Positions 1-64,000 of a stretch of 64,000 bases of DNA are shown piece by piece (position 1 is the first letter of the stretch; the number at the start of each line of letters is the position of its first letter). The stretch spans positions 160,001-224,000 of IMG/VR virus record IMGVR_UViG_3300024331_000007; one strand, 5' to 3'. A program made the translations under genes and the position numbers. The stretch is from a virus. Taxonomy: Duplodnaviria > Caudoviricetes. A model generated the notes under the pieces. The model made no database searches. It had not been told where the DNA came from and worked only from the letters and a program-made list of their open reading frames with translations.

Positions 1-85
1 TTCATAAATTTCTGTCTGTGCCTGTTTTAGTCTTTCAATTAAAATGTCAACTGCTGTTTTCGCTTCCATTGTTGGACCTCAATTC

Positions 86-328
86 TTAATATTTGGGTGG
101 TATCCTGAATCTTTTTGCGTCTTTAGCTTGCTCTTTTCTCGCTTTCAAATCGTATATCAATGCCAGAATCAAGCCAATCACTGTGAAGAAAGGAATTTGA
201 ATTGCCAGTAATGACCAGCTAATTGTAATACTGCAAATTAGCATTATTATCAGACCTGCTACAAACATTACAAGTGAACTAAAAAGCCAAGGAAAAATGA
301 TCTGATGGTTTCTATTCAAAAAATTCAT
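86..328 (-). CDS. small membrane protein (2 TM)
   Basis: ORF track; two hydrophobic stretches; overlaps neighbour in operon. Confidence 0.6.
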   Translation of the reverse strand: MNFLNRNHQIIFPWLFSSLVMFVAGLIIMLICSITISWSLLAIQIPFFTVIGLILALIYDLKARKEQAKDAKRFRIPPKY

Positions 329-528
329 TTCTGCTTCTTCGAAGCTATCGGATGAACGGATTCATGAGCCGACAATGTGAAAAATATGCCGCTTGCAAAA
401 GAAGATAGACCGAGCATAACCACAAGAACAATTCCATGATGAGGAATATGTAGCAACGGTCCTGCTAAAATTCCAGAAAGCAAAGCAAAACACATCCATC
501 CAATCAAATATTTTAGTTCCTTGCTCAT
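325..528 (-). CDS. small membrane protein
   Basis: ORF track; hydrophobic; ATGA overlap. Confidence 0.6.
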   Translation of the reverse strand: MSKELKYLIGWMCFALLSGILAGPLLHIPHHGIVLVVMLGLSSFASGIFFTLSAHESVHPIASKKQK

Positions 529-531
529 GTA

Positions 532-858
532 TTACTTCTTTCTGTTCTTTGCGCTTTCTTTCTCAAGTTGCGTCACAAGTTTGTGAATGCGTCGTCCTGC
601 TTCTTTTCGTTCGACGCCCAATTTTCTTAAATTAAGCCACGAATTTTTACAATCTCCACTGCCCCAACATTTATCACAAATGTCTGGGGTCATTGCCGTT
701 GAAGCAATAAAAGCGTCCTTTTGCCAAGTCGCCCCACTACCATATAATTTGTATCCTGATCCATTGCAATGATTACATGGATGTTGAACTACTTGCTCTC
801 TCATAAAACCTTTCAGTACGTATGTTTGTGTTCTCTTTGAGTATAATAAGGTTTTCAA
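532..858 (-). CDS. DnaJ-type zinc-finger protein (likely start at MREQ)
   Basis: CNHCNGSG and CDKCWGSG = two CxxCxGxG motifs. Confidence 0.6.
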   Translation of the reverse strand: MKTLLYSKRTQTYVLKGFMREQVVQHPCNHCNGSGYKLYGSGATWQKDAFIASTAMTPDICDKCWGSGDCKNSWLNLRKLGVERKEAGRRIHKLVTQLEKESAKNRKK

Positions 859-868
859 GAGTTGTCAA
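840..868 (-). promoter_or_regulatory. sigma70 early promoter
   Basis: TTGACA-17-TATACT. Confidence 0.85.
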
Positions 869-876
869 GGAAAAAC

Positions 877-947
877 AGGGATGGTTGCGGAATTGAACCG
901 CAAATTATTTGATGCAACAAGTTAATATTAACGGTCCACGCCATCCC
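877..947 (-). ncRNA. tRNA-like RNA / degenerate tRNA (GCA, Cys-like)
   Basis: Acceptor GGGATGG/CCATCCC; T-arm TTGCGG-TTCAATT-CCGCAA; weak D and anticodon arms; no encoded CCA. Confidence 0.55.
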
Positions 948-951
948 TGCA

Positions 952-959
952 TATTTATA
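952..959 (-). promoter_or_regulatory. T4-type late promoter
   Basis: TATAAATA 5 nt upstream of the tRNA-like element. Confidence 0.65.
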
Positions 960-1080
960 AAAACAAATATAGGAATCGACACCACGCCCAAACATAGCCA
1001 GAGATAACGAAGAATGCCGCGCCAGTCAGAACAACCAGCGCGGATTCCAGTTTGGTCATATGCTCAAAATGCAACTTCAT
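955..1080 (-). CDS. 41-aa membrane peptide (not in ORF track)
   Basis: Hand translation MKLHFEHMTKLESALVVLTGAAFFVISGYVWAWCRFLYLFL; SD GAAAGGA. Confidence 0.5.
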   Translation of the reverse strand: MKLHFEHMTKLESALVVLTGAAFFVISGYVWAWCRFLYLFL

Positions 1081-1091
1081 ATGATCCTTTC

Positions 1092-1886
1092 TTATTCATA
1101 AGATTCTAATGCCGCCAATAGAGGTTCAATTGGCGATGCATAAAAACCAGACGAGTTGAGACAGTTGAACTCAACCACTTTGTATGTTCCATCTGCCATT
1201 AGGGCAATGTCCATCACAATATTCTGAGATGGCATCCACTCTTGTGCCATTCGGTTCGCCTGAATCCAAACCGCTTCAGAAATTGGCTCACGAATACGAA
1301 GCAAACCATCATGCTTGTATTGAGAACCTGTTACGACTTTACCGTTCACGATAAAGAAACGCCACTCCTGAACGATCTTTTGAACTGGACTGATTACGAG
1401 TCGGTCATCATCCTTCAGATGCTCATTCTCAATCATCCACCACTCTCTATCGCTAATGGTCGGAGAAGTTCGAGAATCATACTCAAGAACCATTCCAGTC
1501 AGGACTTTCGGATCGGCAGACTTGATGAAGACTGGCTCTGTAATCCAATTCTTCCTAAGGTCACCAACAGTCAGGTAAGACTGAGCCTCGTTCAAAAGGT
1601 CTGGGCGTTTGCCAACCCAATTTTGTGGATCAAACCATGCGTTAGTGAAGAACACACCCGGCTTGATTGGAAGATGTTCAGCAATTTCAACAAGACGAGT
1701 GCTGCCGTAAAACATTGTCGGACCCGACACATCTATATCGTCCATGCCAACAATGTTGTCTGTGAATGGGATAACACCAATTGCGTGACGAGTGCTACCG
1801 CGCTTGTCAATGGCCTCAACCAATGGCGCGACATTATTGTCCAGACACGCGAACGTGACGCCAGAGTTTTGAATTAGCCATTTCAT
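1092..1886 (-). CDS. ATP-grasp domain protein (DUF4343/R2K-like)
   Basis: FIKS, EWRFFIVNGKVVTGSQY, MDIA...VVEFNCLNSSGFY; start at MKWLIQ. Confidence 0.75.
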   Translation of the reverse strand: MKWLIQNSGVTFACLDNNVAPLVEAIDKRGSTRHAIGVIPFTDNIVGMDDIDVSGPTMFYGSTRLVEIAEHLPIKPGVFFTNAWFDPQNWVGKRPDLLNEAQSYLTVGDLRKNWITEPVFIKSADPKVLTGMVLEYDSRTSPTISDREWWMIENEHLKDDDRLVISPVQKIVQEWRFFIVNGKVVTGSQYKHDGLLRIREPISEAVWIQANRMAQEWMPSQNIVMDIALMADGTYKVVEFNCLNSSGFYASPIEPLLAALESYE

Positions 1887-1899
1887 TGAATTGCCTTTC

Positions 1900-2148
1900 T
1901 TATTTCTGTTCGGCCAGCACATCAGCGAAATATGCCATCCACCACCAATCGGGGATTCGGTCAAATTCGCAGTATTCGTCTGGATCAGATGAGTTGCGAC
2001 GATTTATGTCTTTCTCAAGTTCCAGCTTATCTTCATCTGAAATGCCGTTGAACATTGTTTTGTCCGTATCGTTACAACCATGATTGCCATACGTTTCAGA
2101 TGCCATATCAAGCAATCGAGACGCCAACAAAAATCCACCCTTGTTCAT
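1900..2148 (-). CDS. hypothetical protein
   Basis: ORF track; SD AGGAAACGCA. Confidence 0.6.
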   Translation of the reverse strand: MNKGGFLLASRLLDMASETYGNHGCNDTDKTMFNGISDEDKLELEKDINRRNSSDPDEYCEFDRIPDWWWMAYFADVLAEQK

Positions 2149-2160
2149 TGCGTTTCCTTT

Positions 2161-2370
2161 CTACTCAAAAGACCAATATCTAACTCGGCGTTTACGAATA
2201 CGAAAACCGTCTATCCTGAAGTTGTCAACAAAAAAGTCAGATATAGTCCACCACAGCAGACAACCAATTGCCCACACGCCAATACATATCGCCGCTAAAA
2301 GAATTAAGAAGCTAATGCCTAAGATAATATCAAATATGATTGTGAGTATTGGTGCAATGATGTCAAACAT
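2161..2370 (-). CDS. small membrane protein
   Basis: ORF track; hydrophobic N-half. Confidence 0.55.
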   Translation of the reverse strand: MFDIIAPILTIIFDIILGISFLILLAAICIGVWAIGCLLWWTISDFFVDNFRIDGFRIRKRRVRYWSFE

Positions 2371-2390
2371 GAAATGCCTTTCTGAGAGGT

Positions 2391-2465
2391 TGGTAGCCGA
2401 CCCCAGATTTGAACTGAGATAGCTAGTTTCGAAGACTAGCGTCCTATCCGTTGGACGAATCGGCC
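2391..2465 (-). tRNA. tRNA-Arg(TCG)
   Basis: Cloverleaf; CTAGT-CTTCGAA-ACTAG; GTTCAAAT T-loop; encoded CCA. Confidence 0.92.
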
Positions 2466-2472
2466 ATAAATT

Positions 2473-2547
2473 TGGTAGGCAATGAAGGAATCGAACCTTC
2501 GTCTACGATTTAGAAGATCGTCGTCCTGTCCGTTGAACGAATCGCCC
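2473..2547 (-). tRNA. tRNA-Arg(TCT)
   Basis: Cloverleaf; ACGAT-CTTCTAA-ATCGT; GTTCGATT; encoded CCA. Confidence 0.93.
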
Positions 2548-2557
2548 ATAAAACTAT

Positions 2558-2917
2558 TTATGCGATGCTGAAATACATCAGAATCACATATAAAACTTTA
2601 CATCCATAGTGAAGTGCCTGATCGGTAGTAAAGCCAAATCTGCCGTCACACTTCAAAAAGTCAATGAACATATGTAAAACAAGTTCAAGCATTGCCAAAA
2701 ATAAACTGCCTGTTACAAGCCCGACCATACCTGCATGAATCAGAGCATGACTTAACAGCATGATCTGCCACGAATAGCCGGGAATCGGATTCTTGTGATT
2801 CTTCCCTTTTGAGAGAAACTCGCCCTGTAAAGGAAAATCGCAAATTTCATGTCCGACAATCAACCAAAATAGAATTGGCATTAGTTCCTCACGGGGTATT
2901 TCCAAATTCCCCATCAA
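2558..2917 (-). CDS. DUF3307-like membrane protein
   Basis: GHxxxDFPLQ, HALIH, HMFIDFLK, DQALH His/Asp pattern. Confidence 0.75.
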   Translation of the reverse strand: MMGNLEIPREELMPILFWLIVGHEICDFPLQGEFLSKGKNHKNPIPGYSWQIMLLSHALIHAGMVGLVTGSLFLAMLELVLHMFIDFLKCDGRFGFTTDQALHYGCKVLYVILMYFSIA

Positions 2918-3101
2918 GCCAGTTGATAGCCGGGATTACTACTGCAAAGCCAAAAATGACGTTGATTATAATCCCCAGAACGCCTGTAAAATCATACCAC
3001 CATTGATTGTTCCACACATATTGCATGTGATCATACCACAGGTTGACGTAAATCAGTACAATTGTTGAAACGAGAAGAAAAATCCATGTGCTCAGTTTCA
3101 T
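2889..3101 (-). CDS. small membrane protein
   Basis: ORF track; 2 TM. Confidence 0.55.
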   Translation of the reverse strand: MKLSTWIFLLVSTIVLIYVNLWYDHMQYVWNNQWWYDFTGVLGIIINVIFGFAVVIPAINWLDGEFGNTP

Positions 3102-3154
3102 CAGTGTATAATGCTCCCCGACATTGTTGAAACGGTATTCATAAAACCCTTTCT

Positions 3155-3415
3155 TTATTCGCTTACAATTTCGCTCGGTGCCTCGCTAGTCGGTTCGCTT
3201 ACCTCAGATGGTTTCTGAATCAAATGTAGTAACCAATTCACTACTAAAATCGAGGTTGTCACAAAGCTAATAAAAGCAAAAACATAGCACCAAATCAAGG
3301 TCAGTCTAAACCACCAAGCCGTTGAAATTGGTTCGGAAAAAGTATACATCCAGCACAACAAATATGAAAATCCTATCGAACTGGCAGGCAATAATGTCAA
3401 CAAATACTTTTTCAT
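3155..3415 (-). CDS. small membrane protein
   Basis: ORF track; SD GAGAGG; 2 TM. Confidence 0.6.
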   Translation of the reverse strand: MKKYLLTLLPASSIGFSYLLCWMYTFSEPISTAWWFRLTLIWCYVFAFISFVTTSILVVNWLLHLIQKPSEVSEPTSEAPSEIVSE

Positions 3416-3431
3416 GGTAACCTCTCAAAGT

Positions 3432-3524
3432 TGGTAGGGGATGAGTGATTCGAACACTCCCGTTGCACCAATCTAGTGCTCTCCAGTGTTTATAAGGCAC
3501 CGCCGCACACCAATGCTATCCCCC
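3432..3524 (-). tRNA. tRNA with TAT anticodon (nominal Ile) and long variable arm
   Basis: GGGGGAT/ATCCCCT-A-CCA; T-arm GAGTG-TTCGAAT-CACTC; loop CTTATAA; V-arm stem GCAC(TA)/(TG)GTGC; 93 nt. Confidence 0.8.
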
Positions 3525-3555
3525 ACAAATTGTTGATACTGCTACCAATATAACA

Positions 3556-3584
3556 AGTATACCATTTGGTAGCAACTCTGTCAA
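3556..3584 (-). promoter_or_regulatory. sigma70 promoter for the tRNA(TAT), overlapped by a 9-bp inverted repeat
   Basis: TTGACA-17-TATACT; TGCTACCAA (3540-3548)...TTGGTAGCA (3566-3574). Confidence 0.8.
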
Positions 3585-3733
3585 TAACTATTTATCTGTG
3601 ATTCCTAACGCCTTGATGTTTATTACTGTGAATATATTATTCTGCGTATCATAGATAAGTATGTCTCCCGGTTTAGAATGAGACATAATCTCAACAATTG
3701 CTTCATTCAATATACCAACCTCGCGCATATTTT

Positions 3734-4045
3734 CTAACATTTGGGCATGTTGTTCTTCGCTGCGAAGTCGAAGTATTGGTTCAAATCGTCGCGCATTATC
3801 ATTGGTGATATGAATGCCAGCACGTAGATGACAATGTAAAATGAAACTATACCAGCAAACCAGCCAATGATCTTAACAACACTATCCTTTCTTTTCTTTG
3901 GAATGCTGTTTTTCTTAGCAGTATCGTATTCAACCAAGCAATAGTCGCACATGCGAATGTTATCTTCGATATTCTCGTTTCCTCTTACTCCGCCTTTTGC
4001 ACCGCGACAAATCTCACAGTTGTCCAATTCTTTAGTCATTCTCAT
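3734..4045 (-). CDS. Zn-ribbon plus TM phage protein
   Basis: CEIC/CDYC followed by hydrophobic helix. Confidence 0.55.
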   Translation of the reverse strand: MRMTKELDNCEICRGAKGGVRGNENIEDNIRMCDYCLVEYDTAKKNSIPKKRKDSVVKIIGWFAGIVSFYIVIYVLAFISPMIMRDDLNQYFDFAAKNNMPKC

Positions 4046-4406
4046 TCCTATCTATACTTTCAAGATATCTGCACCAATCGCCATCTCCCCAATCAGTCAT
4101 TGTATCAGACGAAACTACTGGCTGCACAAGTTTGTGAGTTCTCTCAAAAATATCTGGTTTTACTGGATAAAATTCTCCAGCATCTCCCTTGACAATCCAA
4201 TCGTCCTTAGATGCATGCATATCACCATCCAAAGTTCTTATTGTAAGATCGCCATAATAATACATCACTGGAGGGTCTTGGCCGCTCAAAGGGTCAAACT
4301 TTGTTTCAGCATTTATCCAATCAATAATTTCTTGAGCATTTTGATATGTTTGCTTGAATTGAATAGCATCGACAATGATTGGAACTTTACGGAATCTTTG
4401 GATCAT
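4032..4406 (-). CDS. conserved phage protein (TLxG-DM-GD-GEFYP family)
   Basis: RFRKVPIIVDAIQF...IRTLDGDMHASKDDWIVKGDAGEFYPVKPDIF. Confidence 0.75.
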   Translation of the reverse strand: MIQRFRKVPIIVDAIQFKQTYQNAQEIIDWINAETKFDPLSGQDPPVMYYYGDLTIRTLDGDMHASKDDWIVKGDAGEFYPVKPDIFERTHKLVQPVVSSDTMTDWGDGDWCRYLESIDRNEND

Positions 4407-4723
4407 GAGATTTTCCTTCCAATATCATTATACCACTGAACCAATTATTATTTTTCTTTTTCTTTGTGAATGGTATGATATGCGTTTGGAAAATGTAATT
4501 TGGTCAATTCCATCCCATCATCGTCGCCTTCAATTTGCGGATATTTTTCAAACAAACGAACGCATTGTTTACAAGTCTGTGATAATCCCTGTCGTAGATT
4601 ACACCAAATATGATGGCAGTCCATAAATCATCCTTAATAGATTTGTGACTTATTTATCTTGACTAGGTTACAATAGGAGAAACCTTCGTCACCAAATCAG
4701 CGTTCAATAAAGTGACCTTCGTT

Positions 4724-5050
4724 TTAAACCTTTTGAGTTCCTCTGAGACGAGGAATCATCCAATCCGCCAATATAAATCTATTTGAAAGTTGCCACGCAT
4801 CTTTGACTTGAGGTTCGCAAAATCTTTTATCGATTCCCGGCCAATCCTGAAATACGGCTGACCATGCTTCGTTCTCAGTTTTAGCGTCTACCATAGCAAC
4901 AATGGTATTATATTCCTTATCCTTGCTATGGAAACCGCTTCCTGAACACCACCAACCCAAAATTGCTTCATTGGGAGGATACGTTAACGGCCTGTAATCC
5001 TCGTCGTAGCAATACCATGACATCCAGTACCTATTCATTTTTGGCCCCAC
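4724..5050 (-). CDS. hypothetical phage protein
   Basis: ORF track; Trp-rich. Confidence 0.65.
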   Translation of the reverse strand: MGPKMNRYWMSWYCYDEDYRPLTYPPNEAILGWWCSGSGFHSKDKEYNTIVAMVDAKTENEAWSAVFQDWPGIDKRFCEPQVKDAWQLSNRFILADWMIPRLRGTQKV

Positions 5051-5538
5051 TGCTTTTCTGCTATAACAACTTTAAGATGCTGAATCAATTCATCCATTGA
5101 ATCTACTACAGGCATTCCGTTAAGGTGAGCAGTAATTTCGACATTCGCTTTACGATAAAATCCCGGCTCACAAAGTACAATACCCGGCTTGTTAATGTAT
5201 TGTCCCAATTCCAACAGAGTGATTGGAGATTTACTTTCAGCAGTCATCACGAAAACTCGATAGTCGGCAACTTTCAAGTAATGTTGTTCCCACGTAACCT
5301 GTGCCACAAATTCAGAATTGTCCAAATCCTGTTTCCAATTTTTATCCCAATTGTCGCGGCGGGGATTGTACAGAATAACACGATAATCATTTAATGCTGT
5401 GACTAAATTTTTCTGCCAATCCCAAACTGCTCCCTGATCGATACTGCCGCCTAAGAAAATACTGAATGTTCCTATACGATCAAATGGTTGAAGCTTCTCT
5501 GGAGCCTTTACTTCCTTCATTAAAATATCTCCTTGCAA
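5035..5538 (-). CDS. nucleoside 2-deoxyribosyltransferase-like protein
   Basis: IFLGGSI...WQ, YNPRR, QVTWE, SPITLLELG motifs. Confidence 0.85.
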   Translation of the reverse strand: MQGDILMKEVKAPEKLQPFDRIGTFSIFLGGSIDQGAVWDWQKNLVTALNDYRVILYNPRRDNWDKNWKQDLDNSEFVAQVTWEQHYLKVADYRVFVMTAESKSPITLLELGQYINKPGIVLCEPGFYRKANVEITAHLNGMPVVDSMDELIQHLKVVIAEKQWGQK

Positions 5539-5796
5539 TACGGTACATTAACAGGATTCGAGATTCGGGCCGCTTCTCGTATTCTGCCACATTTCGGACA
5601 GGTGTAAACTGCCGCAGGAAAACTGTAATTGCATGGGATGGTAAACAGTCCAAACAAAACTTTTCGTCTTCCCTTACATAAAATAAGTGTTCTCATTTCC
5701 AATCATCCTCATCTTTTTCCTTAATATGGCGATAATACGAAACACCAACCACAAGAATAAAAAGCACAAATGCCACATTCCCAATCTGATCTGGTG

Positions 5797-6126
5797 TCAT
5801 CGCGGAGTTCTGAGCCTCGCCAATCTATAAAGTTCTTTCAATTGCTCAATATGATAATTTGCTTCATGAACTGACATTGGACTACTCAGTTCTGGATGAC
5901 ATTTTTCTCGACTTGTATAAACAGGGTATTCATCTTCATAGAATCCCCAAATCTCATTGCTATGCGAAATTACTAAATCTTTTTGGAGTTCCTTGATGTG
6001 ATATGCAAGGGATTCGACAAATTTTCTGGGCAAAACAATAACTTCTTGTTTCTCGTCTGCCGCATCCAGAAAAGTTTGGATTGGATCATCACTCCAGAAT
6101 TGATTAATGTCCCGCTTTCTCGGCAT
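5797..6126 (-). CDS. hypothetical protein
   Basis: ORF track. Confidence 0.6.
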   Translation of the reverse strand: MPRKRDINQFWSDDPIQTFLDAADEKQEVIVLPRKFVESLAYHIKELQKDLVISHSNEIWGFYEDEYPVYTSREKCHPELSSPMSVHEANYHIEQLKELYRLARLRTPR

Positions 6127-6325
6127 CGCGGCTCGCTTTCCTTTGTTCTTTTTGGATTTGCTTATACGCCTTTTTGCAGGGTGTCACGATCCATGCATCA
6201 ACCCACCAAATAACCAAACCAATTACAACACCATTCCAAAAACCATCCCACCACTGTGTATTAAAATCTATCATATTTGTTTACCTGCTTTCATGAATGA
6301 GACTATGGCATACGAGTTTGGGACA

Positions 6326-6364
6326 TAAACAAACTCCAGTCTTTATTGTAGCAAGAACTGGAGT
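6326..6364 (-). terminator. intrinsic terminator downstream of tRNA-Lys
   Basis: ACTCCAGT stem followed by TTTGTTT on minus strand. Confidence 0.55.
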
Positions 6365-6383
6365 CGTGTACAAATTGAATTTT

Positions 6384-6459
6384 TGGTGGATGCGGCAGGG
6401 ATCGAACCTGCGACAAACTGATTAAGAGTCAGCTACTCTACCAACTGAGTTACGCATCC
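6384..6459 (-). tRNA. tRNA-Lys(CTT)
   Basis: Canonical cloverleaf; GCTGA-CTCTTAA-TCAGT; CCA. Confidence 0.95.
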
Positions 6460-6461
6460 AT

Positions 6462-6644
6462 TTAAACTTTCAGTGATTCTCGTATCTTCCAATATATTAG
6501 CAAAACTAGATTTGCTTCGCAAGCCACAACCAAAGATTTAACTATAGCAATACAAATGGTTGTGTGGAGAATCAATAAATTATACGCGAGTACGAACACT
6601 ATGCCAGCGGCACATGCTTGAAACCAATCCTTTACTTTAAACAT
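6462..6644 (-). CDS. small membrane protein
   Basis: ORF track; hydrophobic. Confidence 0.5.
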   Translation of the reverse strand: MFKVKDWFQACAAGIVFVLAYNLLILHTTICIAIVKSLVVACEANLVLLIYWKIRESLKV

Positions 6645-6890
6645 GTGATAAACCTATGCAAGATGAAGTGCTTGGATGGTTCACAAGCTATGCATCTATT
6701 TATCGTTTCTATGAATCAAGAGTAGAAAAGAAGTCACTCCTTCTTCGTTTAAACTGCTTGAATCTTGGAAATTTTCCATGTTGGCGTTCAGCAAGAAAGT
6801 TTCCAAGAAACTGGTTACCTAAAACAAAACAAATACCAAGGACCGCTCCAATCACAATTGAATTTGGATCGATAGTCATTCAGCCCTTTC

Positions 6891-7145
6891 TCACAGACTC
6901 ACTTGTTTTGTTACCAGTTCGCCACATCCCAAACAAGTATTTGTGTAGGTTGTGCGAATCGCTCTGATAGTTCTCGGTTGATGCTTTTCGCCAACAGTAT
7001 ACAGCCATGGTGTCAAATCATTTTCCGCATCATACACATTCACTGATCCTATCTCTTTCCATTTGGAAGGATCGTATGAATGACGGTGAAATAACCGCGC
7101 AAAAATTTCTTTCATTCCGTAACCTCTGGCGCTAATTTGAACCAC
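6891..7145 (-). CDS. hypothetical protein
   Basis: ORF track; CxxC near C-terminus. Confidence 0.55.
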   Translation of the reverse strand: MVQISARGYGMKEIFARLFHRHSYDPSKWKEIGSVNVYDAENDLTPWLYTVGEKHQPRTIRAIRTTYTNTCLGCGELVTKQVSL

Positions 7146-7375
7146 ATATGAACGTATTTCATGTGAAAAACTTGTGTTTGCTGAATGCCGTCAACATCCC
7201 AAATCTTCACTGTCATATAACGGCCATCTGGAGTATCGTACAGAACATACCACAAAGCCTCGGCTGTACGAGTAACAATCGACTTGTGTTGTTCCAAAGC
7301 CTCTTCGGTCACATGGAACAACTTCTCAAACTCAACTTCTGAAAATTTACGAGGGCCTACAACAAGAGTACTCAT
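7112..7375 (-). CDS. hypothetical protein
   Basis: ORF track; overlapped operon. Confidence 0.6.
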   Translation of the reverse strand: MSTLVVGPRKFSEVEFEKLFHVTEEALEQHKSIVTRTAEALWYVLYDTPDGRYMTVKIWDVDGIQQTQVFHMKYVHMWFKLAPEVTE

Positions 7376-7557
7376 AGTTTTACGCCTTCATTCATCTTCT
7401 CGCGAAAAATTTCCTCGGCCTTTTCAGGAGACATGGCAATCAGCATAGACGCACGATTGACAGCTTCGGTGATCTTTTCAACAACGCCAATTTCACGAGC
7501 CTTTTGCAAAGCCTCACGCGCTGCCTTCTCAAACGATGGATTTGACATTTGCTTCAT
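7372..7557 (-). CDS. hypothetical protein
   Basis: ORF track; SD AGGAG. Confidence 0.6.
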   Translation of the reverse strand: MKQMSNPSFEKAAREALQKAREIGVVEKITEAVNRASMLIAMSPEKAEEIFREKMNEGVKL

Positions 7558-7573
7558 TTAGCCCTACTCCTTT

Positions 7574-7906
7574 TTACAGAATATCGTAGTCACGCCAAAC
7601 GCGAACACCAAAAACATTTTCCTTGCTGCCGTGGTAACCGTTTTTATAACCAGCCTTCATAATAACTCGGACATTTTCACGAGTTGCACGGTTACGAATC
7701 AAATTCATCACAGGTTTAATTTCACTTGCAACAGGAACTGGTACAAAGAAACTATCAGATGTGCCAGCCCTCATTTTCTTAAAAGGCATCTGCGCCAATC
7801 CAACGAGATTTCGGGCGCGAGTCGGTCGTTCTTTTGATTCGAGTTCAAACATCTTTAGCCTTTCATCTTCCAATAGTATATCGAAGTTTGGCCTGAATGT
7901 CAACAA
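7574..7906 (-). CDS. hypothetical protein
   Basis: ORF track; C-terminal GVRVWR. Confidence 0.6.
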   Translation of the reverse strand: MLTFRPNFDILLEDERLKMFELESKERPTRARNLVGLAQMPFKKMRAGTSDSFFVPVPVASEIKPVMNLIRNRATRENVRVIMKAGYKNGYHGSKENVFGVRVWRDYDIL

Positions 7907-7934
7907 AAAGCTGGAGTCAAATTCGACTCCAGCC
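7905..7934 (-). terminator. intrinsic terminator
   Basis: GCTGGAGTC/GACTCCAGC stem plus TTTTT. Confidence 0.8.
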
Positions 7935-8003
7935 TAAATACAGCAAATTCAGTAACTTAAAGGTTAAAAACAGGATATCATAACCAGTTTCATTTGTCAA
8001 GTA

Positions 8004-9545
8004 TTATTGTATCCATTGCACGATTACTATTCCTGTTGCACCATTTCCGCCAGAGGTTCCTGAATTTGACGATCCTCCGCCTCCGCCTGAACCAAACGCT
8101 TCTCCGTTTGAACCATTGCCAACTGATCCTCCATAGAATCCGCGACCACCACCACCAAAAATACTGGCTCCGCCAGTTACGCCTGCTGATGATGAATTTG
8201 AGGTTCCTGTTGATCCGTCTCCACCATTAACCGAATCGGCATCTCCGCCTGTAGGAGTTCCACCAGCACCACCGTAATTTGCATTCGGAGAGTTTCCGCC
8301 AACACCACCTCCGCCGCCTCCACCAGTCACAGTTGAAATTGTTTGAGTTCCGCTGGCAATTGCTGAATTATTACCATTTCCGCCGCCTGTTCCCGCTGAT
8401 CCTATTCCTCCAGTACCAACAGTAACAGCAATCGTATTTCCTGATGTATATCCAGTTGACAGAACTTTCGCCGCAGCGCCTGCTCCACCACCTGAACCAC
8501 TAACGCCCGATGCACCACCACCACCTGCTCCACCACCTCCGACTATTGTCCATTGAAATGCGGTGCTGGTTGTAACTCCCGCTGGAATAGTAAATGTTCC
8601 AGAAGTAGTAAATGTCTGCTTATGCAATGTTTGGGTGAAGCATCCCAAAGAACTTCCAGTTGTTGATATTCCAATTGTTGCTTGACCCGCTGCGCAGGTA
8701 GTAGGAGAAGATGCAAATGCAGTTGCTGTTCCTGCATTTCCAGTAATAGCAATTGCCCAAGTTCCTGATGCGCCTGTTCCTGTTACGCTGGGCGCTCCGA
8801 TAGTATTATATGAAACAATAAAAGCAGTGGAACCATTATATACTTGTGGCGATGATGCTCCCGATCCACCACTATTAAAGGTTAATGTGCTTGCAACTGA
8901 ACCAGACTGCCCCGTAATGTTTATTGGCCATGTTCCAGATGCTCCAGAACCAGTAGTTGACGGTGCGCCAAAGCTATGAAAGTCATATGTTATTGCAGAA
9001 GAACCATTAAATGTTGTACCGGGCGCAGCACCACCTGATGCTGCTGCGGTCAACGCATTTGTTGTCGCTCCAGTACCTGAAATTGTATTACATCCAAATG
9101 TTTGTGTTGAATTGTCAAAGGTTAATGCATTTGACCCACCACTACAACTTAGAAGTGTCTTCCACGAACCTGTTCCTGCTCCAGTTCCAACAAAAATTTG
9201 ATTTATAGCGTCAGAAAGGGTGATGGAAATTTGGGGTGTTGTTGTTTGATTAGCAACATTGAGCGCAAACATACTATTTGAACCAGTTGGAGAAACCTGT
9301 GTTACTGTTCCAGTTCCAGCCGAAATTGTCACGCATTGAAATACATGAGGTGTAACTGAATCATTATACTGAAGTGCATTATTCAGACCGTGACAAGTTG
9401 GCACTGGACCAGTTCCGCCATATAATGTCCCCAAAACACCCTTTACCTGAATAGGTGTTGATGGGCCTAAATTTATTTGTTGAGCCTGAGCAACGAAGGG
9501 GATTGAAAGCATCAAAACTGCCAGAACTGTGAATAATCTTTTCAT
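8004..9545 (-). CDS. Gly/Ser/Thr-rich tail-fibre-like protein with N-terminal signal-peptide-like sequence
   Basis: Start MKRLFTVLAVLMLSIPFVAQA after SD GAGG; internal GASGTWxIxITG repeat; glycine-rich C-domain (TFTTSGTFT...GGGGGG...GIVIVQW). Confidence 0.7.
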   Translation of the reverse strand: MKRLFTVLAVLMLSIPFVAQAQQINLGPSTPIQVKGVLGTLYGGTGPVPTCHGLNNALQYNDSVTPHVFQCVTISAGTGTVTQVSPTGSNSMFALNVANQTTTPQISITLSDAINQIFVGTGAGTGSWKTLLSCSGGSNALTFDNSTQTFGCNTISGTGATTNALTAAASGGAAPGTTFNGSSAITYDFHSFGAPSTTGSGASGTWPINITGQSGSVASTLTFNSGGSGASSPQVYNGSTAFIVSYNTIGAPSVTGTGASGTWAIAITGNAGTATAFASSPTTCAAGQATIGISTTGSSLGCFTQTLHKQTFTTSGTFTIPAGVTTSTAFQWTIVGGGGAGGGGASGVSGSGGGAGAAAKVLSTGYTSGNTIAVTVGTGGIGSAGTGGGNGNNSAIASGTQTISTVTGGGGGGGVGGNSPNANYGGAGGTPTGGDADSVNGGDGSTGTSNSSSAGVTGGASIFGGGGRGFYGGSVGNGSNGEAFGSGGGGGSSNSGTSGGNGATGIVIVQWIQ

Positions 9546-9555
9546 TGTTAACCTC

Positions 9556-10104
9556 TTACCCAAAAATAATGATCTTTCCCGAAACATTGATGTCAGATGA
9601 AATCCCATAAACATTAGCTGAATCGAATCCTGCTGCAACATTTGACGTATCAAGCCAGAATTGCCCCAATGAATTTGCATTTGTCATAGTAAATGTTACA
9701 GCAACGGGAGTATGACCAACAGAATGTCCAAATACAAATGGTCCAGCAGCAGACGAAACAAAAGAAGATACTCTAATATTAGCTGTTCCCGATGAACCCG
9801 CAGTTCCTTGATTTCCCTGTGGTCCTGTAGCTCCAGCAGTGCCTTGATTTCCTTGAGGACCAGCAACACCTGCAGTTCCTTGATTTCCCTGTGGTCCTGT
9901 AGCTCCAGCAGTGCCTTGATTTCCTTGAGGACCAGCAACACCTGCGGTTCCTTGGTTTCCCTGTGGGCCTTGAGGACCAGCACCAATAAAAGATATCAAC
10001 TGCGAGATTGAGGCACTTTCCGTGGTCGAATTTTGAACAATTGGAAAAATTGCAGTATTCGCAATCGATCCCGCTGCGGGAAGTTGACTAATTTTTATAG
10101 ACAT
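9556..10104 (-). CDS. collagen-like (GXY) fibre protein
   Basis: [10 protein letters not shown]-terminus; [10 protein letters not shown] repeats. Confidence 0.8.
9801..9976. repeat. coding tandem repeat (36-nt units; 72-nt dimer twice)
   Basis: Encodes [12 protein letters not shown] / [12 protein letters not shown]. Confidence 0.9.
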
Positions 10105-10148
10105 GTGTTGAATACTCCAATCGTGATTCTGTTATATTTATGCCAACC

Positions 10149-10182
10149 AAAACAAAACCGCGAATCTTTCGACTCGCGGTTC
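10149..10182 (-). terminator. intrinsic terminator
   Basis: AACCGCGA/TCGCGGTT stem plus TTGTTTT. Confidence 0.75.
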
Positions 10183-10209
10183 TGGCTATTTCTATTAATT
10201 GTATTTTGG

Positions 10210-10794
10210 TTATCCCAATGGTTGTTCGTATGTTTCGAAGAAAAGGTACTCTCTCCACATTGGGTCACTCTCGCCCATATTCCTGAGAATGAAACGACTT
10301 GTGTGCGAACTCAATGGTTTTGGTGTGTATCTCAGCTTCATATCCTTCAATTCGCTCAACAATTTGTCACCCTTATGCTTGTTACAAGGCATACAGCAAG
10401 TAACAAGGTTTTCCCATGTATTCTTACCACCACGGGAACGCGGGTAAACGTGATCCATTGTCAATTTGCTAGTTGGAAAGACTTCTCCGCAATATAGACA
10501 CATGTTCTTATCACGATTGAAGATGTTCTTTCTCGTGACAATCTGTGTCCTGATTGGAATATAACGGTACTCCAAAAGCCTAATAACACTCGGCAGAAAG
10601 AAGTCAACCGTTACCAATTCACCCGTGTGTTCGTCCCACATTTTACCACTGTAGAACATTTTATCCTCGTGAACCTTTTCAGCCTTAGCCGCACCCTTGA
10701 CAATGAGTTTCATTGCCCTTTTGGCGCTGCAAATATTCAGCGGCTCAAAAGCGTTGTTGAGAACCAAAACGGGTTTTTGACATAGGGTAGACAT
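10210..10794 (-). CDS. HNH endonuclease (McrA/HNH_5-like)
   Basis: CLYCG...LTMDHVYPRSRGG..TWENLVTCCMPCNKHKG. Confidence 0.9.
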   Translation of the reverse strand: MSTLCQKPVLVLNNAFEPLNICSAKRAMKLIVKGAAKAEKVHEDKMFYSGKMWDEHTGELVTVDFFLPSVIRLLEYRYIPIRTQIVTRKNIFNRDKNMCLYCGEVFPTSKLTMDHVYPRSRGGKNTWENLVTCCMPCNKHKGDKLLSELKDMKLRYTPKPLSSHTSRFILRNMGESDPMWREYLFFETYEQPLG

Positions 10795-10816
10795 TTTGTA
10801 CCTCTTTCTGTATTAT

Positions 10817-11122
10817 TTACTGCTCCAACTTCCGAATCATTTGTTGCTCAATTGACTGCCATGCGGCATTCCATGCACGAAGTTTCGACTTTTGCCAGCC
10901 ACTGAGGAATCTCCATGACTCAAGTCCAATTATCTCAAAATAGGTTGTTTTGAATACCTTGTTTGGGTCCACATCATTTTCTGGTGAAAAATATCCAATG
11001 ATAAACTTCGCTGTCGCAGCCCATTCCGATGAATATGAATTTGTATTAGAGTCCAAATCCTCAGCAACTAATGCATTTGGATAAATGGCCCGTACTTTGT
11101 CCTTCGATGTTTGTCTTTTCAT
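10817..11122 (-). CDS. hypothetical; V-x-x-x-[YF]P-x-A family; C-terminal LEQ tag
   Basis: KVRAIYPNA...AWNAAW...MIRKLEQ. Confidence 0.6.
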   Translation of the reverse strand: MKRQTSKDKVRAIYPNALVAEDLDSNTNSYSSEWAATAKFIIGYFSPENDVDPNKVFKTTYFEIIGLESWRFLSGWQKSKLRAWNAAWQSIEQQMIRKLEQ

Positions 11123-11520
11123 TTCTCAAACTTTTGAAGCATTATTTGCTGAATCATAACCCATGTGCTTATCCAAGCTTCGTCAATCGTTTCGGACCAT
11201 CGTCCTTTTAATCTGAAATGTGAATTTACCCTCTGATAATCACCTGTAATCATCAGCAATTCTTCCGATGTAATGAGAGTCGGCTCTCCGACTCCGTACA
11301 ACTTCAGTGCATGAACATGATTAGTATACTTGTGAGTATCCTTGAATACGATTGCGTTTGGAAATATCCCTCTTACCTTTGAAATGACATCCTGAATCTC
11401 AGTAGAAACCGATGGCATTGGCTCGTACTTCCACTCTTTAAACGTAGGTCCGACAAACCAATCGTTCGAGTCATCCAATCCCATGTGTTTTCCTTTACTT
11501 GTTGAATTTCCAAATTTCAT
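11119..11520 (-). CDS. hypothetical; paralog of 10817
   Basis: KVRGIFPNA...EAWISTW...MLQKFEK. Confidence 0.6.
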   Translation of the reverse strand: MKFGNSTSKGKHMGLDDSNDWFVGPTFKEWKYEPMPSVSTEIQDVISKVRGIFPNAIVFKDTHKYTNHVHALKLYGVGEPTLITSEELLMITGDYQRVNSHFRLKGRWSETIDEAWISTWVMIQQIMLQKFEK

Positions 11521-11839
11521 TTAACTGCCGTTGGGCAATCGAATAGTTTCTAAACTTTTTCTCATGGGTTTTTAGCTGATCTTGTATTCTTTTTAAGCGA
11601 GGTAAAATATCTTTGTGAAATGATTCTATGACCGCTGATTGCCCATTTTTGTTTACATAACTAGTGTAAACCAAATTTTGAAAAGAGTCAAGAGAAAAAT
11701 AAAATTCGGTCAATTCTCTGTCAAGCTCAATCATTTCAACAACTAACGATGGCAATCTCGATGCCCACGATAGCTCTTGCGCAGCAAGCATCGCATCAAA
11801 AATTAGATATTTGGCTTCATCCTGCGTCATTTCCGCCAT
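11495..11839 (-). CDS. hypothetical protein
   Basis: ORF track. Confidence 0.55.
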   Translation of the reverse strand: MAEMTQDEAKYLIFDAMLAAQELSWASRLPSLVVEMIELDRELTEFYFSLDSFQNLVYTSYVNKNGQSAVIESFHKDILPRLKRIQDQLKTHEKKFRNYSIAQRQLNEIWKFNK

Positions 11840-12023
11840 TTGGCTTTGCTCCGTAGTCCGTCACATACCAACCATTGCCCTTAAAATGCAATGCGGAACT
11901 GGTCAATGGTCTTTCAACTGGTTCTCCGCATACAGGACAAACCTTTTCCTCAGGTGCTTTGAAACTCTGCAACTTCTCGTAAACATGTTCACATTTTGTG
12001 CAGCGATACTCATATAACGGCAT
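11817..12023 (-). CDS. FmdB-family zinc-ribbon protein
   Basis: MPLYEYRCxxC...CPxCG...FKGNGWYVTDYG. Confidence 0.88.
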   Translation of the reverse strand: MPLYEYRCTKCEHVYEKLQSFKAPEEKVCPVCGEPVERPLTSSALHFKGNGWYVTDYGAKPNGGNDAG

Positions 12024-12037
12024 ATCAATATTTATCC

Positions 12038-12382
12038 TCATCGAACATGAAAATCACAACGAACACTGAGCCAACCATCAATTCGTTTGAATCCCTTGTC
12101 TCCGCATCTGTCACAAGTTTCATTGCTTTTGCGTTCGGCTTTATCAATTGCAATATCTGTCTCTTCGTTTCCGCCAGAAGTGTAAACTCGTAAGTCGCCA
12201 AACTTTTCTTTGATTTGATCGATATGAAACTCTGGCAAATCTTTAGTCAAAACAAGAAGTTCGTCAAACAGTTCTTTTATGATTAATAACCAACCATCGC
12301 CGACCTCGAATCCATAAGATCGACGGCCTTGAAACCACGAAGCAGGATAGTTGGAACGTAATTGTTCCCTCAACTCTTTCAT
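12038..12382 (-). CDS. conserved phage protein (GW...QIKEKFG-LR-Y...CxxCG family)
   Basis: VGDGW, QIKEKFGDLRVY, CDRCG. Confidence 0.75.
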   Translation of the reverse strand: MKELREQLRSNYPASWFQGRRSYGFEVGDGWLLIIKELFDELLVLTKDLPEFHIDQIKEKFGDLRVYTSGGNEETDIAIDKAERKSNETCDRCGDKGFKRIDGWLSVRCDFHVR

Positions 12383-12402
12383 TTGAACTCTCTTTCCAGT
12401 AG

Positions 12403-12777
12403 TTACCAGCTTACAATCACCGATCTAAAATCTTGATCTGATAACTTACAAGCCAACCCTTTTAATGGCAACATTTGACACAGCATAATTTTAATGTGCA
12501 TTAATTTCCACTCTTCTTGGTAACCATTGTTACCACATTTAAACTCAAGATTATATTTCTTCTGCCTAATTGCGTAAGCAATTTCGTCCTGTAATTGACT
12601 AATCAACCTTGGCATATCTTTTTCTGCTTCGCATCTACCAGCTTCCATCTGAAGCATTACTCTTGTGTGGGTTTCGCGTTGGTTTTTACGATCTTCCTCC
12701 TGCCTGAGTTTTTCTTTCTCAATCCTCTCAAGCATTGCTTTATTTTCTAATTTCTCCACTGACTCGATATCAATCAT
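12403..12777 (-). CDS. coiled-coil protein, tandem paralog 1 of 3
   Basis: MIDIESV...LACKL...VSW. Confidence 0.65.
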   Translation of the reverse strand: MIDIESVEKLENKAMLERIEKEKLRQEEDRKNQRETHTRVMLQMEAGRCEAEKDMPRLISQLQDEIAYAIRQKKYNLEFKCGNNGYQEEWKLMHIKIMLCQMLPLKGLACKLSDQDFRSVIVSW

Positions 12778-13151
12778 ACTCACCAACTTATCTCAAGTTT
12801 GTTTACACTAGGCTTCAATCGGCACACAAATCCGCTGAGTGTTAATGTCGGTATCAACAACGAAACCAAAAAGGTATCCTTTGGTGATTCGCCAATTGTA
12901 TAATGAACAACATTTGACATTCCGCCCTTTACCACTCTTCTGATGCGATCTTCAATCGTTTGCAATTCATCAGGAAATTCTTGTTCCGCAGTTGCCTGTG
13001 CGTTTAGCATACGATCAAAAATCAGTTTCTGACTTTCAATCTCACTTTCTAGCGCAACAAGTTCTTCCTTATATTTCTCGTCAATTTTTTGCCGCTGAAT
13101 TGCACGGACTTCCTCAAGGTTTATCATACTCACCAACTTATCTCAAGTTTG
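12773..13151. repeat. 29-nt identical direct repeat (12773-12801 and 13123-13151)
   Basis: ATCATACTCACCAACTTATCTCAAGTTTG twice, 350 nt apart, spanning gene junctions. Confidence 0.85.
12780..13127 (-). CDS. coiled-coil protein, tandem paralog 2 of 3
   Basis: MINLEEV...FVCRL...KLEISW. Confidence 0.65.
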   Translation of the reverse strand: MINLEEVRAIQRQKIDEKYKEELVALESEIESQKLIFDRMLNAQATAEQEFPDELQTIEDRIRRVVKGGMSNVVHYTIGESPKDTFLVSLLIPTLTLSGFVCRLKPSVNKLEISW

Positions 13152-13480
13152 CCTTCGGTTAAACGGCATACATATCCATGCAATGGCAGAACATCCAATA
13201 GCATCTTGACAAGGTAGGTATCGCGAACGTTCCATGAATATTGAAAAGTAAACATTGATCCGCCGTTTGAAACATTTTCTCTAATATTGCATTCGATGCT
13301 TGCCAAAACAGTAGGAAATGCTTCTTCTGCTTTTTCACGATCAAGTTCAGCATCAATTAATTTCTGTTTTTGTTTGTCAGCGGCAGCTTGCAACGATAAT
13401 GTTTTGTTGCGTCGTTCAATTTCAATCTGTCGTTCAATTCTTTCCAATTGAAGTTTTCTAATTTCTTCAAGTTCAATCAT
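13130..13480 (-). CDS. coiled-coil protein, tandem paralog 3 of 3
   Basis: MIELEEI...YVCRL...KLEISW. Confidence 0.65.
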   Translation of the reverse strand: MIELEEIRKLQLERIERQIEIERRNKTLSLQAAADKQKQKLIDAELDREKAEEAFPTVLASIECNIRENVSNGGSMFTFQYSWNVRDTYLVKMLLDVLPLHGYVCRLTEGKLEISW

Positions 13481-13926
13481 GCTCTCAATGCCTCTCGAAT
13501 CTCCATCAACATTCTGCCAAGATGGTTTTCTCCAACTCCTTCGCACATCCCCCAATACGTGTCATTCCACGTATTATCCTCAATCAATTCAGCATCACCT
13601 GTTGCCAACAGCAATTCTCTGTAAAAAGGATGTGTGAACTTCTGAACAAGAACTTCCATCATCACATCATTCTTGATTGTCTGCCAATCAGGTCGCAAGG
13701 TAACTGTGTATCCGAGTTTCTTTGATTCACCGGGAGTTTTTGCTTGAGCAACCGCGAGTCGTTCTTCTCTAATTAAAGTCTTTGATGCTTGGAAAGCGTG
13801 TTCGGTTGTAGCGCACGAAATTTTTCCACCAGCACAATCATCGATCCAGATTGTCATGCTATCGGCTGAATGAAAATTACTGAGGAATCTAAACGGACCA
13901 AAAAAGCCTAATATACGGTTGCTCAT
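13477..13926 (-). CDS. NADAR (YbiA/DUF1768) family protein
   Basis: FLSNF, TEHAFQASK, KKLG...LRPDW, KFT, LLATGDAELIE...DTYWG...GENHLGRMLMEIR. Confidence 0.92.
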   Translation of the reverse strand: MSNRILGFFGPFRFLSNFHSADSMTIWIDDCAGGKISCATTEHAFQASKTLIREERLAVAQAKTPGESKKLGYTVTLRPDWQTIKNDVMMEVLVQKFTHPFYRELLLATGDAELIEDNTWNDTYWGMCEGVGENHLGRMLMEIREALRA

Positions 13927-13980
13927 AATACACATCCTTTGCATTAGTATAGCTCTTTTGAATGAGAGGGTCAAGACCAA

Positions 13981-14005
13981 AAGAAAAGGTCAGCTTTCGC
14001 TGACC
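13981..14005 (-). terminator. intrinsic terminator after tRNA cluster
   Basis: GGTCAGC-GAAA-GCTGACC plus TTTTCTT. Confidence 0.85.
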
Positions 14006-14019
14006 AAATTCTTGAATTA

Positions 14020-14102
14020 TGGAGCTAATGGAGGGAATCGAACCCACGGTGTTTGTATGGCAGTTTACAAAACTGCTGCTGTCGCCACTGAGCCACATTA
14101 GC
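14020..14102 (-). tRNA. tRNA-Thr(TGT), enlarged unpaired variable loop
   Basis: GCTAATG/CATTAGC; GCAGT-TTTGTAA-ACTGC; variable region CATACAAACAC; CCA. Confidence 0.85.
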
Positions 14103-14744
14103 TTAAATTGTTCGGCCTTTATACCATCCAACAGGAATCTCTGAATCTTTGGCCGTCTTCTTATTTATGCTTCCGTTAGTAATCCACATCGTTCCAAACT
14201 GAGTATTCTTTGGACCTTGAGAATGGCCTATTCTTGCGAGAGTTGCATATCTTTTCTTATTTGCTTCTTCAGTTTGAGCCTGTTGAATTGCCTTTGCTTG
14301 ATACTTTTTACGATCTTCTTCGCTCATTGCGAATATTCCCCGTTTTAAGTCTCTAGCTCTCACTCCACCCTTCGAATTGATTTCTTGTTTTCGTTCTTTC
14401 GAGTAGCCGTGTATCCCAAGTTTCTTTTTGACAATTACCAATCCACCCGCCAACTGCTCTTGAGGTGTCCAACCGCCCTTCCCACCCAAATGAACATTAT
14501 AGGTGTCTTTACGAGCAATAAATTCTTCGTTAACCAACTCTCGCTCTTTTTCAAACATTTCGGAGCGTGTAACAAAGTTGAATAACGTCACTCGTTTGAA
14601 GTTTTCAGGTCCGTACTTCTTTACAGCCTTTCGGAAGATGCGACCAGACCCTAAGTATCCATCATCAATATTATCGGTAATGTGTGTTCCGATGTATATT
14701 TTTCCATTGATGAGATTTGTGGTTTGGTACACTGTGTAATGCAT
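14103..14744 (-). CDS. GIY-YIG homing endonuclease (Seg-like)
   Basis: YTVYQTTNLINGKIYIGTH...YLGSG...E; C-terminal NUMOD-like WITNG...GWYKGR. Confidence 0.9.
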   Translation of the reverse strand: MHYTVYQTTNLINGKIYIGTHITDNIDDGYLGSGRIFRKAVKKYGPENFKRVTLFNFVTRSEMFEKERELVNEEFIARKDTYNVHLGGKGGWTPQEQLAGGLVIVKKKLGIHGYSKERKQEINSKGGVRARDLKRGIFAMSEEDRKKYQAKAIQQAQTEEANKKRYATLARIGHSQGPKNTQFGTMWITNGSINKKTAKDSEIPVGWYKGRTI

Positions 14745-14750
14745 TTGATT

Positions 14751-14825
14751 TGGAGCCTCGTGACGGAACTGACCCGTCAACTAAACTTTACAAGAGTCTT
14801 ATTTTTCCAGTTAAACTAACGAGGC
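14751..14825 (-). tRNA. tRNA-Thr(TGT), non-canonical T-loop
   Basis: GCCTCGT/ACGAGGC; AGACT-CTTGTAA-AGTTT; T-loop GTCAGTT instead of TTCRA; CCA. Confidence 0.75.
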
Positions 14826-14832
14826 AAAACAT

Positions 14833-14904
14833 CGCAGTGGTTCGGGGTGCTGTCCTCATATTGAGGCCCGTATATTGCTTACGTCTACCAGTGAATCCAC
14901 TGCG
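14833..14904 (-). ncRNA. structured tRNA-spacer element (tRNA-like, no T-loop)
   Basis: 8-bp terminal stem CGCAGTGG/CCACTGCG enclosing CGTA/TACG and CCTCA/TGAGG hairpins. Confidence 0.45.
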
Positions 14905-14911
14905 GGAATGT

Positions 14912-14986
14912 TGGAGCCGAATAACAGACTTGAACTGTTTCCTTATCTTTACGAGAGATATATTCTACCAGTTAAAATAATTCGGC
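14912..14986 (-). tRNA. tRNA-Thr(CGT)
   Basis: GCCGAAT/ATTCGGC; TATCT-CTCGTAA-AGATA; GTTCAAGT; CCA. Confidence 0.88.
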
Positions 14987-15004
14987 AAAACTTATATTTT
15001 GGGG

Positions 15005-15334
15005 TTAATAGACTTCAATGCCATATACTTCCCCGCCGATCCACGTATCCTTTCTTACCATTGTTCACCGCCGATGTAGGTATCTTTGCTGATAATCTTA
15101 ATCTTGCGGCCCATACCATCACACGAATCAAACTCGTGACCGCGAATGCCTGTGTTCGGAGCGTCAAAATCATGTCCAATCGTTAGGGTCATATCGTCTC
15201 TCTCGGATGGAGCTAGTTTGTTTCTGTTCGTTTAAGAAATCTTCCTTAGCCCAAAGTCTCTTTTTCCATTCTGGTAACTGTTCGTACTTTTTCTCAGCCT
15301 GTTCAAAAACTCTTACTAACCACTTGCCTTCCAT
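15005..15334 (-). CDS. three overlapping micro-ORFs (15170-15334, 15055-15192, 15005-15061)
   Basis: Hand translation; last two share KDT[Y/W]IGGE. Confidence 0.4.
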
Positions 15335-15348
15335 AACACATCCTAATT

Positions 15349-15423
15349 TGGAGCCGATTTAGGGAATTGAACCCTAGTTTCAACCATACCAAGGTAGCGT
15401 AATAGCCACTATACGAAATCGGC
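15349..15423 (-). tRNA. tRNA-Thr(GGT)
   Basis: GCCGATT/AATCGGC; CTACC-TTGGTAT-GGTTG; GTTCAATT; CCA. Confidence 0.9.
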
Positions 15424-15438
15424 GTAAATCTAAAAATT

Positions 15439-15513
15439 TGGCTGGTCCACAAGGATTCGAACCTTGAATGTCTGAGTCAGAGTCAGAAGTGATAGCCGTT
15501 TCACCATAGACCA
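15439..15513 (-). tRNA. tRNA-Gln(CTG)
   Basis: TGGTCTA/TGGACCA; TCTGA-CTCTGAC-TCAGA; GTTCGAAT; CCA. Confidence 0.92.
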
Positions 15514-15520
15514 ATATACT

Positions 15521-16078
15521 TTATTTAGCACACGAAACATGTCTCTTTGCCGTCCATGTGTCTTTTGCACCATTTTTGTGCTCATTTACCCATTTTATTA
15601 TGTATTCCTTCAACTGTTTATGCCATTTTACTTTGTCAAAACCAGTTGGAGTCCAATGTTGACTGTCACTTCTCTGCGCATTCTGCAAATACTCGTTAAT
15701 CTCACCTGTCATTGATACCATCGGCAAATAAATCCAACGAGGTGTGTAAGCAAAAGACAGCTTATCAGCAAAACACAACTGAGAAGGGTCTTTATCATGC
15801 TTTTTGGCATAGTATCGACTATGATACAGGCAAAAATCGCCCCATTTGTCGCCAAACAGTTTGCGCATAATTCCTGCGCCAAATTCTACGTGTGTCTCGC
15901 CTTCTGGTCCATCCATGTTTGGTTTTCCAAAATAGCCAAAATCGTGTACAAAAAATGCAACCCATAATCTAGGGTCTAATGGAAAACCATACAACTCATA
16001 CCACGCTCGTGCCACAAAAAATGGATGTAGGAAAAAGCAGTGAGCGCCAAATAAAACGCTCTTTGTTCCAATTCTCAT
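15521..16078 (-). CDS. HD-superfamily phosphohydrolase-like protein
   Basis: H...VHDFGY...H...YHSR...ADK pattern; SD GAGG. Confidence 0.6.
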   Translation of the reverse strand: MRIGTKSVLFGAHCFFLHPFFVARAWYELYGFPLDPRLWVAFFVHDFGYFGKPNMDGPEGETHVEFGAGIMRKLFGDKWGDFCLYHSRYYAKKHDKDPSQLCFADKLSFAYTPRWIYLPMVSMTGEINEYLQNAQRSDSQHWTPTGFDKVKWHKQLKEYIIKWVNEHKNGAKDTWTAKRHVSCAK

Positions 16079-16090
16079 AATCCTCAAATG

Positions 16091-16325
16091 TTTGGGGATT
16101 CTTCAGAGACATAGTGTGAATATAAAACTGAAGAATCCCTCAAACGGGGGAGTCAACGGTTTCGGGTCCGTTAACGCCTCTCCACCAATCGGTTAGAATG
16201 AACCGATACATTGGGCAAATAGCTCAGAAAATTCTCTGAACGATTTACGTCTACCACTCAGTCAAAAATGGACTGAGACATTGCCGATGTAGCCCCGCTC
16301 CACTCACTCGTACGGAGTGAGACGA
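16091..16325 (-). ncRNA. candidate structured ncRNA (about 7 hairpins)
   Basis: ORF-free 235 nt containing GGGATTCTTCAG/CTGAAGAATCCC, GTTAACGG/CCGTTGAC, TCGGTT/AACCGA, TCAGA/TCTGA, CTCAGTC/GACTGAG, CTCACTC/GAGTGAG. Confidence 0.6.
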
Positions 16326-16490
16326 TTAATGAAATAAATTTAATGCGTTCTTCAATGTAATTAAGGCATTCGCCGCATTACATGCCGCTTGAGAGAAACG
16401 CATTGAATCTTGTGAATCCTGCGCTTCCGAAGCCTTTTTAATTAAGGCTTCAACTTGTTTTGCTACTGTTTCATTCATTGTTTCATCCAT
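16326..16490 (-). CDS. 54-aa protein (not in ORF track)
   Basis: MDETMNETVAKQVEALIKKASEAQDSQDSMRFSQAACNAANAL...; SD GGAG. Confidence 0.6.
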   Translation of the reverse strand: MDETMNETVAKQVEALIKKASEAQDSQDSMRFSQAACNAANALITLKNALNLFH

Positions 16491-16594
16491 TGGGTTTTAT
16501 CTCCAAATTGTGACGTTGTGTTACGTTAATGATATTCCACGGCAAAACATTGAAACTTTTGGTTATGTGGAACGGCTTCATGAACTTATATCTA

Positions 16595-16623
16595 AGTATG
16601 CCCTATATTTTAGACAATGTCAA
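16595..16623 (-). promoter_or_regulatory. sigma70 promoter
   Basis: TTGACA-17-CATACT. Confidence 0.65.
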
Positions 16624-16626
16624 CTA

Positions 16627-16959
16627 CTATATTCGAAACGGAGGTTGAAATAGCTTACCATAATGTTTCTGAACAACTTGCAACATTTTTTTACGACCAG
16701 ATGGATTTGCGCTGTGAACTTGAACACCATTCACTGGCCAAACATTGTTTTCTTCCATCCAACACAATATATCGTAACCAGTTTTTTCTTCATCAGCATA
16801 ACCCATTGTTTGGGTCATATTCAAATCGTGATCAAGTGACGCAACTTCGACTTCTCCTGTCGCCAGAAGTTCAATTGCCTCTTCGTATGTTTTTACCCAC
16901 ACCGCGCCTATTGCGCCGTGATGAAATGGGTTTCTTTGATCGTCCAGCCACAGAAACAT
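16627..16959 (-). CDS. cyclic-phosphate-processing receiver-like domain protein
   Basis: LWLDDQR, SLDHDL, TGYDIL, VHSANP motifs. Confidence 0.85.
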   Translation of the reverse strand: MFLWLDDQRNPFHHGAIGAVWVKTYEEAIELLATGEVEVASLDHDLNMTQTMGYADEEKTGYDILCWMEENNVWPVNGVQVHSANPSGRKKMLQVVQKHYGKLFQPPFRI

Positions 16960-17112
16960 TTTTCTTCCTCTTCTTTGGTTGAGCTAGTTTTCGAACTTTA
17001 TCACTGCTCAATGCATCCACTAATGATTTACGCATTCCCAACGGTAACGGATCATGTTTGTCGTGGTAGGTCAAATAACTCAATATTGCCGCGTCTGAGA
17101 ACGAAACGGTTA

Positions 17113-17715
17113 TCATTTTTCCACCACTATAACAGGAACGCAATCTCGTCCGCAGCTTTCTGGCGTCTCGTATGTCATAAACCTACCATCATGCTCAGAG
17201 ATTTCTTTGTGATAGTCTCCGAGAATTGCAAACCATTGTCCATTCGACCGCCATACAGTATCATCACCGATTCCATCAAACTCGTAGGTATCGTACAGCA
17301 TTGCATATCCGCTCTTGGAAAACTTAATCATCGCCTTAACTTTTGTATTTTCTGGTAATGTTGCGGCGGTATAATTTGCCGCAATAACTAATTTGGTTCC
17401 ATGTTCCGTCTGTACGAAAGACGTGACTTTATTGTCTTTGTTGATTGGATCGGCGACTACCACAAGTGCCGCATGTTCTTTTGCTCTGCGAAGTTCAATA
17501 GGAATGATTACTAGTGATGCAACAACGATAAAAATTCCAACAGTAATCCAAAGAGTTTTCTTAAACTTTGATCGGGTGTCCCATAATGGATCGCGATCAT
17601 CATGCTGCATTTGCACACCTTGCATACCACCGACTTGCATACCAGTATTCTTCGAACCAATCATTCCATTCGGTACTCCACCCATATGTTTTACCTTTTC
17701 TTTCGTATCCGACAA
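17113..17715 (-). CDS. single-TM membrane protein
   Basis: Gly/Met-rich N-tail, one TM, soluble domain. Confidence 0.6.
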   Translation of the reverse strand: MSDTKEKVKHMGGVPNGMIGSKNTGMQVGGMQGVQMQHDDRDPLWDTRSKFKKTLWITVGIFIVVASLVIIPIELRRAKEHAALVVVADPINKDNKVTSFVQTEHGTKLVIAANYTAATLPENTKVKAMIKFSKSGYAMLYDTYEFDGIGDDTVWRSNGQWFAILGDYHKEISEHDGRFMTYETPESCGRDCVPVIVVEK

Positions 17716-17831
17716 AACTTGGTTGTCAGTTTAAATATTTTGGCGTCATAGTTATTGCCAAGTCAATACCCGATTTTAGGGCCAAGAATCAACGCCCCTG
17801 CCACGCAACTATAAGTTGTGACATCTTCCAC

Positions 17832-17860
17832 AGTATAACCAAACATCAAACTATTGTCAA
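17832..17860 (-). promoter_or_regulatory. sigma70 promoter
   Basis: TTGACA-17-TATACT with GTTTGGT spacer end. Confidence 0.8.
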
Positions 17861-17882
17861 GAAATATATCAGTGTATTAGAA

Positions 17883-17946
17883 TAAATAGATGTAGTTCGC
17901 GGATTCGCCGTCCCAACTACCCTATCGTCTCTGGAGACAACAGCTT
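17883..17946 (+). promoter_or_regulatory. late promoter plus conserved structured 5' leader (copy 1)
   Basis: TAAATA; GTAGTT/AACTAC and GGA/TCC stems; GTCTC/GAGAC hairpin over the SD. Confidence 0.7.
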
Positions 17947-18693
17947 ATGCCTATTTACTCTGCAAAATATTCACAACTCAAAGAGTTCTACGTCTACAAA
18001 TATCTTCGTTCGCGAAAATCCAAATTTGGTGAAATCGATAGTCCGTATAATATCGGCAAAGGTAAGGGGAAACGCGCTTTCTCTAAACAGCATACTATAA
18101 AACCACCCAAAGATAAATCAAAAATTCAATTTATCTCGGAAAATATGAATGAGGCCGATGCCTTTCAACTTGAAATGCTACTCATTCATTGGTTTGGCAG
18201 AATCAACAAAGGAACTGGTTCTCTTCGCAATATGACAGAAGGCGGAACTGGTTGTACGGGAACTGTTATTTCCGCCGAAACTAGAAAAATACAATCTCTA
18301 CAACGAGCAAATAAAATGTGGGTCAATGATGGCAATAAACAACTATTGATTCGCCCAAATTTATTCCGTCAATATAAACAAAAAGGTTATAAAAATGGTA
18401 TGTTGAAATCTTCAGTGAAAGAGCTTGTTTGGATGCATGATCCTAAAACAATGAAATCTACAATGGTCAAAATTTCAAATATTTCTTCGTGTATCTCCAA
18501 AGGTTACATTTTAGGTAGACCCTCTCCATCGGAAGAAACAAGAACAAGGATCAGCAAATCTACTAAAGGAAAGCAAATTACACAAACTCACAAAGACAAT
18601 ATAAGAAAATCTAAGCTTGGAAAGAAACGAAGCGCAGAAGCCTGTAAACGAATTAGCGAAGGAATAATCGCAGCCAAGAAACGCAAACTCTAA
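17947..18693 (+). CDS. GIY-YIG-like homing endonuclease with NUMOD3 tail
   Basis: FYVYKYLR...PYNIGKGKGKRA...E..LI..FGR...LRNMTEGG. Confidence 0.85.
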   Translation: MPIYSAKYSQLKEFYVYKYLRSRKSKFGEIDSPYNIGKGKGKRAFSKQHTIKPPKDKSKIQFISENMNEADAFQLEMLLIHWFGRINKGTGSLRNMTEGGTGCTGTVISAETRKIQSLQRANKMWVNDGNKQLLIRPNLFRQYKQKGYKNGMLKSSVKELVWMHDPKTMKSTMVKISNISSCISKGYILGRPSPSEETRTRISKSTKGKQITQTHKDNIRKSKLGKKRSAEACKRISEGIIAAKKRKL

Positions 18694-19352
18694 ATTCCGT
18701 ATTGCTTTTGGGTCATGGTTTTTACTGGTTTTCTAACGGCAATCATTTTTGCTTTATGAAACTGCACATTGACCGTATCCCAGTTTACAACATTCCACCA
18801 AGCAGCAAGATATTCGTCTCTTTTATTCAAATACTGCCAAAGATACGCATGTTCCCATAAATCGATACCAATAATAGGAACGTCGCCATTCGTTAATGGG
18901 CTATCTTGGTTCGGCAACGACACAATTTCCAGCTTGTCTTTCGGATAGATGAGCCAAACCCAACCAGAACCAAATCTCTTTGTGCCAGCCTCGTTAAACT
19001 TTTTCTTGAACTTGTCAAATGTGCCAAAGTCTTTTGTGATTTGTTTGGCAATGTCTCCAGTTGGAGGACCTCCGCCTTTTGGCTTCATGAGATTCCAAAA
19101 CAAGGTATGATTTGCATCTCCGCCGCCTTGATTGCGCACTGCATCCTGAATAGCCTTTGGCATTTTCTTCCAATTGGTTACCAGAATCTCTGGCGAATAC
19201 TTCTGATACTTTGGATAATCCTTTAATGCTTCATTCAGCTTGTCAACATATGCTTGATGATGCTTATCGTGATGCAGCTTCATGATTTCCTCACTGATAT
19301 GAGGTTCAAGAGCGTTGTATGCGTATGAAAGTTCAGGTAGTTTGTATGCCAT
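18690..19352 (-). CDS. sodA: Fe/Mn superoxide dismutase
   Basis: YNALEPHI, HHDKHHQAYV, NHTLFW, FGSGWVWL, DLWEHAY; metal specificity not determined. Confidence 0.95.
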   Translation of the reverse strand: MAYKLPELSYAYNALEPHISEEIMKLHHDKHHQAYVDKLNEALKDYPKYQKYSPEILVTNWKKMPKAIQDAVRNQGGGDANHTLFWNLMKPKGGGPPTGDIAKQITKDFGTFDKFKKKFNEAGTKRFGSGWVWLIYPKDKLEIVSLPNQDSPLTNGDVPIIGIDLWEHAYLWQYLNKRDEYLAAWWNVVNWDTVNVQFHKAKMIAVRKPVKTMTQKQYGI

Positions 19353-19353
19353 A

Positions 19354-19545
19354 TTATAATCTCGTCTTTTGCAGCGCCTTAATTACAGCCGTCGCCATCT
19401 TCAGGTATTCTTCATATTTCCAAGCTGTCGAAGGGTTTCCCTTCACATTTTTTAAATAACGCCAATCATATTCGCCTTCAACCTTGCACAATGTTTTTGC
19501 AACGGCCTTAATTAATTTTTCATGATCAAACTTTTTAATTGCCAT
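19354..19545 (-). CDS. hypothetical protein
   Basis: ORF track. Confidence 0.55.
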   Translation of the reverse strand: MAIKKFDHEKLIKAVAKTLCKVEGEYDWRYLKNVKGNPSTAWKYEEYLKMATAVIKALQKTRL

Positions 19546-19867
19546 GCTTCACTCCATCAACTGCTTCGCCCAATGCAGTCGTATAAATTCCCGCTGTCAT
19601 TGAGGCATCAACTATATCCTGCTTCAACTTTCCAATTTGTACTGTAAGACCATCGGCGCGTTCAGTCTCTTTTCTGATTTTCTTTTTGCACTCGTAGTGA
19701 ATATACGATTCAAGATTCGCCGCGTCTGTTTCCAAATCTCCGATTCGCTCAACAAGAGCCATGAGAAATTCTGGAGAGATTGGCATTCTCTCAGCGTCTT
19801 TGCTGGCAAGGTCCAAACAATGATTGTACAAACCCTGCAAATCTTCTGGCACGTTCATTATATCCAT
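19535..19867 (-). CDS. hypothetical coiled-coil protein
   Basis: ORF track. Confidence 0.55.
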   Translation of the reverse strand: MDIMNVPEDLQGLYNHCLDLASKDAERMPISPEFLMALVERIGDLETDAANLESYIHYECKKKIRKETERADGLTVQIGKLKQDIVDASMTAGIYTTALGEAVDGVKHGN

Positions 19868-19985
19868 TCCTGTGAACCGCGATACGAAAATCTATGATTC
19901 ATCAATTCCTGTAAATCTTGATGCGAGTGATAGACGGGCATTGTTCTTGCCCATCTAACTACCATCGCAATTAGTAATCTTTGCA

Positions 19986-20549
19986 TTAATAAAATTCCAC
20001 CACTTGATCGGCAAGTCCGTACTTTACGGCTTCCTTTGCCGTCAACCAAACATCTTGCGGTGGAAGCAAATACTTTTTTATCTGTGGTTCTGTTAGACCT
20101 GTGCAAAGTTTGATATGAGTCATTACGCGCTGCGTTGCATTATTGAACTCAGTAACCTTGGCCATCAGTTCATGTTCTTTACCGTGCGATCCCCACGAAA
20201 ACTGGTGTGACAGAATCGCAGTGTTTCTTGTGATGAACCGCTTTCCCTTAGTTCCAGCGATGAACGCGAACAATCCAGCACTGCTAATTTGTCCCAATCC
20301 ATATGTACAGATCGGAACGCGGCTTCCTTTCATAGTATCAATTAATGCGAAACAGCTTGGCATTTCTCCACCCGCTGAATTGAAAATCATCTTCATCATT
20401 TTCGGCGGTGTGTCCATAAGATTGCGTTGAAGGATAAACGTTATCGCCTCGCCAGTTGAGCTAGGGTCAAAATCCTTGTTGAAAAGAAAATAGTGGTGAT
20501 CTTCTAATGTTGGGATGTTTGGAACTTTAACATCTTCTTGTAGGCCCAA
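19986..20549 (-). CDS. clpP: ClpP-like serine protease subunit
   Basis: FNSAGG, GQISSAG (Ser), ILSHQ (His), WLTAKEAVKYGLAD. Confidence 0.88.
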   Translation of the reverse strand: MGLQEDVKVPNIPTLEDHHYFLFNKDFDPSSTGEAITFILQRNLMDTPPKMMKMIFNSAGGEMPSCFALIDTMKGSRVPICTYGLGQISSAGLFAFIAGTKGKRFITRNTAILSHQFSWGSHGKEHELMAKVTEFNNATQRVMTHIKLCTGLTEPQIKKYLLPPQDVWLTAKEAVKYGLADQVVEFY

Positions 20550-20567
20550 TGTATTCTCCGTTTAGCT

Positions 20568-20594
20568 GAAATGGCTGAGGGTTTGCCCTCAGCC
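20568..20594 (-). terminator. intrinsic terminator-like hairpin
   Basis: GGCTGAGGG/CCCTCAGCC stem; short U tail. Confidence 0.6.
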
Positions 20595-20600
20595 TCAAAG

Positions 20601-21140
20601 TTACTTCTTTGCTGCTGGTGCTGAAACATTTGACGCTGCCGTGGCCTTCTTCATTGCCTTCACTTCATCTGGCGTAAGCTTAATCCACTGCTTTGAAGAA
20701 GCACTGTACACAACATCGTCTCCCCACTTATTTGCATCCTTAACTTTTTGAATTGCTTTTTGAATCTTCTCTTGGTCCTTATCCCATTCTGGCCCGTATT
20801 TTGCATTCAATTTGTTTTGAAGTTCTTTCAACTCATCCTGATATCTTGCGGAGAGGAGATTTAAATCACCGAGTACAGAAACAACCTCTGAATCACCGGG
20901 AATGGTCGAATCCCCCAATGAAATTTCCTTTGGCGTCAACACTTCGCCTTTTGGTCCTTCGACTGTCTTGACTGGTATTTGTTTTATGGTGGCATCAACC
21001 GCAGTATTATCAGACGAAGAATGCAATGCATCCTTTGTTTCGGATGATTTTGGTGTGGTCTGCGCTGCGAGAAATGAAGAAAATAACACCAATAGTAAAA
21101 TTGTAAATGAACGATGCATGGATTCTCCTAATATAAACAA
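20601..21140 (-). CDS. exported protein (Sec signal peptide)
   Basis: MHRSFTILLLVLFSSFLAA; coiled-coil body. Confidence 0.65.
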   Translation of the reverse strand: MFILGESMHRSFTILLLVLFSSFLAAQTTPKSSETKDALHSSSDNTAVDATIKQIPVKTVEGPKGEVLTPKEISLGDSTIPGDSEVVSVLGDLNLLSARYQDELKELQNKLNAKYGPEWDKDQEKIQKAIQKVKDANKWGDDVVYSASSKQWIKLTPDEVKAMKKATAASNVSAPAAKK

Positions 21141-21183
21141 CTATATCTCTTCATTATAAGTTCAACGCAAAGAAAGAGTCAAG

Positions 21184-21603
21184 TTAAAGTTTTATCTCAG
21201 TCGGCATTCCTCTTTCATCAAAGAAACGAACCCGACGAACTCCATATTCCCTTACCAAATTCATGCACTTCTCGCAAGGACGCGAACACCCATATTTAAC
21301 AATCGTTTGCTGTGCATTTGTGGTGGTACGGCTAACGTACAAAATAAGATTCTTCGACTTCTCATAGTGCCAACGACGAACTAGACACATTACTTCAGCA
21401 TGAACATTTCCGTTGTAAGTATCATACTGTGCATGTTTAGAAGTACGAGTCCAATCATTAAACCCAATAGCAAGCAAATTTGAACCAGCGTACAGAGAAG
21501 CCCCGAGTTTTTGACCAACAGCCGATCCAGTGCTATGCATAGATGCGGCAGTAGCAGTATCAAATCCCCTTTTCCAACTTTTGCTGATTTTCATTTTATC
21601 CAT
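21184..21603 (-). CDS. CMP/dCMP-type zinc deaminase
   Basis: GFN...HAE...RPCEKC. Confidence 0.85.
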   Translation of the reverse strand: MDKMKISKSWKRGFDTATAASMHSTGSAVGQKLGASLYAGSNLLAIGFNDWTRTSKHAQYDTYNGNVHAEVMCLVRRWHYEKSKNLILYVSRTTTNAQQTIVKYGCSRPCEKCMNLVREYGVRRVRFFDERGMPTEIKL

Positions 21604-21622
21604 GATTTCCTACTTTCAGTGA

Positions 21623-21692
21623 TAAATAGTTATGCAGTTCGCGAGTCTCGTGAACTCCAACTGCCCTAACGCCATTTCGAGACAATCAGCAT
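21623..21692 (+). promoter_or_regulatory. late promoter plus conserved structured 5' leader (copy 2)
   Basis: TAAATA; GCAGTT/AACTGC and GAGT/ACTC stems; GAGACAATCAGC. Confidence 0.7.
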
Positions 21693-22421
21693 ATGAATAT
21701 TTATTATGTATACGCATATCTAAGAGAGAATTCTTCTGTCAATGGTCCAGCAGGATCACCATATTATATTGGCAAAGGAAAAAGAAATAGAGCATATCAA
21801 GATCATTTTGATTGCGCTGCCAATAAACCCAAAAATAAAAATTTCATCCTTAAAATTTTTGACCATTGTTCCAACGACGAAGCGAAGTTTTTAGAAACAG
21901 GGTTGATTAAAATATTTGGTCGTATTGATTTGAAAACCGGATGCCTGCGAAATCTGACACATGGCGGAGACGGTTCTTCTGGGTACAAACATACTGCTGC
22001 AACAAAAACAAAACTTAGAAAGAATGCTATAAGTAGGCAATACTCAATCAAAACTCGACAACTAATGTCTGGGGCTCACAAAGGATCAAAAAATCACAAT
22101 TTTCAAAAATGCATCCCTGAAGAATTAATAAGAAAACGAGTAGAAACAAGAAGAAAAAATAATAATTACGAAGCATCGGATAAAACCAAATTTAGAATCT
22201 CACAATCGTTGATGGGAAGCAAAAATCCCATGTTTGGAACAATAAAACCAAAAGGCTCCGAAAGCCCTTATGCAAAAGCAATTAAATGTACGGAAACAAA
22301 TCAAATTTTTGGTTCTATAACCGATGCTGGTAAAATATTAGAAATACCCCGATCAGACATAAGCAATGTTCTTACTGGTCATCAAAAATCAACCAAGGGA
22401 TTACATTTTGAATTCATCTAA
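21693..22421 (+). CDS. GIY-YIG-like homing endonuclease with NUMOD3/NUMOD1 tail
   Basis: YYVYAYLR...PYYIGKGKRNRA...LRNLTHGGDG; C-terminal IKCTETNQIFGS..DAGK HTH. Confidence 0.88.
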   Translation: MNIYYVYAYLRENSSVNGPAGSPYYIGKGKRNRAYQDHFDCAANKPKNKNFILKIFDHCSNDEAKFLETGLIKIFGRIDLKTGCLRNLTHGGDGSSGYKHTAATKTKLRKNAISRQYSIKTRQLMSGAHKGSKNHNFQKCIPEELIRKRVETRRKNNNYEASDKTKFRISQSLMGSKNPMFGTIKPKGSESPYAKAIKCTETNQIFGSITDAGKILEIPRSDISNVLTGHQKSTKGLHFEFI

Positions 22422-22885
22422 TAAAGATTTAGGTGGCCCAGAGCCGAATCCAATTTTTCTTTTGTAACTGGCCCCACGGCTGTTATTGTATGTACTCGAT
22501 CTTTCGTTCCATAAAATTGCTCATTTGTGTCATGAAACTCACCATAAACAATGTTTGTGTCATCAGAAATCAAATCTTGAATTTCATTGGAAACCTTCCG
22601 AAGTTCTTTTGAGTTGCGAACAGCAAGAACAATCGCCGTCATTTCACGATATTCAACATTTGAATTTGCAAACATTCGTTCAGTAAATCGTCCTATATGA
22701 TAACCTTGCGCTATCAGCCTTCCGTGAACCATCGGAAAAGACTCAACAGTATCTTCAAATAATTCTGGATGATAGCAATCCTCTGGAATATTGAATTCTG
22801 TTGGCGGCTCAATACCCTTATGCAAAAGTTGTACAGTTTGTGGGACAATCACATAAATTCTCTCGTCAAGCATAAACCCTCTCAA
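22418..22885 (-). CDS. peptidyl-tRNA hydrolase 2 (PTH2)-like protein
   Basis: IYVIV...GRLIAQGYH...IVLAVRNSKEL...HDT...TITAVGP...LNLY. Confidence 0.65.
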   Translation of the reverse strand: MRGFMLDERIYVIVPQTVQLLHKGIEPPTEFNIPEDCYHPELFEDTVESFPMVHGRLIAQGYHIGRFTERMFANSNVEYREMTAIVLAVRNSKELRKVSNEIQDLISDDTNIVYGEFHDTNEQFYGTKDRVHTITAVGPVTKEKLDSALGHLNLY

Positions 22886-23100
22886 TTCTCAAGTCTGCAA
22901 AGCAGCATTTCTTCTTTTGACCCTGTAGTCAGTGTATAGGAAGGAACATACAACTTTTTGTTTACGCCTTGTATTTCAAATAATATCCTATCCGCATGAA
23001 TGACTACATTTTTAATGGTTACGACATATCTCTCTTTTGTGACATCGGCAATTCCATGAGGATAGTAAAATAGAGTTAGCCCAATCAAAAATGTATACAT
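22882..23100 (-). CDS. small protein with C-terminal LEN tag
   Basis: ...EEMLLCRLEN. Confidence 0.6.
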   Translation of the reverse strand: MYTFLIGLTLFYYPHGIADVTKERYVVTIKNVVIHADRILFEIQGVNKKLYVPSYTLTTGSKEEMLLCRLEN

Positions 23101-23313
23101 TCAATTCTCCAAAGTTGCAAGCATCGCCTCTTCATTTGTGGCGTGTTCCAAATACCAACTCTTAACCCATTTCGTATCGCCGTCAAAGAACGTTATTTCA
23201 AAATCAGCGTCAGTTGGGCAGTCTTCGGTGATTTTTGCCATGTAACGTTTGGATGTATCGTCTCTATGATACCAAACATAGTCGCCAATTTCGAATCCCC
23301 ATCCATCCGACAT
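23101..23313 (-). CDS. SH3/KOW-like small protein with C-terminal LEN tag
   Basis: FEIGDYVWY...EEAMLATLEN. Confidence 0.65.
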   Translation of the reverse strand: MSDGWGFEIGDYVWYHRDDTSKRYMAKITEDCPTDADFEITFFDGDTKWVKSWYLEHATNEEAMLATLEN

Positions 23314-23553
23314 TTAACTCTCCAGTTCCAACTTGTAAAGGAACAGTCTTTCCTGTGATGCATATTCCAATTGCCACGGCGGAACCCATCTCCATCTCTG
23401 TATCCCAAACACAATCTTGACTTCAGTTGGTTCAATCTCCACAATCTTTGCTGGTATAATTGTTGGCGGAATCGTTTTGGGATAGCCGCCTTCTCGAAAT
23501 TCGAACAGAACATCGTCTCCAACCTTTATCTCATGTCCATTTTTATCCAGCAT
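23314..23553 (-). CDS. SH3/KOW-like small protein with C-terminal tag
   Basis: DKNGHEIKVGDDVLF...ERLFLYKLELES. Confidence 0.65.
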   Translation of the reverse strand: MLDKNGHEIKVGDDVLFEFREGGYPKTIPPTIIPAKIVEIEPTEVKIVFGIQRWRWVPPWQLEYASQERLFLYKLELES

Positions 23554-23704
23554 AAATAGTCTCCGTGAACACTTCGTCAAAATTCGCGTTTGCGGTTGGA
23601 ATCGTTGCTTTGGGTGTTTTTGCTATCGCCGTTCATGTTTCTCAACTCGTCCCACGAAACGCATATTACAACCCGCCCAAATTTAAAGGTAACACTGCGT
23701 TTGT

Positions 23705-23929
23705 TTAACTTTCCAACTTGTACAGCATCAACTCACCTTTTGTCGGTGTCTGAATCTGGTCTGAATATACGGTCATGTAATCGGAACCTTCCCAACGAGG
23801 GTTTATCTGTACTGTGACCATGTTATAACTTATGTCTTTGTCCAGAACTTTCATCATGTGGCGAGAATCTGGTTTGAGTACAAAATACTCATCCAACGAA
23901 TATACCCAAACCAAATCTCCGTTTCTCAT
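23705..23929 (-). CDS. SH3/KOW-like small protein with C-terminal LES tag
   Basis: RNGDLVWV...GELMLYKLES. Confidence 0.65.
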   Translation of the reverse strand: MRNGDLVWVYSLDEYFVLKPDSRHMMKVLDKDISYNMVTVQINPRWEGSDYMTVYSDQIQTPTKGELMLYKLES

Positions 23930-24132
23930 TAGCTCACCTTAGCGACTAGTCCATTTATCATTGTCACTTCCGCATACCACTTGCGATTGGTATAAGCACA
24001 CGGTCCTACGACACAAAACTTGCCGTTCGGCGTATACTCAGGCTTAAACATCGTTGTCTCGACATAATTCAAAGGCTTGCCGACTGCCGCTTTCAAATCA
24101 TTCTTTGTTTTATATCCCGATACTCCCATCAT
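23929..24132 (-). CDS. conserved small phage protein
   Basis: YKTKNDLKAAVG...VVGP...RKWYAEVTM. Confidence 0.65.
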   Translation of the reverse strand: MMGVSGYKTKNDLKAAVGKPLNYVETTMFKPEYTPNGKFCVVGPCAYTNRKWYAEVTMINGLVAKVS

Positions 24133-24314
24133 ATCGTTTCCTCTTTCTTCCGATCAAAAGTCCCATACATGAAAACTAAAATTGCCAACAGGAGATAGTA
24201 GATGGCCGATTGTTTATCTCCAGCATCGAAAAAATGACCTGAATAGATAACCAAACCAGCACTGGAGATTTGAAATACAAATGCTAATGTTTCCAGAATT
24301 GCTTTTTTAAACAT
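24129..24314 (-). CDS. small membrane protein
   Basis: 2 TM. Confidence 0.55.
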   Translation of the reverse strand: MFKKAILETLAFVFQISSAGLVIYSGHFFDAGDKQSAIYYLLLAILVFMYGTFDRKKEETI

Positions 24315-24320
24315 GATGCC

Positions 24321-24623
24321 TCATTTCTCAAAAGTTTTCAGAACATCGATTGAAGTCTTAGCCTTCGTTAAAAAGTCAGCTTTCTTTTCATCCGTTCCAG
24401 ACGCAAGAAATAACGCCAATTCCAACACTCGGATATATTTTGCGTTTGCGCTTATCTCTCGCTGAAAATATTCAGCCTGTCCTGCACTACTTGCGGCCCT
24501 TTCCTTGAAATGCTCTAGCTCTCGCATCACCTCATGAAGCTGACGCATTGCACGTTCATATTCTATGCGTACATCGTCTCTTCCGTAATAACCTCTATCC
24601 ATCCCGTCAAGTCCGATTGGCAT
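24321..24623 (-). CDS. hypothetical coiled-coil protein
   Basis: ORF track. Confidence 0.6.
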   Translation of the reverse strand: MPIGLDGMDRGYYGRDDVRIEYERAMRQLHEVMRELEHFKERAASSAGQAEYFQREISANAKYIRVLELALFLASGTDEKKADFLTKAKTSIDVLKTFEK

Positions 24624-25327
24624 TAGTTCTCCAGCTTGGACACCATTGCATTACTTGTGTACATCTCAATGTTGTACTTGAAACGCCTCTTGGCGTCATA
24701 AATGTCCATTGCAATTTGAACGGCATTCCATGCCGCATCGATTGCATAATTCTCGTGACGATCCTGAGTCCAGCCGATAAACTCCGCAGGAAGGTCCATG
24801 TCGATATAGCGTCGTCTACCTGCCTTGTTCTCGTAAAGCCACTTTCTCAGTTTACGCGCATAAACATATCGCGTCAATCCGTCGCGATTGTACTCAGTCA
24901 ACAGAAAATCCATAATCGCGGTTGGCGAACCATTCATCTCTGGCGTGATTTCTTGCCACCGTCTATCATACTGCTTTGTTCTGACGGACGACACGCGGCT
25001 AAACTCACGCGAAAAATATGCCTTCTTTTTTCCTGCCTTGTATACAACTTTGGAAGCAAACTCAAGCATCGTATCTTCAGGTTCATGCGGCAACTTGTAT
25101 TTCAAGCAATCAATTAATTCGTCATTGCCCATCATTTCCTTTGCGAGAGAAACTAGATATTCTCCCACAAGATGCGTCGGCAAAGGTTGAGGATAAACCC
25201 ACGATCCATCAAGCCGCGCCGTCTGATAGAGGAAAAACGGAGCAATAGGACCGTTGTCATATTTCGTGCTGTCAAAAATGAATGTGTATTTCTCAGGATT
25301 GATCGTGGAACGAAAATTGTGAACCAT
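24623..25327 (-). CDS. hypothetical protein with C-terminal LEN tag
   Basis: ...NAMVSKLEN. Confidence 0.65.
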   Translation of the reverse strand: MVHNFRSTINPEKYTFIFDSTKYDNGPIAPFFLYQTARLDGSWVYPQPLPTHLVGEYLVSLAKEMMGNDELIDCLKYKLPHEPEDTMLEFASKVVYKAGKKKAYFSREFSRVSSVRTKQYDRRWQEITPEMNGSPTAIMDFLLTEYNRDGLTRYVYARKLRKWLYENKAGRRRYIDMDLPAEFIGWTQDRHENYAIDAAWNAVQIAMDIYDAKRRFKYNIEMYTSNAMVSKLEN

Positions 25328-25400
25328 TTTATCCCTTCTTTGGTCATTTCTGTTTATCTGTGCTAAATACCAATAAGCAATTTACTTCGGAGATAACGAA

Positions 25401-26150
25401 ATGATTACTGCATATGTTTATCAGCATACCAACAAAATCACTGGAGAATTTTACATCGGCTATCGTTGCGCAAATGTTTTCAAAAACATACCACCTGAAA
25501 TTGATCTTCCAAAATACATTTGTTCCTCGCCCTCCATAAAATCATCAATTAAAAAGAATCCCGAAAATTGGATGAGGCAAATTCTTTCTTGCTGGTTTGA
25601 TTCCAACGATGCCTATGAATCGGAACAAAAATTGATCCATAATAACTGGCATAATCCTCTTTTGCTAAATCAACAATATCAACTCAATGGAACAAAACAT
25701 TTCAAAGCGCCTAAAGTATTCAGTCAAAAACATCGTGAAAAAATCAGTAAAGGACTGACTGGCCGAGTTCGTTCTAAAGAACATTGTTCTGCGATTAGCA
25801 ATTCCTTGATGGGCAGAACATTATCTTTACAAAGCATTCAAAAACGCAGCGCAAAAATCACCGGGCAAAAACGAACACCTGAACAATGTTCAAATATTTC
25901 TCAATCCCTTATCGGTCATCTTACTTCTGAATCAACACGAGAAAAAATATCTATTGCAAATTCTGGAAAACAGCATCCAAAAGGATTTGATAGTCCGTGC
26001 TCAAAACCATTTCGTTGCATTGAAACCAATCAACTTTTTGGCTCACAGCCACAGGCAGCAGAACTTCTCAATCTAAAACAATCGGACATAAACAATGTTC
26101 TGAAAGGTCGCCAAAAATCTACTAAAGGATTTCATTTTGAGTTTGTGTGA
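25401..26150 (+). CDS. GIY-YIG-like homing endonuclease with NUMOD3 repeats/NUMOD1
   Basis: YVYQHTNKITGEFYIGYR; tail highly similar to 21693 gene; TAAATA at 25364. Confidence 0.85.
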   Translation: MITAYVYQHTNKITGEFYIGYRCANVFKNIPPEIDLPKYICSSPSIKSSIKKNPENWMRQILSCWFDSNDAYESEQKLIHNNWHNPLLLNQQYQLNGTKHFKAPKVFSQKHREKISKGLTGRVRSKEHCSAISNSLMGRTLSLQSIQKRSAKITGQKRTPEQCSNISQSLIGHLTSESTREKISIANSGKQHPKGFDSPCSKPFRCIETNQLFGSQPQAAELLNLKQSDINNVLKGRQKSTKGFHFEFV

Positions 26151-26346
26151 GTTCATCCACTCCACACCAATCTTCCAAAGCACTTTTCCAAGCAAGTTTG
26201 GGTGTGGAAAGAATTTTAGAAATACCTATTGAACATCCATCGCCAGTTGGCAGCGCGATTTGATACGCTTTCTTTTCACACAGAGAAAAACAATATGCTT
26301 TTGGAAATATGCCTAAAACTTGCTGTCTGAAAGTTTGTTTAGTCAT
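26122..26346 (-). CDS. hypothetical; V-x-x-x-[YF]P-x-A family
   Basis: QQVLGIFPKAYC...KLAWKSA. Confidence 0.55.
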   Translation of the reverse strand: MTKQTFRQQVLGIFPKAYCFSLCEKKAYQIALPTGDGCSIGISKILSTPKLAWKSALEDWCGVDELTQTQNEIL

Positions 26347-26370
26347 TCGTTTCCTCTCACCAACAAATAT

Positions 26371-26399
26371 AGTATACCAAACATTGGGATTAAAGTCAA
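26371..26399 (-). promoter_or_regulatory. sigma70 early promoter
   Basis: TTGACT-17(..GTTTGG)-TATACT. Confidence 0.85.
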
Positions 26400-26449
26400 G
26401 AACTTTAACCCCTTTGTTTAGTTATGGTTGAGAGCCGATTTCCACAGGA

Positions 26450-27055
26450 TTAGCCAATCATTGCCCTAATCAATTCGATTTGAGTCTCCAAAACGTGCCT
26501 AACGTTCTGATACGCGGCCTCTTGCTGAGGGAACAACTTACGAGCAGCCTTGAGCAATGGCAGGATAAACTCTTCAGTTTCAGCAATATATGACAACTGC
26601 TTTTCCTTGCCGAAAACGCCATGCATAGATTGGTGATTGTGCATTCTATCGATGCCCTTTGCCAAACTCGCAACGGGATCATTAACCATAGCAGCGTAAT
26701 ACTTGTCAAGCGGCTTTTTGACGCCAGAGACTTGATTGGTCATGAGTTCAACATGATTCGCATTGCGATCTCCAAACATTTCATTGATGACCGACATGCC
26801 AACATTACAATCTTCAACAACGTCATGGAGCCAAATGGTTATCATTGTTTCCTCGGGAAACATTGTTTGGTCCAAAATGGTACGCGCAAAATTTGCCTGA
26901 GAGACTTGATGCTGAAATTCTGGCGTGACCTTATCCTTGCGTAAACCAACATGCTTACTCTGAGCAAAATTCATTGCTCTGAGAGCAGTGTGATATCCAC
27001 GGCCAACTTGCCAATATCGAATAGCAATTCTCATCTTTTCAAAGTCTTGCTTCAT
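26450..27055 (-). CDS. HD-domain RelA/SpoT-hydrolase-like (small alarmone hydrolase-like) protein
   Basis: KHVGLRKD..TPEFQH, WLHDVVED, AKGIDRMHN. Confidence 0.85.
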   Translation of the reverse strand: MKQDFEKMRIAIRYWQVGRGYHTALRAMNFAQSKHVGLRKDKVTPEFQHQVSQANFARTILDQTMFPEETMITIWLHDVVEDCNVGMSVINEMFGDRNANHVELMTNQVSGVKKPLDKYYAAMVNDPVASLAKGIDRMHNHQSMHGVFGKEKQLSYIAETEEFILPLLKAARKLFPQQEAAYQNVRHVLETQIELIRAMIG

Positions 27056-27077
27056 CGTAGTCTCCTAACCACATTAT

Positions 27078-27106
27078 AGTGTACCAAACTTTATCGATAA
27101 AGTCAA
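27078..27106 (-). promoter_or_regulatory. sigma70 early promoter
   Basis: TTGACT-17(..GTTTGG)-TACACT. Confidence 0.8.
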
Positions 27107-27111
27107 GTATA

Positions 27112-27393
27112 TTATCTTTCAAGCATATGCAGCATAACGTAGTTTTTGTCAACCCACGTAACTTGTGATGGCATCTTGTAAACTGTTTTTACCTGTGTTT
27201 CTGCGCGTGTATAACCGTCTTTCCAAGCACGACACAATCCAATTTCATCATGCCGTTGGCGCAGTCGTCCATGACGCCTTACAGTTCCAGCATTGCGAAA
27301 CTCTACAACTTCAAATAGTTGAACATCGCCGCTCGCCCATACAGCAGTAACGTAATCACCAATTTCAATCGAGTGTCCAATTGCATCAATCAT
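27112..27393 (-). CDS. SH3/KOW-like small protein with C-terminal LER tag
   Basis: DAIGHSIEIGDYV...YVMLHMLER. Confidence 0.65.
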   Translation of the reverse strand: MIDAIGHSIEIGDYVTAVWASGDVQLFEVVEFRNAGTVRRHGRLRQRHDEIGLCRAWKDGYTRAETQVKTVYKMPSQVTWVDKNYVMLHMLER

Positions 27394-27644
27394 ATGTCCA
27401 CCTTCATCGGATACGCAAGAACATGCTTGTTTGGTTTACAATATGTTTTCTTATTTTTATGAACCCAAACATTATATCCGTCTTCCTCATCAAGATTTCC
27501 GCTGGAATAATTTTCTGCGTCTTCCAAATGTATCTCTTCGTGACAATACTTGCAAATAACAATGATTCCCAATTTAGCGGCAACTATCCGTGATTCTTCC
27601 TGTTTACGAAAAATATTAGTGAAGAAATTCATTTCGGCTCCCAT
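27390..27644 (-). CDS. CxxC-WxH-C zinc-finger paralog 1 of 7
   Basis: IVAAKLGIIVICKYC...WVH...YC. Confidence 0.65.
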   Translation of the reverse strand: MGAEMNFFTNIFRKQEESRIVAAKLGIIVICKYCHEEIHLEDAENYSSGNLDEEDGYNVWVHKNKKTYCKPNKHVLAYPMKVDI

Positions 27645-27850
27645 TCATAAGTATTTGCCAGCGGTCCCGGTCTAGCTAATGCCTTGGACCAGCCCGTTTC
27701 GTCACACCAAAAAGTATCAGTGTCTTCGTGATCCCAATACCCAATTCTCGCTACATATTTTCGTTTCAGCCTCTTCCCGCAATTCTCACAAAGAACAATC
27801 ATTCCTAACTTTTCAGCCATTAGTTCAGATTCTGGAATGCGTATGCTCAT
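27629..27850 (-). CDS. zinc-finger paralog 2 of 7
   Basis: ELMAEKLGMIVLCENC...WDH...WC. Confidence 0.7.
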   Translation of the reverse strand: MSIRIPESELMAEKLGMIVLCENCGKRLKRKYVARIGYWDHEDTDTFWCDETGWSKALARPGPLANTYEWEPK

Positions 27851-28062
27851 GGCAGTTTCCTTGGTTTCGCATATGAAGACGATGGATTGGCTTTCGATAC
27901 GCGGTCAGAACAATACCCCAATTTTGAATCTTCGTGCTTCCAAGTTCCAAGTCTTCCAACTTGCTCTAATCGCCTTCCGCAATTTGCACACAGAACAACC
28001 ATTCCTAACTTCTCTGCCATCAATTCGCTATCTGGAATATCAAGTTTCACTATGCGCTCCAA
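27847..28062 (-). CDS. zinc-finger paralog 3 of 7
   Basis: ELMAEKLGMVVLCANC...WKH...YC. Confidence 0.7.
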   Translation of the reverse strand: MERIVKLDIPDSELMAEKLGMVVLCANCGRRLEQVGRLGTWKHEDSKLGYCSDRVSKANPSSSYAKPRKLP

Positions 28063-28331
28063 TCAACTTTGCGGGGTGTGGCAATGAAGTTTGGATTATT
28101 TTGTTTGCAACGCATTCTGTATTCACCAGTCTTCTCGTTAAGATGTGCATATATTTCTTCATGAAACAGGTGCCGCCAAGGATGCATTTGCATCGATCTA
28201 ACTATAGAAGCCAAGTCTTCACTGATCAAATAAATTCGCTTATGACAATGGATACAAATATGAACAATACCCAATTGTTCTCCCATCAAGTCGCCTTCGG
28301 ATATTTCGGCTTTCTTAATTTTCGATGCCAT
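28050..28331 (-). CDS. zinc-finger paralog 4 of 7
   Basis: DLMGEQLGIVHICIHC...WRH...RC. Confidence 0.7.
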   Translation of the reverse strand: MASKIKKAEISEGDLMGEQLGIVHICIHCHKRIYLISEDLASIVRSMQMHPWRHLFHEEIYAHLNEKTGEYRMRCKQNNPNFIATPRKVDWSA

Positions 28332-28566
28332 CTTGTTTACTTCCTATTCTTGGAAAAGCATACAACAATTTGCCAGCGTAACACGCTCGCAATTTTGTTT
28401 CGTCATGAATCCACAAATTTTTATCTGGCGTATTGAACATCTTAAAATCTGCTTCATCATTCGTGATGGAGATTATCTTATTACAATTTATACAAAATCG
28501 CAGGATTCCAAATTTTTCCGCCACCAATTCATTTTTGGATATTCTAGTTTTCATCTTCATCCTCAA
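28315..28566 (-). CDS. zinc-finger paralog 5 of 7
   Basis: ELVAEKFGILRFCINC...WIH...AC. Confidence 0.7.
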   Translation of the reverse strand: MRMKMKTRISKNELVAEKFGILRFCINCNKIISITNDEADFKMFNTPDKNLWIHDETKLRACYAGKLLYAFPRIGSKQDGIEN

Positions 28567-28831
28567 ACTTCATAATGTCTTCGTGCCAGTCACGATAATC
28601 AGCTTCATCCATAGGAACAGCAATTCCATCCAAAGGATCGTTCCAACATGCTTTACGTCCATCGCTCTGATCACCTGCGTTGTGAACCCACATATGATAA
28701 TCTTCACAAATTGGCCTGCGACAGTTCCAACAAATTTTCGTCAATCCCATAACCGCAGCAAGATACCATTCCTTTTCTTTCTGCTGATTAACTTTGAATT
28801 GTTCTTCTGGCGTCATTCGTTGTAATCCCAT
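28544..28831 (-). CDS. zinc-finger paralog 6 of 7
   Basis: EKEWYLAAVMGLTKICWNC...WVH...AC. Confidence 0.7.
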   Translation of the reverse strand: MGLQRMTPEEQFKVNQQKEKEWYLAAVMGLTKICWNCRRPICEDYHMWVHNAGDQSDGRKACWNDPLDGIAVPMDEADYRDWHEDIMKFEDEDEN

Positions 28832-29178
28832 TTATCGTAGATGTGTTTGAATATGCGATAATCATCACTGATCTTGTCAAACCAACTAGACAAATCATCG
28901 GCTTCCAAATCAATGTTGTAAGTTTTATCCTTCACAACAACTGTGATCTTTTTTGGTCCTGCTGGAGGATTGAACATTTCTTCCAAGGTTTTAAGACTCG
29001 CGGGTGATGCGTGTGTTGAAGATTTATCGCATACGACACCCTCAGATGCCGTATGAATCCAGCCAATGACATTTCCAACTTTGTCCGAAACAGAATGCAC
29101 ACGGTTGCGGCAATTTTCGCAAAGGAAAATTATACCCATCTTCGCTGCGACGTAATCGTTCTGTTCCTGTTCTGTCAT
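28813..29178 (-). CDS. zinc-finger paralog 7 of 7 (C-terminal extension)
   Basis: DYVAAKMGIIFLCENC...WIH...VC. Confidence 0.7.
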   Translation of the reverse strand: MTEQEQNDYVAAKMGIIFLCENCRNRVHSVSDKVGNVIGWIHTASEGVVCDKSSTHASPASLKTLEEMFNPPAGPKKITVVVKDKTYNIDLEADDLSSWFDKISDDYRIFKHIYDKWDYNE

Positions 29179-29342
29179 GGTGCTCCTACCATTTTTTGTC
29201 CCAAATGAAAATCAGCCAATAGATGACATAGAACCAACTACAGATAAAGTGGATAATAAGCCATCCAATTGAATGCCATGAGTGCCACGACAAAAATGCC
29301 GCCAAAATACCACCGAGCAATCCACCACCACTAGCTTCATTA

Positions 29343-29570
29343 TTATTTTCCATTTAATTCCTCCATGATTCGATCTGTTTCCGCACTCAGTTCTTCGTAT
29401 GTTACACCAAACTTTTTCAGAATTACTGTTCTGGCTGCAACGTACTCTCGTTCCAATTTTGCTTTCTCTTCTGCATTGCTTGCAACTTTTGTCATGTCCA
29501 TGTGTTCGAACATGAGAAATTCTATTGATGACCACGCATCATTGTACGTCTTAGCTTTCATGCTTTGCAC
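29343..29570 (-). CDS. hypothetical protein
   Basis: ORF track. Confidence 0.55.
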   Translation of the reverse strand: MQSMKAKTYNDAWSSIEFLMFEHMDMTKVASNAEEKAKLEREYVAARTVILKKFGVTYEELSAETDRIMEELNGK

Positions 29571-29880
29571 TCAAAGAAAATTTATACAACATCACAACGT
29601 TTTCGTCAACCTTCACTGTATTGTCGGGTCGAATTGTTGGCTTGTATCCACTTTTTGGCGCTCCCTTTAAAATATCAACAATCTCACAAACCACATATGG
29701 ATCACCCATGACATAACAGCCAGCGGGAATATTATAATTCTTGCTCTTTTTCAAACGGATGCGCGTGATTTGACTTAACAGCATTTCACCGTTGATCGTT
29801 CGTGCCAGAAAATCTCCCACCTTCATAGTTGTGCCCATGAAATCTTGGCAGGATTCGAGGTTTGGGTTTACAGTTCCCAT
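29551..29880 (-). CDS. SH3/KOW-like protein with C-terminal tag; leaderless start
   Basis: MKVGDFLA...VVMLYKF; ATG 7 nt after -10. Confidence 0.6.
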   Translation of the reverse strand: MGTVNPNLESCQDFMGTTMKVGDFLARTINGEMLLSQITRIRLKKSKNYNIPAGCYVMGDPYVVCEIVDILKGAPKSGYKPTIRPDNTVKVDENVVMLYKFSLSAKHES

Positions 29881-29886
29881 GTAACC

Positions 29887-29915
29887 ATTATACCAAACTT
29901 ACAATCTGTTGTCAA
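29887..29915 (-). promoter_or_regulatory. sigma70 early promoter
   Basis: TTGACA-17(..GTTTGG)-TATAAT. Confidence 0.9.
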
Positions 29916-29937
29916 ATGTATTGAAAATAAAGGACTT

Positions 29938-29967
29938 AAACACAAAGGCCGCTTTCGCGGCCTTTGT
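29938..29967 (-). terminator. intrinsic terminator after nrdJ
   Basis: ACAAAGGCCGC-GAAA-GCGGCCTTTGT. Confidence 0.85.
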
Positions 29968-32556
29968 TTAGGAACATTTCGATCCACCACATTGCAAACA
30001 TTTAGAACATCCACTTTCATAAACCATCTGTGAACTTCCGCAGTTTGAACATGTGGCTCCTGCAATCTTCTCTCCGTCTTTAATGTATCCACCCAACAAC
30101 TTTTTCAAATGGAATAGAAAGCTGGCAAATGTCACACCTTCGATCTTGTCAATTTCTGCAACGATGTTCTTGATTCTAACTCCATGTCGAAGCAGCAATC
30201 CGATTGTTCGCGCAATCTTCGTGCTGTTGCTATCGTGTTGAAATTTCTCCTCAACTCCAGCCACATACTTTTCAGGTATTCCCTTTGTACGCGCCATCGC
30301 CAACAGACGTTCCAACGCATCATTTGTGGTGACTGTCTTTTCCATTGCGTTTGTCTGAACGAATAACGCAATCGGTGCTTTATTCTCATTCAGCGTAACT
30401 GTGACGTACCATTTGCGACTGCTTCCTCCCTCGTGATCACGCAAAACCTTTACCTCAGCACTGCTTGTATCAGGCATCTTAATGTCACTAATGATTACTT
30501 CTTCATCCATATCATTTTTCTGATCGGCTGCGGACAATACAGCAGTCATTGAACCAGATCGATATGTTGTGAGTCCCTTGATGTATCCAGTCTTATAAGC
30601 ATCCAAATAAATGTTTTGAAAGTCTTCAAAACTGTAATCATTTGGGAGGTTGACTGTCTTTGAACATGCACTATCGACGGCCTTTGCAAATCCTTTTAGA
30701 TCACTGACATGTTCATTAACTGAAAGATTGTCAGTAGTGACGGCCCAATCAGCTTTTTCATCCCACAATCCATGAGCCTTCAGGAAACGAACACCATAAT
30801 CCTCGCAAAGAACTTCCTTTGTCAATCCACGATTTTTGTCAATTTTATAGACACCGCCGTGTTTATCTGTTCCTCGAAGAATCTGTTCATCTCCTTCCTG
30901 AGCAAACTTAAACATTTCTGTCTCAAACCACTCGCCCTGATACCAACGAGGTGTATCAGAAGCAATGTGCTCTGGCATATCAGCAACGATTACAGTACGG
31001 ATGTAGCCATGCAAGAAGATAGGCTCAATTCCACCGCTTACAATGTTTGCAAAAATACTGGAATTTCCATTTGGTTGCATTGAGAACAATGAACTGTTGC
31101 GAATACCATACTTACGCATTCTTTCACGCAACGATTTTGGCAGATCAATGTTGTCCCAATATGGACTGAGAACATGCTTCTCAGGATCACAGAACTCAAA
31201 CATTCCTTTTTCCTCGGCAATTTCAATAGATGCTTCAACACCAGCATGCATGAAAGCCTTCAACAACTCTGAACGGACTTCATCGGCCTTTGCTGAACCA
31301 AAACGCACTCGCATCATATACAATGCACTCCCCCAGCCCATAAGACCGCATCCAATACGACGCTTTTTTCGCATGGATTCAACATATTCTGGTAATGGAG
31401 CGTCACTGTATTGATTCACATTGTCAAGGAAACGAACTAGATACTTCACATACTTCTTTACCTTATTCAAATCAAAACTAGTATGTGTTCTGTTCACAAA
31501 CTGTGTAAGATTGAGAGTTCCAAGGCAGCAAATACCACCGGGAGATAGCATCTGTTCGCCACAAGGATTTGTGCTGGCGATCTTTTCAAGATAATTAAGC
31601 TGATTGAACTTATTGGATCGGTCCAGAAATAAGATTCCGGGTTCATTGCGGTTATAGGTGCTTTGAGTAATGAGATTCCACAGCCATTCAACCTTGACCG
31701 TCTTGTAAACGACGACTGGATAGCCTTTTTCCTGCCAATCAACAATGTCGCCTTTCCATTCTTCCTTGTATTGCGCATGGGTTGTTTCTGGAAAAATTAA
31801 GTCCCACGTAACATGATCCAGTTCCAATTGATCAGCACCCATCTTTTTCAGTTCATAAATTGCCAGAACTTTTTCCATGAATGCATCAACACAATTCACG
31901 CTTACATTGAACTTCTGTAATCGGTTACTGGTTTGCTTGGCTGTAATGAACTCAACGATATCTGGATGCCAAACATCCAACACTCCCATCATTGCGCCTT
32001 TTCGAATCTTTCCTTTTGCTTTTTTGTTTACGCTTTTCAGACCCGAGCCAGATGTAATAATCTCACTGCTCTTGTCAAAAAGCTCCATGAACTTGACTGC
32101 ACCGGGAGTTTCGACTCCAATTCCGTTGATGAATGATCCTCTGGGCCTAAGAACGGAGAAATTGTTACCCCATCCCCCTTCACTCTTCAATGTCAATGTC
32201 TGGGCCTTAAGAATATCAAGGATTCCAACCATACTATCTGCATCAAATGTTGGGGATGGACTCACAAAACAATTAATTAGGCTTGTTCCTTTAAATTCTG
32301 TTCCTGCATTTGCAAGGATTCTCCCACCGGGAACCACCTTGAAGTCGGTCATCATATCATAAAAGTTTTCCGCCCATTGCTGCCTGAGAGAAGGAATTTC
32401 AACGCTTGCCATAGCGCATGCTACGCGCCAAAATGATTCATTAATGTCTGTGTCTTTGTGATCTTTGTAGGTTGTTCCCCAAACTTCCTCGCTGAACGAG
32501 TCTTGAAAAAGGGTAGAAAATTCTGGACGGGTATTATATGATACTAATGCGCTCAA
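29968..32556 (-). CDS. nrdJ: class II (B12-dependent) ribonucleotide reductase with C-terminal TSCPD/zinc ribbon
   Basis: PGGRILANAG, NCFV, RKGAMM, TNPCGEQ, CCLG, QPNG, KGLTTYR, terminal CxxC...CxxC. Confidence 0.93.
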   Translation of the reverse strand: MSALVSYNTRPEFSTLFQDSFSEEVWGTTYKDHKDTDINESFWRVACAMASVEIPSLRQQWAENFYDMMTDFKVVPGGRILANAGTEFKGTSLINCFVSPSPTFDADSMVGILDILKAQTLTLKSEGGWGNNFSVLRPRGSFINGIGVETPGAVKFMELFDKSSEIITSGSGLKSVNKKAKGKIRKGAMMGVLDVWHPDIVEFITAKQTSNRLQKFNVSVNCVDAFMEKVLAIYELKKMGADQLELDHVTWDLIFPETTHAQYKEEWKGDIVDWQEKGYPVVVYKTVKVEWLWNLITQSTYNRNEPGILFLDRSNKFNQLNYLEKIASTNPCGEQMLSPGGICCLGTLNLTQFVNRTHTSFDLNKVKKYVKYLVRFLDNVNQYSDAPLPEYVESMRKKRRIGCGLMGWGSALYMMRVRFGSAKADEVRSELLKAFMHAGVEASIEIAEEKGMFEFCDPEKHVLSPYWDNIDLPKSLRERMRKYGIRNSSLFSMQPNGNSSIFANIVSGGIEPIFLHGYIRTVIVADMPEHIASDTPRWYQGEWFETEMFKFAQEGDEQILRGTDKHGGVYKIDKNRGLTKEVLCEDYGVRFLKAHGLWDEKADWAVTTDNLSVNEHVSDLKGFAKAVDSACSKTVNLPNDYSFEDFQNIYLDAYKTGYIKGLTTYRSGSMTAVLSAADQKNDMDEEVIISDIKMPDTSSAEVKVLRDHEGGSSRKWYVTVTLNENKAPIALFVQTNAMEKTVTTNDALERLLAMARTKGIPEKYVAGVEEKFQHDSNSTKIARTIGLLLRHGVRIKNIVAEIDKIEGVTFASFLFHLKKLLGGYIKDGEKIAGATCSNCGSSQMVYESGCSKCLQCGGSKCS

Positions 32557-32665
32557 GTTGTTATACCTCTAATATAGTGTAAGTCCCAAACGAATGTTCA
32601 GGTTAGGTGTTTGTATTTAGGTTTTTGCCTTCGTTTTTGCTCTGTAAGTCTCAATTTCAAATGCA

Positions 32666-32695
32666 GAAAAAGCCCAATAAAATTGGGCTTTTTTC
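32666..32695. terminator. bidirectional terminator-like hairpin
   Basis: AAAAAGCCCAAT/ATTGGGCTTTTT. Confidence 0.75.
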
Positions 32696-32735
32696 ATAGA
32701 TTCTCTATACGATTTCTGCCTAATCTTTACACTGA

Positions 32736-33041
32736 TTATAGCACGGAATCTCGCTTTAGCTTGAATAAAAAATGTTCTCCTGTGGTGGCTTCTTCTACTT
32801 CATCATCTCTACGAATTGTTGTGTTTTGTCCGAGTCCTATATCAATAAACAATCTTCTCCAAGTACATCCCTTAGAATACGACGCATCTATGTCCGTTAT
32901 TTCTCCGATTACATAATCATCTACAATGGTCAATCTACATTCCAAATCTGGACAATTTTTGAACACTGTAATATCAGGAATGTCAGTTCGTGGATTATCC
33001 CTAACCCGCACAGCATCCCCCTTTTGTAAAATTTTTGCCAT
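32736..33041 (-). CDS. SH3/KOW-like protein with C-terminal tag
   Basis: LQKGDAVRV...EHFLFKLK. Confidence 0.6.
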   Translation of the reverse strand: MAKILQKGDAVRVRDNPRTDIPDITVFKNCPDLECRLTIVDDYVIGEITDIDASYSKGCTWRRLFIDIGLGQNTTIRRDDEVEEATTGEHFLFKLKRDSVL

Positions 33042-33074
33042 AACTTACTCCAAATTCTCACATCATGTATAAAT

Positions 33075-33653
33075 ATGATGGGAGAACTTATGAAAAACAA
33101 AAAGTATGCCGAATACAAACTTTCTGGTTTGTGTGTTCGATGTGGGGCCATTCCTGAGAACGGGAAAACAAGATGCGAAACGTGCAATGCTGAACATCTA
33201 AACTATACTAAACGATCACGAGCGAAAGCCGCCAAAAATGGAAAATGTTTGTATTGTTTGGTTGCCTCCCGACACCAAAATTTTACTATGTGTAAAGACT
33301 GCCTACTCAAGCATAACACAAAAGGAAAGGAAAACTATCAAAAAATGCGGTCGGCTTGCATAGAAGCATATGGAAAACATTGTGTTTGTTGTGGTCTAAA
33401 CAATCCGAAATATCTTCAACTCGATCATATCAATAACGATGGCGAAGCCCATCGTAAAGAAGTATTTCGAGGTAACAGAAAAGGATCAATGTATGCGTGG
33501 GCATACCACAATAATTTTCCTGACATACTACAATTGTTGTGCGGAAATTGTCATCAAGCTAAAACATCTTGTGGAGGTTGTTCAGCATCAGATCATCCAA
33601 AATGGGACGGTCACACAACTTTATTGTATGCCAGTTTTGTTCTCATCCAATGA
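33075..33653 (+). CDS. Cys-rich HNH-like endonuclease
   Basis: CxxC repeats; LQLDHINNDG...LQLLCGNCH; TATAAATA at 33068. Confidence 0.8.
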   Translation: MMGELMKNKKYAEYKLSGLCVRCGAIPENGKTRCETCNAEHLNYTKRSRAKAAKNGKCLYCLVASRHQNFTMCKDCLLKHNTKGKENYQKMRSACIEAYGKHCVCCGLNNPKYLQLDHINNDGEAHRKEVFRGNRKGSMYAWAYHNNFPDILQLLCGNCHQAKTSCGGCSASDHPKWDGHTTLLYASFVLIQ

Positions 33654-34630
33654 CCGTGCGTTTGAACATGTTTCTTTCTTACATATTTCCCAACAACCGT
33701 TCTAAATTCCCGAAACTGAAAAGTTGACGCTGGTCTAATTACATATCCTTCTTGTTTAGTAGTGTCAATCGAGGATAAGATTTTTTCTTGTAAATCGTCA
33801 GTCCATATTCCGCGATAAATTACTGGCACAGTTTCGAGGTCAAGTAATTTTGCATACATTACCGTGTCATCCCAACTTAGACAAGTCATTCCATCCCAAA
33901 TACTAAAAACTTGACAGAAGGCTTTCAAATTCTCATAGTATATCGAGTGTACCGCTGTCAAATTTTCACAGCATATCCTGAATGTTTTCGGGATGTTATG
34001 AGCGATTTGGGCGTGAAGTGCCTTTATTTGGTTTCGGCTTGGATGCGGCTCGTAATCAATACTTCTCGCATGCAAATCGTTCCAATAGAAAGATGTATTC
34101 TCACCGTCCATCTTTTCAGTTACCACGACTTCGTGATTCCAGCTTGCCACAACCTCGGCAGGCAACCGCCTGTCGTCCTTTGTAGCACCGGGACTCCACG
34201 GAAGATGGTATGTTCGAGGATACTTAACCTTTTCGGTGAAAAGATGGAGCACAGGTTCCAAAACTTTCTGAACACTGAGGTCTTCGAACAATTCTCCACG
34301 AACACGCTGCTCATTCGGCAAAATAGGATTTCCCCATTTGTCGTATCTTTGATCGCCATAAAGATGTTCAGGAAGAATGACGGTTTTGATTTTTGCAGCT
34401 TCTCGCAATACTTCAGTGCTGAGCATAGTGCTCTCTGCGTCAAGATGGCAAATTCCACAAACTGTCACACCATTATCAAGATAGTATCCGCCATCATGAA
34501 ACAATCTACGTTCCATAATGTGATGGGCATCTTGTCCCGGTTTTTTGCAGTAGACACACAGAGAGTTATCGCGCTGGAATACACCAGTACGGAATTGGTC
34601 GCGTGTTAGAAGTTTCGGTTCCATAATCAA
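33611..34630 (-). CDS. HNH-domain-RNA ligase fusion
   Basis: N-terminal CVYC..AHHI...CGICH; ligase motif I TEKMDGEN, QEGYVIR, KYVR. Confidence 0.88.
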   Translation of the reverse strand: MIMEPKLLTRDQFRTGVFQRDNSLCVYCKKPGQDAHHIMERRLFHDGGYYLDNGVTVCGICHLDAESTMLSTEVLREAAKIKTVILPEHLYGDQRYDKWGNPILPNEQRVRGELFEDLSVQKVLEPVLHLFTEKVKYPRTYHLPWSPGATKDDRRLPAEVVASWNHEVVVTEKMDGENTSFYWNDLHARSIDYEPHPSRNQIKALHAQIAHNIPKTFRICCENLTAVHSIYYENLKAFCQVFSIWDGMTCLSWDDTVMYAKLLDLETVPVIYRGIWTDDLQEKILSSIDTTKQEGYVIRPASTFQFREFRTVVGKYVRKKHVQTHGHWMRTKLAYNKVV

Positions 34631-34643
34631 CTCTCACGTAATT

Positions 34644-34672
34644 ATCGTACTGTAAAGGATTATGGTTGTCAA
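34644..34672 (-). promoter_or_regulatory. sigma70 promoter
   Basis: TTGACA-17-TACGAT. Confidence 0.7.
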
Positions 34673-34812
34673 CCAAAATCTTCAATACGATTACCAAATA
34701 TTAAAAATAAACAGCGCAAGAAGAAGCCAATTACCCTCGCTCATATCTTTTGGCTTGTGCTCAAAGCAGCCAACCAACCACAAGCCAAGCAGTATAACTA
34801 TAGCTGTGTGCA

Positions 34813-35106
34813 TTATTTGCCATCCTTTGAACTGGAGCTAGACGAACTTTTAAACAGAAAGGATGTAAGAACCATAATTCCCCATGCCTGTTTCCAAGAA
34901 ATAAGATGGACTCCAACTACAGCGGGAACTAGGCACCCATTCCACAGTTTCATTACAGGCCAAGCAGATACGAATCCAATTATAACGAACAGCAATGCAA
35001 ATCCAGCCACTGTCAAAATTACTCGGAATCCAGATTCCATTGTATCTCCAATCTTCGCTTTCAAAAACTTCCCAACTATACTTCCAATCTTGTCTTCGAT
35101 ATTCAT
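34813..35106 (-). CDS. small membrane protein
   Basis: 2 TM; SWKQAWG motif. Confidence 0.6.
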   Translation of the reverse strand: MNIEDKIGSIVGKFLKAKIGDTMESGFRVILTVAGFALLFVIIGFVSAWPVMKLWNGCLVPAVVGVHLISWKQAWGIMVLTSFLFKSSSSSSSKDGK

Positions 35107-35711
35107 CGATGCCTCAATTCAGGCCACAAATGTGGTGTGCCAACAACAAGCAATCGCGTAAATCTGTTTATATCTCTGCTTGAAATAAAAGTTTCAGGAT
35201 CGATGTACATTCCGACAACTTCATGACTTTTATTCATCAGAGGATAACCCAATGTTGGACTTCCTAAAATCGCACCATGATAAGTAAACTCTTGATTCCC
35301 TCCATCGGCGATTTTCAATGGAACGATTTCCAACATATTTTCATCAGCAGCAGGCAGTAATTCTAAACAAGCAAGATTCAAACCGAGAGGATAATACCCA
35401 TGCGTCCTTAAAGTTGCCGAATGTATTTTTCCACCTATTGTAACCTCGATTGTTTTGTTCCCGCTTGGATGGCTTTGTTCCGATTCAATTATTTCGACGG
35501 CAGAGAAGGGAACGATAAAATCACAAGTAGACGTTGTAAATCCTGCGGAACGGCTTAGCACATATGAGGTTTCCTTTTTATCATAGTGATAATGCACCGT
35601 TACAGTCATGGTTCCTACTTCATAGTACCATGATGGATGAGACTCCTGAACAGGTTGGGCGAAAGATGAAATTGCGGAAACAGCTAGAAAACCAATAACT
35701 CCAATTTTCAT
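35103..35711 (-). CDS. exported protein, degenerate trypsin-like fold (tentative)
   Basis: Signal peptide; GSPTLGYPLMNKSHEVVGM resembles GxSGxPLLN-GEVVGI but lacks the Ser. Confidence 0.4.
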   Translation of the reverse strand: MKIGVIGFLAVSAISSFAQPVQESHPSWYYEVGTMTVTVHYHYDKKETSYVLSRSAGFTTSTCDFIVPFSAVEIIESEQSHPSGNKTIEVTIGGKIHSATLRTHGYYPLGLNLACLELLPAADENMLEIVPLKIADGGNQEFTYHGAILGSPTLGYPLMNKSHEVVGMYIDPETFISSRDINRFTRLLVVGTPHLWPELRHR

Positions 35712-35932
35712 TATGACACCTTTCTTTTTTCGTATTCCTCAGCAATGTACCAACGTCTCGTCAATCCAGTTTGTTCCGCGTCTTTGTTCAGATAATCAAT
35801 TTGAGCACGAGAACAAATAGCCTTCATTCCGTTGAACGGGCTTCCGTCAACATCTTCACAAATCACGTCAACTAAACTGTGTCTGTTCGCATTCATAGAT
35901 AAATGATACCTCCATCCAATCACTCCACACAA
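35711..35932 (-). CDS. hypothetical protein
   Basis: ORF track. Confidence 0.5.
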   Translation of the reverse strand: MCGVIGWRYHLSMNANRHSLVDVICEDVDGSPFNGMKAICSRAQIDYLNKDAEQTGLTRRWYIAEEYEKRKVS

Positions 35933-36332
35933 TTCTTTCAGATGGCTTTTTAAACTCTCGAACGTAATATTTCTTTTCCCACAACTTTCCTCGTTTGTTG
36001 TTGCATTTAAAACAGCTACCCACTAAATTTCTCCAATGATTTGTTCCACCAACTGAAATTGAAATTATGTGATCAACGGTAAACTGTTTCACATCTCCGC
36101 CACTACCTTCTAAAACACAGTCACATTTACACCACCAGCATTTTCCATGTTGTGCTTCCCACAAACGCAAACGGTGCGATCTATACTTATTTTTTCGGCG
36201 CACGGTTGTATACGGAGCATCTGTGACGTAACTTTGCATTAAATCCAAATCATAACCCAGAATAATTTTTCCAAATTGTTCAAGAGCATGCTCATAGAAG
36301 TCTATCATAGCCCCAACGTCTTTCTCACCCAT
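35868..36332 (-). CDS. HNH endonuclease
   Basis: CWWC...TVDHII...GGTNHWRNLVGSCFKCNNKRG. Confidence 0.85.
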   Translation of the reverse strand: MGEKDVGAMIDFYEHALEQFGKIILGYDLDLMQSYVTDAPYTTVRRKNKYRSHRLRLWEAQHGKCWWCKCDCVLEGSGGDVKQFTVDHIISISVGGTNHWRNLVGSCFKCNNKRGKLWEKKYYVREFKKPSERIVWSDWMEVSFIYECEQTQFS

Positions 36333-38320
36333 GCGTCGTCAACAATCTTGATGCCCTTCTTTTGTGCCTTCGCCAACTTGGAACCGGGCTTATCGCCAAC
36401 GATCACAAGGTTGCAATTGGATCGCACATCGTCAACAATCTCCGCGCCGAGTGCTTCCAACTTTACGCCAACTTCCTTGCGAGTTCCCATGCTGAGTTCG
36501 CCAGTCATGCAAATCACGATTCCAGCAAGCGGAGCACCAGCAGCAACAGTCTTTGCCACGAGAGCAGCAGGACGGACGCCAGCCTTGTACAGCCGTTCGC
36601 AGAGCAGAACGCTATCCTTGTTCTTCGCCCATGCGATAACGCCAACAGTCTTAACTTTTCCAAGTTTCTCCAGATTCAACTTTGGCAAAGTCAGAAGCAA
36701 GGCAGGAAGATTTTTCATGTCTTCCGTTCCAAGATTCAACGCCTTCGCAATATCCTCACCTAGCGAGTGTCCGATGTTCGGAATGTTAAGACTTGCAATC
36801 CAACGATCCCAATTCGCAGTCTTTGCTTTTTGAATCGACTTTGCCATCTTTGCAACATTCTTTGCAGACGTAAAGCCAATACCCTTGATGCGATTTGAAA
36901 ACTGCGTTTCAGTGTCACCAGCCAAGGCAAACATAACATTGTTGGAAAATTCAACCAACTCAGCAATATTGGTTGCTTTTTTGAGTGAAACAAGTTCTTC
37001 GGCCATTGACTCGCCCAAATTGTCAATCTCAAGTGTTTCGCGATTGCCAATATACTTGAACTGCTTAGCAGCCTTGCCACCGCAGAAATTGTTCGGGCAG
37101 AATCGCTGAATGATTTCCTCAGTCGTATCAAACGCCAGCTTCGTTTTGCAAGATGGGCAAGTTGTCGGGAAAACGATCTTCTGAGTTCCCGGCTTCGTCA
37201 CACCAACAATGTACGGGATAACGTCGCCAGAACGAAGAATTTTCACAGTGCAACCAATTGACAATCCAAGTGCTTCCATGTACGTTTCGTTGCAAAGTGT
37301 AGCACGAGCAACCATTGCGCCGCCTAGATTCACAGGCTTGAGCAACGCCACAGGTGTAATCTTGCCAGTGCGTCCCAATCCATATTCGATTCCAAGCAAT
37401 TTGGTTTCGGACGCGAGATTTTGTGGCTTGAAACAATTTTGGTATCGAGTAAATTTTGTTGCAACACCCAATAAATTACGAACTTTATGACTATCTGCCT
37501 TTATTACGACGCCATCAGCGATTATATCAGAATTTTCAATATTCTTAAGTGTGCGATGCAGTTCTGATAAAATTTGATTTTTCTGTACCTTCATGCCTTC
37601 GGGATGAGGAAATCCAAAATTAAAAGCTAACTTCATACGATCATATGCACTATCGGACAATAAATTATCTTCGGTTGGACAGTACATATCCCAAGGAAAA
37701 AATTCCAATTTACGAGATTTTACAATGGACAGGTCTTGCTGTTTGAGTGTTCCGCTTACTAGGTTTCTCGTGTTTGCATAATTCTTTCCACCAAGAGAGT
37801 TAATTCTTGCCAATTCAGAATTACGTATGACAACTTCTCCGCGAATCCGCAGATCGTGAATTTTTGTAATTATGTGTTGAGGGATTGCCTTGCAAACTTT
37901 AATTTGTGCTGACATATCTTCGCCAGAATTTCCATCACCGCGCGATACAGCGCGAGTTAACACGCCGTCGATATAAGTTAGTTCAGCACTGCACCCGTCA
38001 AATTTTGGTTCAATCAAAACCCAAGTTCCATAATTTTTTGCGGCATCCTCAAACGTCTCTTCAGTATAATAGTTCTCAATCGATAACATAGGTCTTGCGT
38101 GAGGAACACGCAACAAAGAATTGGCATCGACTCCAACCTGTGATAAAGTCGTGGCAATATTTGCATATTGAGGATTCATTACAATAAGCGCCGATAACTG
38201 AGCTTCTAATGCATCATACTGAGCATCTGTTATCATCGGACTACCACTATAATAGGCAGTCTGAGCATTCAAAAGTTCTTGGTTTATTTTCGAAATCGAG
38301 GTCTTAATCGTTTGACTCAT
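36305..38320 (-). CDS. ligA: NAD-dependent DNA ligase
   Basis: YY..TDAQYD, EPKFDG, RGDG, DGVVIK, GRTG.ITP, CPSC..C, BRCT domain; leaderless ATG 7 nt after -10. Confidence 0.95.
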   Translation of the reverse strand: MSQTIKTSISKINQELLNAQTAYYSGSPMITDAQYDALEAQLSALIVMNPQYANIATTLSQVGVDANSLLRVPHARPMLSIENYYTEETFEDAAKNYGTWVLIEPKFDGCSAELTYIDGVLTRAVSRGDGNSGEDMSAQIKVCKAIPQHIITKIHDLRIRGEVVIRNSELARINSLGGKNYANTRNLVSGTLKQQDLSIVKSRKLEFFPWDMYCPTEDNLLSDSAYDRMKLAFNFGFPHPEGMKVQKNQILSELHRTLKNIENSDIIADGVVIKADSHKVRNLLGVATKFTRYQNCFKPQNLASETKLLGIEYGLGRTGKITPVALLKPVNLGGAMVARATLCNETYMEALGLSIGCTVKILRSGDVIPYIVGVTKPGTQKIVFPTTCPSCKTKLAFDTTEEIIQRFCPNNFCGGKAAKQFKYIGNRETLEIDNLGESMAEELVSLKKATNIAELVEFSNNVMFALAGDTETQFSNRIKGIGFTSAKNVAKMAKSIQKAKTANWDRWIASLNIPNIGHSLGEDIAKALNLGTEDMKNLPALLLTLPKLNLEKLGKVKTVGVIAWAKNKDSVLLCERLYKAGVRPAALVAKTVAAGAPLAGIVICMTGELSMGTRKEVGVKLEALGAEIVDDVRSNCNLVIVGDKPGSKLAKAQKKGIKIVDDAWVRKTLGL

Positions 38321-38326
38321 ATACAT

Positions 38327-38355
38327 ATTATACCAAACATATTCTTAGAAGTCAA
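38327..38355 (-). promoter_or_regulatory. sigma70 early promoter
   Basis: TTGACT-17(..GTTTGG)-TATAAT. Confidence 0.88.
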
Positions 38356-38370
38356 GGCAAATTAAGTCCT

Positions 38371-39321
38371 TTATTTTGAGTCAGATATGATGGCCATTTT
38401 CAATATTTTCTTGATTTCTTTCTCTTTCCAATGCGGAATATACAAAATTTCCCAATTATTCTCTTGACAATATAACTTTTTTATTTCGTCTCGTTTCTTG
38501 TAGGTTTCAAAAATTTCATTCGTCTCTTTTTCAGATAATTTACCACTCCAATCAATCGGTCGATAATGCTGTTCTCCTTGAAATTCGATTAACAAGTTTA
38601 CAGTATCATTGTTCATGATTGCAAAATCGAATACAAGCGGATTTTTATATCTGCAATCTTCAAATCTGTATTGTCTAATATATTGTATCGAATTATTTTG
38701 AAGCCATTTCTCAATAATTCGTTCGCCCTTAGATGCAGAACAAACAGGACATCCAGTTTTCATATGAAGATGATTCATAGGAGATTGTAAAAATTCGCCA
38801 TGCGTAGGACAAATAATTATTACCTTTGTTCTACAATTTTTGTATTTTGTTTTACTGTAATCATAATAGGTTCCATGTATCTTTTTAGATTCTCCAATAA
38901 ATTTTTCAGTTGACCACGGCTGTTTATTTGAACAACAATAAGGTTTTATTCCATTCAATAAAGTGTTTACTCTTTGCTCAAAATATCCATGCTTAGGGCA
39001 TTTCAAAATAACTTTGGTTTTTGAACCCACCCAAACAAATTTATCAAATCCGTAGGTATCTCCGAACTTTTCTTTTATTTGTTTGACAACAAGTTCACTA
39101 TCAAATTTCTTAACTCGGCCTTCGCAATTCGGGCAGCAATTTTTATTCGGGGATAGATGATGACAAATCCATTGAAAAAATTTTGTCCCGCATCTCTTAC
39201 AGATAAGCGTAATTTTAGATTTACTACTTGTATAAACAAAATCCGAATAGTCGAATCTATCGCCGTGAATTGCTTGTGATCGTTCTATGATAACTTCTCG
39301 TGTTAATTTCTTATTTGCCAT
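38371..39321 (-). CDS. DUF723-like repeat plus Vsr/PD-(D/E)xK-like endonuclease
   Basis: Repeats of YDYS...K(V/I)xxxCxxHG.F.Q; C-terminal FDFAI...LIEFQGEQHY; TATAAATA at 39327. Confidence 0.85.
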   Translation of the reverse strand: MANKKLTREVIIERSQAIHGDRFDYSDFVYTSSKSKITLICKRCGTKFFQWICHHLSPNKNCCPNCEGRVKKFDSELVVKQIKEKFGDTYGFDKFVWVGSKTKVILKCPKHGYFEQRVNTLLNGIKPYCCSNKQPWSTEKFIGESKKIHGTYYDYSKTKYKNCRTKVIIICPTHGEFLQSPMNHLHMKTGCPVCSASKGERIIEKWLQNNSIQYIRQYRFEDCRYKNPLVFDFAIMNNDTVNLLIEFQGEQHYRPIDWSGKLSEKETNEIFETYKKRDEIKKLYCQENNWEILYIPHWKEKEIKKILKMAIISDSK

Positions 39322-39367
39322 ATATCTATTTATACAAAATATCAACATTGTTTGTTAAAATGGCATT

Positions 39368-39393
39368 AAAATAGCCCATCAGATGGGCTATTT
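39368..39393. terminator. terminator-like hairpin
   Basis: AAATAGCCCATC/GATGGGCTATTT. Confidence 0.65.
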
Positions 39394-39408
39394 GCTCAGT
39401 ATCTTAAA

Positions 39409-39642
39409 TTATTTTAAAGGATATTTGGCCTCAAATTCATCTTTCAACGCAACTTGTTTTGCTGCACATTGCCATGCCTCTTTACGAGTATCATGAGTGT
39501 GTGAGATACCGTGATAGCATCTATCAGAAACAGCGGGAATTACAATCAAAAAACCAGCCACACCGGGATCGCCGTCAGGCTTACAGGTTGCCTTTGGATA
39601 ACGAGCCAAAACTTTTTGTCTGTTAGTCATAAACCCTTTCAA
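39409..39642 (-). CDS. hypothetical; V-x-x-x-[YF]P-x-A family
   Basis: RQKVLARYPKATC...KEAWQCAA. Confidence 0.6.
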   Translation of the reverse strand: MKGFMTNRQKVLARYPKATCKPDGDPGVAGFLIVIPAVSDRCYHGISHTHDTRKEAWQCAAKQVALKDEFEAKYPLK

Positions 39643-40153
39643 ATCAATGGTTAACGAGATGCAGCAATGCGAATCGAATTCAACACAGATAACCCCTTCA
39701 TTTGGAAAGAGTTATCTGCCAATTTTGCTCCATTCTTGAGCAAATCTTTTGATTTTTGCTTGTTCTTCGTGCAATGTTCGGATACGAATTTCTTTCAATC
39801 GGGAAGCATTCGGGATGCTGTAATGCGAATTTTCGCGCAATGATGGAAACTGAGTGTCTACCTGTGCAATAAACTCGTCTATCTTCTTTAGAAAGAATGA
39901 CTTTGCATACAGCGCAAGATATTGCGGGATGCTATTCAGCCCCAATTTTTCGCGATGCTGAAACCATTCCACATGATCGTTCAGCGTGATCCGCTCTAAC
40001 TCATAGACAAACAAGACAATAGCGAGTAAATCCGCCGCGCTCTTTTTCGGGTTCTTTTGTGCAATTTCACGAAAATACTCTGACGGCAATTGTCTCATTG
40101 CAAGCCCTTTCAAATCAATGGTTAACGCGAAGCCGCAACGCGAATCGGATTCA
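39634..40153. repeat. ~49-nt imperfect direct repeat (39634-39682 and 40105-40153)
   Basis: Core CCCTTTCAAATCAATGGTTAACG identical; extends into the IR[IV]AASR* codons. Confidence 0.85.
39712..40113 (-). CDS. hypothetical protein bracketed by direct repeats
   Basis: ORF track. Confidence 0.6.
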   Translation of the reverse strand: MKGLAMRQLPSEYFREIAQKNPKKSAADLLAIVLFVYELERITLNDHVEWFQHREKLGLNSIPQYLALYAKSFFLKKIDEFIAQVDTQFPSLRENSHYSIPNASRLKEIRIRTLHEEQAKIKRFAQEWSKIGR

Positions 40154-40472
40154 TTCTCTGTACGAAACGAGTGAAAAGACCAGTGTAATTCGTGAAAAGG
40201 TCTTGCAGCGCGTCAAAATAGACGCCAGCCTCAGTCGCTACAACTTCATTTTTGTAACCGTTCGCCGTTCTACGGGCATTGACAAACTCAACTGTGTAAA
40301 GATCGTCGGGAGTCAGAGTGATTTTAACCAGCGTGATTTTGTTTTCGGCGTTCGGAACGCGAAACGAAAGAGAGTTGGTATCGCTAACAAAGGTATTTGC
40401 ACCAGTCATCATGCGAAAACGACCACCACCAAGTTGCTCATAAATCGTCTGCGAAACCGTCATATCAGCCAT
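40122..40472 (-). CDS. conserved phage early protein (IxxQLGGxxF family)
   Basis: TIYEQLGGGRFRMMTGA...DDLYTVEF...VYFDALQDLF. Confidence 0.75.
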   Translation of the reverse strand: MADMTVSQTIYEQLGGGRFRMMTGANTFVSDTNSLSFRVPNAENKITLVKITLTPDDLYTVEFVNARRTANGYKNEVVATEAGVYFDALQDLFTNYTGLFTRFVQRMNPIRVAASR

Positions 40473-40480
40473 TTGTCATT

Positions 40481-40531
40481 CCTCTCGACTACCTATATAG
40501 AATAACAAAGTTTGGTCAGAATGTCAACCAA
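40481..40531 (-). promoter_or_regulatory. early promoter plus leader/SD cassette, copy 1
   Basis: TTGACA-17-TATTCT-ATATAGGTAGTCGAGAGG. Confidence 0.85.
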
Positions 40532-40566
40532 AAAGTTGAATTATTTCGCTGTTTGTTTTCAGCGAC

Positions 40567-40830
40567 TTAACTACCAGTCGTCAAATGGTATACGTTTGGA
40601 TCAGTTGCGTCCTGTGTAAGTTGCTCAATATAAATGTGATGCACGTCGCCGCTCTTGCGAATCAGGGTATCAGCAGCAACATACAATTGGAGCCAAGTGG
40701 GATTCTCTGGGAGAGAAATGAACTGACTGCCATTATCGCCCCAATGCTCAGAGTAGGTCAGCGTAAGTCCTTTGCCATGAATACCTACGGCATCTGGCGT
40801 AAATCCAGCTTCCTCATACATCGACCACAC
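40567..40830 (-). CDS. hypothetical protein
   Basis: ORF track; GDxHHIYIE motif. Confidence 0.6.
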   Translation of the reverse strand: MWSMYEEAGFTPDAVGIHGKGLTLTYSEHWGDNGSQFISLPENPTWLQLYVAADTLIRKSGDVHHIYIEQLTQDATDPNVYHLTTGS

Positions 40831-40893
40831 TGATTTTGCGCCAAACGCTTCGCCAATATGACCCCAAAATCAATATTCCGAGTAATGTCCATC

Positions 40894-41064
40894 TTATTGA
40901 TTCTCCAGACTTTCGTGCGTCTCGACGGTCACGATTTCAGTTAATGGAAGAGTTGACGAACTGGCAAAGGTAATCTGCATACGCTGGCAACCTTCATAAG
41001 AGCCAGTATACAACCGCTGAGCACTCAAATCGTTGACAAATCTCAGAACAAATTCGCCAGTCAT
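40894..41064 (-). CDS. hypothetical early protein
   Basis: MTGEFVL after SD GAGAGG. Confidence 0.55.
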   Translation of the reverse strand: MTGEFVLRFVNDLSAQRLYTGSYEGCQRMQITFASSSTLPLTEIVTVETHESLENQ

Positions 41065-41069
41065 GTTTT

Positions 41070-41120
41070 CCTCTCGACTACCTATACAGAATAACAAACT
41101 TTGGGCAGCTTGTCAACCAA
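41070..41120 (-). promoter_or_regulatory. early promoter plus leader/SD cassette, copy 2
   Basis: TTGACA-17-TATTCT-GTATAGGTAGTCGAGAGG. Confidence 0.85.
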
Positions 41121-41132
41121 ATATTTAACTTT

Positions 41133-41329
41133 TTAAAGGCTTTGATATGTAGCGTTTAGGGCCATTGAATTGCATTTTCCAGCCAAACAATCTTCCGTTA
41201 CCCTAAATGCTTCCGACAGTTGGTACGTTCCTATATGATTGTCGGGTGGAAAATAGGCAGTCTTATCATCGTGTGATTGGATTTCCAACCATGCAAGATA
41301 AGGAAAAACTGTTTTTGTTCGTCAGTCAT
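41133..41329 (-). pseudogene. frameshifted 8th member of the YLxLxGW family
   Basis: MTDEQKQFFLILHGWK then, in the -1 frame, DDKTAYFPPDNHIGTYQLSEAFRV. Confidence 0.6.
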
Positions 41330-41494
41330 TCAGTCCGACTTTCTTAGCAATTTTTCGGATGAGTCGCAAACATTTGATATTGATTCCTAAACAAATCACA
41401 GCAATGATTGAGATGCCGATATGAAATTGCGGTGCATAGAACAGCCAGTTGATCGTAGATGGTTTCATGATGCTCTCCTATTGAACGAAACTAT

Positions 41495-41680
41495 TTACTC
41501 TGGCAAAGCATCTTTTTCTCGCTGTCTAGCGTATGCATAGCCCAACGACATTGCTATGGTTCCATCTGGACCGTGCCATTCAAACATACCATCGCATTCC
41601 AAAACTTCTACCCATCCATTGAGCATCAGGTAAAATTCCATCTCTTCAACGGATGAAACAAAATCAAGATTCATCGACAT
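41495..41680 (-). CDS. YLxLxGW paralog
   Basis: EEMEFYLMLNGW...AYARQR. Confidence 0.65.
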   Translation of the reverse strand: MSMNLDFVSSVEEMEFYLMLNGWVEVLECDGMFEWHGPDGTIAMSLGYAYARQREKDALPE

Positions 41681-41861
41681 TTTTCTGCCACTCAAATGCA
41701 TGATCTATATTTCGCGTCATAGAGTATTTTTTGAGAATTGGAGAATCTTTTGGCGGGAACCACCACTCAGTAGGATTTCCTGCTGACTGCCGTTCGTGCG
41801 TCCAGCCTAACAGTATCAAGTAAACTTCTTTTTCCTTTTTAGTCACGGCCACAATATTCAC
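41664..41861 (-). CDS. YLxLxGW paralog
   Basis: EKEVYLILLGW...WFPP...AFEWQK. Confidence 0.7.
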   Translation of the reverse strand: MNIVAVTKKEKEVYLILLGWTHERQSAGNPTEWWFPPKDSPILKKYSMTRNIDHAFEWQKNVDES

Positions 41862-42039
41862 CCCTCTCGTTTTTCTTCTGACATCTGTATGCCGCAGTCA
41901 ATCCGAAAATTCCTGAACTGGTTTGGTATGGACAAACATAATACGAACCTCCGAAAGTTTCGCTGCGTTCGTAAACCCATCCACACATTAGCAAATAGAC
42001 GTGCTGCTCCTGATCTTCCTTAGAAAGATTGTCCATCAC
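41839..42039 (-). CDS. YLxLxGW paralog
   Basis: QEQHVYLLMCGW...AYRCQK. Confidence 0.7.
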   Translation of the reverse strand: MMDNLSKEDQEQHVYLLMCGWVYERSETFGGSYYVCPYQTSSGIFGLTAAYRCQKKNERGEYCGRD

Positions 42040-42211
42040 GGAACCTCGCTAATTTATATGCATCACGCAACAGCAAAAAACCGGGACCGCCGTCTTCATA
42101 CCAAAATTCAAGATGATATGTGGCTTTCGGTTCGTCTTCCTCTAGTCGTTTGAACCCATGCAACATCACATATAATCTTTTTTCATCATCCGTTACAATA
42201 TGCTCATCCAT
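42020..42211 (-). CDS. YLxLxGW paralog
   Basis: DEKRLYVMLHGF...DAYKL. Confidence 0.65.
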   Translation of the reverse strand: MDEHIVTDDEKRLYVMLHGFKRLEEDEPKATYHLEFWYEDGGPGFLLLRDAYKLARFRDGQSF

Positions 42212-42379
42212 TTTGACGCCGCTCCATTTCCAATGCAACTTCCCGCGTCCAACGGAAACTGGACGGATAATTAGGTTTAGTGTATAAAATTGGAGCGTGA
42301 TCTTTTCGCGGCAACGGAATCCAGCCACAAAACAATAGATAGACGTGTTCTTCTCTTGCTCTGCGTCTCATCGTCCGTC

Positions 42380-42526
42380 CTATTCGTAGAAAATTCTGAG
42401 GATCAAAAATGCATAGTCTGTATCAACAACCGCATTGCGCGGTGTTTTCCAACGATTTTCCGAAAGGCGTTTCCATCCTGCAAACATGAGATACATTTCT
42501 TTTTCATTTTGGGGAATGTCAGGCAT
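42380..42526 (-). CDS. YLxLxGW paralog
   Basis: NEKEMYLMFAGW...YAF. Confidence 0.65.
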   Translation of the reverse strand: MPDIPQNEKEMYLMFAGWKRLSENRWKTPRNAVVDTDYAFLILRIFYE

Positions 42527-42527
42527 A

Positions 42528-42725
42528 TTATCGCAGACTCCGTTTCTGTGCTCTGTATGCTTTATCAAGAGACAAGGTGTAGCGATACCGTTTGTTGAAT
42601 GGGCTGCCCTCTGGTGGATAATACATAGTATGAGAACTTCCCGGCCAGTAAGAATTTTTAATTGGCAAAACCCGCCAGCCATTCAAAACTAAAAACATTT
42701 CCTTCGCATCATCAGAAAGTTTCAC
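42528..42725 (-). CDS. YLxLxGW paralog (GTG start)
   Basis: DAKEMFLVLNGW...YYPP...KAYRAQK. Confidence 0.7.
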   Translation of the reverse strand: MKLSDDAKEMFLVLNGWRVLPIKNSYWPGSSHTMYYPPEGSPFNKRYRYTLSLDKAYRAQKRSLR

Positions 42726-42904
42726 TTCTCTCCAGCTTTTTGCATAGCGAATGCATGTTCGTCGGTCAAGTAATACGAACAAATAGAATATGCGAGAGAA
42801 CCGTTCGGTGGAATCCACACAACAGGAGGACATTCTCTCGGATCATTTTCAATGGTCCATCCATGAAATAACAAATACACAGATTTTTCCTGATCTTCCA
42901 GCAT
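42722..42904 (-). CDS. YLxLxGW paralog
   Basis: QEKSVYLLFHGW...WIPP...HAFAMQK. Confidence 0.7.
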   Translation of the reverse strand: MLEDQEKSVYLLFHGWTIENDPRECPPVVWIPPNGSLAYSICSYYLTDEHAFAMQKAGEK

Positions 42905-42915
42905 GAAAACCTTTC

Positions 42916-43167
42916 TTAGAAGTAATAATGTCCGTCAGTTTGAACCTCAATCATCGCATCATTCCAGCGATGACGCAGAGAGGCAAGAATACGTTCCCAT
43001 GTTGCAATCGCCTCTTCATTGTATCGGCCCGTCTCGCCAGAATGCAATGCAATGAGAACCTTATTCGCCTTCTCAATGCTATTCGCAATGGTTTCGACGC
43101 TGACAATGCGACTCGAATCCTTCGGATTCATAGCTGGCTTTTCTTTGATCTTCGGTAAGAATCTCAT
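42916..43167 (-). CDS. hypothetical early protein (leaderless start)
   Basis: ATG 7 nt after -10 at 43174. Confidence 0.6.
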   Translation of the reverse strand: MRFLPKIKEKPAMNPKDSSRIVSVETIANSIEKANKVLIALHSGETGRYNEEAIATWERILASLRHRWNDAMIEVQTDGHYYF

Positions 43168-43173
43168 GAACAC

Positions 43174-43202
43174 AGTATACCAAACTTTCCCTTTATTGTC
43201 AA
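43174..43202 (-). promoter_or_regulatory. sigma70 early promoter
   Basis: TTGACA-17(..GTTTGG)-TATACT. Confidence 0.88.
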
Positions 43203-43222
43203 CTAGAATAAGTCCTTTGTTT

Positions 43223-43762
43223 TCAACACAAACAAGACTTAGCCCATTCTCCAATCTTTGCCAATTCTTCCAAGGAAGCATTATTTTTGATTGTGTTAGC
43301 TTTTTTAGAGATGATGTGTATGTTTCCCTTTTCGTATCCCAAAGAATTATTAATTCTATCAATTGATGGTGAATTTGGATTATTGGTTCTATCTCCACGA
43401 AACAGAGGAATCCCAAGCAGAGGACAAATCTGTGGAATGATGATATCAGATGGCTCAAGATTAAAAACCATATTATGATCCTTAGCTCTTTTCTTTGCTC
43501 CCTGAAGTAGCATTTTTATATGATTTTTATCCTTATTCCGAGCGTATCTCTGAGCACTCTGTTTTTTAATTCGTTCTTCATTTTTCTTGTAACGATCTTT
43601 ACTACGTTTCAAAAACGCTTCTTTATTTTTCAAGTATCTTTCGGCGTTTTGTTTCTTGATTTTATCTTTGTTTTTAATGGCATATTCTTTATTCTTCTTA
43701 TCAATCTTTTCCTTGTTTCGAGCATAGTATGATGCATCATATTCCGTTCGTTTACATGTCAT
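43223..43762 (-). CDS. HNH-like endonuclease with basic repeat N-terminus
   Basis: CPLLG...SPSIDRINNSLGYEKGNIHIISKKANTIKN; SD GGAGG; TAAATA at 43780. Confidence 0.8.
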   Translation of the reverse strand: MTCKRTEYDASYYARNKEKIDKKNKEYAIKNKDKIKKQNAERYLKNKEAFLKRSKDRYKKNEERIKKQSAQRYARNKDKNHIKMLLQGAKKRAKDHNMVFNLEPSDIIIPQICPLLGIPLFRGDRTNNPNSPSIDRINNSLGYEKGNIHIISKKANTIKNNASLEELAKIGEWAKSCLC

Positions 43763-43766
43763 AAAT

Positions 43767-44765
43767 TTACCTCCATGTATATTTATCGTATACGGAAATA
43801 TGAAAGCATTTCTGTAAAAATTCTTCCTCAACATCAATATTTCCTATCAACCCATCAAATGTCAAATAGTTCCGCATCCATGCTAACTCTTCTTTTGAAA
43901 AGTTATGCTTGTTAATATCAACTGCAATTCCAGTAAGATGTGGACTTGCGGCATCACCTGAGATTGCGGCTGCATTGCGATTGATTCGAAGTAAATGCCT
44001 TTGTACCTTGATGGTTCGAACTGCCGAATCAACTACGAGAGGCTTTTCAAACTCTCGATAATACGCATCCGAAACATCAATCAAAAATGCAGCTACCCAC
44101 GGACGACAATAGCGCCTATTCTTCGGCAACCTCTTATCAACAGCAAGATGTTGTGACGTTGGAATAGGAACGAGAGCTTGTGTTGCAACAAGATAATCCA
44201 ATTCCTTGTCATCTTTAATTTGTTCTAATCCTTCTTGCTCTGCCATTTTATTTTGATGCAGGAGAACTTCATGTGAACCATATAATGGGATGCTTCGTAT
44301 AGCTGATATACTACCATCAATACTTGTGTAGAATCGCTGGTGTCCGATCACACAGTATAATTTGTATCGCTTCGACTTGAATGGTTTGTTGTTGAAATAC
44401 AACACATCCGAGGGCAATGAAAGTTCGTCGGACCCATCCAACACCTTAGCAGCAACAATTGAAAAGTATTCCTGACGTTTCTTTGGAATTGCTTTTCGTC
44501 CTGTTGCATTGAAACCGAATTGCCAGTGTTTACCTGAATGCTGCTTTGTCACTGAACATGGTGAATCGGCAATACCAGCGCGAATACGATTCATGATTAC
44601 TGTTGCCACAGCATACTGACCTTTAAGTGATTCCCCTCCAGCTTCTCGATATATTGTTTCAGCAAGACAAGCAACATCCTTGTTTGAAAATTGTTGGGCT
44701 TGGCATTTATATGATGACAACATCATAATCATACATATCATTAATATCTGATACATTTTTTTCAT
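43767..44765 (-). CDS. two-domain cell-wall hydrolase: SleB-like Hydrolase_2 plus DUF5715/M15-like peptidase
   Basis: Signal-like N-terminus; CLAETIYREAGGE...IGHQRFY; SAVRT...HLTGIAVDI...EE..CFHISV. Confidence 0.75.
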   Translation of the reverse strand: MKKMYQILMICMIMMLSSYKCQAQQFSNKDVACLAETIYREAGGESLKGQYAVATVIMNRIRAGIADSPCSVTKQHSGKHWQFGFNATGRKAIPKKRQEYFSIVAAKVLDGSDELSLPSDVLYFNNKPFKSKRYKLYCVIGHQRFYTSIDGSISAIRSIPLYGSHEVLLHQNKMAEQEGLEQIKDDKELDYLVATQALVPIPTSQHLAVDKRLPKNRRYCRPWVAAFLIDVSDAYYREFEKPLVVDSAVRTIKVQRHLLRINRNAAAISGDAASPHLTGIAVDINKHNFSKEELAWMRNYLTFDGLIGNIDVEEEFLQKCFHISVYDKYTWR

Positions 44766-45460
44766 AAATGTTTTCCTTTGCAATTTTCGTTATGCCATCT
44801 ATTGACAGTTGCAATATCTACTATGCGATGACAATATTTGCATTCAACTTTTGGTCTTGGAGATAGTGATTTACCAATTCTTGATTTTGAATGTTGTAAT
44901 CTAGTTTCCTGTGCTACTTTCCTTCCTGTGGCATAATCTCGTTGTTTTTGTTTTGTATCTTCGGAATGCTGGATTCCTTTGTTCCAAGGAATTTTTCCAA
45001 ACATCGGATTTAGCTTTCCTTTCAAACCTACACCACCCATTTTTGCTTTAGCTATTTTTCTCTTTTGTCTTTCTGCCATCGGCACACCTTTATTAACAAC
45101 AGTACGACCTTTATGATACTCACTGATAGCCTTTGAAAATTCTTTTTTCAGATATGCATAAACCCGTGACGTGACCTTTATGGATTTTTGTTTACTGTTT
45201 CCATTCGCTAAGCGATGCCATGCAAAAATCATTTTATGTCTTGCTTGACCAACAGTAAATTTAGTTAACAGCCAGTGACAAATAAAATGTTCTCTCGCCG
45301 TCAAACTACATAAATTTTTCTTTTCGTTGCTTCCTCCCAAACATCGTGGCAGTATATGATGCCTTTCATAGTATTCTCCTGTTACCCTTATGCGCAATTG
45401 TGCTCGATAAATTAAACTATCGTACCAGCGAGAATATTTGTTAGTTAGCATCAGTGTCAT
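44762..45460 (-). CDS. HNH homing endonuclease with NUMOD3 tail
   Basis: ERHHILPRCLGGSN...LTAREHFICHWLL; TAAATA at 45467. Confidence 0.9.
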   Translation of the reverse strand: MTLMLTNKYSRWYDSLIYRAQLRIRVTGEYYERHHILPRCLGGSNEKKNLCSLTAREHFICHWLLTKFTVGQARHKMIFAWHRLANGNSKQKSIKVTSRVYAYLKKEFSKAISEYHKGRTVVNKGVPMAERQKRKIAKAKMGGVGLKGKLNPMFGKIPWNKGIQHSEDTKQKQRDYATGRKVAQETRLQHSKSRIGKSLSPRPKVECKYCHRIVDIATVNRWHNENCKGKHL

Positions 45461-45520
45461 ATCTACTATTTATCATCAAAAGAATCAACAACATACAAAA
45501 AATTCATTGATGATTTGTCT

Positions 45521-45551
45521 AAAAGCGAAATCCCCGCAACGTGCGGGGATT
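45521..45551 (-). terminator. intrinsic terminator
   Basis: AATCCCCGCA/TGCGGGGATT plus TCGCTTTT. Confidence 0.7.
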
Positions 45552-45570
45552 AGCGCGGTTAAACTACGTT

Positions 45571-46116
45571 TTACTTTGTCTTCGTTTCTGGCTCCGCCAC
45601 TGCCCATTCGCTAATCGAATGCAACTTCCAAGGGCTAACAATTACGCGAGGTTCAACGTACATTGGCTGAAATCCCTGCTTTTTGCTTGGGTCAGAACAT
45701 AGAACCCATGTGCCTTCAGCAGTCGGGGGCATGTAAAGACCGTTCGGCTCAGCCTGTGGCAAGTTGTAATACACACCCTGATACGGATGAATTGCCTTTT
45801 CAGGATTGCTGTACTGTACTCCGTATGGCAATCCATAACCAATGGAATTGCAGACATGATGCAAATTTCCGTTCATATCAATCACATACGAGTAAGTCAA
45901 AAGTTTCTGATCGCGAAGTTCATACAAATACTTCACGTTCTTCAACTCTGTAAAGTTCGGAGTGTTTGGTAGTCCAGTTTCAGCAACGGCTTCCTGTTGA
46001 GACTGCTCCTGCTTGGCCTGAATCTTCTGGTCAGCAGTCGGCTGAGTGTCGTCGCATCCAGCAACGAACAACGCAGCACCAATGAGGGCGATTGCACCGA
46101 TATAGCGACGATTCAT
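45571..46116 (-). CDS. lipoprotein (conserved phage family)
   Basis: Lipobox FVAGC; GYGLPY..QYSNP, QAEPNGLY, YVEP. Confidence 0.8.
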   Translation of the reverse strand: MNRRYIGAIALIGAALFVAGCDDTQPTADQKIQAKQEQSQQEAVAETGLPNTPNFTELKNVKYLYELRDQKLLTYSYVIDMNGNLHHVCNSIGYGLPYGVQYSNPEKAIHPYQGVYYNLPQAEPNGLYMPPTAEGTWVLCSDPSKKQGFQPMYVEPRVIVSPWKLHSISEWAVAEPETKTK

Positions 46117-46496
46117 TACTCACTCCTTAGTTGATTGATGAAAACCTGTTCATCCTCAGGCAACAGAGAATTGTTAATCTCAGACGCTTCATGCAAAATC
46201 TGCGTCTTGATTGCATCCTTCTCGTCTGCGTCTTTAGACCGTTGATAAGCAGCACGAAGGTCTGAAATACGATTTGACTTTCCAAGCACAAAGCTGGGTG
46301 TGTTCACAAACACCTTTCGCTCTGCCGCCGCCTGCTTAGGTGCCCAAAAACTGTAAATGGCAAGGTCGCCGCCAGTGGCAAGAAAACCAAAACCATACAG
46401 GACAACCATCAGCACCAAAATTCCAAAAACGGCTCGTGGAAGAGTCCAAAAACCCTCCCGCTCAAATTCTCTGAAACCATCACGATAATCACTCAT
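46116..46496 (-). CDS. membrane-anchored partner of the lipoprotein
   Basis: Single TM; coupled to the lipoprotein gene. Confidence 0.65.
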   Translation of the reverse strand: MSDYRDGFREFEREGFWTLPRAVFGILVLMVVLYGFGFLATGGDLAIYSFWAPKQAAAERKVFVNTPSFVLGKSNRISDLRAAYQRSKDADEKDAIKTQILHEASEINNSLLPEDEQVFINQLRSE

Positions 46497-46744
46497 ATTG
46501 TTTCCTTTCCATCTTCTTTCTTTTTAACTTGTGCGCCATCATCCTGCGCAAAACCCATTCCCAACAAAACAGCATCAACTGCTACGAAAAATAACAGTAC
46601 CGAGGCAACACCATACCGGTGATCATGTGCAAGATATCCACCCAAATAAGAGATACCTATTCCAAGAAATGCCAAAAACAAAAATAAATAAAGTCTCCAA
46701 CGCATATTACTCTTCCTCTGGTTTGAAAATCTCAAACGATTCAA
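46493..46744 (-). CDS. small membrane protein
   Basis: 2 TM. Confidence 0.55.
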   Translation of the reverse strand: MNRLRFSNQRKSNMRWRLYLFLFLAFLGIGISYLGGYLAHDHRYGVASVLLFFVAVDAVLLGMGFAQDDGAQVKKKEDGKETI

Positions 46745-46913
46745 TAATTATCGAAAGGACAAGCACAAATGGAGATAAGATGATTGCGGTTATCAACATC
46801 CATGAATATGCTCTGTCACCATCGCGATGCTTTCGCTTTTCCAAAAAGCCTTTCAGCGCAATATCAAGACTCAGAACAAACCATAGCGTGAAAAACAACT
46901 GTTCGTATATCAT
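46707..46913 (-). CDS. small membrane protein
   Basis: 2 TM. Confidence 0.55.
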   Translation of the reverse strand: MIYEQLFFTLWFVLSLDIALKGFLEKRKHRDGDRAYSWMLITAIILSPFVLVLSIIIESFEIFKPEEE

Positions 46914-47067
46914 TTGTTTGTCTCTTCTTTCTTTAGTTCTTCAGTCAGCCATTTTTCCGCAAAACTTTTTGGCACTGGGGAAGACTCTTGTTTGTCTCCA
47001 TTGTAGAGACACCAAACTTCAACATTACCCACTTTTGTGTGAAGACGAATGTGCCATCCTTGATGGC

Positions 47068-47577
47068 TCATGCTCCACCGCCGTCAATCAGCATTTGTGT
47101 ATGCCGCTGCCGTGCCAACTCTTGATCGCGCTTATATATGACTTCACGCAAGAAATTCAATGCTCTGTTGTATCGTTTCAGAATGTCTCTGCCTTCTGGC
47201 GGAAGTGCTGCAATCCTCTCAGGTTGCATATTGTCTTGCAAGTCAGCAAGTTTCACTTCAAGTCCAATTTGATTTTTGGATGCACGTTCAATCAAAGACA
47301 TATAGGTTTCTTTGACGGGATGTACTCGCCGTGACACGGAATCAACCGCATCGGCAACAACTTGACCCCATTTTTCGGCAATGAAAGATAGAGGAACGTC
47401 ACAATCTTCAACAACATCATGAAGAATGGCTGCGATGAAATAATCTTCGCCTAAATCTAACACTGAAAGAGCAACCCGCAAAACATGACCAAAATAAGGC
47501 CGACCGCCCTTATCAACCTGTCCTGAATGTTTCTCCAGCGCGAAGTCAATTGCAGATTGCATACGTGCGCTAATCAT
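47068..47577 (-). CDS. HD-domain RelA/SpoT-hydrolase-like protein (second copy); leaderless start
   Basis: KHSGQVDKGGRPYFGH, ILHDVVED, VKLADLQDN. Confidence 0.88.
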   Translation of the reverse strand: MISARMQSAIDFALEKHSGQVDKGGRPYFGHVLRVALSVLDLGEDYFIAAILHDVVEDCDVPLSFIAEKWGQVVADAVDSVSRRVHPVKETYMSLIERASKNQIGLEVKLADLQDNMQPERIAALPPEGRDILKRYNRALNFLREVIYKRDQELARQRHTQMLIDGGGA

Positions 47578-47583
47578 GTTTAA

Positions 47584-47612
47584 AGATTACAGGAAAAGCA
47601 CCCGTTTGTCAA
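47584..47612 (-). promoter_or_regulatory. sigma70 promoter
   Basis: TTGACA-17-TAATCT. Confidence 0.75.
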
Positions 47613-47655
47613 TGAAAGTAAAATCAAAGTTTGGTATTTTGTTGGAAGTCCTACA

Positions 47656-49644
47656 TTATGTACGGATTAACCCGCCGCCGATTGTGGAGCGTCCTGTTGG
47701 TGGAGTGACCAAACTAACAGGATTTGTGGCTAGAGATTGATTAACCAAACTGTTCGCTTGCAAAACTTGTGCGTTCTGTGCTTCTGCGACTGTTGCATTC
47801 AATGCTTGTCCTGTGAGCGTGGAAATATCAATGCAGTTCATAACGTTGTTCAAACCCGTGACTTCATCGGCATTTGGTATTTGACTTGCAATAGATGCCA
47901 TTGACGCAAGAGACGATGGGAAACTTGTCAATGAAGAGAGGCCGCTTGGAGCACCGGGAATTTTCATAAACATGGCATTTTGTGGTGGATTGTCAATCAT
48001 AACAGTTTGACTTGCACCATAATATTTGTGAATGATTGAAAGAACAAGTCCTGTCAATCCTCCAACCTTCGGAAAATTTGAAACAAGATTGGATGCGATT
48101 GCTGTTGGATTGATCGGTGCGAAGTTTCCATTGGCAGCGGATAGCACAATACTGTTGTTGTGTGTTTCTGCAATTCCATTGTACGATGTGAACAAAGATG
48201 TATCAGTTAATGTCGGGGCGATGTTTGCAAGATTCTGAGCATTTTGATTGATGAGCGCAGAACCACCAACAGCTAAGCTGTTGATGTCGGCGTATGTTGA
48301 ACCATCGCTCAACGTTACGGGAAACACATTATCAGTCAGGGCAGCTTTTATATTACCAGTGTCAGAACTAATGTTTGCGTAGTGTGTTGTTGTCGTGAGT
48401 GGTTGCAATCCAAGACTTGTACTTGACAATGCCTGATTGAAGTTTGTTGATCCCAGAACATCATCAACTGTGGGATTACCGTTTGTTCCTGATCCCGGTC
48501 CAAAAGATGTTTGCAGATTTGCAAATTGATCCTGAGAGATTGGTGAAGTCAATGCCATCAACTCTGGTGAATTTGTCAGTGGCGTAATTTGTGCCATCGT
48601 TGTTCCCAACGCTGTCATGGACGGAAGGTTTGTAAGACCGGGAACGTTCGTTACAAGGCCGCGAATCAAATGGTATGCATCCAACGTGGCGCTGCCAAGA
48701 GCTAAGGCATTAGAAATAATTGCAGTGACAGTAGGACCAAGCATGAGCGGAATGTTTAGCGCATCTGTCCACTGATAGATTGCTGGTGCTGCATTTGATC
48801 CCACTCCAAAGAATGACACAACAGCATCCAAGTCTCCAGTCTGAGTCAATGCATCGTTTGCTGCCTGACCAATCACAGCATCGAGCGGATTCAATTCAGT
48901 AATGAGGAAGGTATCATCGGCTGACATTCCAACTGGATTTGCGATAACGTAATCAAACAACTCACTACCGATTACTACTGTGTTTACAGTCGTGGGATCA
49001 ACAATTGTCTTTCCAAAAAAGTTTAGATGCAGGTTTCCAATTGTATCGTTTCCAGAATCCAGAATCTCTTTGAAGCAACCAGCATTGCTGAATCCACTGA
49101 AAGGATCGCTTGGAATCATGAGAGTTCCAAGTTCTGAAATTGCATTTGCAACTGAGATAAACTGAACTGGATCATTGCCGCCAATTGACGAGAACCCACC
49201 GCTTGCGCTCAGCGCAGGACTTCCAGACCATTGTGTAGCTGCCGCCGTTCCTAGAACAGCTTGCGTGGTTGCGGCATAGCTTTGGGCCTGTCCTAGAACT
49301 TGCAGATATACGTTTGCTGTGGGACTTCCACCAAACCACGCTACGGTACGTGCTGGAGCTATTTCAAATAAAGGTCCAGTTCCAAGGTTGGAAGCGAAAT
49401 CGTTTGGGATTTGTCCGAATACGTGAGGGAAAGAGTTCGCACCGATACTCTTCAACAGATTGGCGTTCGTTGGTGTGAGGCCAAATGGAAGGGTATTTGC
49501 GGTGGAATAGATGTTGCTGAAATTTGTTACAGGAGCGTAGCTGCTGTAGGCAGTTAGATTGACTGCGATATTTGGCGGAGCAATGCCCTCGCCGTTTTGT
49601 AGGCCAGTTGAGGCCAGTATTTGAAATCCTGTTAATCCGTTCAT
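47656..49644 (-). CDS. putative virion structural (tail/baseplate-associated) protein
   Basis: 662 aa, Ala/Asn/Ser/Thr-rich; TAAATA 6 nt before ATG. Confidence 0.55.
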   Translation of the reverse strand: MNGLTGFQILASTGLQNGEGIAPPNIAVNLTAYSSYAPVTNFSNIYSTANTLPFGLTPTNANLLKSIGANSFPHVFGQIPNDFASNLGTGPLFEIAPARTVAWFGGSPTANVYLQVLGQAQSYAATTQAVLGTAAATQWSGSPALSASGGFSSIGGNDPVQFISVANAISELGTLMIPSDPFSGFSNAGCFKEILDSGNDTIGNLHLNFFGKTIVDPTTVNTVVIGSELFDYVIANPVGMSADDTFLITELNPLDAVIGQAANDALTQTGDLDAVVSFFGVGSNAAPAIYQWTDALNIPLMLGPTVTAIISNALALGSATLDAYHLIRGLVTNVPGLTNLPSMTALGTTMAQITPLTNSPELMALTSPISQDQFANLQTSFGPGSGTNGNPTVDDVLGSTNFNQALSSTSLGLQPLTTTTHYANISSDTGNIKAALTDNVFPVTLSDGSTYADINSLAVGGSALINQNAQNLANIAPTLTDTSLFTSYNGIAETHNNSIVLSAANGNFAPINPTAIASNLVSNFPKVGGLTGLVLSIIHKYYGASQTVMIDNPPQNAMFMKIPGAPSGLSSLTSFPSSLASMASIASQIPNADEVTGLNNVMNCIDISTLTGQALNATVAEAQNAQVLQANSLVNQSLATNPVSLVTPPTGRSTIGGGLIRT

Positions 49645-49683
49645 ACTAATATTTAGGCTCTCAAATAATGGCCTTTTGGCGTG

Positions 49684-49980
49684 TTATCCAAGCAAAATAC
49701 TGGACTTTGGTACGACCAATTTGCTTGTTGATTGGACATATGAGTCACGAAACTCTGAACGAATTTCTGTTGTGGATACCGCGATGCTTGCCTTTGATAG
49801 AGTGATTGGTCTATCTTCTGCTGCTGAGAATAGAAGTGGCGCTAAGCGAAGCTGTCCACCCGGTACAAGCATGATTGAACGTGCGTTATGCAATTCAAAT
49901 TCGTTTCCCTTGTCTACTACACTGGCAATGAGTTCTTCGCCAGATGTAAGTTTTATTGCCATGATTACTTGTTCTTCCAT
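49684..49980 (-). CDS. Sm/Lsm-like fold protein
   Basis: IKLTSGEELIA...ELHNAR...LAPLL...ITL beta pattern. Confidence 0.65.
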   Translation of the reverse strand: MEEQVIMAIKLTSGEELIASVVDKGNEFELHNARSIMLVPGGQLRLAPLLFSAAEDRPITLSKASIAVSTTEIRSEFRDSYVQSTSKLVVPKSSILLG

Positions 49981-49981
49981 A

Positions 49982-50614
49982 TTATTTCCTTTTATTCTTC
50001 ATCGTATTTGAAATTTTTATCTTTGTTTCTTCTGATCTTTTCTTGCCACTCCAAAAGCCTTTATTTCCTTTTCTACTCAAAGACATTTTCTTTTTTGTTT
50101 CTTCTGAAAAGATTCTACCCTTCAGAGATTTTGACAAGTTTTTCTTATGCTCATTTGAGCGAGGCTTATGTTTGACCCTAAATTTACTTTTTCTTTCTTC
50201 ACTGTATGGTCCAAGTTTTTTACCTTTACACCACGGACTTTTACCTTTCATCGCTTCCGAAAGATGTTTTTTTCTCTCCTCACTATGAGGACCAAACTTT
50301 TTCCCACGAATAGTTCCTGCCAATCCATTTTCTATTTCTAGGTTAGCCCATTCATCAGAATCAACAATGTTATTCATTTCTGAGAATCTGGTTGCAAAAA
50401 ATACTAAGCTATCTCGTTCAGTAAAAAGATGAACCCAAAGAGTCTCTATATCATTTCCATGAATTTTGAGATGCCTCAACCAATATTTTCCTGATCCACG
50501 ATACTTGTATGGATCATTTTTGGTTGTTCTCCCAAAATATTTTAGTCCTGTTTTATTGTGTCGTTTTACATACAGCCATGTTACGGCAACATAATCATCA
50601 TTCAAGATAAGCAT
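49982..50614 (-). CDS. GIY-YIG homing endonuclease with NUMOD3
   Basis: WLYVKRHNKTGLKYFGRT...YRGSGKYW...WANLEIENG; TAAATA at 50628. Confidence 0.88.
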   Translation of the reverse strand: MLILNDDYVAVTWLYVKRHNKTGLKYFGRTTKNDPYKYRGSGKYWLRHLKIHGNDIETLWVHLFTERDSLVFFATRFSEMNNIVDSDEWANLEIENGLAGTIRGKKFGPHSEERKKHLSEAMKGKSPWCKGKKLGPYSEERKSKFRVKHKPRSNEHKKNLSKSLKGRIFSEETKKKMSLSRKGNKGFWSGKKRSEETKIKISNTMKNKRK

Positions 50615-50630
50615 AAATCCTCAACCGTAT

Positions 50631-51056
50631 TTATGCATCAACTCCTAATTTGGATAAAATATCTTCTCTTTTGACAATACTGGATACTGTATAATCAGTC
50701 AATGGATAGTCGTCCAGTACAATAGCTGCCTTCTCGCCCTGAATAATGTCTTCTATGATTGCAAGTTTAATGTCATGCTCTTTGCCGTGTTCACTAAGCA
50801 GCAACGTATAAAAAGTCCCGAGTGCTTGTGAGTTCACGCAAAATGTTGTCTGACCAAACAAGTCCCAAGGTGTAGGCCACTGGTCAACCTTCGCAATATC
50901 AAAATGCGGTTTGTTGATGCGTGGACCCGAATCCCAATTCGTTTTGATTGTCTCAACAGCTTGTTCAAACGGAAGGGTATCAATGTACTTGCGAAATTTT
51001 CGTATGCTAATAATTCTTGATTCTGGTGTTCCAAGCCAAGCAATCTTGTCAGCCAT
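50631..51056 (-). CDS. conserved phage protein, possible transglutaminase/papain-like
   Basis: WPTPWDL...FCxxSQALGTFYTL. Confidence 0.45.
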   Translation of the reverse strand: MADKIAWLGTPESRIISIRKFRKYIDTLPFEQAVETIKTNWDSGPRINKPHFDIAKVDQWPTPWDLFGQTTFCVNSQALGTFYTLLLSEHGKEHDIKLAIIEDIIQGEKAAIVLDDYPLTDYTVSSIVKREDILSKLGVDA

Positions 51057-51057
51057 A

Positions 51058-51747
51058 TTATCCCTCTAGTTTTTTAGCGTAGAACTTGTACAGACGATCC
51101 CACCACAAATCCGAATACTTATCAAATGTATCAGGGGTTATTTCAAACTGTTGATACTGCAAGTCTGGGCTGCACATCATAATAACACCGCGCTTAATGT
51201 CAGTGCCATACAACGCATTGTGCGCCCAAGCATACGCGGCCAACTGTAAGAAGTAGTCCTCAATCCATTCTTTCTTTTTTGGTCTATTGGTTTGCTTGAA
51301 GTCGATGATGGCAATCTCACCCTTGTATAATGCAACGCAATCTGTAGCTCCAGCATAAAGTTCTGGATGAAACAAACTAACTTCAGAACCATAAAATTCA
51401 GTTACATGCTTCAGTCCATTGTTGACAACATGTGTTGCCATTTTATGACTTTCAACTGAAAACGGGTTTGTACCAGAATCACTTACTTCATCATGCAGCA
51501 TGTAATGTTCTAGGAAGGTATGCATTCTGGTGCCGCGATTAGCTGCTTCTTTAGTAATCGATGCTGCTCTTTCGTGACCAACACGCTTGCGCCAAGATTC
51601 CAACGCAACTTTCTTTTCTTCTGATTTAGTTCTATCAAGGATAGTCGTAACGCTGGGGAGTTTCGAACCATCAGGACAGGAATACAGACGCATTCCGTTT
51701 TCTGATTTTCGAGATAGTTTTTGATATGGAAATTTTGATACTAGCAT
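51058..51747 (-). CDS. PD-(D/E)xK exonuclease (Cas4/RecB-like)
   Basis: PSVTTIL, RGTRMH, YAGATDC, IIDFKQT, QLAAYA. Confidence 0.9.
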   Translation of the reverse strand: MLVSKFPYQKLSRKSENGMRLYSCPDGSKLPSVTTILDRTKSEEKKVALESWRKRVGHERAASITKEAANRGTRMHTFLEHYMLHDEVSDSGTNPFSVESHKMATHVVNNGLKHVTEFYGSEVSLFHPELYAGATDCVALYKGEIAIIDFKQTNRPKKKEWIEDYFLQLAAYAWAHNALYGTDIKRGVIMMCSPDLQYQQFEITPDTFDKYSDLWWDRLYKFYAKKLEG

Positions 51748-51785
51748 TTGTTTAGTATACTACTGCGTTACTTTGAATACAACAA

Positions 51786-52265
51786 TTAATCTGGTCGAGA
51801 TGCTGCTCTCTTTGCCATTTGCGTGACGATGCTTTGTTGTGGTCGGCCTTCTTCCTCTTCTTGTGGTTGAGGCGTTGGCTGTCCTTCTTCTGGTGCTTGT
51901 TCTTCACCTTCAGGCATTGCAAAGTCTTCAGGGTTGTATTCCTCATCACCGCCTTCAGCCTGACCTTCCTCTGGTTCTGGTTCCATAGGAATATCCATTG
52001 CTGGTGCGGCGGCTTCTTCATCACCTAAATTAAGCTCAATCTGGTTTTGGTTTATTGACTTAATGGATGGTGCAATAGATGGGTCTTGCGTGAGGTCCAC
52101 TAGTTGCTGATAAGACAGGCGCAATCCACTGCCGCGCAGAAGATCAATGACCTTGGAAACAGAGATAACAGGTTCCAGTCCCTTTTCTTCAGCCTTGTGC
52201 TTCAGGAATACTAAAAGAGTTAATAGTGTATTTTTGATTGCAGGATTAGTGTGTGGATTCGGCAT
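51786..52265 (-). CDS. hypothetical protein with acidic/Pro-rich tail
   Basis: ORF track. Confidence 0.6.
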   Translation of the reverse strand: MPNPHTNPAIKNTLLTLLVFLKHKAEEKGLEPVISVSKVIDLLRGSGLRLSYQQLVDLTQDPSIAPSIKSINQNQIELNLGDEEAAAPAMDIPMEPEPEEGQAEGGDEEYNPEDFAMPEGEEQAPEEGQPTPQPQEEEEGRPQQSIVTQMAKRAASRPD

Positions 52266-52455
52266 CGGTGATTCCTTGTTTTATTTCTGCTTGTGCGAGA
52301 ACATCATCGGCCATCCACGATAGAGAACAGTAGATCATAAAATGTACTGTCTCTAGCGTGTCTTTGTCTAGCCTACCAAATATCTTTTGCAGATCACTTA
52401 CCAGCAAAAGCGTATTTTCTTCTAGCTTTTCTTTGGTACGTTGAGTCTGGTCCAT
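52246..52455 (-). CDS. hypothetical protein
   Basis: ORF track. Confidence 0.5.
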   Translation of the reverse strand: MDQTQRTKEKLEENTLLLVSDLQKIFGRLDKDTLETVHFMIYCSLSWMADDVLAQAEIKQGITDAESTH

Positions 52456-52468
52456 TTATGGCCCTCAG

Positions 52469-53374
52469 TTACTTTTTCTTGTCAGACTTGCGTTCCTTGT
52501 TCCTGCATGGTTTACAAATTCCCATATTTTGGCTCATATGTCCAACCAAGCCGTCTCCACATTTCTTACATTCCGTTCTTTTTCCCTCAGTAACCTTCTT
52601 GCCTTCCTTCTTTTCTGCCTTTTCTTCGGCCTTGATTAGAAATTCTGGCTTCTTACCAGTCTTCTTTGCTTCGGCAACGGGCTTCATCATCTTCTTGCTT
52701 GACTTAGCTACGTTCTCTGCTTTAGCATCGTTCTGCATCTTGACTGCCTTTGCTTCTTCCTTGATGGCAATTGTTGCAACACGGCGAAGTTCTTCAGCTA
52801 AACGCTTTGCGCGAAGAGGAAACTTCTTTTCGTTTGTAGCCTTCAATGCTTGGCTCAAAGCAACAATCTTTGCTTCTGAAAGAGCCTTGTTGAACTTGCG
52901 CGATTCTGCTGCTGGCAAACGTGGGGCGCGACCAAGCGGAGATGGAACTGGCTCGTCGCCTTCTGATTCTGGCTCAAAGTCTGTTGCTTCATCACCAAGA
53001 ACATCTTCGCCTTCATCTGGAAGACCAAGTTCAGTCTTTGGACCTTGTTCGGCCTGTGCATCACCTGTAAGAACTAGAACGGCCTGTTCAAGTGCTGTCT
53101 TCTTTTCAGAGGCAGCAGACAATAGTTCAGAAAATACACCGCTTGCTGCTTGCTGATAAGCTGAAGCCTGTTCGCCACCAATGCTGCCACGAATCTTGTC
53201 AACAAGTTTTGGCAACTCTTCGTTGTTCATCTTGCTGAGTTCTTCAACCATATCCTGAAGACGATCAACTTGATCCTTTGCAGCCAATGCTGCTTCGGCA
53301 TTTTCAATCTCGCCTTCGCGCAACATCTGACGAGCGTACTTCTTAATTGGGTTTTCGGTCAGTTTCTTTTTCAT
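52469..53374 (-). CDS. putative prohead core/scaffold-like protein
   Basis: Charged helical; multiple L/V-x-E sites (LTE, LRE, LSE, VAE, VTE); TAAATA at 53399; C-terminal CxxC..CxxC. Confidence 0.5.
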   Translation of the reverse strand: MKKKLTENPIKKYARQMLREGEIENAEAALAAKDQVDRLQDMVEELSKMNNEELPKLVDKIRGSIGGEQASAYQQAASGVFSELLSAASEKKTALEQAVLVLTGDAQAEQGPKTELGLPDEGEDVLGDEATDFEPESEGDEPVPSPLGRAPRLPAAESRKFNKALSEAKIVALSQALKATNEKKFPLRAKRLAEELRRVATIAIKEEAKAVKMQNDAKAENVAKSSKKMMKPVAEAKKTGKKPEFLIKAEEKAEKKEGKKVTEGKRTECKKCGDGLVGHMSQNMGICKPCRNKERKSDKKK

Positions 53375-53409
53375 AGTCGTCGGTTCCTACCTTGAATCTA
53401 TTTAGCCTT

Positions 53410-54384
53410 TTACTTGCGAATAAGTGCCTGAGCACCCTTCAGTAATCCTTCGAAATTACCATTTAGCTCTGGAGTCTTTGCAACCACTTGTTTTACGGCA
53501 TCTATTGCGTTTTTACGCTGATAGCCGAGGTTCTGAAGCGCCGATACAACATCTGACATCGTCTGCGTTGATGTTAACTGAGCAACAACTGGTTTTATTC
53601 CAGCAGGCTTTGTTTTTGCTACCTTTGCGCCATTATAAATGTTCATAAAATACCCAACAAGTTCTGTTCTAGTCTTTGGATCAGTAACATTTTTGAATGG
53701 GTTTCCTTTGATTTGTGGTAGAGCAGCTTCAACATCCTTTGCAGTAACCAACTTTCCAGCCAAACCATTACGGTATATTTTGTTCATATACTCTGAAATG
53801 CCACGACGAGAATTTGGATCTTTGTACTCGCTGAAATGTTCCTGCATTTGTTTGCCCAAAAACTTATTTACTGAAGCTGGGTTCTTAGGATCGATCATCT
53901 CAAGTTCTTTCTCAAGGTCTGTAATCTTGATCTGTCCGTGTTCGGACGACAATGACTGTCCCTTTAAACCACCAACAAACGCTCCTATTGCCGATCCAGC
54001 AACATGCGGAACAAACTTCTTAGCTGTGTCAACACCATGTCCAATTCCCTTTTTAATACCGCCATGATACATGGCAGCTTTTGCTTCGGGAGCAACAGGC
54101 TTTTGCTGACGAGGATTCTTTTCAAGCAGCGTTTTCTTTTCACGGAGATATTCTGTGAGATACTTCGCTGTGGCAAGCATGCTTAAGTAAATTGCATTTC
54201 TTTCGCCCAGAAAGTATTGATCTGTGTTTCTAAAATCAGAAATTTGGGAGCAGATGTCCTCAAGAATGAATTTAGCTTTGGCTTCCGTGAGTTCTTCCTT
54301 TGACAGTTCAAAGTCAAATGTTTCACGAAGAACCTTACCAATCATCTGTGTTGAAACAGGATTACCCAATTCACCAATAAACAT
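53410..54384 (-). CDS. putative head-associated protein with C-terminal RuvA domain III-like module
   Basis: SDVVSALQNLGYQRKNAIDAVKQV...FEGLLKGAQ. Confidence 0.6.
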   Translation of the reverse strand: MFIGELGNPVSTQMIGKVLRETFDFELSKEELTEAKAKFILEDICSQISDFRNTDQYFLGERNAIYLSMLATAKYLTEYLREKKTLLEKNPRQQKPVAPEAKAAMYHGGIKKGIGHGVDTAKKFVPHVAGSAIGAFVGGLKGQSLSSEHGQIKITDLEKELEMIDPKNPASVNKFLGKQMQEHFSEYKDPNSRRGISEYMNKIYRNGLAGKLVTAKDVEAALPQIKGNPFKNVTDPKTRTELVGYFMNIYNGAKVAKTKPAGIKPVVAQLTSTQTMSDVVSALQNLGYQRKNAIDAVKQVVAKTPELNGNFEGLLKGAQALIRK

Positions 54385-54392
54385 ATATCCCC

Positions 54393-54755
54393 TTATTGAC
54401 CCGGTGCCTTCGACAACAAGGCAGGAACCAAAATTCGTAGGAACAACAGGCCCAAAGCACTAAACAAAGTAACGATAATCGCAGTACCCCACTTAATTAG
54501 CTGGTTATTACGATCTTCCTTCATATCATCTACTAGCTGCTTCAGTTCCTTGTGAGCTAATACAAGTTCTTCAATCTTCTTTTCAATGGCTTCGACAGCT
54601 TCATTGCTTGTTTGATCGCGCAACGCTTGGAGTTCAACGTGCATCTCCAGATTCTTTTTCTCCAGTTCAATTGGCATCATGTACTCCCTAGCCCACGTAA
54701 TAACTTCACTGGTATTTATTGAAACATGGTAAAAAGGTAGGTACCCAATGTTCAT
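54393..54755 (-). CDS. coiled-coil plus C-terminal TM protein (holin/XhlA-like, tentative)
   Basis: Coiled coil then one TM; TAAATA at 54713 suggests start near MMPIELE. Confidence 0.5.
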   Translation of the reverse strand: MNIGYLPFYHVSINTSEVITWAREYMMPIELEKKNLEMHVELQALRDQTSNEAVEAIEKKIEELVLAHKELKQLVDDMKEDRNNQLIKWGTAIIVTLFSALGLLFLRILVPALLSKAPGQ

Positions 54756-54768
54756 AAATCACAAGTGA

Positions 54769-55191
54769 TTACGATAGTTTTGTGAGTACAATGTTTAAAT
54801 ATTCTCCAACTGTGGAGAAACAAGAATGCTCATATACGATTGATTCGTCAAGTCCAGTAACTACGGGTATTCTATCGAAATCATTGCGTATTAACCAAAG
54901 ATCAACATCAGACTCATATCTACAAGTGAATTTCCAAATATTCACGTCATCAATAGGTCCATACGCCCACCCAAACCCATAAGCAGCGGGTCGTTGGTGT
55001 GTAAGTTTTACAGGCGCAGAAATATCCAGTGGTTGAAAGCGCAAACCCAACAGTTGTGTCACTGTATCCCAATTTCTTTGCTCATTGCGTCGGAAGTCCC
55101 ATTCTTTCTGAGATAGTGATGAACCCTGTGGCTTTGAATTTCTGTGGATATTAGTCTTTGTAATGTCCAGTAAGGAGCAAATTTCGATCAT
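54769..55191 (-). CDS. conserved late phage protein
   Basis: LLDITKT...QRNWDTVTQLLGLR; TATAAATA 6 nt before ATG. Confidence 0.6.
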   Translation of the reverse strand: MIEICSLLDITKTNIHRNSKPQGSSLSQKEWDFRRNEQRNWDTVTQLLGLRFQPLDISAPVKLTHQRPAAYGFGWAYGPIDDVNIWKFTCRYESDVDLWLIRNDFDRIPVVTGLDESIVYEHSCFSTVGEYLNIVLTKLS

Positions 55192-55196
55192 ACCCC

Positions 55197-55251
55197 TATT
55201 TATAGATGATTTTCGCGGTTATGAGTTATTTTTTGCGAGTTCGTATAAATA
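55197..55251. promoter_or_regulatory. back-to-back divergent T4-type late promoters
   Basis: TATAAATA on minus (55197-55204) and plus (55244-55251). Confidence 0.8.
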
Positions 55252-55302
55252 GATTCATGGGGAGCAAAACTCCCAAATTCATTAGCAGTAACGGAGAGTA
55301 TC

Positions 55303-55779
55303 ATGGCACAGATTTATAAGGTAAATCCAGCAATTGACGGCAATTCAGTTAGCGTATTCGGTAAGAATCCTGACTATGTTGAACTCAATTTCGGAACCAC
55401 AAACGGCAACATCCTCAGCGCATGGAACCTAGGTCCTAACGGTGCGTGGCCTGTAATTATCCAGACAGTTGAACAGGTTGCATCCATCGAAGTTCTTGGT
55501 GCAATTCAGGCAAACTGCGTACTTCTTTCACAGAACGGCGGAAACGCAAACGTTGGTGTTCGTATGTTGACCACAGGTGTTAACGCAGCAAACGCAGTCG
55601 CATTGCAGAGCGCAATTCAGGCTCTTGGAACAATCAGCACTGGCAACGGTTCTGCGAGCGCACCTTATTCCAATGTCAATGCTGCCGCTATCACTGTTGC
55701 AGCAATTTCAATTGGAGCACCTCAGCCCGGTCCACTTGGAGGCCAAAATTCGGGCTTTCCAGCAGGTGTCAGTTTCTAA
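55303..55779 (+). CDS. putative virion (decoration-like) protein
   Basis: Late promoter, strong SD GGAGAG, small-residue-rich, followed by terminator. Confidence 0.6.
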   Translation: MAQIYKVNPAIDGNSVSVFGKNPDYVELNFGTTNGNILSAWNLGPNGAWPVIIQTVEQVASIEVLGAIQANCVLLSQNGGNANVGVRMLTTGVNAANAVALQSAIQALGTISTGNGSASAPYSNVNAAAITVAAISIGAPQPGPLGGQNSGFPAGVSF

Positions 55780-55795
55780 GAAAGTTCTAACTAAC

Positions 55796-55828
55796 AAAAG
55801 GACAAGCATTAAATTGCTTGTCCTTTTT
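55796..55828 (+). terminator. intrinsic terminator
   Basis: AAAAGGACAAGCA/TGCTTGTCCTTTT. Confidence 0.85.
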
Positions 55829-55847
55829 ATTTGTGTTATAATATTTT

Positions 55848-56597
55848 ATGCCTAAAAAGTTATCTCAAGAAGAGTTTATTGCCCGTCTTCATGCAACCCG
55901 AGGAGATAGGTATGACTATTCTAAAGTAAAATATAAAGGAAGCAAGAAACCAATAACTATTTTATGTGCTACACATGGTCAATTTGAACAGTTAGCAACA
56001 AGTCATCTCAACGATAAACAAAACTGTCCAAATTGTTCTATTCGCGCCACCAGTAATACTACCGATTTCATAAGAAAAGCCAAACAAATACATCCACTTC
56101 AAAAATACAACTACGATAAAACACACTATCTCAATGCTAGAACACCTGTAATTATTACTTGTGTTATACATGGAGATTTCCAACAAAAACCAAACGACCA
56201 TCTATCAGGTTATGGATGTTCAAAATGTAATATCTCAAAAGCAGAGACATATATAACAAATATCCTAATAAACAAAAATTTAACCTTTACGCCGCAATAC
56301 AAAATATCTTCATGTAAAAACATACACCCATTGCCATTTGATTTTGCTATTCTGGAAAATAACGTAGTTTTAGGCTTGATAGAGTTCAATGGCAGACAGC
56401 ACTATGAACCGATATGGGGTAAGAATAATCTTAAAAAGACTCAAATCAATGACAAAATCAAAAAGGAATACTGTCGTCAAAACAATATTCCTTTTCTTGT
56501 AATCCCATATACTAAAGAAAAATTTATTACAGAGAATGTTAATAAATTTCTAAAAACTATCGTCGAATGCCGTAAAAATACAAATCATGACTACTAA
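55848..56597 (+). CDS. DUF723-like repeat plus Vsr/PD-(D/E)xK-like endonuclease
   Basis: YDYSK...CATHG.F.Q repeats; PFDFAI...LIEFNGRQHY. Confidence 0.85.
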   Translation: MPKKLSQEEFIARLHATRGDRYDYSKVKYKGSKKPITILCATHGQFEQLATSHLNDKQNCPNCSIRATSNTTDFIRKAKQIHPLQKYNYDKTHYLNARTPVIITCVIHGDFQQKPNDHLSGYGCSKCNISKAETYITNILINKNLTFTPQYKISSCKNIHPLPFDFAILENNVVLGLIEFNGRQHYEPIWGKNNLKKTQINDKIKKEYCRQNNIPFLVIPYTKEKFITENVNKFLKTIVECRKNTNHDY

Positions 56598-57093
56598 TCT
56601 CATGTATGAATTGGAAATCAACAAAGAATCCATTCAAATCAATGTTGCTTCTAAAATCTTCATCGATAAGATTCTTATAGTAGTTCCATCCAAGACCAAT
56701 TGTTAACGGGGAATCGGCGGGGGAAGTCCTCGCCGTGCCATGCTCTGCGCGGCCAGCAGTTGCACATGTCATAACAACTAAACCCAACGGCTTTGTCATA
56801 CGAATCATGTTGTGGAATGTTTCAACCCACTTTGGGTTATGCTCAAAGCATTCACATGAAATAGTCACATCGAACGTTGCATCAGGCGCATTATAATCCT
56901 CGCCTTTACAAACCAGATCAACATCTCGTCCCGGTCCCACATCAATTCCAAGATATTCACATCCTGTGAAGAATGGTCGAACTGTACCGTTAATGTTTAG
57001 GCTTCCAATTTCTAAAACTTTTTTTCCTGTGAAGTATTCAGGATGTTGATTTTTTAATCCTGCGACAAAGTCGAGTTGCTGTCGGTGTGACAT
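56557..57093 (-). CDS. class I SAM-dependent methyltransferase
   Basis: VLEIGSLNING, GIDVGPG..VD, FDVTISCECFEH. Confidence 0.85.
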   Translation of the reverse strand: MSHRQQLDFVAGLKNQHPEYFTGKKVLEIGSLNINGTVRPFFTGCEYLGIDVGPGRDVDLVCKGEDYNAPDATFDVTISCECFEHNPKWVETFHNMIRMTKPLGLVVMTCATAGRAEHGTARTSPADSPLTIGLGWNYYKNLIDEDFRSNIDLNGFFVDFQFIHEISSHDLYFYGIRR

Positions 57094-57482
57094 TGTTTCT
57101 CCCTTTTAATTGCTTGCCAGCATGTAATGATTCTATCACCATCTGAGCCTGTTATTGGCAAAAGATTGGCTCCAGCATTAACAAAATTCATGATGGCAAA
57201 GAAATGCCAGAATGTATTTGTATTCCAGAGAACCGAACCAATAATGAGATTCATTAGAGGTCCCGCTGCACTGATCCAAATATTTAAATGAGGTGGGCCT
57301 GCTTCTCGGACAGTATATGCTCCCTTCCATGCGAAGCCAAGTCCATGAACTGGAACTCGACAAAGCAGAGAAACAAGTATGTGTCCAAGTTCATGTAGCA
57401 GAAGCACTACGATTACTAATGAAAAATATGCCGAAATGAGTAGCACTGATAATATCACATGCAACATTCGTTCCCACTCCAT
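57054..57482 (-). CDS. M50 (site-2 protease-like) membrane metallopeptidase
   Basis: HELGH, AGPLMN, NLLPITGSDG. Confidence 0.85.
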   Translation of the reverse strand: MEWERMLHVILSVLLISAYFSLVIVVLLLHELGHILVSLLCRVPVHGLGFAWKGAYTVREAGPPHLNIWISAAGPLMNLIIGSVLWNTNTFWHFFAIMNFVNAGANLLPITGSDGDRIITCWQAIKREKQCHTDSNSTLSQD

Positions 57483-57550
57483 TCTCTACAGTACGGCAAA
57501 CGAAAGTAATACAGGTAGTATATCGTATCGGATTGCCAAATGTAAATCTA

Positions 57551-58468
57551 TTAATTTGGTATTATCACAACCAAAATATTTGATGGTCCGCTCTCAACTC
57601 CGCTGGAATCAACCGCCGTTACATAATATTGATATGTTTGGGCAGACAAAACTGTGGTATCTGTGTAATTTAATTGCGCAGATGTTCCGATAATTGAGTA
57701 TGGCCCATTCAACGAGCGATAAACGTTAAAGCTTGCAATTGGATCATCAGGACTAATTTCATTCCATGACAAATTTACTTCATGAAATCCAGTGCCAGAA
57801 AGAGAAATAGTTGCAACGGGATTAACAGAGGAATTGCTGGTGATCGTTATTGTCCCTGAAATTACACCTGTTGAAATCGGCGAGAATGTAATATTTAATG
57901 GAACGGATGTATTCGGCAGCAAAACAAAGGTAGGTCCCATTGTATCAAAAGAAAATTCTGTGGAACCCGATAACACAACTGAGGAAACTGTAACAGGGCC
58001 TGTTCCCGTGGAAGACAGAGTGACAGTTTGAGTTGCAGATGAGCCATCGACCACTGATCCAAATTGTACATTTGATGATTGCAGTGTCAGGATAGGTGTT
58101 AAGACTACCGCGGGTGTCAAAGTTATTTTCACTGTTTTTGAAACTCTATTTAAACTTGCCGTCAGAGTAACAGTTGTGGCTGTTGATACTGCATTTACTG
58201 TTGCCGTAAATGAGGAGGATACTGAACCCTTCGGGATTAACAATGAAGAAGGAACAGTGATTGATGAAGAACTACTCGCCAATGACACAGTTTGACCAGT
58301 GCTTGAGGAAGATAACGACACTGTGCATACATCCGTTCCAGACGCCGAAAACGAGGTATTCACACATGAAAGTGCAGCGAGTGAAGGTGCTGGAGCAGGC
58401 TTTTTAGCGCAGGCTTGCAAAGGAAATAAACAGGCCACAATCAAAAAATACACAGCTAATCTTTTCAA
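57551..58468 (-). CDS. exported Ig-like protein (ASH/choice-of-anchor-D plus FnIII-like)
   Basis: Signal/lipobox-like LQAC; VQFGSV...TVTLSSTGTGPVTVSS...FSP...GTITITSN; LSW...YNVYRS...YTD...YYVTAVD. Confidence 0.8.
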   Translation of the reverse strand: MKRLAVYFLIVACLFPLQACAKKPAPAPSLAALSCVNTSFSASGTDVCTVSLSSSSTGQTVSLASSSSSITVPSSLLIPKGSVSSSFTATVNAVSTATTVTLTASLNRVSKTVKITLTPAVVLTPILTLQSSNVQFGSVVDGSSATQTVTLSSTGTGPVTVSSVVLSGSTEFSFDTMGPTFVLLPNTSVPLNITFSPISTGVISGTITITSNSSVNPVATISLSGTGFHEVNLSWNEISPDDPIASFNVYRSLNGPYSIIGTSAQLNYTDTTVLSAQTYQYYVTAVDSSGVESGPSNILVVIIPN

Positions 58469-58500
58469 GGTTGTCTCCCATTACGTTGGAGTGTTACCTA

Positions 58501-58968
58501 TTATTTATAGAAAATAGCTGTGTTTGTTTTCATCGGTAAAATTAGAAAGGCCATGTTTAAAGATGGATCATAGGCTTTAGCGGTGAGATGTATACTTACC
58601 GTTGGGGTTGTTAGCGAATCCGTCTCAATAAAAATATCAGCCGTGGCATCTCCAGCGGCATGAGGGTCAAATGCTAGCCCAATATTCGTTGTTTGGTTTG
58701 GCTTCAGTACAATAGGAGCCATAGGAACAGCAATACTTAAATCCGAATCTTCACTGACAATTTTGAACGATTTAATAACAACGGGCTGCAATCCAGTAGA
58801 AGTAAGCACAATCTTTGTTTCTGCCTTTTGAGCCATTGAAATAGGATGGAACACCACATTCTGATAGTCAGATATCAAGCATTTTTCTTGTTTGGGCACG
58901 GGTTCTTTGGCAAAGGATATTGATAAAATCAACGAGAACAATAAGAGGAGCGTTGTATATTTAAGCAA
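58501..58968 (-). CDS. exported single ASH-like Ig domain protein
   Basis: Signal peptide; LTSTGLQPVVI...LKPNQT...FDP...GD...I.TDS.TTP. Confidence 0.7.
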   Translation of the reverse strand: MLKYTTLLLLFSLILSISFAKEPVPKQEKCLISDYQNVVFHPISMAQKAETKIVLTSTGLQPVVIKSFKIVSEDSDLSIAVPMAPIVLKPNQTTNIGLAFDPHAAGDATADIFIETDSLTTPTVSIHLTAKAYDPSLNMAFLILPMKTNTAIFYK

Positions 58969-58985
58969 TGTTATATCCCCAGTGA

Positions 58986-59234
58986 TTATAACTCACCTGA
59001 CTCCAATATGTGTAAAACTACATAGGACTCAAGTTCTTCTTGCGATGAAAACTCATATTTCCGCACATACCAGAAGTACCCCGGACTTTTGGGTGCGTAG
59101 CAAATTTCTTCGTAAATCCATTCGTGGTCTTCGTTTTTGATTATTCGACTTTCTGTGACGCAACCGGGTAATACAGTTTTGAGATTTTCCACGTTATCGA
59201 AGAAAATTCGCATAACGTATTTATAAGGTAACAA
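58986..59234 (-). CDS. small protein with C-terminal LES tag
   Basis: ...ESYVVLHILESGEL; similar to 62619. Confidence 0.6.
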   Translation of the reverse strand: MLPYKYVMRIFFDNVENLKTVLPGCVTESRIIKNEDHEWIYEEICYAPKSPGYFWYVRKYEFSSQEELESYVVLHILESGEL

Positions 59235-59240
59235 TAAATG

Positions 59241-59516
59241 TCATCTAATATCTAAGGTCGGTTCTCCAGATTCCAACATGAAAAGAAACAGAAAATTAGA
59301 TCGTTCCTGTGAATTGTTAGGTATTTTGATTAAATTACAAGTTCGGCTTACAGCATACTTACTCGCGACATATGTTATACCGGGTTCACCCTCTTCAAAA
59401 CCTTTAATTGACCCAACATGATAAATGTATTTGTTTCCATTCCACCACGGATACAGAACCCAGTCACCGACATTCAGAATATTTTCGTTTTTATCATATC
59501 TATTGTAGTGATCCAT
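59241..59516 (-). CDS. SH3/KOW-like protein with C-terminal LES tag
   Basis: DKNENILNVGDWVLY...FLFLFMLES. Confidence 0.65.
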   Translation of the reverse strand: MDHYNRYDKNENILNVGDWVLYPWWNGNKYIYHVGSIKGFEEGEPGITYVASKYAVSRTCNLIKIPNNSQERSNFLFLFMLESGEPTLDIR

Positions 59517-59770
59517 TATGCACGTTCCAATGTCTTCAGAAACACATATTGTTCTTGTTCAGAGGGGTCATCCGATAGTTTTTCGATTGTTTTTGAATAT
59601 AGGTGATATTCGCAATGAAGGTATTCAATAGTGGCACATCGCTCACCGAATTGATCAACGTCCAGTGCCATTATCTGGCAAATTTTATAGCCGCGAAGGA
59701 ATGGAACAGACTTTGGGGTGTAAAGAACCCAGTCTCCAATCTTCAGGTTGTTGCCTAAACGATCCGTCAT
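59516..59770 (-). CDS. SH3/KOW-like protein with C-terminal LER tag
   Basis: DRLGNNLKIGDWVLY...EQYVFLKTLERA. Confidence 0.65.
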   Translation of the reverse strand: MTDRLGNNLKIGDWVLYTPKSVPFLRGYKICQIMALDVDQFGERCATIEYLHCEYHLYSKTIEKLSDDPSEQEQYVFLKTLERA

Positions 59771-59801
59771 CGTCTACTTTTCCTTGTGTATTTCCAGAAG
59801 G

Positions 59802-60089
59802 TCATTGTGAATACTCCAATTGCAGCAGCATTACTTTTTGATTCCGTTCGGTTTCATTGGCGGGTAGTTTAGTAACAGCATATCCCCAGAATCCAGCAGT
59901 AGACCATTGAGCTAACCCTCACGCTATCGCTTTAGGAGAAAATGTCTTAAATGTAATCCATGCTTCAGTTTCAACTCCGACAACTTTGAACGATTCAATA
60001 ACGCCAACGCCAGTACCAAACCACGCATCTTCGTAGAAAACAAAGTCTCCAATGGCTAAGGAATTGCCGTATTTGTCAACATGGTTCAT
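59802..60089 (-). pseudogene. SH3/KOW-like tag-family gene with in-frame TGA (59919-59921)
   Basis: Hand translation MNHVDKYGNSLAIGDFVFY...SPKAIA*GLAQW...TKLPANETERNQKVMLLQLEYSQ. Confidence 0.7.
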
Positions 60090-60487
60090 ATGATTACTTG
60101 GGTTCGTTTAGATAGAGGTTGACCGTACAGGCGAACACCCTTTGCACGTACAAGGTCTGCCGCTGACTGAGGATTGCTCTGGAACATCGACTCAAGTTCT
60201 ATTTTTCCGATGCCGCCTGCACACGTCAACTTAAAAATCTCATAGTTGCGCTGTGCATTGGCCTGTGCTCTAATCTTGAGCATATGAAGAAGTTGAGCAA
60301 CTTCTTTACTGTAATCGTTCTCACGATCCTCAAGAATGGCAAGCATCTCTGCGCCGTCATTCAGTTTTGTAATGTCAATTGGAATAATGCACTCTAAGCC
60401 TTCCATACAAAACATAACGATGAAGGTTTGTTCAGGCATTGATTCTTCATCTGTATATTCTTGTTCGATACCGTCTTCAATTCTCAT
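60086..60487 (-). CDS. conserved hypothetical protein; leaderless start
   Basis: FCMEGLECII...RAQANAQRNYEIF; ATG 7 nt after -10. Confidence 0.7.
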   Translation of the reverse strand: MRIEDGIEQEYTDEESMPEQTFIVMFCMEGLECIIPIDITKLNDGAEMLAILEDRENDYSKEVAQLLHMLKIRAQANAQRNYEIFKLTCAGGIGKIELESMFQSNPQSAADLVRAKGVRLYGQPLSKRTQVII

Positions 60488-60493
60488 GGGGTG

Positions 60494-60522
60494 ATTTTAT
60501 CACTAAACCTTACGGAAGTCAA
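60494..60522 (-). promoter_or_regulatory. sigma70 promoter
   Basis: TTGACT-17-TAAAAT. Confidence 0.7.
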
Positions 60523-60600
60523 TGTCAATGTATGTCGTTGATTCTAAAGGAATGTTTACCGAAACTGTCATATTTACAGTCGCTGTAAATTTACTAAACA

Positions 60601-61389
60601 TTATTTGCTGGATTCAACCATGTATCGATCCATCAATGTTTGGAGTAAAGCCAGCACATCACATTTATTCTGATATTTGCGCAGATATGCATAAAGAGGT
60701 CTGCCGTATGTCAAATCGTCGCCGTGTCCTTCCCCATCTACCAGTTCACGTCGCAATGTAATTAGATGCCCATCCTTCAATCGCAATCTTTGCTGAATGC
60801 GGAAGAACAATGCACGAACGAATGCTGGTGTGTTTCCACCCAACACCAAACCTCTCAGGTAACGCTTAATCTCGTTCACTGGAAGTTCAATATTCGTCTG
60901 ACCAAGCAGTTCCTTTGCATTGCGCAACGTTGTAATGACATTGGCAAGGTCCGTGCTGCTCAGGAAGATGTGGTCAAACTTTGGAAACTTCAATGTCTTG
61001 ATGCAGTAACGCTTTGTCTCTTCGTGCTGCGATACAAGCTGTATGGACAGCATCATTGCAAAGAAGATTTCGCCCAACTCTTTTGTGCTGTATTTCTCCA
61101 CCATCTCTTCGTTACGAAACGCTCGACTTTCTGTTATAAATGACAGTAAATTACCTTCGTTGACCTGTTCAGATTCATTATCAAGTTGATGCCAAAATGG
61201 TGCTAAAACAGATTCCATTGCATTATGAGTAAGTTCTTGCAATTCAGTTGCATCTTGCTCTGATAAATTCAATTCCTTTGGAAATGTTATAGTAACTGAT
61301 AATTCTTTCTCATTTACCGAAAAATGATATTGAGCATCGGGTGTCAAACACCGTCTTCCTTCAAATGTCAGTGGTAGTTTTTTAGCCAT
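60601..61389 (-). CDS. hypothetical protein
   Basis: ORF track. Confidence 0.65.
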   Translation of the reverse strand: MAKKLPLTFEGRRCLTPDAQYHFSVNEKELSVTITFPKELNLSEQDATELQELTHNAMESVLAPFWHQLDNESEQVNEGNLLSFITESRAFRNEEMVEKYSTKELGEIFFAMMLSIQLVSQHEETKRYCIKTLKFPKFDHIFLSSTDLANVITTLRNAKELLGQTNIELPVNEIKRYLRGLVLGGNTPAFVRALFFRIQQRLRLKDGHLITLRRELVDGEGHGDDLTYGRPLYAYLRKYQNKCDVLALLQTLMDRYMVESSK

Positions 61390-61391
61390 TG

Positions 61392-62330
61392 TTATTGTCC
61401 TCGTGAAGTCAAAAATTGAATAACTTTTTCTTCCATACAGTCTTGTTCTGTGTATGGAATAATAAGCAAGGGAATATTATTCATTTTGCAAAATTTTTTC
61501 TTTTTTGAATCGGAAGACTGAATACTTTTGAACATCTGATTCATTGTTCTATTTTTACTACCAAAAGTTTGAGGAACATAATGCTGTATACCGTGATATT
61601 CAATCAAACCCAATAGATTGCTATTACTAAATATTGCAAAATCAAATGGCAACGGCTTTTTCTTTTTACATTCTGCCAATCTGTATTGATGTTCAAATTC
61701 TACCTTGTGCTTCTTTAGAATCGTAACCATCTTCTTTTCGCCCACCGAAAAAGAACATCTGGGGCAACCCTTGCCATATAAATGATTGTTTGGTTTCTGC
61801 GTGAACTCTCCATGCAATTTGCAAATGATCGATACATTCATCTTATTTCTGATATATTTTGTGTTACTGTAATCGTAAAGATTTCCATGAACCAAATTGG
61901 CTTTTTCAATAAATACTGGGGTGTCCATTGTTGCCGTTCCACCACATTTATCACATCCTTTACCATTCAAATGTTCATTAGGGGTTTGGAAGAAGTGACC
62001 ATGTTGTTTACATAGAATAATAACCTTTGTGCTGGAATTTTCATACTGTACTTTTGAGTAATCAAATGTATTGTTGTGAGACAAGATAGCTTTTCTAATA
62101 AAGTCTTCAGTAGTAGATTTTTGGGCGATGCTTCGTGATTCTACTGCGCATTTATGGCAACCACTTTTGGTTAGATGATTGCTGGGTGTTTGTTCATAAT
62201 ATCCATGTAACTTACAACCAATAACGACTTTCGTATGCATTGCAACATAATTGACACAATCATACAAAAACACGTCGCCATGTTGTCGTTGCGCTTTCAC
62301 AATGAATTCGTTATTTGTCAATCTCTTCAT
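61392..62330 (-). CDS. DUF723-like repeat plus Vsr/PD-(D/E)xK-like endonuclease
   Basis: Three CKxHG.F.Q.P..HL repeats; PFDFAI...LIEYHGIQHY. Confidence 0.85.
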   Translation of the reverse strand: MKRLTNNEFIVKAQRQHGDVFLYDCVNYVAMHTKVVIGCKLHGYYEQTPSNHLTKSGCHKCAVESRSIAQKSTTEDFIRKAILSHNNTFDYSKVQYENSSTKVIILCKQHGHFFQTPNEHLNGKGCDKCGGTATMDTPVFIEKANLVHGNLYDYSNTKYIRNKMNVSIICKLHGEFTQKPNNHLYGKGCPRCSFSVGEKKMVTILKKHKVEFEHQYRLAECKKKKPLPFDFAIFSNSNLLGLIEYHGIQHYVPQTFGSKNRTMNQMFKSIQSSDSKKKKFCKMNNIPLLIIPYTEQDCMEEKVIQFLTSRGQ

Positions 62331-62346
62331 ATACTCTTATTATACA

Positions 62347-62607
62347 CTACTTTCCACTCGCCTTTCCTGCCATTGCACCTATTTGGGGACATACGCCTTT
62401 GATGTGGTTCAAATTGCAGCGTTCGCAGGGTCTATAGTCATAACGTTTACGGCAGGTAGCACATATAGGATCGGCAACCGAAGCGTAGGTTCCACACTGT
62501 TCCAGACCTTCCATTCTGCCACATTCTGCACAGCCAACTTCTTCACGATGGGCGCGAGGGATTCTGTATCCTTCTTTGTCGATGGCGTCAAATTCGAATA
62601 ATCTCAT
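62347..62607 (-). CDS. Cys-rich zinc-finger protein
   Basis: CAEC, CATC, CERC..H...C. Confidence 0.55.
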   Translation of the reverse strand: MRLFEFDAIDKEGYRIPRAHREEVGCAECGRMEGLEQCGTYASVADPICATCRKRYDYRPCERCNLNHIKGVCPQIGAMAGKASGK

Positions 62608-62618
62608 AATTTCCTTTA

Positions 62619-62852
62619 TTACGCTTCAAGTAATCGAAGAAATGCGTATGACTCCATTTCTTTTTCGTCTTCAAATTCCCAAACTCTGATCAAATAATAA
62701 GATGAACCTGCAATATTAGCTGGGTATCTTTCGGATAGCTTCCATTTTTTAACAGATTCATCAAACAGAGATTCATCAAACAGAGATTCATATTTGAACT
62801 GACTGTTTGATGTAAAAATAAAATGCTTTGAATTGTCCAGCAGACATTTCAT
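62619..62852 (-). CDS. small protein with C-terminal LEA tag
   Basis: ...WEFEDEKEMESYAFLRLLEA. Confidence 0.6.
   Translation of the reverse strand: MKCLLDNSKHFIFTSNSQFKYESLFDESLFDESVKKWKLSERYPANIAGSSYYLIRVWEFEDEKEMESYAFLRLLEA
62755..62791. repeat. 15-nt coding tandem repeat (about 2.5 copies)
   Basis: GATTCATCAAACAGA; encodes ESLFD-ESLFD-ES. Confidence 0.8.
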
Positions 62853-62952
62853 ACTTTCTCCAGCCTAACAGGTATTTATCCACACCAGCAATCATGCGGG
62901 ATACATTGACTTTAACCATAAATATCTGTGGCACTTCTCAGGAGATTACCGA

Positions 62953-63702
62953 ATGAGCAGAACTAAGAAGAACCGTCCTCTACAGGAGTCTTTAACTACT
63001 CCTATTCCTCAAGAAACAGCCCACTTTTCAACTAAATCTGGTATTAAAAAGTCAGTGCGCATTATCCCTCGTAGCATACACCAAGAAGAGTATTTGGATT
63101 ACTTGATGGATAATGACAAAATTATTGTGATAGCCTCTGGTCCCGCTGGATGCGGGAAAACACAGCTTGCTATGCTTGCTGGTATTAAAGCCCTAAGCGA
63201 AAAGAAAGTCAACAATCTTATCCTATGTCGTCCCAGTGTAGGAGTTGATGACGAGGACTTAGGCTTTCTACCGGGAGACATCAATGACAAGATGGCTCCT
63301 TGGACTAGACCTTTATTTGATGTTCTTTATGAATATTACAGCGCAAAAGATATACAGAATATGCTGGAAAATAAGGTGATTGAAATGGCCCCCCTCATGC
63401 ACATGCGAGGAAGAAACTTGAAGAACTGTTTTGTAGTGGCTGATGAATTTCAGAACACAACTGTTTCTCAATGCAAAACCCTATTCACAAGAATCTGCGA
63501 TGGAACTAAGATTGTTATTACAGGAGATAACGACCAATCAGATCGCAAGTCAAATGAAAACGGTCTATTGTTCTTTAAGAATGCCATTCAAAATTATGGA
63601 GGGAGTCAATACATTAGTTCAGTTGAATTTGATTCTAAAGACATTGAACGACACGCAGTAGTAAAGGATGTTCTGGAGATTTTCAGAGCTTCTGGAAAAT
63701 AA
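62953..63702 (+). CDS. phoH: PhoH-family ATPase
   Basis: GPAGCGKT, RP, GFLPG, HMRGR, ADEFQN, GD..QSDR; TAAATA at 62919. Confidence 0.95.
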   Translation: MSRTKKNRPLQESLTTPIPQETAHFSTKSGIKKSVRIIPRSIHQEEYLDYLMDNDKIIVIASGPAGCGKTQLAMLAGIKALSEKKVNNLILCRPSVGVDDEDLGFLPGDINDKMAPWTRPLFDVLYEYYSAKDIQNMLENKVIEMAPLMHMRGRNLKNCFVVADEFQNTTVSQCKTLFTRICDGTKIVITGDNDQSDRKSNENGLLFFKNAIQNYGGSQYISSVEFDSKDIERHAVVKDVLEIFRASGK

Positions 63703-63726
63703 ACATTACACATCCTTCGTAATAAC

Positions 63727-63960
63727 CTATGCAGTATGTGCAACATTATTTGGTTTTTTAAAATACCAACCTTCAGGAGGAAACGGAATATCCTTTCGAA
63801 TCCTCCTGAACTTCCCCTCGATATTATAGATTGGCTTGCTTTCTTCTCGTAAGGCGGAGGCTCTAACCAACGAAGATGAGGCCAGCAAAGGATCACACTC
63901 TTCATAAACCAATCGTTCAAAATCGAAATACAAAATTTTCTTCTCCTTAATTTTCCTCAT
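63727..63960 (-). CDS. hypothetical protein
   Basis: ORF track. Confidence 0.45.
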   Translation of the reverse strand: MRKIKEKKILYFDFERLVYEECDPLLASSSLVRASALREESKPIYNIEGKFRRIRKDIPFPPEGWYFKKPNNVAHTA

Positions 63961-64000
63961 CTGTATTCGTTCCGCAACCGTCCATCGTGGTTTACCTTTT

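Follow-up and report, generated by a model that had tools for sequence, protein, structure and literature searches.

The element described here is carried by a 359,890-nt IMG/VR phage record (90% complete, ~52 tRNA genes) whose source is a giant soil phage of ~360 kb; "the window" refers to the whole 64,000-nt stretch of this record that was analysed. A preliminary description of the window had pointed to an interval of ~235 nt, packed with stems, as a candidate noncoding RNA (ncRNA) next to a tRNA cluster. The interval indeed lies between a 54-aa open reading frame (ORF) and an HD-domain gene (likely ATG at 16078), and all of the named stems were recovered within 16090-16323, e.g., a 12-bp stem formed by 16095-16106 and 16128-16139. 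Three stems that had been listed as separate are copies of one module, GU + 7 bp + UGG, a repetition missed at the time. Read in the direction of the minus strand, the locus contains the following features:

16627-16959, minus strand: cREC_REC receiver-domain gene, upstream, a neighbour in the phage family
16595-16623, minus strand: sigma70-like promoter, TTGACA-17-CATACT, agreeing at 10/12 positions (the region has as many such sites as expected by chance)
16326-16490, minus strand: 54-aa ORF, inserted between the promoter and the RNA, with no homologue in any fetched locus
16303-16323, minus strand: stem A of module 1, GU + 7 bp with a 5-nt loop, a strict-pattern match
16282-16302, minus strand: arms of module 1, starting UGGA (anti-UCCA), with host tRNA-Thr(GGU) and tRNA-Gly as predicted targets
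16257-16279, minus strand: stem A of module 2, GU + 7 bp with a 7-nt loop, a strict-pattern match
16212-16256, minus strand: arms of module 2, starting UGGUAGAC, the 3' arm facing generic tRNA 5' ends (cofold ~-5)
16188-16209, minus strand: stem A of module 3, GU + 7 bp with a 6-nt loop, covarying across 10 homologues
16175-16187, minus strand: left arm of module 3, UGGUGGAG, complementary to tmRNA nt 69-76 including CCA
16146-16164, minus strand: right arm of module 3, predicted to form 17 bp with host tmRNA nt 1-18
16090-16145, minus strand: long 3' hairpin of 12 + 5 bp (z -7.8), likely the 3' boundary or a processing stem
15521-16078, minus strand: HD-superfamily gene, downstream, syntenic in the phage family

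The promoter at 16595-16623 is the nearest candidate start; a transcript initiated there would include the 54-aa ORF, with the RNA as its 3' region. The predicted folding energy of the interval is -93.3 kcal/mol for the minus strand, a value reached by 0/200 shuffled sequences (z -6.2), and -84 kcal/mol for the plus strand (z -5.2). A minus-strand RNA, previously favoured from G-U wobbles, is also favoured by the homologues, among which the gene-sense fold is the better one in 9/10 loci and sigma70 promoters lie upstream in several. TTGACA promoters on the module strand are positioned 12-22 nt before the first module in three loci, and similar ones occur in L104, L200, and L378. The earlier failure to assign a family was borne out by a search of Rfam 15, which gave no gathering-score match and only chance-level matches at E<=10; none of its covariance models, including those of GOLLD, ROOL, hatchet, T-box, and tmRNA, matches the element. 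The hatchet ribozyme was discarded on that ground; look-alike words in modules 1 and 2 are absent or rearranged in homologues. The suggested likeness to the GOLLD, ROOL, and T4 species RNAs was not supported, as the element is a variable array of small antisense modules rather than one ornate fold. Taken together, these data support a conserved, covarying minus-strand ncRNA without a known family, and it is virtually certain that the feature is real.

Homologous loci were reached via the downstream HD protein. BLASTN of the element against GenBank phages returned no similar DNA, and DNA-pattern scans of IMG/VR were mostly noise, yielding, among the matches listed, one new lineage, L368. In total, 24 modules were counted in ~12 phage loci, with module boundaries set by our own choice. 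Each consists of an A-rich stretch, GU, a 7-bp stem (stem A) with a 4-8-nt loop, UGG, and then the arms. The array in the window has three modules and the 3' hairpin; its relatives have 1-3 modules and span ~85-330 nt. The GU is kept in 23/24 units and seven perfect pairs in 22/24, and the basal pair takes four forms. Stem A of the terminal module, aligned across 10 homologues, is paired in 98.6% of cells, with double-sided changes at 6/7 pairs; this covariation, which the preliminary description had proposed to look for, was reached by 0/500 shuffles, a count that is not a probability since the homologues are related sequences. The strict pattern GU + 7 bp + UGG occurs four times in the 360-kb genome, three of them within 140 nt here, against 0-3 per genome under a Markov null. 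A long hairpin closes most of the homologous arrays, and the hairpin sequences are unrelated.

Within a syntenic clade, the gene order is cREC gene, RNA, HD gene, tRNA-Gln, and tRNA-Thr, and the module is present in every locus of this clade with enough upstream DNA, the exception being L201, where only 106 nt are available upstream. HD homologues outside this clade have no module. The tRNA cluster noted earlier does adjoin the element in the window; such closeness is not essential, because the unrelated phage L368 carries the module beside a tmRNA with no tRNA gene in its 8-kb contig.

The anatomy of the module recalls type I-C CRISPR repeats. Cas5c substrates have a 2-nt overhang, a 7-bp stem, and U22-G23-G24, with G21U tolerated (PMC8524198), and RacrIC1 is a precedent for an RNA anti-CRISPR of type I-C (PMC10651486). 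Like these, the element is an array of 2-nt GU overhangs, 7-bp stems, and UGG, and the regularity of the GU and of the seven pairs matches the substrate. The array could thus copy the 5' part of the repeat and either titrate host Cas5c or be cut by it into antisense units. Type I-C arrays exist in Acidobacteriaceae, and, as noticed post hoc, the consensus of the stem is similar to the I-C handle read as its reverse complement (7.9/11 Watson-Crick positions, 11/11 at genome 28948). Unlike the repeats, the element has no AUUGAAAC handle, its stems vary, as do its loops (just 5/24 measure 5 nt), it shares 8-15 of 24 nt with the host repeat, and its "spacers" are complementary to tRNA ends. In addition, Cas5c is present in only 5/32 candidate hosts and absent from the phage genome, and the arms would be left unexplained. 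As an account of the whole element this is improbable; an added, Cas5c-related role of stem A is somewhat easier to entertain, though still doubtful.

The arms point elsewhere. UGG is the complement of CCA, and the bases after UGG are complementary to tRNA 3' ends. The host of the window phage is probably a member of the Acidobacteriaceae, as the best genome matches of the phage SOD fall there. In Acidobacteriaceae, tmRNA has the 5' end GGGGGCG and the 3' end CGCCUCC-ACCA, and the last module always starts with UGGUGGAG, which is complementary to nt 69-76 of tmRNA and also to some tRNA-Ala. In the window, this sequence is followed by a 2-nt bulge and three further possible pairs, and the left arm fits tRNA-Ser ends equally well, with wobble. 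The left-arm match to tmRNA extends over 14 nt in L100, 13 nt in L199, and 16 nt in L368; up to the lengths seen in L100 and L368, the arm tracks the tmRNA end rather than that of tRNA-Ala. In the window, the right arm is predicted to form 17 bp with host tmRNA nt 1-18, with one mismatch and one bulge; the pairing energy is -31.9 kcal/mol (p=0.002 against shuffled sequences), and the best tRNA reaches -20.3. Across loci, the fit between the module's 3' half and the 5' end of tmRNA has p<=0.04 in 7/9. Predicted pairing with both ends of host tmRNA was found in 11/11 loci.

When both arms were scored, host tmRNA ranked first among 45 host tRNAs and ~50 phage tRNAs for 9/9 terminal modules (in the window, -53.8 vs -39.5 for the next best), and it did so again for L378 and L368, which were found after the hypothesis had been formed. 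Cofolding of the two-arm clamp with host tmRNA ends gives a net -11 to -22 kcal/mol; these pairing energies are ViennaRNA values calculated for trimmed tmRNA ends as bare, unmodified RNA with neither SmpB nor EF-Tu present, and tmRNA is abundant and protein-coated in vivo. Compared with tmRNAs of several phyla, the window arms fit those of Terriglobus, Acidipila, and Terracidiphilus best (-53.8 vs -38 to -49.5, with L512, L514, L515, and L517 left out), which is weak evidence for the host because the 7-bp core of the arms is common to many phyla.

The two arms pair weakly with each other. An A-C mismatch between them, opposite the G3-U70 position, is kept in 11/11 loci, although replacing one C by U would restore pairing; where the base opposite tmRNA G1-G5 is not C, it is U in 10/10 cases, which still allows a wobble pair. 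Both patterns fit an antisense strand-exchange partner and not a sense mimic. We consider it very probable that the last module has been selected to pair with host tmRNA.

A sense mimic has points of its own. The plus strand of the window reads as the 5' and 3' ends of tmRNA joined (GGGG/CUCC, G3-U70, ACCA) and folds almost as well, so that it could soak up SmpB or AlaRS as a mini tRNA-like-domain (TLD) mimic, and the TLD-only RNA of mycobacteriophage DS6A, which inhibits tmRNA, provides a precedent (PMC4131195). Such a mimic would have no T arm; a hairpin abuts the CCA; A-C mismatches at positions 1, 4, or 5 break the G1-C72, G2-C71, G3-U70 acceptor in several homologues; and the promoters and G-U pairs favour the other strand, all of which makes the mimic very unlikely. 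That phages pick up ssrA fragments (PMC9004378) would also allow a neutral relic, the debris of inverted tRNA or ssrA ends at an integration site. This has next to no chance of being correct, given that stem A covaries strongly, that a single short unit matches both ends of tmRNA, that the arms are kept while spacer lengths vary, and that the unit recurs in an unrelated phage.

The phage's own tmRNA bears on the antisense reading. The window phage encodes a two-piece tmRNA with a different tag; its gene shares the strand of the element and lies 30 kb further downstream. Its acceptor stem is GUGGGUG/CACCUAC, and those of its relatives are GGGUCCG/CGGAUCC (G001) and GGGACCG/CGGUUCC (G002); all three keep G3-U70 and are mismatched to the module, with net cofold values of -2.4, -4.7, and -3.0 kcal/mol, respectively, where host tmRNAs give -13 to -19 kcal/mol. 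In L368, the escape is only partial (own tmRNA -9.7, host tmRNA -22.0). Each of the four phage tmRNA acceptors is re-coded in a different way, and the phage Ala tRNAs are without the CUCC end. The module and a permuted two-piece tmRNA occur together in 4/4 searchable records and are both missing from five related records, three of which are incomplete; as 10/11 loci belong to one phage family, this co-occurrence amounts to about two independent events. L368 is an unrelated phage of 58% GC, with the module ~90 nt before its own two-piece tmRNA and no HD gene, and two of its relatives have neither module nor tmRNA behind the same nuclease gene.

Based on these comparisons, we propose that the element encodes an array of antisense RNA modules acting in trans, which would serve as a strand-exchange clamp, disabling host tmRNA while the phage tmRNA replaces it, and we put the probability of this reading at roughly two in three. 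Once transcribed, the array would use toehold strand exchange to capture host tRNA-like molecules by their acceptor ends. The single-stranded UGGU of the last module would pair with the free ACCA of host tmRNA and stack on stem A; in the acceptor stem, the left arm would next invade the 3' strand, leaving the freed right arm to pair with the 5' strand and also with the D-loop region. The A-C mismatch and the G3-U70 wobble would thereby become two Watson-Crick pairs, which would drive the exchange. This double branch migration would open the acceptor stem and cover the D-loop region, which is used by SmpB. A clamped tmRNA would be neither alanylated nor loaded, so that host trans-translation would be shut down or thinned, and the clamp would probably act on uncharged or newly made tmRNA, because charged, EF-Tu-bound ends are shielded. 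The re-coded two-piece tmRNA, with its G3-U70 kept, would then take over ribosome rescue with its own tag, presumably using host SmpB, as no SmpB was found in the window phage genome. Stem A has its own sequence consensus, for which the clamp model gives no explanation.

Pairing of UGGN with NCCA is also how the T-box discriminator/antiterminator recognizes tRNA, with an adjacent helix available for stacking of A76 (PMC7583486). The UGGN of the element is complementary to NCCA in the same manner, and one could picture a cis-acting sensor whose leader is refolded by uncharged tmRNA or tRNA on UGGN, thereby controlling the HD gene and the downstream tRNA-Gln/Thr operon. In line with this, the HD gene follows the array in 10 loci, and the long terminal hairpin, which carries a U tail in some of them, could be touched by a freed C-rich arm. 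However, no locus has Stem I with a specifier, the 7-nt T-box bulge, or the RRRxG-Stem III-AA motif; the Shine-Dalgarno lies outside the hairpin, and the sequence holds no obvious terminator or RBS switch; the downstream gene is not fixed, being different in L199 and L368; 3-5 bp cannot open an 11-17-bp stem; and the re-coding of the phage's own tmRNA would be left unexplained. We therefore regard a T-box-like sensor as unlikely. The element, by comparison, reads no anticodon and is predicted to invade and swap the acceptor stem, apparently in trans, with tmRNA as its main target.

Two other systems are close to the clamp. The primer-binding site of retroviruses and LTR elements likewise starts with UGG, unzips the acceptor stem (together with the T stem) of one tRNA, and is preceded by a hairpin. 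The element differs in having a second arm for the tRNA 5' end, and the 90%-complete phage genome has no match to the reverse transcriptase family PF00078, a search that a very divergent enzyme may escape. Phage tmRNAs, both the two-piece (Melnitz, PMC9004378; RF04321) and the TLD-only DS6A type (PMC4131195), resemble the proposed clamp in that a phage would interfere with trans-translation, and the element-bearing phages carry two-piece tmRNAs too. These are sense copies, whereas the element would be their antisense partner, coupled to a re-coded acceptor stem of the phage's own.

In the upstream modules, the clamp design would be directed at particular host tRNAs (Thr and Gly, and Pro at a second genome site). 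Module 1 has a 12-nt match to the 5' end of tRNA-Thr(GGU), its best host fit (cofold -18.1, median -3.7), and a 10-nt match to the 3' end of tRNA-Gly; four phage tRNA-Thr genes lie just downstream of the element. The first modules of L200 and L104 fit tRNA-Gly, and the left arm of the module at genome 28948 (L383) fits host tRNA-Pro. The 3' arm of module 2 is complementary to the generic GGGC..UAGCUCAG 5' ends of tRNAs (Ala, Val, Ile, and Arg); modules 2 of this type, starting UGGUAGAC, occur in three loci and are weak in cofolding. These targets are predictions, several of them weak, and are much less secure than the tmRNA assignment.

The HD protein belongs to a family of >2,100 homologues with invariant H13, H18, H45-D46, H63, H86, and D105. 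It had no Pfam family over the cut-off and no close solved structure; Foldseek gave no hit at E<=0.001, and the best VIA hit had Z 6.3, all being generic HD folds. By fold comparison, the protein is assigned to a generic HD fold at the superfamily level. The gene is not required for the module, since L368 has the module without it. A cyclic-phosphate receiver domain and an HD hydrolase as neighbours, together with the existence of toxins that modify the CCA end (toxSAS and MenT), could suggest a protection or guide RNA, which would shield uncharged 3' ends from CCA-attacking toxins or present ends to the HD enzyme or a ligase for repair. Unzipping the acceptor stem would itself inactivate the target, the phages' own tmRNAs avoid the clamp, and the HD protein matches at the superfamily level only and is missing in L368; we consider such a role highly unlikely.

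Beyond tmRNA, the clamp may exemplify a programmable, arrayed class of phage "anti-tRNA" RNAs, in which a GU-stem-UGG scaffold carries exchangeable arms that pick host tRNAs or tmRNA by their acceptor ends, re-coded phage copies separate self from non-self, and Cas5c-type cutting possibly releases the units; we see the chances of this generalization as evenly balanced. If it is true, the phage would replace the host's ribosome rescue, along with some of the tRNA pool, by its own. In Rfam and in the literature searched, where coverage of subscription journals was limited, we found no description of such an RNA family or of a host-tmRNA-clamp tactic. It has long been asked why phages carry their own tmRNA and tRNAs despite the host supply; known phage tmRNAs number in the hundreds, and their roles have only been guessed (PMC9004378). 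A disabled host copy and a resistant phage copy would mean replacement rather than supplement, a direct and testable answer, and would add a new mode of RNA-RNA recognition, in which the wobble that marks alanine identity drives a double strand exchange. Trans-translation is recognised as a target for antibacterials, and a short RNA that inhibits it would be a useful tool.

Several further observations were made during the analysis. RNA model R1 had no match among the 150 candidates scored in each of five Acidobacteriaceae genomes. A fourth module, the one at genome 28948 (locus L383, G000:C1:28895-28955, minus strand), lies directly behind its own TTGACA promoter; over 11 nt, the 5' strand of its GU-stem is identical to the reverse complement of the type I-C crRNA handle. 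The leader of the 54-aa ORF contains, in a hairpin loop (16536-16545, minus strand), 8 nt complementary to the end of the universal crRNA handle, and as a whole folds no better than chance. Between two tRNA-Thr genes of the window lies a tRNA-like element (14833-14904, minus strand) with an 8-bp closing stem (z -2.8), which has a 12-mer in common with module 2 and is without stem A, an R1 match, or a clear target. L368:3757-4190 is a compact cassette of module and two-piece tmRNA between the nuclease gene and structural genes, and its tmRNA has a long tag that, by our reading, ends in Ala-Ala. The two-piece tmRNAs at L346 (G001:46761-47029) and L349 (G002:39533-39773) have non-canonical T loops and are missed by ARAGORN and detected by RF04321. 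Finally, ARAGORN identified two CUA-anticodon tRNAs and one UUA-anticodon element at G000:C1:24352-25279, which are possible stop-codon suppressors.
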